Below, piece by piece: positions 1 to 10,720 of a DNA stretch of 10,720 bases. The stretch is taken from assembly GCA_003345595.1 (NCBI GenBank), contig PRDI01000113.1, positions 1 through 10,720 on the forward strand, in the 5' to 3' direction. Below the pieces are notes generated by a model. The model searched no databases, had not been told where the DNA came from, and saw nothing but the letters and a program-made list of their open reading frames with translations. The stretch is from Candidatus Thorarchaeota archaeon (GTDB lineage Archaea > Asgardarchaeota > Thorarchaeia > Thorarchaeales > Thorarchaeaceae). A program made the position numbers and the translations under genes. Numbering within the stretch: position 1 is the first letter of the stretch; each line of letters begins with the position of its first letter.

Positions 1-1109
1 TCAACGCAAGAGGGACATGCCGAGATGACCCACTGGGCTTGTGTCTGCTCGATGTCTTTGAGCTTGAGCTTGTTTATGTTGAGAGCGAATTCGTTGTCAA
101 AGGCTCTAAGAACTCCACCTGAACCGCAACAGAAGCAGTTGTTCCTGTTATGGGGCAGCTCCTCGAGCGTCACTCCGGGCAGGTTCTCAAGCACCTTTCT
201 AGGTTCCTCGAAGAACCCCTCGTTTCGGCCAGCGTCACAGGGATCGTGAAACGTGACCGTAATGTCGAGTGGAGTCTGCAGGTTGTTCAGTTTACCACTG
301 TCACACAAACGAGCGAGGTAGGCTGCGCCATACTCCACTTCGAACGGATGCTCAATGTCAAGCAACTCATGGTACTCATGAGCCCACATCCTGTAGCAGC
401 CTGGACAGTTGGTTATCACTCGCTCCACCCCAAGCTGCTTGTACATCTCTATATTGTGCTCTGCCAGAGTCTTTGCAGTAGCGAAGTCACCGGTCATGAT
501 CATTGGAGCGCCACAGCACCACTCGTCTTGTCCAAGTACGGTGTACTCCTCACCGATTCTGTCCATCACAAGTGTCGTCGCAATTGTCGCTTGGATTGGG
601 ACTGCCTTGTAGGACGAAGAACATCCGAAGAAGAATGCTGTCTTTGCCTTTCGACCCACACTCCTTTGAAGAGAGTCCTCATCTGGGTGCCAGTATGACC
701 AGCCGTCTATTCTGTCGGTCTGCGCTTGGCCTTGGATATTGCTGGTCTTCAGCAGTGTGTCCCTTGCGGCCTCGAGGTTCTTGGGCCATAGCCCTCTTCT
801 GTAGAACTCCGCGCGCATCAGCTGGTACAGCTTGACAAACGGTATGTCCACTTGACAGACCTCTTCACAGCCACCGCACAGTGTACAGCCAAAGATACCG
901 TCCCTGAGTCCTTCGAGACCTTCAGAGGGCTTGAGTCGCCCCTGCATCAATGCCCGGGCTATGATCATCTTGCCCTTCCCAGAATAGCTGTCGAGGCGCT
1001 TCACCTTGTAGGTGGGACACGATCCATGCCCGACCTGACAGAAGCTGCACTGCGCACAGGTGAAGGGCATATTCTGGAGTCCATGTTTTTCAAGTAGAGG
1101 GAATCGCAT
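1..1109 (-). CDS. HdrD/GlcF-like Fe-S oxidoreductase (2x[4Fe-4S] ferredoxin domain + two CCG domains), 3' end truncated by window edge
   Basis: Manual translation of the reverse strand from ATG at 1109 is open to base 1: MRFPLLEKHGLQNMPFTCAQCSFCQVGHGSCPTY...CTLCGGCEEVCQVDIP...FFFGCSSS-x-EWCCGAP-x-TNCPGC...FHDPCDAGR-x-CFCCGSGG-x-SACPSCV. Both CCG domains fit C-x34/35-CC-x35/36-CxxC. GAGAGG SD-like sequence lies upstream. Absent from the ORF track because there is no stop codon in the window. Confidence 0.93.
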   Translation of the reverse strand, partial: MRFPLLEKHGLQNMPFTCAQCSFCQVGHGSCPTYKVKRLDSYSGKGKMIIARALMQGRLKPSEGLEGLRDGIFGCTLCGGCEEVCQVDIPFVKLYQLMRAEFYRRGLWPKNLEAARDTLLKTSNIQGQAQTDRIDGWSYWHPDEDSLQRSVGRKAKTAFFFGCSSSYKAVPIQATIATTLVMDRIGEEYTVLGQDEWCCGAPMIMTGDFATAKTLAEHNIEMYKQLGVERVITNCPGCYRMWAHEYHELLDIEHPFEVEYGAAYLARLCDSGKLNNLQTPLDITVTFHDPCDAGRNEGFFEEPRKVLENLPGVTLEELPHNRNNCFCCGSGGVLRAFDNEFALNINKLKLKDIEQTQAQWVISACPSCV

Positions 1110-1328
1110 TACATTCGGACCTCTCTGGTGTCACAAGAATGACTCTTGGGCTGCGATGCCGTCGAACCGTTCAGCGGTCATTCAGCTACAAATACCTTGG
1201 GTCTTGACTCATTGGGGTGTCGGTCGGGCTTCAGGAAGTGCCGCCTCGCTATGTTTTTATCCTGTACTCTTCCTCGGCCCTATCTGCTGGCCTTGGACAC
1301 CATTGCTTGCTCAGTGGAGAATGCCTAG

Positions 1329-3269
1329 ATGACACTGAAAAGCGAGAACGCAGCCGAACTCGCTGGGATCTTCGGCAACCGGCTCATCACTGCCAAACAT
1401 GAGCTGATTGTCCACTCGATGGACGTGGGGTCACTGCCGAAGCAAGTCGGCTGGCTCATGAACACAAACCCTGACGCAATGGTGCAGCCCGAGTCCGCTC
1501 AAGAGGTCAAATTGCTCTACGACTTCGCCCGTTCTCACAAGATTCCCGTCGTTCCTCGAGGGGCAGGGACCTCAGGCTACGGAGGCGCCATACCAAGGAA
1601 AGGCGGTATCGTTGTCGACATGCGCAGGATGGACCAGGTTCTGAGTGTCGACAAGGAATCGATGACTGCCGTGGTAGAGCCGGGCATCTCATGGGCAAAC
1701 CTGCAGTTGGAGCTGAACCGTCAAGGGCTAGATCTGAGATGCTATCCGTCGTCAGCAGTGTCTGCGACTATCGGAGGTTGGGTAGCGCAGGGCGGCGATG
1801 GGATTGGCTCGCTCAAGTATGGCAACATTAACAACAACGTAGTCGAACTCGAAGTTGTTCTGCCCGAAGGAAAGACAATCGTGACCAGAGACACGGACTT
1901 GTTCTGTGACACAGAGGGGATTCTAGGCATAGTCACGAAGGTCACACTCAAGGTCAAACCTCTGGTCCCAATCCGCTCCATTGTTGTGAGCTTCCCCGAG
2001 AACTACCTGATGGTCTTCGCGATTGAGAGGATAATGAAGGACGGACCCCTGCCGTTCACCATGAGATTCGAAGAGAGCAAGTATACAGACCTCAAGAAGA
2101 GGATCTGGGAGGGCAAGGAGCCATTCCCGTTCCCAGTGCATCACTGCGTCCTCTTGGTCGCCTATGAAGGGACAGACGAGGAAATTGCCCAGGGCTTCGA
2201 GATAGTCCGGGAAGTGTGTAAGGAACTGAAGGGGGCTGTTTATGATGAAAATGTCGCGCTCCACGAGTGGGAAGACAGGTTCTATCCCATGAGGATAAAG
2301 AAGATTGGCCCCACACTCGTTGTTGGTCAGGCATTTGCTCCGATAGAGAGCCTAGAAGCCATTCTAGACGATTTTCAGTTCGAACAAGCCTCTGCTCATG
2401 CGGGAATCGACGGTTACGTGACATCGAAGAATGGTGTCACAATGATGGGCTACTTCCTTGAGGACGAGCGGCGGCATTTCTTCATGCTGTCTTGGTCGCA
2501 GAGTTTTGTGATCTTCAAGATTGCACAGCGGCACGGAGGGCACCCTCATTCAACAGGAATCTGGCTGGCGAACTACGCACCGATATACTTCGGCACACGT
2601 CGCCTTGGCAGGATCAGAGCCGCCAAGCTGAAACTGGACCCGCTTGAGATCTCCAACCCGGGCAAGGTGTTTGCATACTGGCTTCCGCTGATTCTCAGAA
2701 TCGGCAAATACTTCATGTGGTTGGGATTCGATCTGTTCCGGAACGGGTTCGGTAGGATTGCGCCCATACTCTTGAAGTGGCTGCAGAACCTCCCGCCGGT
2801 AAAGTGGATTCTTCGTTGGGGTCGTGCGCACAGTCCTTGGCCGGTCCAATACGGTCTTGGGTGTTGCATGGTCGATGGTGCAGCTGCGGTCGCATCTCGT
2901 TGGGACCTTGAGAGGTTCGGCATGCTTCCACTGTTTGGCCCCCGTCAGTGTGATGTGCTGTGGGTATCGGGTTCCCTGACGAAGAAGATGGCTCCTCGTC
3001 TGCGGAGGATCTACGAGCAGATGCCCGACCCCAAGTTCGTCATTTCATTCGGACAGTGTGCTGCAAGCGGAGGTCTCTTCTGGGATGGATACTCACTCGT
3101 GACTCCTCCCGACAAGGTGGTGCCAATCGATGTGTATCTGCCAGGCTGTCCTCCGAAGCCTTCAGACTTCGTTAGGGCACACTTGATTCTTCAGAACAAG
3201 ATTCGTGCAGGGACAACCCACTGGCAGCTGAAACATGAGAATCAAGATGCGATGGGCGTGATAAAGTAG
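1329..3269 (+). CDS. Fusion protein: N-terminal FAD-binding oxidoreductase (GlcD/Dld, VAO/PCMH flavoprotein family) + C-terminal NADH:quinone oxidoreductase subunit B-like (NuoB) domain
   Basis: aa1-446: VPRGAGTSGYGG, VEPGI, TIGGWVAQGG..KYG, TEGILGIVT and the family-terminal NPGK. aa~493-630: WGRAHSPWPVQYGLGCC, DLERFG..GPRQCD, KMAPRLRRIYEQMPDPKFVISFGQCAASGG, DVYLPGCPP (Cys512, 513, 577, 607 = N2 ligand pattern). Single uninterrupted frame; GGAGA lies upstream of the ATG. Confidence 0.93.
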   Translation: MTLKSENAAELAGIFGNRLITAKHELIVHSMDVGSLPKQVGWLMNTNPDAMVQPESAQEVKLLYDFARSHKIPVVPRGAGTSGYGGAIPRKGGIVVDMRRMDQVLSVDKESMTAVVEPGISWANLQLELNRQGLDLRCYPSSAVSATIGGWVAQGGDGIGSLKYGNINNNVVELEVVLPEGKTIVTRDTDLFCDTEGILGIVTKVTLKVKPLVPIRSIVVSFPENYLMVFAIERIMKDGPLPFTMRFEESKYTDLKKRIWEGKEPFPFPVHHCVLLVAYEGTDEEIAQGFEIVREVCKELKGAVYDENVALHEWEDRFYPMRIKKIGPTLVVGQAFAPIESLEAILDDFQFEQASAHAGIDGYVTSKNGVTMMGYFLEDERRHFFMLSWSQSFVIFKIAQRHGGHPHSTGIWLANYAPIYFGTRRLGRIRAAKLKLDPLEISNPGKVFAYWLPLILRIGKYFMWLGFDLFRNGFGRIAPILLKWLQNLPPVKWILRWGRAHSPWPVQYGLGCCMVDGAAAVASRWDLERFGMLPLFGPRQCDVLWVSGSLTKKMAPRLRRIYEQMPDPKFVISFGQCAASGGLFWDGYSLVTPPDKVVPIDVYLPGCPPKPSDFVRAHLILQNKIRAGTTHWQLKHENQDAMGVIK

Positions 3270-3293
3270 CTTCGAATCACAGGAGGTCCATGA

Positions 3294-3758
3294 ATGAGCC
3301 TAAGAGAAGACAGTGACCCATACTGCATGCTTTGGATTGGCGTTGCTCTGTTCGCTGCCTACTATTTCAATTTCGCATATTTAGGGCTCACGGTAACCGG
3401 TTATCTGAGTGCGATTGCCGCATACCTCCCCATTCTGCTAGTGCTGCCGATAGTAATAGTGTTCTTGTTCACTGGCTATTTGAAACCGCGTCGAGGTCGC
3501 TACAGACCAACAGTTCTTGCTTTGTCGATTTTCGCATCACTGTTTTACTTCATCATAGCATCGACCTTGCCGCAGGTAGGTAGTGTGGCACATGATTCAG
3601 TCTTCCTCTCATTCTGGGTGATTGGAGGCGCAATTCTAATCGCAGGCGCTTTTTCCGAAATGCCCTCTCTTGCAGAGAGTACTAGCCCGGGAATGCTGGA
3701 CGTCAGTTCTCTTCAATACAAGACTGACGAAGATGCCACCGCCACTGAAAGCAGCTGA
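3294..3758 (+). CDS. Hypothetical integral membrane protein (about 4 TM helices, acidic C-terminal tail)
   Basis: Four hydrophobic stretches; strong AGGAGG SD at 3281-3286, 7 nt before the ATG; 24 nt after the stop of the fusion gene. Confidence 0.75.
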   Translation: MSLREDSDPYCMLWIGVALFAAYYFNFAYLGLTVTGYLSAIAAYLPILLVLPIVIVFLFTGYLKPRRGRYRPTVLALSIFASLFYFIIASTLPQVGSVAHDSVFLSFWVIGGAILIAGAFSEMPSLAESTSPGMLDVSSLQYKTDEDATATESS

Positions 3759-3872
3759 GTGGACTGATCAGCGCAGAAGCAGCAGACGATGTTTCGACCA
3801 GATGTGCCTGTCGTCGTAATGTTTCTTCACCCGCACAGTTCATCAGAGGACCTCTCATGGAACTCGATGCGA

Positions 3873-3903
3873 GTCAATGATTATTGACCTTCTGGTCAAT
3901 GAT
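3873..3903. promoter_or_regulatory. Candidate transcription-factor operator (alternating GTCAAT/ATTGAC/GTCAAT half-sites) upstream of the ABC operon
   Basis: GTCAAT-gatt-ATTGACC-ttct-GGTCAAT. Two overlapping inverted repeats, and GTCAATGAT is directly repeated 22 nt apart. Followed by AT-rich gaaaggataataaac (BRE/TATA-like). Confidence 0.5.
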
Positions 3904-3985
3904 GAAAGGATAATAAACGCTCGTTCCCTATAGGAGCTCGTGTTGGTTAGCTCGACATCCAATCTTGGCACGATGAGGAACTACG

Positions 3986-4780
3986 ATGGAGTGGAAGCCG
4001 ATGGCGTCTGTTAGTATCAAGCATCTTGTGAAGAGTTACGGCAGCTTCGTTGCTGTGAATGATTTGTCATTTGACGTACGGGAGGGTGAAGTCTATGGAC
4101 TCCTTGGACCCAATGGTGCTGGCAAATCGACGACCCTGAAGGTCCTGATGGGCCTGCTGGATCCAGACTCGGGGACTTCCACCGTCTTCGGCATGGACTC
4201 TGGCGCGAGTCCTGTCGAGGTGAAGAAAAGAGTCGGCTATGTCCCTGAGGAAATCTCACTTTACGAGTCGCTCACGGCGAGAGAGCTCATTGACTTTGTC
4301 GCTTCCATAAGAGGGCTCAGCCCGGAAACTGCAGCAAGGCGTGCGTCCGAAATGTCCAAGGCACTGGACTTCGTCCAACAGTATGACAAGACCGTTGTGA
4401 CTCTCTCACATGGGAACAAGCAGAAACTGATGTTGATCATAGCCATGCTTCATGCCCCAGACTTGCTCATACTTGACGAGCCTTTCACCGGACTTGACGT
4501 CCGGACTGCTCGGATTATGAAGGATGTCATCAAGATCCATGTGGAAGGAGGCGGTTCTGCACTACTCAGTACGCACATAATGGAGATGGCTGAGGGACTG
4601 TGCAATAGGGTAGGAATCATCGATCATGGAGTCATGGTCGCTGAGGGCACGCTGGACGAGCTGGGCAGGCAGGCGCAGATTGAGGGCGCCACACTTGAGA
4701 AACTGTTCCTCAAACTCACTGGAGCGGAGGGAGAGGTAGAAGAGGGCGTGGAAACTCTCCGGGAGGCTTTGGGTGATTGA
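3986..4780 (+). CDS. ABC transporter ATP-binding protein (ABC-2/CcmA-like exporter ATPase); true start may be ATG 4001
   Basis: Walker A GPNGAGKST, Q-loop region GYVPE, signature LSHGNKQK, Walker B LLILDEP, H-loop STH, C-terminal TLEKLFLKLT. Confidence 0.95.
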   Translation: MEWKPMASVSIKHLVKSYGSFVAVNDLSFDVREGEVYGLLGPNGAGKSTTLKVLMGLLDPDSGTSTVFGMDSGASPVEVKKRVGYVPEEISLYESLTARELIDFVASIRGLSPETAARRASEMSKALDFVQQYDKTVVTLSHGNKQKLMLIIAMLHAPDLLILDEPFTGLDVRTARIMKDVIKIHVEGGGSALLSTHIMEMAEGLCNRVGIIDHGVMVAEGTLDELGRQAQIEGATLEKLFLKLTGAEGEVEEGVETLREALGD

Positions 4781-6420
4781 ATCTCGGTAAGAAGTGGCAG
4801 ATAGCTGGAGCCGTTTCAACGGAGTTGCGGTTTCAGGGCTACCTTGACTCCAACCCAATGGGACTCTCTCGCATCAAAGAGAACCCAGAGCGGATTATGA
4901 GGCAGATGAAGAGTGCAAATACGATGAGCGGACTGGTTTCAGCACTGTTCATTTCGACCCTGGGAATCTCGTCTATTGCGGCGGCTTACATCAACCTAGG
5001 CAGTGGACCATTCCACCTTCGTATGGCTCTATCCATTTCCATGTTCCTTGGTCTTACATTCATACTTATGTTCTTCATGAACCTCATGGCGACGACAGGA
5101 TTCTTCGGTGCGAGTGCCATGCGCCTCTTGACCATCCTGCCTTTCTCACGAAGCGACCTCGAAAACATCATCCTTCTGGCATTTGGCAGAGTCTTCATTG
5201 CTCCGGCTGTGATAATCAATGTGGTCTTCCCTCTCATCTGCTTCGTGCTGTTGGGACCGCTTATTGGTCTAGTTGCACTAGCGGGTTGTCTGATGACCAC
5301 GTCATTGTCCATTGGAGCACTGGTCAAGGTTTCCAAGTGGTTCTACGTGAAATCACATTCCTCAACTAATTCCAAAGCATCAACCATCATCCGTATCGCG
5401 GCAGGACTGGGAATTGTCGTTGGAATGTTCGCTGCCTATAGTATGACGGGATTCATACCGACGATCGTGCAGTTACTAGTGCAGCTGTCATCGAGCTTCG
5501 GTGAGATTGCAGTATCGATGCTTGCTGTTGTGTTTCCCTTCAGTCTTGGCATCCTCGCCGCCGCGCTCATCCCAGAAACGAGCTTTTCGTCAGTGACAGT
5601 CGCGGTTGCGGCCATCTCTTCGATGATTTATGCAGCTCTCGCGTATATTACCTACTTACGTAGTGGAAAGGCACTCAGATCAGTGGCCCTTGGAGGAGTC
5701 ACAACAAGTGGCGCCGAGATTCGACGCGACATAAGCGTTGACATTCTCAGCCCTATAAGTGCGATAATCCGGAAGGACATGAAGCTGGCTACACGTAACC
5801 TCGGGTCAATAATGATCATCGTGATGCCGCTCTTGATGGTCTTCTCAGTCTATCCTATTGTGGCTTTCACCAGTGAGGGGTTTCTGAGGAGTTCTTCAGC
5901 ACTACTTGGAACAGGATACATAACTACTTTCACGGGAATCTCTCTCATCGGGCTCTTGTCACTAGACTCTCAGGGCGCCTCCCTCCACGAGGGGCTTCCT
6001 ATAGACAGCAGAATGATACTGAGTGCAAAGGTCAGGGTGTTTGCTGTGCAGTATGCATTGGCCATGAGTGTGCTTGTGATTTGGTTTGCGCTTGCCAGCC
6101 CCATAACACTGCTTCTAGTTCTGCTGCCAATCATCCAGTTCCCCACGGCATATGCCATCGGATACCTGGTTGCCGCAACGATATATCACATCAGAGGGGG
6201 TGGCCGAGTCACCGCTGTCAACATCATAGGCGACCAAGCTATCGTTCTCCTCTCAATGGCTCTGACTGCGGCAATAGCTGGCGCTCCACTGGGAGCATAT
6301 GCACTGATTCTTCTGGCAACAAGAGGAAATCATCTCATGGCGCTTGGTATGCAGCTTGCGGTTGTCCTGCTCGAATTCCTGTTTGCGCGGCAGATTACTC
6401 CTAGGTTGCTTAAGGGTTAA
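4777..6420 (+). CDS. ABC exporter permease (multi-pass membrane protein)
   Basis: TTG start overlaps the ATPase stop (TTGA). More than 10 hydrophobic segments in two halves, each with an LP motif (LLTILPFSR; LHEGLPIDSR), and IIRKDMKLATRN at the start of the second half, typical of ABC-2-associated permeases. Confidence 0.85.
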   Translation: MNLGKKWQIAGAVSTELRFQGYLDSNPMGLSRIKENPERIMRQMKSANTMSGLVSALFISTLGISSIAAAYINLGSGPFHLRMALSISMFLGLTFILMFFMNLMATTGFFGASAMRLLTILPFSRSDLENIILLAFGRVFIAPAVIINVVFPLICFVLLGPLIGLVALAGCLMTTSLSIGALVKVSKWFYVKSHSSTNSKASTIIRIAAGLGIVVGMFAAYSMTGFIPTIVQLLVQLSSSFGEIAVSMLAVVFPFSLGILAAALIPETSFSSVTVAVAAISSMIYAALAYITYLRSGKALRSVALGGVTTSGAEIRRDISVDILSPISAIIRKDMKLATRNLGSIMIIVMPLLMVFSVYPIVAFTSEGFLRSSSALLGTGYITTFTGISLIGLLSLDSQGASLHEGLPIDSRMILSAKVRVFAVQYALAMSVLVIWFALASPITLLLVLLPIIQFPTAYAIGYLVAATIYHIRGGGRVTAVNIIGDQAIVLLSMALTAAIAGAPLGAYALILLATRGNHLMALGMQLAVVLLEFLFARQITPRLLKG

Positions 6421-6507
6421 TCGTGGGAAAGCAGACCCGCACGACCGCAACCCAGCATTAGGACGGGTTCAGCAACTCCTTCTCTGATCCGGAAAACAAG
6501 TGGCTAT

Positions 6508-6858
6508 CTATGGCTCCAAAAGCCACCCGACCGACGCCGTCACTAGGAGAACTGCGAAGGCGATCCAGAGGAAGGCGATGCCGCCAAGATAGCCTGGAAA
6601 CAGGCTGACGTCCAGATAGCCCTGAATTCCTCCAAGTATGGCTGAAATGAATGTGAGCGCCATGCGCCTCGGACGGGTTCTTGCGTATGCCACGGCGGCC
6701 GTCGCCAGTACGAAGAGAATGCAGTCCACGAGAAGAAGTGGGCGGAGAAATGGCTCTGCGACTGGACTCATCGTCCACAGCACGTAGACCAGAATAAGGC
6801 CAAGTCCGATAGCTAGGACAGAGTAGTAGACCAGCACGATCTTTGTCTTGGGGGCCAA
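6508..6858 (-). CDS. Hypothetical small membrane protein (about 4 TM)
   Basis: ORF track gives 6508-6897. The likelier start is TTG at 6858, with an AGGTGA SD 5 nt upstream. Four hydrophobic segments separated by short basic loops (RTRPRR). Confidence 0.7.
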   Translation of the reverse strand: MAPKTKIVLVYYSVLAIGLGLILVYVLWTMSPVAEPFLRPLLLVDCILFVLATAAVAYARTRPRRMALTFISAILGGIQGYLDVSLFPGYLGGIAFLWIAFAVLLVTASVGWLLEP

Positions 6859-6910
6859 GCGAATCACCTGAGGTCTGGCTTCAGATATCCGAGACAAGCC
6901 GTCGTGGTAC

Positions 6911-6928
6911 TGTATTTAACTGCTTTGA
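6911..6928 (-). promoter_or_regulatory. Possible archaeal BRE/TATA for the minus-strand membrane protein gene
   Basis: Minus strand reads tcaaagcaGTTAAATAca, about 55 nt upstream of the TTG start. Confidence 0.3.
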
Positions 6929-7073
6929 GGAGTGGGCGTCGAAGTGTTTTTATCACCCAACGAGCCGGCTGACGGTCTATCCACGAAGTGCGCCTTCTTC
7001 TGTCAGCACGATGTGCAGAAACGGTGTCGGCGCCTATCCCAAGCCTCAAAGTATTGATGGATGGTACTCCTCG

Positions 7074-7514
7074 ATGAGGTTGTTCATTGACTTCGTCCCT
7101 GTGTTGGTGTGGGCCCTCCTCGCCATTGCACTCGTTGCCATAATGCTCTTGGCATCGTGGGTGTTGCGGCCTCACATCCTTCAGAACTCGGACAAGACCT
7201 CCTCATACGAGTGCGGAGAGGAGCCGGTGGGCACTGCCGCCGTTGCATTTCCGTACAGCTACTTCCTCTATACAGTCCTGTTTGTCATCGTCGACGTAAT
7301 GGGTGCATTTCTTTGGCTATTGTCAGTATCTCCGCTCAGGATTTCTGAAGTTATCGTCTGGCAGACATTTGTCTTCGTGGTGCTCATAGTCCTCGGGATT
7401 GCGTTTGCCCTACACATGCTGCCTCAGACGTTGCTCGACGGAAAAGAAACCCTCAGACTGTACCGTGAGAGCAAAGCGGCCCGTGAACAGCACGATTCGG
7501 GGGTGCAGGTGTGA
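7074..7514 (+). CDS. nuoA: NADH:quinone oxidoreductase subunit A-like
   Basis: Three TM helices, loop KTSSYECGEEPVG, YFLYTVLFVIVDV. Start set at ATG 7074 (TTG 7080 also possible). The 6843 start in the ORF track overlaps the divergent gene and promoter. Confidence 0.9.
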   Translation: MRLFIDFVPVLVWALLAIALVAIMLLASWVLRPHILQNSDKTSSYECGEEPVGTAAVAFPYSYFLYTVLFVIVDVMGAFLWLLSVSPLRISEVIVWQTFVFVVLIVLGIAFALHMLPQTLLDGKETLRLYRESKAAREQHDSGVQV

Positions 7515-8170
7515 TGTTGATGCAGGAATTCGAGGCACTGTTTGAAGAGGTCGAGTTCGTTGTGATTGCAGTCGTCGTGCTGCTGCTAGCATATCTTGCA
7601 CTCGAGCACAGAGAGATCGTCTACTCCGTTTTCTTCTTTGGATTCATGGCCGCTAGTGTAGCGGGCTTCTACCTTCTCTTGGAAGCACCTTTCATCGCCG
7701 GTATGCAGATTGCAGTGTACACCGGCGGAATAAGCGCTCTGATCATCTTCGGTGTTCTTCTTCTGCCGCGGGCGCAGGGCTCTTCATTAGAGGTACTACA
7801 GACCCCGCGAATGCGAAGGATAGGCATGATTCTCTCCGCGACTGTCATGACACTCTCAGCAGTCCTCGCTCTGGTTTTTCCTTGGTCTCAGTCCTTTCCG
7901 GCTGACCGTCCGCCTATCGCTCAAGACCTTGCAGGTCTGGCAGCTTGGCTCTGGGGAGAGCATGGGATCTATGTCCAGCTTGTTGCGCTCATGATGCTGA
8001 CTGCCGTCATCGGGTCTGTCGCAATCCTGAAGATGGAGAAGACAGAGAAGCTCAGTCCTCTGAAGGACCGACCCGGACTCGGGTCGCGGGGCAAGGAGAA
8101 CGAAGGCGCTTCCGAAACTAAGGCCCATGATGAGGAGCACCAAGATGCCAAGGAGGCCGGCACCCAATGA
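7511..8170 (+). CDS. nuoJ: NADH:quinone oxidoreductase subunit J-like
   Basis: IVYSVFF..AGFYLLLEAPFIAGMQIAVYTGGISALIIFGVLL signature, five TM helices, GTGA overlap with nuoA. Confidence 0.92.
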   Translation: MMLMQEFEALFEEVEFVVIAVVVLLLAYLALEHREIVYSVFFFGFMAASVAGFYLLLEAPFIAGMQIAVYTGGISALIIFGVLLLPRAQGSSLEVLQTPRMRRIGMILSATVMTLSAVLALVFPWSQSFPADRPPIAQDLAGLAAWLWGEHGIYVQLVALMMLTAVIGSVAILKMEKTEKLSPLKDRPGLGSRGKENEGASETKAHDEEHQDAKEAGTQ

Positions 8171-8487
8171 TACCATTGAGCTGGTACTTGGTCGTGGCCT
8201 TCGTGATGATAGGGCTGGGCGCCTACGGTATGGTGACGAAGAGAAACCTGATTCGAATTCTCATCGGTGCGGAGATAATGGGCAATGGCGTTAACATAGC
8301 GCTGGTCGCCTTCTCGCTTTACAATCCGGTCTTCTCATTCACTGGTCAGGGACTGATTATCCTCGTGATATCAGTGACTGCGGCACATACTGCATTGGCG
8401 TTGGTGTTGATGCTCATGTATCAGACCCGGTACTCGACCGTGGACCTCGGCGAGCCTGTCACTGTGGAGGCACGGAAGAGTGACTGA
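8167..8487 (+). CDS. nuoK: NADH:quinone oxidoreductase subunit K-like
   Basis: GLGAYGMVTKRNLIRILIGAEIMGNGVNIALVAF, GQ motif, three TM helices, ATGA overlap with nuoJ. Confidence 0.92.
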   Translation: MIPLSWYLVVAFVMIGLGAYGMVTKRNLIRILIGAEIMGNGVNIALVAFSLYNPVFSFTGQGLIILVISVTAAHTALALVLMLMYQTRYSTVDLGEPVTVEARKSD

Positions 8488-9019
8488 GCCAACGACAGTC
8501 CCTCAAGGGATGTCCCCGTCAACACTGGCAAAGCACGTGATTGACAGGCACCCGGACGTTTCTGCGAAGGAGCCAGAAGGGAACCGGATTGAGCTGATTG
8601 TGCCGGCTGAGAGGGTTCGTGATGTTGTTGGAATGATAAGCGAGCTTGTGCCCGACGCTCTTCCAGAGTCTCTGTTTGGCGTAGATCTCGGCAATGACCG
8701 ATACGAGGTGATGTACTTCTTCTGGTCACACTCGAACTTGATGTTGTGTCAGCTGCGTGTCACACTTGAGGGCGCCAGTCCAGAGGTTGACTCTGTCTGG
8801 GACATTTTCCCGGGGATGGAGTGGCACGAACGAGAGACCCATGAGATGTTCGGAATCGGGTTCAAGGGTAATCCCGACCTAAGACTGCTCCTGCTTCCCG
8901 ATGAGCTTGACGGCAAGTATCCGCTCAGGAAGAGCTTCAAGACCGACAGGAGTCGACTTGCTGAGTCAGGACTGGCAGAGACCAGACCTACCTCAAAGGA
9001 GAGTGAGACCTCAGGTTGA
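8480..9019 (+). CDS. nuoC: NADH:quinone oxidoreductase subunit C-like
   Basis: GVD..RYEVMY, VDSVWDIFPGMEWHERETHEMFGIGFKGNPDLRLLLLP..GKYPLRKSF signature; GTG start overlaps nuoK by 8 nt. Confidence 0.93.
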   Translation: MTEPTTVPQGMSPSTLAKHVIDRHPDVSAKEPEGNRIELIVPAERVRDVVGMISELVPDALPESLFGVDLGNDRYEVMYFFWSHSNLMLCQLRVTLEGASPEVDSVWDIFPGMEWHERETHEMFGIGFKGNPDLRLLLLPDELDGKYPLRKSFKTDRSRLAESGLAETRPTSKESETSG

Positions 9020-10152
9020 GTGGCAACATTCTCGACGAGGCTGTGGAGGTATGGTTCGGTCCTCAGCACGTTTCAGCTCACGGGTGGGCCACAAAGCTGA
9101 CCATCGTTGGTGACTTCATCGTTGAATGTGACCCTAACGCAGGCTACTTCCATCGGTCAGCAGAGAAGTGTCTTGAGTTCCGCGACTTCCGTCAAGGTGC
9201 GCTCATCATGGAAAGGCTCTGCATGCTTGAAGCATTCCTCGCGGAGTACCCTTACGTGAAGGCGGTTGAGAAGATCGCTGCGCTGGAGGTACCCGAGAGG
9301 GCCAAGGTCATGAGGACAATCATGATGGAGGCCAGCAGGATTCATAGCCTTCAGTTCTGGTGGGGACAATTCGCGGCGGAGCTTGGTCTTTTCGCAATGC
9401 TGCTATGGCCTTGGGTGGACCGTGAGTACTTCCTAGACTCCTTTGAGGAACTGACTGGCTCCAGACATGCTGTGTCGTACAACACCCCGGGAGGAGTCAA
9501 GTATGATTTCACCGAAAAGTCGGTGAAGATGCTCCTGCGTGCACTGGACAGAATCGAGTATCGAATACCTACGTTCCGTGACATGATTTTGAAAAGCCCG
9601 ACTTTCAAGTTGCGGACGAGGAACGTGGGTACATTCACTGCCGAGCAGGGACTGAAATGGGGTCTAAGCGGACCAAACATCAAAGCATGCGGCATTCCTA
9701 TGGACCTTCGCAAGGACGACCCTGACCCCGACCTTGCATACAACATGTGTGACTGGGAGGTCCCGACCACTCAGAGTGAGGAACATCCTGGGGGAAGTGA
9801 TGCCTACGACAGGATGGTCCAGAGATTCAGGGAGATTGAAACATCAATCAGCATTATCAGGCAACTGCTCCCTCAGGTGCCTGAAGGGCCAATAGTCGAT
9901 CCCAAGGCAAGGGCCAAGACCAACAGACTCCCGGCAGGAGAGGCGTATGGCCGCGTCGAGGGCACACGTGGGATAACGACACTCTGGCTGAAGACTGCGG
10001 ACAAGGCACAGACTCCCTATCGAGCCAAGATAAGGGGACCATGCTTCTCCTCATACTATTCTCTCAAGCATCTTGTTCCGGGCTCCACATTTGCAGACTT
10101 CATTGTGATATTCGGAAGCTTGGATCCATATCCTGGGTGGTGGGACAGATGA
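9016..10152 (+). CDS. nuoD: NADH:quinone oxidoreductase subunit D-like / MBS(MbxL)-like large subunit without NiFe site
   Basis: FGPQHVSAHG, GYFHRSAEK, EVPERAK..RTIMMEASRI, FEELTGSR...PGGV, GEAYGRVEGTRG, PYRAKIRGP, terminal SLDPYPGWWDR. No CxxC pairs. TTGA overlap with nuoC. Confidence 0.92.
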   Translation: MSGNILDEAVEVWFGPQHVSAHGWATKLTIVGDFIVECDPNAGYFHRSAEKCLEFRDFRQGALIMERLCMLEAFLAEYPYVKAVEKIAALEVPERAKVMRTIMMEASRIHSLQFWWGQFAAELGLFAMLLWPWVDREYFLDSFEELTGSRHAVSYNTPGGVKYDFTEKSVKMLLRALDRIEYRIPTFRDMILKSPTFKLRTRNVGTFTAEQGLKWGLSGPNIKACGIPMDLRKDDPDPDLAYNMCDWEVPTTQSEEHPGGSDAYDRMVQRFREIETSISIIRQLLPQVPEGPIVDPKARAKTNRLPAGEAYGRVEGTRGITTLWLKTADKAQTPYRAKIRGPCFSSYYSLKHLVPGSTFADFIVIFGSLDPYPGWWDR

Positions 10153-10720
10153 TGGGAGGCGGCATCTTGCTCCAGATCGACTTCATTGCATGGCTCAGGG
10201 GGATACCGGATTGGCTGTATGGTGTGATCAGATGGATCTATGGAATCATCTACGCCCTGTTTACTTGGGTATGGGGCCTGTTCGTCTGGATCTGGGCAGT
10301 CGTCATAGACAGCTTTTGGTTCCTGTTCAAGGCAATCCTGTTTCCCGGCCTGATCTTTGTGGTGTTGGGAATCATATTCGCAGTCTGGTTCACTCGAAAG
10401 ACATGGGGACGCGTACAGGCAAGGCGTGGACCGTTCCACATAGGAAAGTACGGAGGCCTTCAGCTCTTCGCGGATGCAATCAAGCTTGTAGCGAAGGAAA
10501 CGATAATTCCCGACAAGGCTAAGCGGTGGATGTACAGGGTGCTTCCGTCCCTTCTCCTCATTGCGGTTCTGATCCCATTTGCGTTCATACCTTGGGACAA
10601 CAACTCGTTCATTGCCGACCTGTCTGTGAGCCTTGTGCTGACCTTTGCATTCCTCACAGTCGTGCCTGTGGTTTCAGTGCTGGCAGGTTGGACCAGTGGA
10701 TCGAAGTACACTCTCATTGG
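10149..10720 (+). CDS. nuoH: NADH:quinone oxidoreductase subunit H-like, truncated by window edge
   Basis: Manual translation is open to the end: ...FPGLIF..VWFTRKTWGRVQARRGPFHIGKYGGLQLFADAIKLVAKETIIP..FAFIPW..ADLSVS..LAGWTSGSKYTLIG. Start is ATG 10149 (ATGA overlap) or TTG 10167 (GGAGG at 10155-10159). Not in the ORF track. Confidence 0.93.
   Translation, partial: MMGGGILLQIDFIAWLRGIPDWLYGVIRWIYGIIYALFTWVWGLFVWIWAVVIDSFWFLFKAILFPGLIFVVLGIIFAVWFTRKTWGRVQARRGPFHIGKYGGLQLFADAIKLVAKETIIPDKAKRWMYRVLPSLLLIAVLIPFAFIPWDNNSFIADLSVSLVLTFAFLTVVPVVSVLAGWTSGSKYTLI
10191..10307 (+). repeat. Degenerate 7-aa (21-nt) Trp repeat in the NuoH N-terminal extension
   Basis: WLRGIPD / WLYGVIR / WIYGIIY / (ALFT) / WVWGLFV / WIWAVVI. 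Confidence 0.6.

Follow-up and report, generated by a model that had tools for sequence, protein, structure and literature searches.

A flavoprotein-NuoB fusion accompanies a complex I relative lacking NuoEFG in one family of Thorarchaeia

The window analysed here is the entire 10.7 kb contig (10,720 nucleotides) of one Thorarchaeota MAG (G000), and it encodes a flavoprotein joined in one reading frame to the NuoB subunit of a complex I relative. The fusion gene (1329-3269, forward strand) specifies 646 residues that match FAD_binding_4 (3.3e-41), FAD-oxidase_C (9.8e-12) and Oxidored_q6/NuoB (7e-24). The fusion design is conserved within one Thorarchaeia family, and we found no description of it in the searchable literature. 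The window may carry most of one membrane redox machine of this family, the core of which is a complex I relative without NuoEFG. In our preferred reading, to which we give about an even chance, a tethered FAD/CCG enzyme and the NuoEFG-less pump exchange electrons through a prenylated carrier.

Assembly error does not explain the fusion, since the identical single frame, spanning residues 1-646, occurs in ~55 genomes and ~45 protein clusters. Among 400 Asgard genomes the full-length protein is restricted to 12 genera (g1-g12) of one family, and none was found outside them. The fusion is the only NuoB of the genome. A second nuoB was considered and rejected: the other three Oxidored_q6 genes each immediately precede a NiFe hydrogenase large subunit and are thus group 3 small subunits.

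The genes around the fusion keep a fixed order. All parts of the gene inventory given by the sequence-only reading (an HdrD-like gene, the FAD-NuoB fusion and nuoA-J-K-C-D-H 3.8 kb downstream) were found by profile matches. The HdrD-like CCG gene (3..1109, reverse strand) is separated from the fusion by an intergenic region (1110..1328, from gene coordinates) in which both promoters presumably lie, and the two genes stand back-to-back in 15 of 21 related loci. Downstream of the fusion is U154 (3294..3758, forward strand), a small membrane protein with ~4 hydrophobic stretches as judged by eye. It lies directly 3' of the fusion in 20/21 loci, and in L050 and L061 its start shares 4 nt with the stop of the fusion. 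It matches no family in Pfam, NCBIfam or Atlas and is a candidate extra subunit. U116 (6508..6897, reverse strand) is likewise small, with ~4 hydrophobic stretches by eye and no match to a known family; it occupies the opposite strand between U154 and nuoA, again in 20/21 loci. The order CCG< FUS> U154> U116< nuoAJKCDHI-antiporter-L-M-N> is conserved across the 12 genera. Between U154 and U116 the window also carries an ABC transporter ATPase (3986-4780, forward strand; ABC_tran 2.2e-30, DrrA-type 232 bits) and its partner, a 547-residue multi-pass, permease-like membrane protein (4777-6420, forward strand). We rejected the transporter as part of the system: the pair recurs in only one (G334) of the 21 related loci and is a lineage-specific insert.

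It is very improbable that these genes form no functional unit, the fusion being an assembly or annotation error or lying by chance beside an unrelated nuo operon. Such a view could point to the 3.8 kb and the opposite-strand gene that separate the fusion from nuoA in this window, and to two of the 21 loci (G317 and G334) that have no nuo genes directly after the fusion, but in the other 19 the nuo operon adjoins it. One genome (G333) does carry the fusion as two frames, but the nuoD of that contig is broken as well, which points to indel errors, and elsewhere the frame is open in genomes from many samples. The fusion is, moreover, the sole NuoB. Genera g13-g16 have neither the fusion nor the pump, their best NuoD match being 31-34% identical. 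Thus the proposal that the three parts belong together is borne out by the sole NuoB, the conserved order in 12 genera and the co-occurrence, and also by a predicted interface between the FAD domain and the CCG protein.

The NuoB domain of the fusion (residues 491-646; 2799..3269) has all four cysteines of the N2 cluster. It scores 180.5 bits against the NCBIfam NuoB model NF005012 (cut-off 116) and matches T. thermophilus Nqo6 at 1.1e-42 in phmmer. Its motifs GLGCCMVD, GQCAASGG and LPGCPPKP align with those of Nqo6, including the tandem CC. The score is 149 bits with Nqo6, 108 with MbsJ and 97 with MbhJ, so this domain is clearly of complex I type and the label 'MBS-like' that had been attached to the system fits poorly. 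The AF2 model of the NuoB part is poor (pLDDT 26-49). Between the NuoB and FAD domains lies a linker (residues 448-490; 2670..2798) that is hydrophobic and amphipathic, with a mean hydrophobicity of up to ~0.5 and a hydrophobic moment of up to 0.55. Over 30 fused orthologs from 12 genera its mean identity is 85%, compared with 74% for the FAD domain. From these sequence properties the linker is probably a membrane-surface helix. The unfused ortholog of the sister genus g14 (499 residues, 57% identical) spans residues 1-495, so the amphipathic tail is present there too.

The FAD domain (residues 1-447; 1329..2669) is folded like the D-LDH/GlcD enzymes of the VAO/PCMH family. Both the FAD_binding_4 and FAD-oxidase_C parts of this fold are present, the latter as a weak match of 45.5 bits. 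The AF2 model, with pLDDT mostly above 85, finds mouse LDHD in Foldseek at 2e-32 with a target TM of 0.84. The FAD motif RGAGTSGYGG is intact. The metal site is not: the HxGDGNxH ... GEHG residues, which we take to be the His-His-Glu metal site of GlcD/D-LDH enzymes, read AHAG-DGNLH and GEHG in D-lactate dehydrogenase 9qgz and AHAGIDGYVT and PHSTG here, with Thr in place of the second His and Pro in place of the Glu. The TIGR00387 (GlcD) score is 144.5 bits against a cut-off of 567.9. The earlier description 'GlcD-like' therefore holds for the fold, as seen in Pfam and Foldseek, and fails for the metal triad and the family cut-off. Glycolate or lactate as substrate is likewise unsupported. With the FAD part, YdiJ-like single-chain FAD-CCG proteins share 35-40% identity. 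A quick tree places the fused FAD domains in a single group (support 95) whose sister is the g14 gene (support 100).

The lost metal site and the weak FAD-oxidase_C match could mean that the FAD domain is non-catalytic and acts as a subunit for anchoring, assembly or sensing, comparable to the enzyme-derived subunits of mitochondrial complex I. We consider this improbable. The triad is lost in the whole subfamily, including free-standing Thorarchaeia paralogs that keep their CCG partners. The fused copies retain the FAD-binding motif and the subfamily invariants, among them W314, R317, K324, D379 and K433. An identity of 74% for this domain over 12 genera and a partner gene that keeps every cluster cysteine also speak against such an accessory role.

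This partner is an HdrD/GlcF/TfrB-like protein (Pfam CCG 1.5e-33, plus Fer4_8) with an N-terminal 2x[4Fe-4S] domain and two complete CCG domains of the CX(n)CCGX(n)CxxC type, as in HdrD and HdrB; its C-terminal ~39 residues lie beyond the contig end. The 18 cluster cysteines (8 ferredoxin and 2x5 CCG) vary little or not at all across 21 orthologs and paralogs. The best NCBIfam matches are TfrB (160.9 bits), GlpC and LdhH, every one below its cut-off. Since no equivalog cut-off is reached, we give the protein no specific enzyme name. Complex prediction, one of the checks proposed with the sequence-only reading, yields a FAD-CCG pair with a median score of 0.89, a mark attained by 58 of 80 solved complexes and by 2 of 110 mismatched pairs; the best of 3 controls reaches 0.01. 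Contacts agree by at least 96% between runs, and the partner pLDDT is at least 85. In the predicted interface, residues 13-88 of the CCG protein, within its FeS domain, meet the family-invariant residues 319-330 of the FAD domain. We predict on this basis that the two proteins bind each other. The FAD, the two FeS clusters and the CCG site would then make a linear wire, a complete two-site oxidoreductase.

The pump begins with nuoA (7074-7514; Oxidored_q4 2.4e-17), for which ATG 7074 is the likely start. This gives 146 residues, within the 142-165 of its orthologs; the frame is open from 6843. It continues on the same forward strand with nuoJ (7511-8170; Oxidored_q3 2.3e-21), nuoK (8167-8487; Oxidored_q2 1.9e-19), nuoC (8480-9019; Complex1_30kDa 1e-26), nuoD (9016-10152; Complex1_49kDa 4e-60) and the 5' part of nuoH (10149..10720; NADHdh 6.7e-35), which is cut off by the contig end and is the sole NuoH in the genome. 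The operon resumes on another contig (C93) with the C-terminal end of an additional antiporter-like subunit, a 743-residue NuoL and two further antiporter-like genes. NuoI is missing from the assembly of this MAG and is found in 17 related loci and in L011. Taken together, the 11-subunit complex I core is present, with A, J, K, C, D, H and the NuoB domain in the window. There are four antiporter-like subunits; with the 743-residue NuoL of this genome, they would fit a large driving force, such as that from ferredoxin to a carrier.

NuoD departs from the canonical motifs. The two CxxC pairs that bind NiFe in the large subunit of group 4 [NiFe] hydrogenases (MBH, Ech, Hyc) are absent: a single Cys remains in the N-terminal motif RLCMLE, and the C-terminal DPYPGWWDR has none. 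Only one of the two quinone ligands remains. The equivalent of His38 (T. thermophilus numbering) is retained in GPQHVSAHG, while Tyr87 is Met (ERLCMLEAF compared with the canonical DRxDY), as judged from motifs compared across 69 NuoD sequences. The earlier claim that NuoD lacks both NiFe and quinone-site residues thus stands for the NiFe ligands and for Tyr87 and falls for His38. The replacement by Met occurs in all NuoD of the Thor clade and in a sister clade at 48-52% identity, and bacterial NuoD matches have DRxDY. With Met in place of Tyr87 in all members, it is doubtful that quinone chemistry takes its canonical form. Against PDB entries NuoD scores 189 bits with MbsL, 186 with Nqo4 and 156 with MbhL.

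The operon has no linked NuoEFG or FpoF, in agreement with the sequence-only reading. NuoF (Complex1_51K) occurs in no nuo locus and is absent from 4 of the 5 genomes tested (G000 and 3 of 4 relatives), so the pump lacks the NuoE, F, G module of the 14-subunit NADH:quinone oxidoreductase. The one FrhB-family gene lies elsewhere in the genome. Modules that commonly oxidise quinol are few or missing (NrfD in 1/5 genomes, NarI/HdrE and cytochrome bd in 0/5), which leaves the CCG enzymes as the likely partners of a carrier.

Such a carrier is suggested by a MenA-like prenyltransferase gene. It scores above the TIGR00751 (MenA, DHNA polyprenyltransferase) cut-off of 102.15 in L050 (109.9 bits) and L045 (128.2), and the g14 copy reaches 99.4. 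The gene is missing from the G000 assembly, is present in 64 of 86 family genomes, usually 1-30 kb from the fusion, and also occurs in genera without the pump. Its tight linkage in relatives argues that a lipophilic carrier is still in use. In five genomes MqnA/D gave no match, MenD none over its cut-off and MenB only matches at the level of enoyl-CoA hydratases; the carrier is hypothetical because no known pathway for a naphthoquinone head group was found there.

Two ways of connecting the module to the pump have to be weighed. The sequence-only reading took the flavin/CCG module as a terminal donor or acceptor wired to the pump, a part played in other complexes by NuoEFG or FpoF. Electrons would then pass internally to or from N2 or the NuoI chain, for example from ferredoxin through NuoI and N2 to the CCG site, where a disulfide-like or organic acceptor is reduced. 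The altered NuoD/NuoB/NuoH pocket would be the site of coupling, and no lipophilic carrier would be necessary. We regard this as possible though rather unlikely. The covalent link of the FAD domain to the N2 subunit, the lost Tyr87 ligand in all members and the sister clade, the two intact CCG motifs, the scarcity of quinol oxidases, and the failure to find a known head-group pathway are all consistent with it. Precedents have been hypothesised in the Fpo-like complex with HdrD and in Fpo-associated HdrD/GlcD (PMC10667645, PMC6783470), and a preprint (10.1101/2024.07.04.601786) reports MBH-like complexes of Asgard archaea that carry a peripheral Hdr domain. However, the retained His38 speaks against a direct wire, and in the predicted interface the FeS domain of the CCG protein faces the flavin with no obvious third exit. 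Judged from known complex I structures, the module would join the N-terminus of NuoB away from the NuoI input dock. Moreover, sister genus g14 has no pump and carries the unfused genes in one operon (MenA-like> CCG> FAD protein>), a free-standing and self-contained FAD-FeS-FeS-CCG enzyme. This self-contained module and the attachment through a putative membrane-surface helix favour carrier exchange over the wired reading.

In the preferred carrier-mediated reading the pump would take ferredoxin electrons at NuoI and reduce a prenylated, quinone-like carrier in the altered NuoD/NuoH pocket, and the tethered FAD/CCG enzyme, at the base of the pump, would give electrons to this carrier or take them from it. 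In one version the enzyme would use an organic or disulfide acceptor to re-oxidise the carrier, thereby completing an anaerobic chain; in the other it would charge the carrier for reverse flow to ferredoxin driven by the proton-motive force. The carrier, the ferredoxin partner, the direction of flow and the substrate are those we infer.

Among the closest known systems is the headless Fpo-like complex with HdrD of Methanomassiliicoccales, together with the Fpo-associated HdrD/GlcD proposed in Methanomethylicia, Bathyarchaeia and Korarchaeia (PMC10667645, PMC6783470). Both are complex I relatives without NuoEFG/FpoF, presumed to be fed by ferredoxin and paired with a CCG protein of HdrD type and a flavoprotein of GlcD type. 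That association is a hypothesis from gene content, whereas the Thorarchaeia flavoprotein is covalently fused to NuoB and lacks the lactate-dehydrogenase metal site. Thorarchaeia also have no methyl-CoM reductase context, so CoM-S-S-CoB is an unlikely substrate. Fpo and Fqo are also archaeal complex I relatives in which a dedicated flavoprotein replaces NuoEFG, but FpoF/FqoF is a separate F420/FAD subunit of the FrhB family and the Thorarchaeia flavoprotein is of the VAO/PCMH family, NuoB-fused and CCG-partnered. In GlcDEF, YdiJ, GlpABC (GlpC) and TfrAB, too, electrons run from a flavoprotein to CCG-domain clusters by way of a 2x[4Fe-4S] domain. The Thorarchaeia proteins differ from them in scoring below the family cut-offs, in the absent metal triad and in the attached complex I subunit.

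With cyanobacterial NDH-1 (6hum) and the T. thermophilus complex I core (4hea) the pump shares the set NuoA, B, C, D, H, I, J, K, L, M and N, a NuoB part with the complete set of N2 cysteines and a match to Nqo6 and NdhK at 1e-42, and His38 of NuoD. It differs in that nuoB lies outside the operon and has an N-terminal 490-residue extension of flavoprotein plus linker, in Met at Tyr87, in the order A-J-K-C-D-H-I, and in the fourth antiporter-like subunit and long NuoL. NuoD resembles MbsL of P. furiosus MBS (6u8y) about as closely as Nqo4 and likewise has one NiFe-motif Cys (RLCMLE compared with RICVPE). Unlike MBS and MBH (6u8y, 6cfw), NuoB is much nearer to Nqo6 and the membrane arm, with NuoA, J, K, H and NuoL, belongs to the Nuo rather than the Mrp type. 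The '2M' complex I variants are reportedly bacterial and combine an extra NuoM and a lengthened NuoL with a standard NuoB; the Thorarchaeia pump resembles them in its four antiporter-like genes and its NuoL of 730-797 residues, and has a fused NuoB instead. Ehr complexes are said to have a reduced membrane arm and a NuoD-like subunit without NiFe and quinone ligands. The Thorarchaeia NuoD lacks the NiFe ligands and one of two quinone ligands, but the pump keeps a full Nuo membrane arm with four antiporter-like subunits.

Gene calls and profile searches on the window, which is the entire 10,720-base contig C113 of a 2.73 Mb MAG (83% complete), bear out the gene content described in the sequence-only reading. 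The names carried by near-identical proteins assign the genome to Thorarchaeota, an Asgard lineage. An HdrD/GlcF-like CCG iron-sulfur protein is encoded on the minus strand (3-1109), with its C-terminus cut at the contig end. The divergent gene on the plus strand (1329-3269) encodes a fusion protein of 646 aa with FAD_binding_4, FAD-oxidase_C and a complete NuoB domain. On its 3' side lies U154, a membrane protein of 154 aa. Next come a DrrA-type ABC ATPase and a multi-pass membrane protein of 547 aa without known family (3986-6420), and 3' of this ABC pair, on the minus strand, U116, a membrane protein of 129 aa. The last genes of the window are nuoA, nuoJ, nuoK, nuoC, nuoD and the start of nuoH, in that order. 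Neither U154 nor U116 has a family in Pfam, NCBIfam or ESM Atlas. Among 21 related loci, the ABC pair is found only in the window's genome and its nearest relative (G334), so it is regarded as an insert and the transporter is ruled out as a component of the system.

The linkage of the parts was examined in regions of 20 kb surrounding the fusion, taken from 21 genomes that represent 12 genera. The nuo operon lies 3' of the fusion in 19 of the 21 loci, in the order A-J-K-C-D-H-I, an extra antiporter-like gene, L, M and N. In 15/21 the CCG gene and the fusion stand back-to-back, and U154 and U116 are each present in 20/21; in two genomes the U154 start overlaps the fusion stop by 4 nt. Genera g13-g16 of the same family have neither the fusion nor this NuoD (best NuoD match 31-34% identical). 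Synteny and co-occurrence in relatives thus tie the parts together. The loci of G334 (L045) and G317 (L049) show no nuo operon after the fusion within the fetched region, which could be rearrangement or misassembly. As for a conventional input module, NuoF is absent in four of five genomes examined, and the one FrhB-family gene is unlinked and missing from G335, ruling out NuoEFG or FpoF as partner. Other flavin/CCG genes were also seen. In the complete genome G320, the region 5' of the CCG gene (L011:1-9808) is a cluster of flavin/CCG redox enzymes, with two more FAD_binding_4/CCG pairs, PNPOx/DUF7530 genes and a flavoprotein of the amine-oxidase-like type. At least four further CCG paralogs are encoded in the window's genome. 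A contig from a different Asgard family (L072, G003:C175) carries two FAD_binding_4/CCG pairs at most 5 kb from nuoA-nuoB and nuoJ-nuoK, with a standalone NuoB that is 60% identical; this arrangement may be an older association of FAD/CCG modules with nuo genes.

The NuoB part of the fusion aligns with Thermus thermophilus Nqo6 at 1e-42 and scores well over the NCBIfam NuoB cut-off. All four cysteines of the iron-sulfur cluster N2 are present, among them the tandem CC that characterises complex I. The genome contains three further Oxidored_q6 genes, on contigs C117, C16 and C125. Each is directly 5' of a NiFe hydrogenase large subunit, identifying them as group 3 hydrogenase small subunits and ruling out a second NuoB in this genome, where NuoH is also single copy. 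The small-subunit gene on C16 (L003:1465-2379) has one in-frame TAG that divides it into 149 aa and 154 aa; sequencing error, pseudogene and stop-codon recoding are all conceivable explanations. The 646-aa frame recurs in about 45 protein clusters, and among 400 Asgard genomes the full-length fusion is found in about 55, every one of them belonging to genera g1-g12 of the window's family. No fused form below 72% identity was found among 5.8 billion proteins, and none outside this one family in the 400 Asgard genomes. The fusion gene is split in genome G333, as is the nuoD of that contig, so indel errors are a more probable cause than a natural division. That the fusion itself is an artefact is highly improbable given this distribution.

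AF2 models residues 1-450 with confidence, and structural matches to this model include mouse D-lactate dehydrogenase (2e-32, target TM 0.84), LctD and alkyl-DHAP synthase. The domain has an intact FAD motif but has lost the His-His-Glu metal site of D-LDH-type enzymes, the second His being Thr and the Glu being Pro. Its score with the GlcD model is 144.5 bits, where the cut-off is 567.9. That the flavin domain has a purely structural role would fit the missing metal site; it is unlikely, as the same loss is common to free-standing Thor paralogs and the invariant residues specific to the subfamily are retained. The domain is probably active. Residues 448-490 that follow are hydrophobic and amphipathic, with a conservation of 85% compared with 74% for the FAD domain.

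In the CCG protein, as in HdrD/HdrB, no or almost no variation is seen in the eight ferredoxin-type cysteines and in the two CCG motifs of five cysteines each. Its top profile matches are TfrB, GlpC and LdhH, all under their cut-offs. Complex prediction for the FAD part and the CCG protein gives a median score of 0.89, and the best of three controls gives 0.01. This score is reached by 58/80 solved complexes and 2/110 mismatched pairs, counts that are approximate here as alignments of our own were used. Contact agreement across runs is at least 96%, with a partner pLDDT of at least 85. At the predicted interface, the flavin domain, its invariant stretch 319-330 included, faces the 2x[4Fe-4S] domain of the CCG protein. 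The prediction supports, although it does not prove, binding of the FAD domain to the CCG protein.

The closest relatives of both genes occur unfused in genus g14, co-oriented behind a MenA-like prenyltransferase (65-70% identity for the CCG protein, 57% for the FAD protein). A quick tree unites the fused FAD domains in one group (support 95) and places the g14 genes as its sister (support 100), which fits one single fusion event. The amphipathic tail is already present in the unfused g14 protein; it thus predates the fusion, and the flavoprotein was probably a membrane-surface enzyme beforehand.

NuoD is about equally close to MbsL of Pyrococcus furiosus MBS (189 bits) and to Nqo4 (186 bits). 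The sequence-only reading had described it as lacking both NiFe and quinone-site residues, which is only partly true. There are no NiFe cysteine pairs and the equivalent of the quinone ligand Tyr87 is Met in every Thor sequence, but the His38 equivalent is retained. A sister clade of NuoD, 48-52% identical, has the same Tyr87 to Met change and the same operon without nuoB. The closest standalone NuoB genes (63-67% identical) are unfused and located away from nuo operons, beside hyp genes or nuoA and UbiA. Taken together, these two features make it seem that nuoB departed from the operon before the fusion arose. In L078 and L080 the standalone nuoB nearest to the fused domain (64-67% identical) adjoins hypC, D, E and F and no other nuo genes. 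The antiporter-like genes of the window's genome are on contig C93 only, which starts within an extra antiporter-like gene; a 743-aa NuoL and two further antiporter-like genes come next, in the order of the relatives. The presence of four antiporter-like subunits together with a long NuoL (730-797 aa), as in C93 (L044) and L047-L065, suggests a high ion-to-electron ratio of the pump. The same four-subunit arm occurs in another Asgard family (L073, G101) with the standard nuoA-B-C-D-H-I-J-K order.

Synteny, the sole NuoB and the predicted FAD-CCG binding uphold the central idea of the earlier reading, in which complex I-like pump, flavoprotein and CCG protein make up one machine. Its proposed direct wiring is not established: the AF2 model of the NuoB part (pLDDT 26-49) is too poor for geometry to separate this from a carrier route. 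A MenA-like prenyltransferase over the TIGR00751 cut-off adjoins the CCG gene in many relatives (L050:18430-19488, L045:7252-8481, L042:7939-9009) and in the g14 operon. It is present in 64/86 family genomes, usually 1-30 kb from the fusion. Yet in five genomes searched for menaquinone head-group pathways, MqnA/D had no match and MenD and MenB gave nothing over cut-offs, which points to a putative prenylated redox lipid of another kind in Thorarchaeia. The usual quinol-oxidising modules are rare or absent (NrfD in one of the five genomes, NarI/HdrE and cytochrome bd in none). We prefer, at about an even chance, a route in which a prenylated carrier exchanges the electrons at the pump's foot, because the FAD-FeS-FeS-CCG unit is a complete enzyme alone in g14, is tied to a MenA-like gene and is joined to NuoB via a probable membrane-surface helix. 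A serious rival, though a rather less probable one, is that the fused FAD/CCG unit represents a novel type of head module in the complex I superfamily, with a direct wire to cluster N2; the loss of Tyr87 and the missing head-group pathway speak for it. The complex might then be, tentatively, an ion-pumping ferredoxin:X oxidoreductase or a pmf-driven X:ferredoxin oxidoreductase without quinone, and X could conceivably be an organic or disulfide-like compound that reacts at the CCG or flavin site. If true, this would give the long-hypothesised Fpo-HdrD-GlcD type of energy conservation its first physical proof.

Complex I relatives swap their electron-input modules, among them NuoEFG, FpoF, ferredoxin docking and the NiFe site. 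The described solutions do not include a flavoenzyme of the VAO family that is fused to the N2 subunit and has an HdrD-like partner, and a full-text literature search found no paper describing the fusion. Nearest to it are two systems proposed as hypotheses, Fpo-like/HdrD and Fpo-associated HdrD/GlcD (PMC10667645, PMC6783470), and a preprint reports MBH-like Asgard complexes with a peripheral heterodisulfide-reductase domain (10.1101/2024.07.04.601786); none of the three mentions the fusion. The preprint does not discuss the Thorarchaeia nuo complex, and its group 4 hydrogenase tree kept only hydrogenase matches with two CxxC motifs, so a NuoD like that of the window would not be on it. The system is relevant to the way in which ion gradients are made or spent by fermentative or acetogenic Asgard archaea, and the fused form and its unfused counterpart from the sister genus offer a tractable pair for biochemistry. 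Energy-conservation models for Methanomassiliicoccales, Methanomethylicia, Bathyarchaeia and Korarchaeia assume HdrD/GlcD-type modules with headless Fpo-like pumps without physical evidence, whereas the gene fusion described here provides such evidence for an HdrD/GlcD-pump association, in an Asgard lineage.

Follow-up and report, generated by a model that had tools for sequence, protein, structure and literature searches.

In one large clade of the class Thorarchaeia, the sole NuoB (N2) subunit of a complex I-like pump is made as the C-terminal part of a flavoenzyme. The window analysed here, a contig of 10,720 nucleotides from a Candidatus Thorarchaeota archaeon (PRDI01000113.1), carries in one stop-free ORF of 646 aa an FAD-linked oxidoreductase, a tail of predicted amphipathic helices and a NuoB domain (Table 1). 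Pfam recognizes FAD_binding_4 at residues 48-186 (E 3e-41), FAD-oxidase_C at 216-447 (E 1e-11) and Oxidored_q6 at 513-617 (E 7e-24). That a full FAD oxidoreductase runs in frame into a complete NuoB, as the preliminary description of this DNA had claimed, is borne out by the ORF, by these matches and by conservation across relatives; the NPGK with which it closed the flavoenzyme occupies residues 443-446, exactly at nt 2655-2666.

Table 1. Features of the window, with the evidence on which each assignment relies
Feature	Coordinates	Strand	Evidence
HdrD/GlcF/TfrB-like CCG protein, Fer4 dicluster + 2 CCG	3..1109	-	Pfam, NCBIfam, orthologues
Divergent intergenic region, CCG gene / fusion gene	1110..1328		Sequence read; orthologue N-termini
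Fusion gene (FAD enzyme + amphipathic tail + NuoB)	1329..3269	+	Translation, Pfam, NCBIfam, orthologues
FAD-linked oxidoreductase, VAO/GlcD superfamily, residues 1-447	1329..2669	+	Pfam, AF2, Foldseek, motifs
Tail, residues 448-495, three predicted amphipathic helices	2670..2813	+	AF2, hydrophobic moment, conservation
NuoB/Nqo6-type domain, residues 496-646	2814..3266	+	Pfam, NCBIfam, PDB match, motifs
4-TM protein, 154 aa, LREDxDxYC N-terminal motif, acidic C-tail	3294..3758	+	Synteny, distribution
Small membrane protein, 129-aa ORF	6508..6897	-	tblastn orthologues
nuoA	7074..7514	+	Pfam Oxidored_q4
nuoJ	7511..8170	+	Pfam Oxidored_q3
nuoK	8167..8487	+	Pfam Oxidored_q2
nuoC	8480..9019	+	Pfam Complex1_30kDa
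nuoD, non-canonical pocket	9016..10152	+	PDB alignments; NCBIfam NuoD 315.9 vs cut-off 360
nuoH 5' part, cut by contig end	10149..10720	+	PF00146, translation, synteny

A GGAG lies about 10 nt upstream of the ATG at 1329, and the N-termini of the fusion orthologues align at this start. A separate internal start for NuoB was considered and rejected, since the orthologue alignment contains no conserved Met: Met463 is replaced by Leu in two fusion orthologues and Met514 is located downstream of the CC motif. Nor do the relatives consist of two separate genes with such an internal start, a situation which the preliminary description would have held against the fusion: at least 56 of them encode the fused form, some being shortened by contig ends.

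Proteins of the same architecture (644-667 aa, 72-86% identity) form 46 database clusters derived from NCBI, JGI, ENA and Logan assemblies, on contigs of up to 3.16 Mb. The fusion is present in 59 of the 87 species-level genomes of the class and in 12 of its 17 genera, a closed 3.16-Mb genome being among the carriers, and its genus range (g1-g12) is the same as that of the cognate NuoD type and of the 4-TM protein. With this recurrence in clusters and species genomes, chance is not an issue and an assembly artefact is excluded. A misassembly, or a sequencing error joining two genes, could have been suspected for a short metagenomic contig (10.7 kb), all the more as a genome of the same genus (G026) displays a 1-nt deletion near codon 435, but it is practically out of the question, being effectively refuted by an identical architecture across assemblies and genomes, long contigs included, and by a junction strongly conserved at the protein level. 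Independent assemblies that repeatedly show the junction take the place of reads across it as evidence. Among the shortened or interrupted cases, the deletion of G026 is the only real one: the shorter open frames of G037, G049 and G064 are contig-end truncations, and G046 and G061 have runs of N at the fusion site.

Using the NuoB part as query against proteins of 355-1131 aa, together with an exhaustive search of representatives, the same architecture was not found in other lineages, within the limited sensitivity of the word index. The remaining long NuoB proteins in the set of the 150 nearest representatives are fusions with NuoA, NuoC or NuoC/D (A-B, B-C, B-C-D) or carry inserts, and outside the fusion family none bears an FAD enzyme. 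In the literature searched we found no published description of an FAD-NuoB fusion, in agreement with the earlier statement that no GlcD-NuoB fusion had been characterised.

The NuoB part passes the cut-offs of the NCBIfam NuoB models (NF005012, 180.5 versus 116; TIGR01957, 173.5 versus 142.7) and of PF01058 (84.4 versus 27). All four N2 ligands are present, namely Cys512 and Cys513 in GLGCC (nt 2853-2867), Cys577 in GQCAASGG and Cys607 in PGCPP, and the CC, GQC and PGCPP motifs are retained in all aligned fusion orthologues. The identification as a complex-I-type NuoB made from the letters alone therefore stands, as does the distinction drawn there between the tandem CC and the CxxC of group 4 enzymes, a true group 4 [NiFe]-hydrogenase of a sister genus having GSCNGCD in its small subunit. 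Among solved structures the closest is T. thermophilus Nqo6 (E 4.9e-44, the alignment starting at Nqo6 residue 26); matches to MbsJ (1.8e-31) and MbhJ (5e-28) are weaker. Across genera, mean pairwise identity of this part reaches 89%.

The possibility of a second NuoB elsewhere in the genome was rejected. The three other Oxidored_q6 genes in the genome of the window encode small subunits of group 3 hydrogenases and adjoin MvhD/FlpD-type or NAD(P)-binding/FeS partners together with a NiFe large subunit, and the closed genome G003 contains a single NuoB-type match. The closest free NuoB (P0122) is found on a short contig, where the next gene encodes a radical-SAM protein.

The remaining subunits of the pump are encoded in a nuo operon which, in fusion genomes, has no nuoB. 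In the window nuoK overlaps nuoC directly, so that the nuoB slot between K and C is empty; the start of nuoA is probably ATG 7074 rather than TTG 6843, as judged from an alignment of orthologues and from the translation. In relatives the order is A-J-K-C-D-H-I, nuoH being followed by nuoI and four antiporter-like genes, with an L-type membrane-arm subunit of 753 aa. Outgroups G004 and G104 show J-K-B-C-D-H-I; outgroup nuoB lies between K and C, or free after nuoA. The fusion gene is syntenic with the nuo genes in 10 of 11 genera and resides on the same contig in the eleventh. NuoEFG are absent from the operon, and no NuoF (Complex1_51K) was detected in G000 (83% complete) or in closed G003.

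NuoD is non-canonical. Its best PDB match is MbsL (6u8y_L, E 1.3e-54), followed by Nqo4 (E 9.5e-54). The equivalent of His38 (T. thermophilus numbering) is kept as H22, whereas that of the quinone-binding Tyr87 is Met70. A C-x-x-E pattern like that of MbsL is made up by Cys69 and Glu72; there is no C-terminal Cys, which outgroups G004 and G104 retain. All 13 genomes compared, representing 11 genera, share these pocket motifs without variation. The large-subunit motifs read ERLCMLE and DPYPGWWDR, with no NiFe RxCGxC / DPCxxC, while the group 4 enzyme of sister genus g14 displays RICGICSNCH, DPCxSCTDR and GSCNGC. An identity as group 4 [NiFe]-hydrogenase (MBH/Ech) was thus discarded on the NuoD motifs and on the tandem CC of the small subunit. 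Complex I proper does not fit either, given the missing NADH module and the Met at the position of Tyr87. Neither MqnA/D nor MenB/MenD was found above cut-off in G000 and closed G003, a negative result for the menaquinone pathways that leaves room for pathways or carriers of another kind. The fusion-bearing set is the only complex I-type NuoB/NuoH set found in the closed genome.

The GlcD/D-lactate dehydrogenase identity initially given to the FAD part holds at the level of superfamily and fold. The fusion possesses FAD_binding_4, FAD-oxidase_C and an LDHD-like fold with intact FAD-binding motifs; in its AF2 model (pLDDT 82.9) the top Foldseek match is mouse LDHD (8JD*; TM 0.81-0.83 by target, E 3e-29), followed by LctD and then AGPS. 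Below that level the identity fails, scores being far under the cut-offs of TIGR00387 glcD (144.5 versus 567.9), PRK11230 (100.2 versus 897) and YdiJ (76.6 versus 1350). The cap domain also lacks the metal and catalytic motifs of D-LDH/GlcD, for which we take the HxxDGNxH region and the E-H of GG..EHGxG as the reference in 2-hydroxyacid dehydrogenases: 'EG' replaces the first and GGHPHSTG the second. In alignments H-P-H-S-T-G falls opposite the H-G-I-G region of LctD, with Pro where the family Glu is placed, and opposite H-H-H of ADPS. GGHPHSTG and EWxERFYPMR are marks of the FAD part, and the whole FAD subfamily carries GG(R/K)xYSxG plus 'EG' in the first motif region.

Since the fold is closest to D-lactate dehydrogenases and since enzymes of the GlcD/GlcF and Dld/HdrD types are commonly interpreted as dehydrogenases (PMC9723677), the flavoenzyme might be expected to oxidise a 2-hydroxyacid and to send the electrons via N2 to quinone, driving ion pumping. 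We judge this very unlikely: the catalytic motifs of 2-hydroxyacid dehydrogenases are absent, neither a quinone pathway nor the quinone Tyr of NuoD was found, and NuoI, the normal entry of ferredoxin, would be left without a role. The lactate/pyruvate couple lies at about -190 mV, and transfer from it to a menaquinone-level acceptor would yield too little energy for four antiporter-like modules. Of the functional options offered in the preliminary description, an acceptor-side module survives, whereas a short-cut electron input is energetically implausible for this number of pump modules. Reversible operation survives as well.

The FAD part does not stand alone. Divergently transcribed from the fusion gene is the gene of a CCG protein, of which the window holds the first 369 of about 408 aa, the C-terminus being cut by the contig end. 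Pfam detects two CCG domains (E 1.5e-33) and Fer4_8; the best NCBIfam matches, TfrB (160.9 versus a cut-off of 385), GlpC and LdhH, are all below cut-off. The protein is 73% identical to a 408-aa orthologue in the closed genome, and in each of the 11 genera looked at, an orthologue is encoded at 5 kb or less from the fusion. The CCG protein aligns from one end to the other with the C-terminal half of single-chain FAD+Fer4+CCG proteins from bacteria (E 4e-51), whose FAD domain belongs to the same subfamily as that of the fusion. From the conserved gene pair and these single-chain relatives, we infer that the FAD part and the CCG protein would work as one redox enzyme.

Between the FAD part and NuoB, AF2 predicts with moderate confidence (pLDDT 57-69) three helices, at residues 451-472, 474-486 and 489-500, the third continuing into the first helix of NuoB. 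Their hydrophobic moment is 0.53-0.66 and the tail contains no transmembrane-grade segment, unlike 573-aa paralogues, which have true TM tails. Among 13 sequences from 11 genera, 54% of the tail columns are invariant, a level above that of the FAD part. This stretch of about 50 residues is not a linker made by the fusion, an idea that we rejected: two unfused orthologues (P0050 and P0051) carry the same tail, ending at PPLKW(I/L), exactly where NuoB begins, so that the tail is older than the fusion. Genomes of the unfused orthologues contain a group 4 hydrogenase instead of the fusion-type pump. Since these orthologues keep the tail without this pump, the FAD enzyme can work at the membrane alone, which favours a diffusible partner over obligatory wiring. 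Genes for UbiA prenyltransferase, polyprenyl synthase and geranylgeranyl reductase (GGR) neighbour the unfused orthologues; in fused genomes the neighbours comprise PNPOx-like proteins and further FAD/CCG pairs.

The attachment could also be a tether without redox coupling, the FAD domain being an AGPS-like lipid enzyme or a structural or assembly domain that uses a membrane-surface site beside NuoB. Alkyl-DHAP synthase is a non-redox flavoenzyme; its HHH loop is the one with which the HPH motif aligns, AGPS is among the top fold matches, and the UbiA, polyprenyl synthase and geranylgeranyl reductase genes next to the unfused orthologues would suit such a role. Yet a CCG/Fer4 electron-transfer partner is always present, single-chain FAD+Fer4+CCG relatives exist, and 12 genera have kept the fusion, each of its three parts being strongly constrained. 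We consider this possibility quite unlikely.

Our preferred reading, which we hold to be nearly as probable as its contrary, is that a ferredoxin-dependent pump has the FAD/CCG enzyme permanently attached next to its N2 end and exchanges electrons with it via a small shared carrier. The tail would rest on the cytoplasmic face of the membrane, where NuoB, NuoH and NuoA meet, and would keep the FAD enzyme with its CCG partner, probably together with the 4-TM protein, next to the pump's N2 or 'quinone-site' end. The position of the NuoB N-terminus makes it reasonable to place the flavin near this end. Reduced ferredoxin would dock at NuoI, by analogy with other complexes lacking an NADH module, and pump and tethered enzyme would exchange electrons at the N2 end through a locally cycled carrier. 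This carrier, here purely conjectural, might be a thiol/disulfide couple or a lipophilic molecule resembling a quinone or a phenazine. A quinone is unsupported, since no Mqn/Men enzymes score above cut-off and NuoD has no quinone-binding Tyr. The net reaction would connect ferredoxin, in either direction, with the organic compound on which the flavoenzyme acts (probably a 2-oxo/2-hydroxy acid-like couple), and would be coupled to ion translocation. It would be reversible, and the membrane potential could thus also drive substrate-level electrons uphill to ferredoxin.

We do not favour an unbroken iron-sulfur wire bound to protein, but several observations speak for it. The CCG protein, with two [4Fe-4S] and two CCG-type sites, might bridge the FAD to the distal cluster of NuoI or to a remodelled N2 pocket, the FAD/CCG pair then acting as a built-in electron exit or entry that replaces quinone; the whole would be an energy-converting ferredoxin:substrate oxidoreductase working without diffusible carrier. 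The fusion point precedes the N2 tandem Cys by 12-16 residues, conservation is higher in the tail than in the FAD domain, and the pocket without quinone Tyr and the undetected menaquinone pathway are in line with such a replacement. In the bacterial single-chain relatives, the Fe-S module is C-terminal to the FAD domain, at the place where NuoB sits here. Asgard MBH-like complexes with a peripheral Hdr domain, reported in a preprint (bioRxiv 10.1101/2024.07.04.601786), offer a parallel. On the other hand, NuoD, NuoH, NuoA and NuoC are of normal size, and N2 should be buried as in solved complexes; since N2 should be surrounded by NuoD, NuoH and NuoA, each of normal length, electrons are unlikely to pass directly from FAD to N2, and to judge from the known structure 4HEA there is no evident space beside N2 for a cluster bound to protein. 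The pocket type is not specific to the fusion, since outgroups with a free NuoB share the same S/C-M/F-x-E, and the unfused orthologues function without this pump. We regard the direct wire as rather improbable.

Two membrane proteins accompany this system. The 4-TM protein is a candidate extra membrane subunit: its gene abuts or overlaps the fusion stop in 10 genera, and in G010 it accompanies the nuo operon at a distance of 23 kb from the fusion. It has no Pfam or NCBIfam match, and an Atlas search with it returned only sub-threshold, unnamed look-alikes. Co-folding of tail+NuoB, NuoH and NuoA against the 4-TM protein gave a score of 0.00, which is evidence neither way. The small membrane protein, also without Pfam match, is encoded divergently just upstream of nuoA in every locus examined.

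Members of the complex I superfamily evolve by swapping end modules, such as NuoEFG, FpoF, the NiFe site or the sulfane site. For a flavoenzyme to be attached to NuoB itself would be a new route within this superfamily; it would also, to our knowledge, be the first case of a CCG/HdrD-type redox module tied covalently to such a pump, the Fpo-like/HdrD link of Methanomassiliicoccales being hypothetical. The fusion may even define a new Asgard class of energy-converting enzyme, a ferredoxin:organic-acid (or ferredoxin:disulfide) oxidoreductase in which the NuoB-attached flavoenzyme/HdrD-like module replaces quinone at the N2 end of a four-pump machine, although we advance this tentatively and think it unlikely on present evidence. 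If true, the enzyme run backwards would draw on membrane potential to raise electrons to ferredoxin from a substrate at the level of lactate, so that a fermentative or syntrophic archaeon could oxidise such substrates to the level of H2 or CO2 reduction without quinones or cytochromes. The hosts, Thorarchaeia, are abundant Asgard archaea of sediments, and the way they conserve energy matters for models that place syntrophy at the origin of eukaryotes.

With NuoB/Nqo6/PSST (NDUFS7)/NdhK, the fusion shares the cut-offs passed, the four Cys including the tandem CC and the company of nuo genes; it differs in 495 additional N-terminal residues and in a gene located outside the operon slot. With LDHD, LctD (A. 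woodii, 7QH2), GlcD and Dld-II/YdiJ-like enzymes, it has in common the two-domain VAO/GlcD fold, FAD motifs and a GlcF/HdrD-like CCG partner, whereas the C-terminal membrane tail and NuoB, as well as glcD and YdiJ scores far below cut-off, set it apart. Thiol:fumarate reductase TfrAB is an earlier example in which a CCG protein carries electrons between thiols and an organic-acid-reducing flavoprotein; the CCG protein best matches TfrB, but the flavoprotein here is of VAO/GlcD type and not of the fumarate reductase family. To MBS of P. furiosus (6U8Y) the pump is close by its NuoD, in which R-x-C-x-x-E replaces the NiFe CxxC or the quinone D-Y, and by the logic of a ferredoxin donor. It is distinguished from MBS and MBH (6CFW) by a NuoB part nearer to Nqo6, by a NuoD without the C-terminal Cys of MbsL, and by a membrane arm that is Nuo-type (A, H, J, K, L-type) with four antiporter-like subunits.

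Among Asgard archaea, Dld-HdrD pairs are known (PMC9723677), and MBH-like complexes with a peripheral heterodisulfide-reductase domain have been reported (Appler et al., bioRxiv 10.1101/2024.07.04.601786). In the passages of that preprint on fusions, FAD, NuoB and Hdr, no FAD-NuoB fusion is described; the complexes presented there are likewise members of the complex I/group 4 hydrogenase superfamily with an acquired Hdr-type module, but they are real [NiFe]-hydrogenases (groups 4l and 4q) and belong to other classes of archaea. Finally, the Fpo-like complex of Methanomassiliicoccales, devoid of FpoF, has been proposed to form with HdrD a ferredoxin:heterodisulfide oxidoreductase that converts energy (PMC7374477). 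Both systems lack an NADH/F420 module, are presumably fed by ferredoxin and would work directly with a CCG (HdrD-type) protein, with no cytochrome b anchor. Unlike Methanomassiliicoccales, the Thor-type hosts are not methanogens and CoM-S-S-CoB is not expected as substrate. In the methanogens the association is hypothesised between unfused proteins, whereas here NuoB is covalently linked to the flavoenzyme with which the CCG protein is paired.

Translation of the gene gives one uninterrupted frame in which, as the preliminary description had proposed, a full FAD oxidoreductase runs into a complete NuoB through three Pfam domains (see the table). The NPGK motif, the usual terminus of the FAD-oxidase C domain, lies where it had been placed (residues 443-446, nt 2655-2666). 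The C-terminal part of the protein is above the NCBIfam NuoB subfamily cut-offs and carries all four ligands of the terminal Fe-S cluster N2 (C512, C513, C577 and C607). Its best alignment is with T. thermophilus Nqo6, from Nqo6 residue 26, followed by NdhK and PSST; MbsJ of MBS and MbhJ of MBH score far weaker than Nqo6. The distinction drawn earlier between its tandem CC and the CxxC of group 4 hydrogenase small subunits also holds, since a genuine group 4 small subunit from a sister genus displays C-N-G-C at the first ligand site.

Features of the fusion protein and of its neighbourhood in the window
Feature	Position	Strand	Description
Fusion gene	1329-3269	+	one frame, 646 codons
FAD_binding_4	fusion residues 48-186		Pfam
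FAD-oxidase_C	fusion residues 216-447		Pfam
Oxidored_q6	fusion residues 513-617		Pfam
4-TM protein	3294-3758	+	154 aa, about four TM helices, invariant N-terminal L-R-E-D-x-D-x-Y-C, acidic tail
ABC transporter ATPase and multi-TM protein	3986-6420	+	264 aa and 547 aa
Small membrane protein	6508-6897	-	129-aa ORF, divergent, just upstream of nuoA

The fusion is real, old and conserved. The preliminary description had suggested a search for this architecture and its taxonomic spread; among 5.8 billion proteins we found 46 clusters with the same three domains and 72-86% identity, nearly all 644-667 aa long, a few being shortened by contig ends. Clusters bearing a source name come from Thorarchaeota, except one labelled Hodarchaeota, and they derive from NCBI, JGI, ENA and Logan assemblies with contigs reaching 3.16 Mb. 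With the tail and NuoB as query, the fused form was detected in 59 of the 87 species-level genomes of the class (genera g1-g12) and was detected in none of g13-g17; shorter frames among these genomes correspond to contig ends or N runs. When proteins of 355-1131 aa were queried with the NuoB part, only the fusion clade and one intein-bearing MbhJ matched. One fused cluster emerged when 1.84 billion representatives were searched exhaustively; the match after it was a free NuoB of 185 aa (61% identity). Long NuoB proteins of other kinds proved to be A-B, B-C or B-C-D fusions. In one genome of the same genus (G026, locus L036 on G026:C5, ~3055-3060), the fusion is interrupted just before NPGK by the loss of 1 nt around codon 435, and the downstream tail and NuoB frame stays open over 266 aa; either a sequencing error or a recent break may account for this.

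Our analysis shows that the fusion is the sole NuoB of the genome, in a complex devoid of the NADH module. Downstream lie nuoA, J, K, C, D and H, whose stop and start codons overlap; nuoB is missing from this stretch of the window. The other three Oxidored_q6 genes of the genome belong to group 3 hydrogenases, and the closed genome contains one NuoB-type match and one NuoH. A NuoF-type protein was found neither in the genome of the window (83% complete) nor in the closed genome. The order observed in the latter and in ten further genera is: the gene of an HdrD/GlcF-like iron-sulfur protein (CCG), divergent from the fusion or within 5 kb of it, the fusion, the 4-TM gene, the small membrane protein gene on the opposite strand, nuoA-J-K-C-D-H-I and four antiporter-like genes. 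These last, of ~511, 753, 420 and 420 aa (L005:17837-21941 in the closed genome; equivalent stretches of loci L026-L035 and L042), include an unusually long NuoL type of 753 aa, which suggests that the pump has an additional module. The outgroups display the ancestral states. In G004 and G104 the order is J-K-B-C-D-H-I with NuoB free. The nearest outgroup, G400 (L044 = G400:C52; G400:C168), has two NuoD copies, 52-53% identical, and its J-K-C-D-H-I operon is already without nuoB, with nuoA divergent; its free NuoB (189 aa, 64% identical) lies on a separate contig from the operon, in a match that holds two stop codons. The closest free NuoB in databases follows nuoA.

Three neighbouring membrane proteins, the 4-TM, 547-aa and 129-aa ones, are without family match. 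The 4-TM gene adjoins the fusion stop in 10 genera, and its range of genera coincides exactly with that of the fusion. Its product is a candidate new subunit; in the genome G010 it goes with the nuo operon rather than with the fusion. All loci examined have the small membrane protein conserved upstream of nuoA. Among the loci compared, the pair formed by the ABC ATPase and the 547-aa protein, between the 4-TM gene and the nuo operon, occurs only in this genome, and in other genera the interval holds different insertions or none.

The best solved match of NuoD is MbsL of MBS, a sulfane reductase, marginally ahead of Nqo4. NuoD retains the His38 equivalent, has Met70 at the position of Tyr87, displays Cys69 and Glu72 resembling the MbsL C-x-x-E, and lacks Cys in its C-terminal motif. 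These features are invariant in 13 genomes from 11 genera. Outgroups with free NuoB have pockets of the same kind (RISMLE, RACFLE, RSCFID), and thus the pocket predates the fusion. Futalosine and classical menaquinone pathways were both undetected in the closed genome.

The label 'GlcD/D-lactate dehydrogenase-family' given to the flavin part is valid for superfamily and fold only. Structure search places mouse D-lactate dehydrogenase and A. woodii LctD closest, with alkyl-DHAP synthase (ADPS) next, but NCBIfam equivalog scores are far under cut-off, sequence alignment with these relatives is good in the FAD-binding domain only, and motifs differ. H-P-H-S-T-G sits opposite the H-G-I-G region of LctD, whose His is preceded by Glu in the D-lactate dehydrogenase family, and also aligns with the H-H-H loop of ADPS. 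A wider alignment defines a distinct subfamily marked by EWxERFYPMR, GG(R/K)xYSxG and 'EG' replacing the HxxDGNxH region. It contains bacterial single-chain FAD+Fer4+CCG proteins of 871-1051 aa, and the CCG protein corresponds end to end to the C-terminal half of one of them (E 4e-51). Proteins that are separate here thus occur joined in a single chain elsewhere, and by this Rosetta-stone-type evidence the FAD domain and its CCG neighbour would act as one enzyme. In genus g14, whose membrane complex is a true [NiFe] group 4 hydrogenase, the unfused FAD gene follows its CCG partner, and both adjoin geranylgeranyl reductase, polyprenyl synthase and UbiA prenyltransferase genes (L006, L007, 5000-11500); such a setting may point to a link with the chemistry of isoprenoid lipids or carriers, or may be a coincidence. 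The genome of the window holds 8 FAD and 7 CCG paralogues. Upstream of the CCG gene in the closed genome, an island (L005:1-9808) carries more FAD_binding_4/CCG pairs, an amine-oxidase-like flavoprotein and two PNPOx-like proteins, one with DUF7530. One in-frame TAG is read through in an MvhG-like hydrogenase small subunit of the window's genome (L003, G000:C16:13193-13660), and a CCG paralogue of genome G048 also has one; stop-codon recoding, sequencing error or a real split are possible. Some Asgard lineages are reported to have pyrrolysine (PMC9723677).

The closest unfused proteins, P0050 and P0051 of g14 (498 and 499 aa, 57% identical), carry a ~50-residue extension past NPGK and end at PPLKW(I/L), exactly where the NuoB W-G-R-x-x-S-P-W-P begins in the aligned fusion; the 'linker' is thus a tail that existed before the fusion. 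AlphaFold2 models it as three helices (pLDDT 57-69; mean pLDDT 82.9 and pTM 0.70 for the whole model), strongly amphipathic and without transmembrane-grade segment. Across 11 genera, pairwise identity decreases from NuoB (89%) to the tail (80%, with 54% invariant columns) and the FAD domains (72-75%). More distant Thorarchaeial paralogues (573 aa) have two real TM helices at the position of the tail, and the FAD subfamily is therefore generally membrane-anchored.

Since the first helix of NuoB has a known position in solved complexes, the tail would place the flavoenzyme at the N2 end, on the membrane surface beside the site where NuoB, H and A meet. By analogy with other complexes lacking the NADH module, ferredoxin would donate to NuoI (PMC7374477, PMC9723677). 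NuoD, NuoH and NuoA, all normal-sized, should surround N2, the unfused enzyme works in the absence of this pump, and the paralogues are membrane-anchored; for these reasons we tentatively favour, at slightly under even chances, electron exchange between the pump and the tethered enzyme through a small carrier cycled locally. The main rival, a direct Fe-S wire via the CCG protein, seems to us less likely. The 'short-cut electron input' envisaged in the preliminary description fares poorly: a donor at the 2-hydroxyacid level is energetically implausible, being too weak for four pump modules. Flow from ferredoxin to substrate, or its reverse under membrane potential, would fit better.

No description of an FAD-NuoB fusion was found in the literature searched, in line with the earlier statement that no characterised GlcD-NuoB fusion was known; database records label it merely 'NuoB', and it is apparently undescribed so far. 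Asgard archaea are known to have Dld-HdrD pairs and Nuo without NuoEFG (PMC9723677). For other Asgard classes, a preprint reports MBH-like complexes bearing an Hdr domain (bioRxiv 10.1101/2024.07.04.601786), and coupling of an Fpo-like complex with HdrD has been hypothesized in Methanomassiliicoccales (PMC7374477). Beside these systems, the fusion, with its gene architecture established and its chemistry a proposal, adds a new variant to the complex I superfamily.

Follow-up and report, generated by a model that had tools for sequence, protein, structure and literature searches.

The NuoD-like protein encoded in the window (hereafter NuoD) has a substrate pocket that fits no known class of the family by motif, by score against the NCBIfam cut-offs or by position in phylogenetic trees, as the earlier note on this DNA had maintained. 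The site lacks the single residue held to be indispensable for quinone reduction; even so, it shows the conservation of an active site and is genetically linked to genes for carrier-tail synthesis. On balance, we favor the interpretation that the pocket is a variant working site for a prenylated quinone-like carrier, in which Y372 together with the H22/E122 pair would replace Y87, H38 and D139 of Nqo4. What was observed are the pocket residues and how strictly they are conserved, where NuoD falls in the trees, the complex-I type of NuoB and NuoH and the linkage to the MenA-family gene and its neighbors; that Tyr372 reaches the head-group site is inferred, as are the nature of the carrier, the electron donor and the direction in which electrons flow.

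The window is an entire contig of 10,720 bases from a 2.73-Mb, 83%-complete genome (Table 1). Homologues of its proteins carry the labels Thor-, Sif-, Hermod- and Lokiarchaeota, and nuoD is the sole PF00346 gene of the source genome. The NuoB gene sits outside the nuo operon as a flavoprotein fusion, and a small membrane protein gene, an ABC ATPase gene and a permease-like gene lie between this fusion and nuoA. Four antiporter-like genes of the source genome are found on a second contig (C93). In a relative where these genes are on a single contig (G236), the operon reads A-J-K-C-D-H-I and includes four antiporter-like genes with products of 518, 756, 514 and 505 aa.

Table 1. Genes, protein domains and pocket elements of the window, with the match or alignment behind each assignment.
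Feature	Positions	Strand	Evidence or remark
HdrD/GlcF-like CCG iron-sulfur protein	3..1109	-	PF02754 1.5e-33; 3' end lost at contig end
GlcD-type FAD domain and hydrophobic linker, N-terminal to NuoB in the fusion	1329..2765	+	PF01565 3e-41, PF02913 1e-11
NuoB domain, C-terminus of the FAD-oxidase fusion protein (1329-3269)	2766..3269	+	PF01058; nuoB_fam
nuoA	7074..7514	+	PF00507
nuoJ	7511..8170	+	PF00499
nuoK	8167..8487	+	PF00420
nuoC	8480..9019	+	PF00329
nuoD-like, substrate-site subunit, 378 aa and stop	9016..10152	+	PF00346 4e-60
beta1-beta2 loop FGPQHVSAHGW, aa 14-24; H18/H22 = Nqo4 H34/H38	9055..9087	+	alignment to 2fug_4
L1 region ERLCMLEA, aa 66-73	9211..9234	+	translation, phmmer alignments
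E122, equivalent of Nqo4 D139, partner of H38	9379..9381	+	alignment to 2fug_4
C-terminal DPYPGWWDR, aa 370-378; Y372, W375, W376	10123..10149	+	translation, phmmer alignments
nuoH, 5' part, runs past contig end	10149..10720	+	ORF

Residue equivalences were taken from HMMER/phmmer alignments of NuoD to solved chains (2fug_4 and 6u8y_L) and are given in Thermus Nqo4 numbering. Nqo4 residues H34, H38, M85, D86, Y87, T135, D139, L143, F146, R350, D401, V403, M404, D406 and V407 correspond to NuoD residues H18, H22, L68, C69, M70, Q118, E122, F126, L129, R318, D370, Y372, P373, W375 and W376, respectively. The L1 and C-terminal motifs described in the earlier note read the same in the translation of positions 9052-10152 and in that of the full open reading frame. 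Its further observations on the pocket are borne out by the alignments. C69 (codon at nt 9220-9222), which it had called a single MBS-like Cys in a CxxE pattern, occupies the position of NiFe Cys1, Nqo4 D86 and MbsL C85, and phmmer places RICVPE of MbsL on RLCMLE of NuoD with Cys on Cys and Glu on Glu. M70 stands at the position of the quinone Tyr, Y87 (RMDYLHS in 2fug_4 against RLCMLEA in NuoD), and Y372 at the C-terminal Cys position, where it pairs with C385 of MbsL (SLDNCPP) and which is that of NiFe Cys3 and Nqo4 V403. Both histidines of the beta1-beta2 loop are kept. E72 falls at the NiFe Cys2 position and W375 at that of NiFe Cys4 (Nqo4 D406). Residues 69, 72, 372 and 375 thus occupy the positions that held the four NiFe ligands in the hydrogenase ancestors, and Cys is left at 69 only. 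An AF2 model of NuoD (pLDDT 94.8) retrieved only complex I 49-kDa chains from the PDB by Foldseek (TM ~0.9), a result that does not separate the readings considered below.

The pocket motifs are letter-for-letter identical in about 60 clusters (72-100% identity) labelled Thor, Sif, Hermod or Loki. Across 58 clusters, 24 of 32 pocket positions are invariant as against 144 of 378 positions overall (hypergeometric P = 1e-5), and H18, H22, C69, E72, Y372 and W376 are found in 58/58. Position 70 is Met in 56 clusters and Leu in two. E122 is present in 57/57 members of the clade; Glu also occurs in this column in 13 of 121 canonical NuoD sequences and so lies inside canonical variation. Because of the excess of invariant pocket positions and the complete retention of the key residues, the pocket is, on comparative grounds, a conserved state under strong purifying selection, and neither chance nor decay accounts for it. 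The combination is absent elsewhere among 270 relatives. A sister clade (~50% identity, NCBI label Heimdallarchaeota) has S-M-L-E and D-A-Y at the corresponding sites: M70, E72 and Y372 are kept, C69 is replaced by Ser, the W-W pair is absent and NuoB is unfused. The tyrosine, not the cysteine, is therefore the constant feature, and Met70, Glu72 and Tyr372 predate both the Cys/Ser difference and the Trp pair. Among 211 relatives, an aromatic residue at 372 accompanies Tyr at 70 in none of 123 sequences and occurs in 27 of the 88 Tyr-less ones, in three separate lineages. This exclusion, which represents three evolutionary events only, hints that one side chain may take the space of the other.

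A scan of 1.84 billion representatives returned closest relatives at 50% and 41% identity, followed by a wide plateau at or below 38%. Motifs were used to sort 219 relatives into NiFe, Tyr-bearing, two-Cys and other types, and PDB searches served to anchor the clades. FastTree analysis of these 219 sequences separated a Tyr-bearing half from a half that contains the hydrogenases, the two-Cys proteins and the NuoD clade (split support 98). A second tree (IQ-TREE, LG+C20 PMSF, quick search, 102 rows) has a Tyr-bearing clade of 51 rows that excludes NuoD (SH-aLRT 95). In a separate IQ-TREE run (65 rows, LG+F+G4, 1000 ultrafast bootstraps), SH-aLRT/UFBoot values were 92/97 and 93.8/93 for the Tyr clade, 100/100 for the Thor clade plus its sister and again 100/100 for their union with the two-Cys proteins P0069/P0122. 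The phylogeny that the earlier note had called for accordingly places NuoD outside the Tyr clade (UFBoot 97/93, SH-aLRT 95) and not within any characterized quinone- or phenazine-reducing clade. The likely history is a two-Cys ancestor in which Cys372 was replaced by Tyr.

The NiFe-motif rows form one clade with a support of 100 from which NuoD is excluded. E72, Y372 and W375 replace three of the four NiFe cysteines in every member of the NuoD clade; NuoD is therefore not a hydrogenase, a view the earlier note had also taken and with which the single remaining NiFe Cys, C69, agrees. Hydrogenase activity has next to no standing as an explanation, even though Asgard archaea commonly have group 4 hydrogenases (10.1101/2024.07.04.601786) and the N-terminal part of NuoD gives a weak PF00374 match (3e-5, below the cut-off).

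Three other assignments were considered and rejected. Canonical NuoD fails on the missing Y87 equivalent, the position outside the Tyr-bearing clade and scores below all the NCBIfam equivalog cut-offs (316 vs 360 bits for NF004739, 265 vs 459 for TIGR01962 and 260 vs 522 for NF008974); what NuoD does share with that class are the H38/D139 pair (as H22/E122), a partner NuoB with tandem Cys and a complex-I-type NuoH. FpoD fails on the Met at the Tyr position and on a score of 246 bits against the cut-off of 600 of model NF040602. MbsL/MbxL fails on the Tyr at the C385 position, on partner NuoB and NuoH subunits that are not of MBS type and on the tree, where the Mbs/Mbx clade, anchored by P0073 (375 bits to MbsL), is a lineage separate from the NuoD clade. 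Against the solved chains, NuoD scores 189 bits with MbsL and 186 bits with Nqo4.

Sequence comparison assigns both partner subunits, NuoB and NuoH, to the complex-I type. The NuoB domain carries the cluster motif GCC...GQCA..GG...GCPP, and its N2 cluster would lie beside the NuoD pocket. The domain passes nuoB_fam (177 bits, cut-off 142.7) and scores 153 bits with Nqo6, 112 with MbsJ and 101 with MbhJ; its four cluster ligands, the tandem Cys among them, all align with those of Nqo6. NuoH is part of the carrier tunnel with NuoB and NuoD, and the full-length orthologue from G236 scores 176 bits with E. coli NuoH, 147-162 with Nqo8/NdhA and 42-45 with MbsM/MbhM. The NuoB Cys doublet, Y87/F146/D401 and the H38/D139 pair have been described as signatures of quinone-type reactivity; Fpo has Y87 without H38 and D139, and Mbx and Sulfolobus NuoD have none of those NuoD signature residues (PMC4758237). 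The protein studied here is a mosaic, with the His/acid pair, the D401 equivalent and the NuoB Cys doublet but no Tyr, and this Tyr-less mosaic is absent from the signature patterns listed in that work.

The type of the partner subunits also bears on a possible MBS-like chemistry, in which the proximal iron-sulfur cluster would reduce polysulfide or another sulfur species in the hydrophobic chamber. MbsL is the best solved-structure match to NuoD and the sole one that is full-length in a single stretch (1.3e-54), and its Cys-x-x-Glu is kept. The catalytic feature of MBS is, however, a proximal cluster with one non-cysteinyl iron, which results from the displacement of MbsJ C25, and MbsL C85/C385 are dispensable (PMC7684303). 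Here all four NuoB cysteines align with Nqo6 in the tandem-Cys form; in addition, NuoH is not MbsM-like, NuoD falls outside the Mbs/Mbx clade, and H38 is present in NuoD but absent in MbsL. We consider sulfur reduction of this kind very improbable.

Under the favored interpretation, NuoD would provide the substrate site of a complex-I-type ion pump specific to Asgard archaea and composed of NuoA, J, K, C, D, H and I, four antiporter-like subunits and the NuoB supplied by the C-terminus of the flavoprotein. Electrons, donated by ferredoxin via NuoI or by the fused flavoenzyme, would reach the complex-I-type N2 cluster of NuoB. His22 and Glu122, acting as in complex I, would protonate the head group of the carrier, and the hydroxyl of Tyr372 would stand in for that of the missing Tyr87. 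To our knowledge, all solved homologues bring the four former NiFe-ligand positions together at one point. In MBS, the chamber ends there, at the place that the quinone head group takes in complex I (PMC7684303), so that C69, E72, Y372 and W375 would point into the head-group site beside H22. Tyr372 would thereby occupy one of the former NiFe-ligand positions at the chamber's end, with Cys69, Glu72 and Trp375 around it, and the Trp pair would form an aromatic wall.

The case for a lipophilic carrier draws on the gene neighborhood in relatives. A MenA-family prenyltransferase gene shares a contig with nuoD, at a distance of 6-34 kb, in 28 genomes from 11 genera, including the genus of the window, and the gene is present in 64 of the 86 genomes of the family. 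In the loci read, it directly follows the HdrD-like gene in 5/5 and is itself followed by a polyprenyl synthase gene (PF00348) in 4/5; a geranylgeranyl-reductase (GGR) family gene (TIGR02032, 230 bits vs a cut-off of 158.8) is conserved in the three loci compared. These three, from genomes of three genera (G005, G128 and G075; loci L046-L048), share the order nuoD-C-K-J-A, membrane protein, FAD-NuoB and divergent HdrD-like gene, after which come the convergent MenA-family gene, polyprenyl synthase and GGR-family gene. Within the genus of the window, G116 carries the MenA-family gene at a distance of 10 kb from nuoD, flush against the HdrD-like gene at its 3' end, and polyprenyl synthase, MenA-family and HdrD-like genes stand in a row in G155. 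No MenA-family gene was found in the genome of the window itself, which is best explained by an assembly break, as the contig breaks inside the HdrD-like gene. A MenA-family gene is also present (40-54% identity) in three Thor genera that lack the NuoD complex and have true NiFe group 4 hydrogenases only, and it is therefore not exclusive to the complex.

A check for quinone biosynthesis genes, suggested in the earlier note, found the MenA-family gene linked to the complex in relatives and no head-group pathway. MenD and MenB matches were far below the cut-off in five genomes (the source genome, G236, G005, G075 and G128), and MqnA/D were not found in these or in G016. This search covered three marker families of two known pathways in MAGs, three of them 97-98% complete. 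The MenA-family enzyme scores 115-121 bits with TIGR00751 (cut-off 102); among the MenA models it clears the most permissive one alone and fails every stricter one. COX1 was found in 0/5 genomes and NrfD in 1/5, with no conserved quinol-using partner; this leaves the flavoprotein/HdrD-like pair of the locus as the sole conserved candidate to partner the carrier. CCG proteins such as GlcF, GlpC and SdhE commonly act at the membrane with quinones.

That pair could also serve a different route. In the main rival reading, the pocket would be closed by its aromatic residues and retained for conformational coupling only, and the fused flavoprotein and the HdrD/GlcF-like protein would exchange electrons between N2 and a soluble substrate, for example a disulfide or a 2-hydroxy/2-oxo acid. 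An Fpo-like plus HdrD model reportedly proposed for Methanomassiliicoccales resembles this arrangement. NuoB is made only as an FAD-oxidase fusion and adjoins the HdrD-like gene, the small residues at positions 372, 375 and 376 are replaced by three bulky aromatics, and no naphthoquinone head-group pathway, conserved quinol oxidase or NrfD partner was found, all of which such a route would accommodate. We nevertheless regard it as unlikely. Linkage of the MenA-family gene to the locus is tight and widespread, and polyprenyl-synthase and GGR genes accompany it in the loci read; H22, E122, C69, E72 and Y372 are invariant protic residues, which a plug would not need; NuoH is a full complex-I-type tunnel subunit; and the sister clade shares the M/E/Y pocket although its NuoB is unfused and it has no W-W pair. 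The earlier note had suggested either a non-standard substrate or a site bypassed by the fused flavoprotein. Since the search turned up no naphthoquinone head-group pathway, the first suggestion is still tenable; over the second, a working site for a lipophilic carrier is favored by the type of NuoB and NuoH, the His/acid pair and the MenA linkage. Against a working site, the bulky Y372, W375 and W376 could fill the chamber instead of lining it.

In a special case of the favored working site, the carrier would be a hitherto undescribed prenylated redox lipid rather than menaquinone, and the Cys-Glu-Tyr-Trp-Trp pocket would be adapted to its head group. The restriction of the MenA-family enzyme to the most permissive model, the failure to find MenD, MenB and MqnA/D in genomes up to 98% complete and the uniqueness of the pocket among the 270 relatives point in this direction. 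DHNA or a similar precursor could, however, be scavenged in sediments, and the genomes are MAGs searched for three marker families of two known pathways; we find this special case quite doubtful. A wider proposal combines it with the rest of the locus: Tyr372, Cys69, Glu72, His22/Glu122 and the Trp-Trp wall would form a new proton-coupled reduction site for an undescribed prenylated redox lipid, its tail made by the MenA-family enzyme, polyprenyl synthase and GGR, and the pump, flavoenzyme and HdrD-like protein would together be a self-contained respiratory unit of the membrane, confined to Thor-type and related Asgard archaea. We consider this possibility rather unlikely.

Compared with known systems, NuoD resembles Nqo4/NuoD/49-kDa (NDUFS2)/NdhH in its fold, in both beta1-beta2 His and in the acidic partner of H38 (as Glu), and it shares with Nqo4/NuoD the R350 and D401 equivalents (R318 and D370), a tandem-Cys N2 NuoB and a complex-I-type NuoH. 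It differs from Nqo4 in the replacement of Y87 by Met, D86 by Cys and V403, D406 and V407 by Tyr, Trp and Trp. The locus resembles complex I/NDH-1 in its 11-subunit-style operon without NuoEFG; unlike complex I, it has NuoB fused to a flavoprotein outside the operon and four antiporter-like subunits rather than three. MbsL from MBS (6U8Y), the membrane-bound reductase of sulfane sulfur in Pyrococcus furiosus, is the best PDB match end to end and likewise has an L1 Cys-x-x-Glu and no quinone Tyr. In contrast to MBS, C385 is replaced by Tyr, H38 is present, NuoB has the full tandem Cys as against MbsJ, NuoH bears little similarity to MbsM (42 bits) and there is no Mrp-type module.

The nearest relatives outside the clade are two-Cys NuoD-like proteins of other Asgard archaea (P0069/P0122, from G026 and G112; 41% identity, SH-aLRT 100, UFBoot 100). 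Their loci share the gene order J-K-(B)-C-D-H-I with four antiporter-like genes, and the proteins also keep both beta1-beta2 His. They differ in having Cys at 69 and 372, Phe at 70 and a free-standing nuoB in the operon, with C-x-x-C-C. This two-Cys type belongs to a loosely defined 'Ehr / Mbx-like' grade. The Ehr large subunit, compared by definition alone, is group-4-like, lacks the NiFe Cys and is not canonical complex I (Marreiros 2013), a negative definition that NuoD loosely fits. FpoD, of the F420H2:methanophenazine oxidoreductase, belongs to an archaeal complex-I homologue that also lacks NuoEFG and has a tandem-Cys NuoB homologue, and Fpo reduces a prenylated carrier that is not a quinone (PMC4758237). 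The NuoD pattern is nevertheless the opposite of that of FpoD, as Fpo has Y87 and lacks H38/D139 (PMC4758237).

In metabolic reconstructions, the complex of Thor-, Sif- and related Asgard archaea has been treated as a generic 'Nuo without EFG' feeding menaquinone (e.g. PMC9723677), and it is likewise annotated generically in work on Asgard energy metabolism (PMC8163825); other Asgard complexes have been described with NiFe sites (PMC11291895; 10.1101/2024.07.04.601786). Our literature searches found no description of a Tyr-less Asgard NuoD pocket. If the relocated Tyr works, the protein would represent a natural experiment in rebuilding the complex I quinone site from former NiFe-ligand positions, and it would supply the intermediate that is missing between complex I and enzymes of the Mbx/Mbs type. 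Should the carrier be new, it would change how membrane bioenergetics is viewed in the archaeal relatives of eukaryotes. No RNA run was listed with a match to the window DNA, and the DNA was matched in wetland metagenome runs from two studies.

The Thor-type complex-I-like pump has four antiporter-like subunits where standard complex I has three. A NuoM/MrpD-like gene placed between nuoI and nuoL accounts for the additional one. Four such subunits are also found in the Heimdallarchaeota-labelled sister clade (locus L026) and in the two-Cys relatives from other Asgard archaea (loci L024 and L025).

Two further NuoD lineages lack the quinone Tyr and carry an aromatic residue at the position of Nqo4 V403. 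One, represented by sequence P0172, has C-M-x-E and D-I-Y-P-G motifs, with the beta1-beta2 His absent. The other is a clade of five members (P0138, P0140, P0186, P0194 and P0251) with F or W at the V403 position and GPQHxx-SGH loops. The Tyr-less, aromatic pockets of these two lineages may be a convergent remodelling of the same site.

Positions of the features discussed here in the genomes (G) and loci read (L).
Feature	Coordinates	Placement	Genome
ABC ATPase and 547-aa permease-like gene	window 3986-6420	between FAD-NuoB fusion and nuoA	G000
Antiporter-like subunits	G000:C93, L004-L008; L021:9432-16323
Oxidoreductase island	L022:7611-17789	between HdrD-like and MenA-family genes	G236
Heme O synthase-like / UbiA-family genes	L027:1417-2364; L028:1408-2346		G075 and G005
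Orphan second nuoD and separate nuoB surroundings	L023:8313-10093; L049:1507-3392		G025
Apparently fragmented genes	L062 (G155:C5:82001-100000)		G155

The stretch that separates the FAD-NuoB fusion from nuoA is a variable slot for insertions internal to the locus, since genome G128 carries genes there other than the two present in the window, and in G005 and G236 the slot is almost empty. In G236, an entire flavin/CCG oxidoreductase island adjoins the pump genes, comprising two more FAD_binding_4/CCG pairs, a DUF7530-PNPOx protein and an amine-oxidase-type flavoprotein.

The heme O synthase-like protein of G075 matches profile TIGR01473 at 214 bits (cut-off 210), and the UbiA-family gene of G005 scores 151.6 bits with the same profile coverage. 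Despite these genes, searches of both genomes for COX1 found none. A gene for a 417-467-aa membrane protein adjoins the heme O synthase-like/UbiA-family gene.

In sister-clade genome G025, the second, orphan nuoD adjoins a CBS-domain gene. The sole close NuoB of this genome is an unfused protein of 186 aa that shares 65% identity with the Thor NuoB domain; its gene adjoins one that by eye resembles HypD and is separate from the nuo operon, which is B-less (L026). In G155, which belongs to the same genus as the window, nuoD, the FAD-NuoB gene and the menA-like gene all appear broken up by a frameshift or in-frame stop; either the assembly is poor here or the entire system is decaying in this lineage.

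Thor-family genera without this complex carry hydrogenase-type loci, which may act as its substitutes there. Such loci were read from genera g4 and g11, the other complex-lacking genera named being g5 and g13. The g4 locus (L052, genome G027) encodes a small subunit with GGCNGCD, and the g11 locus (L053, genome G131) a large subunit with a DPCMSCTDR end.
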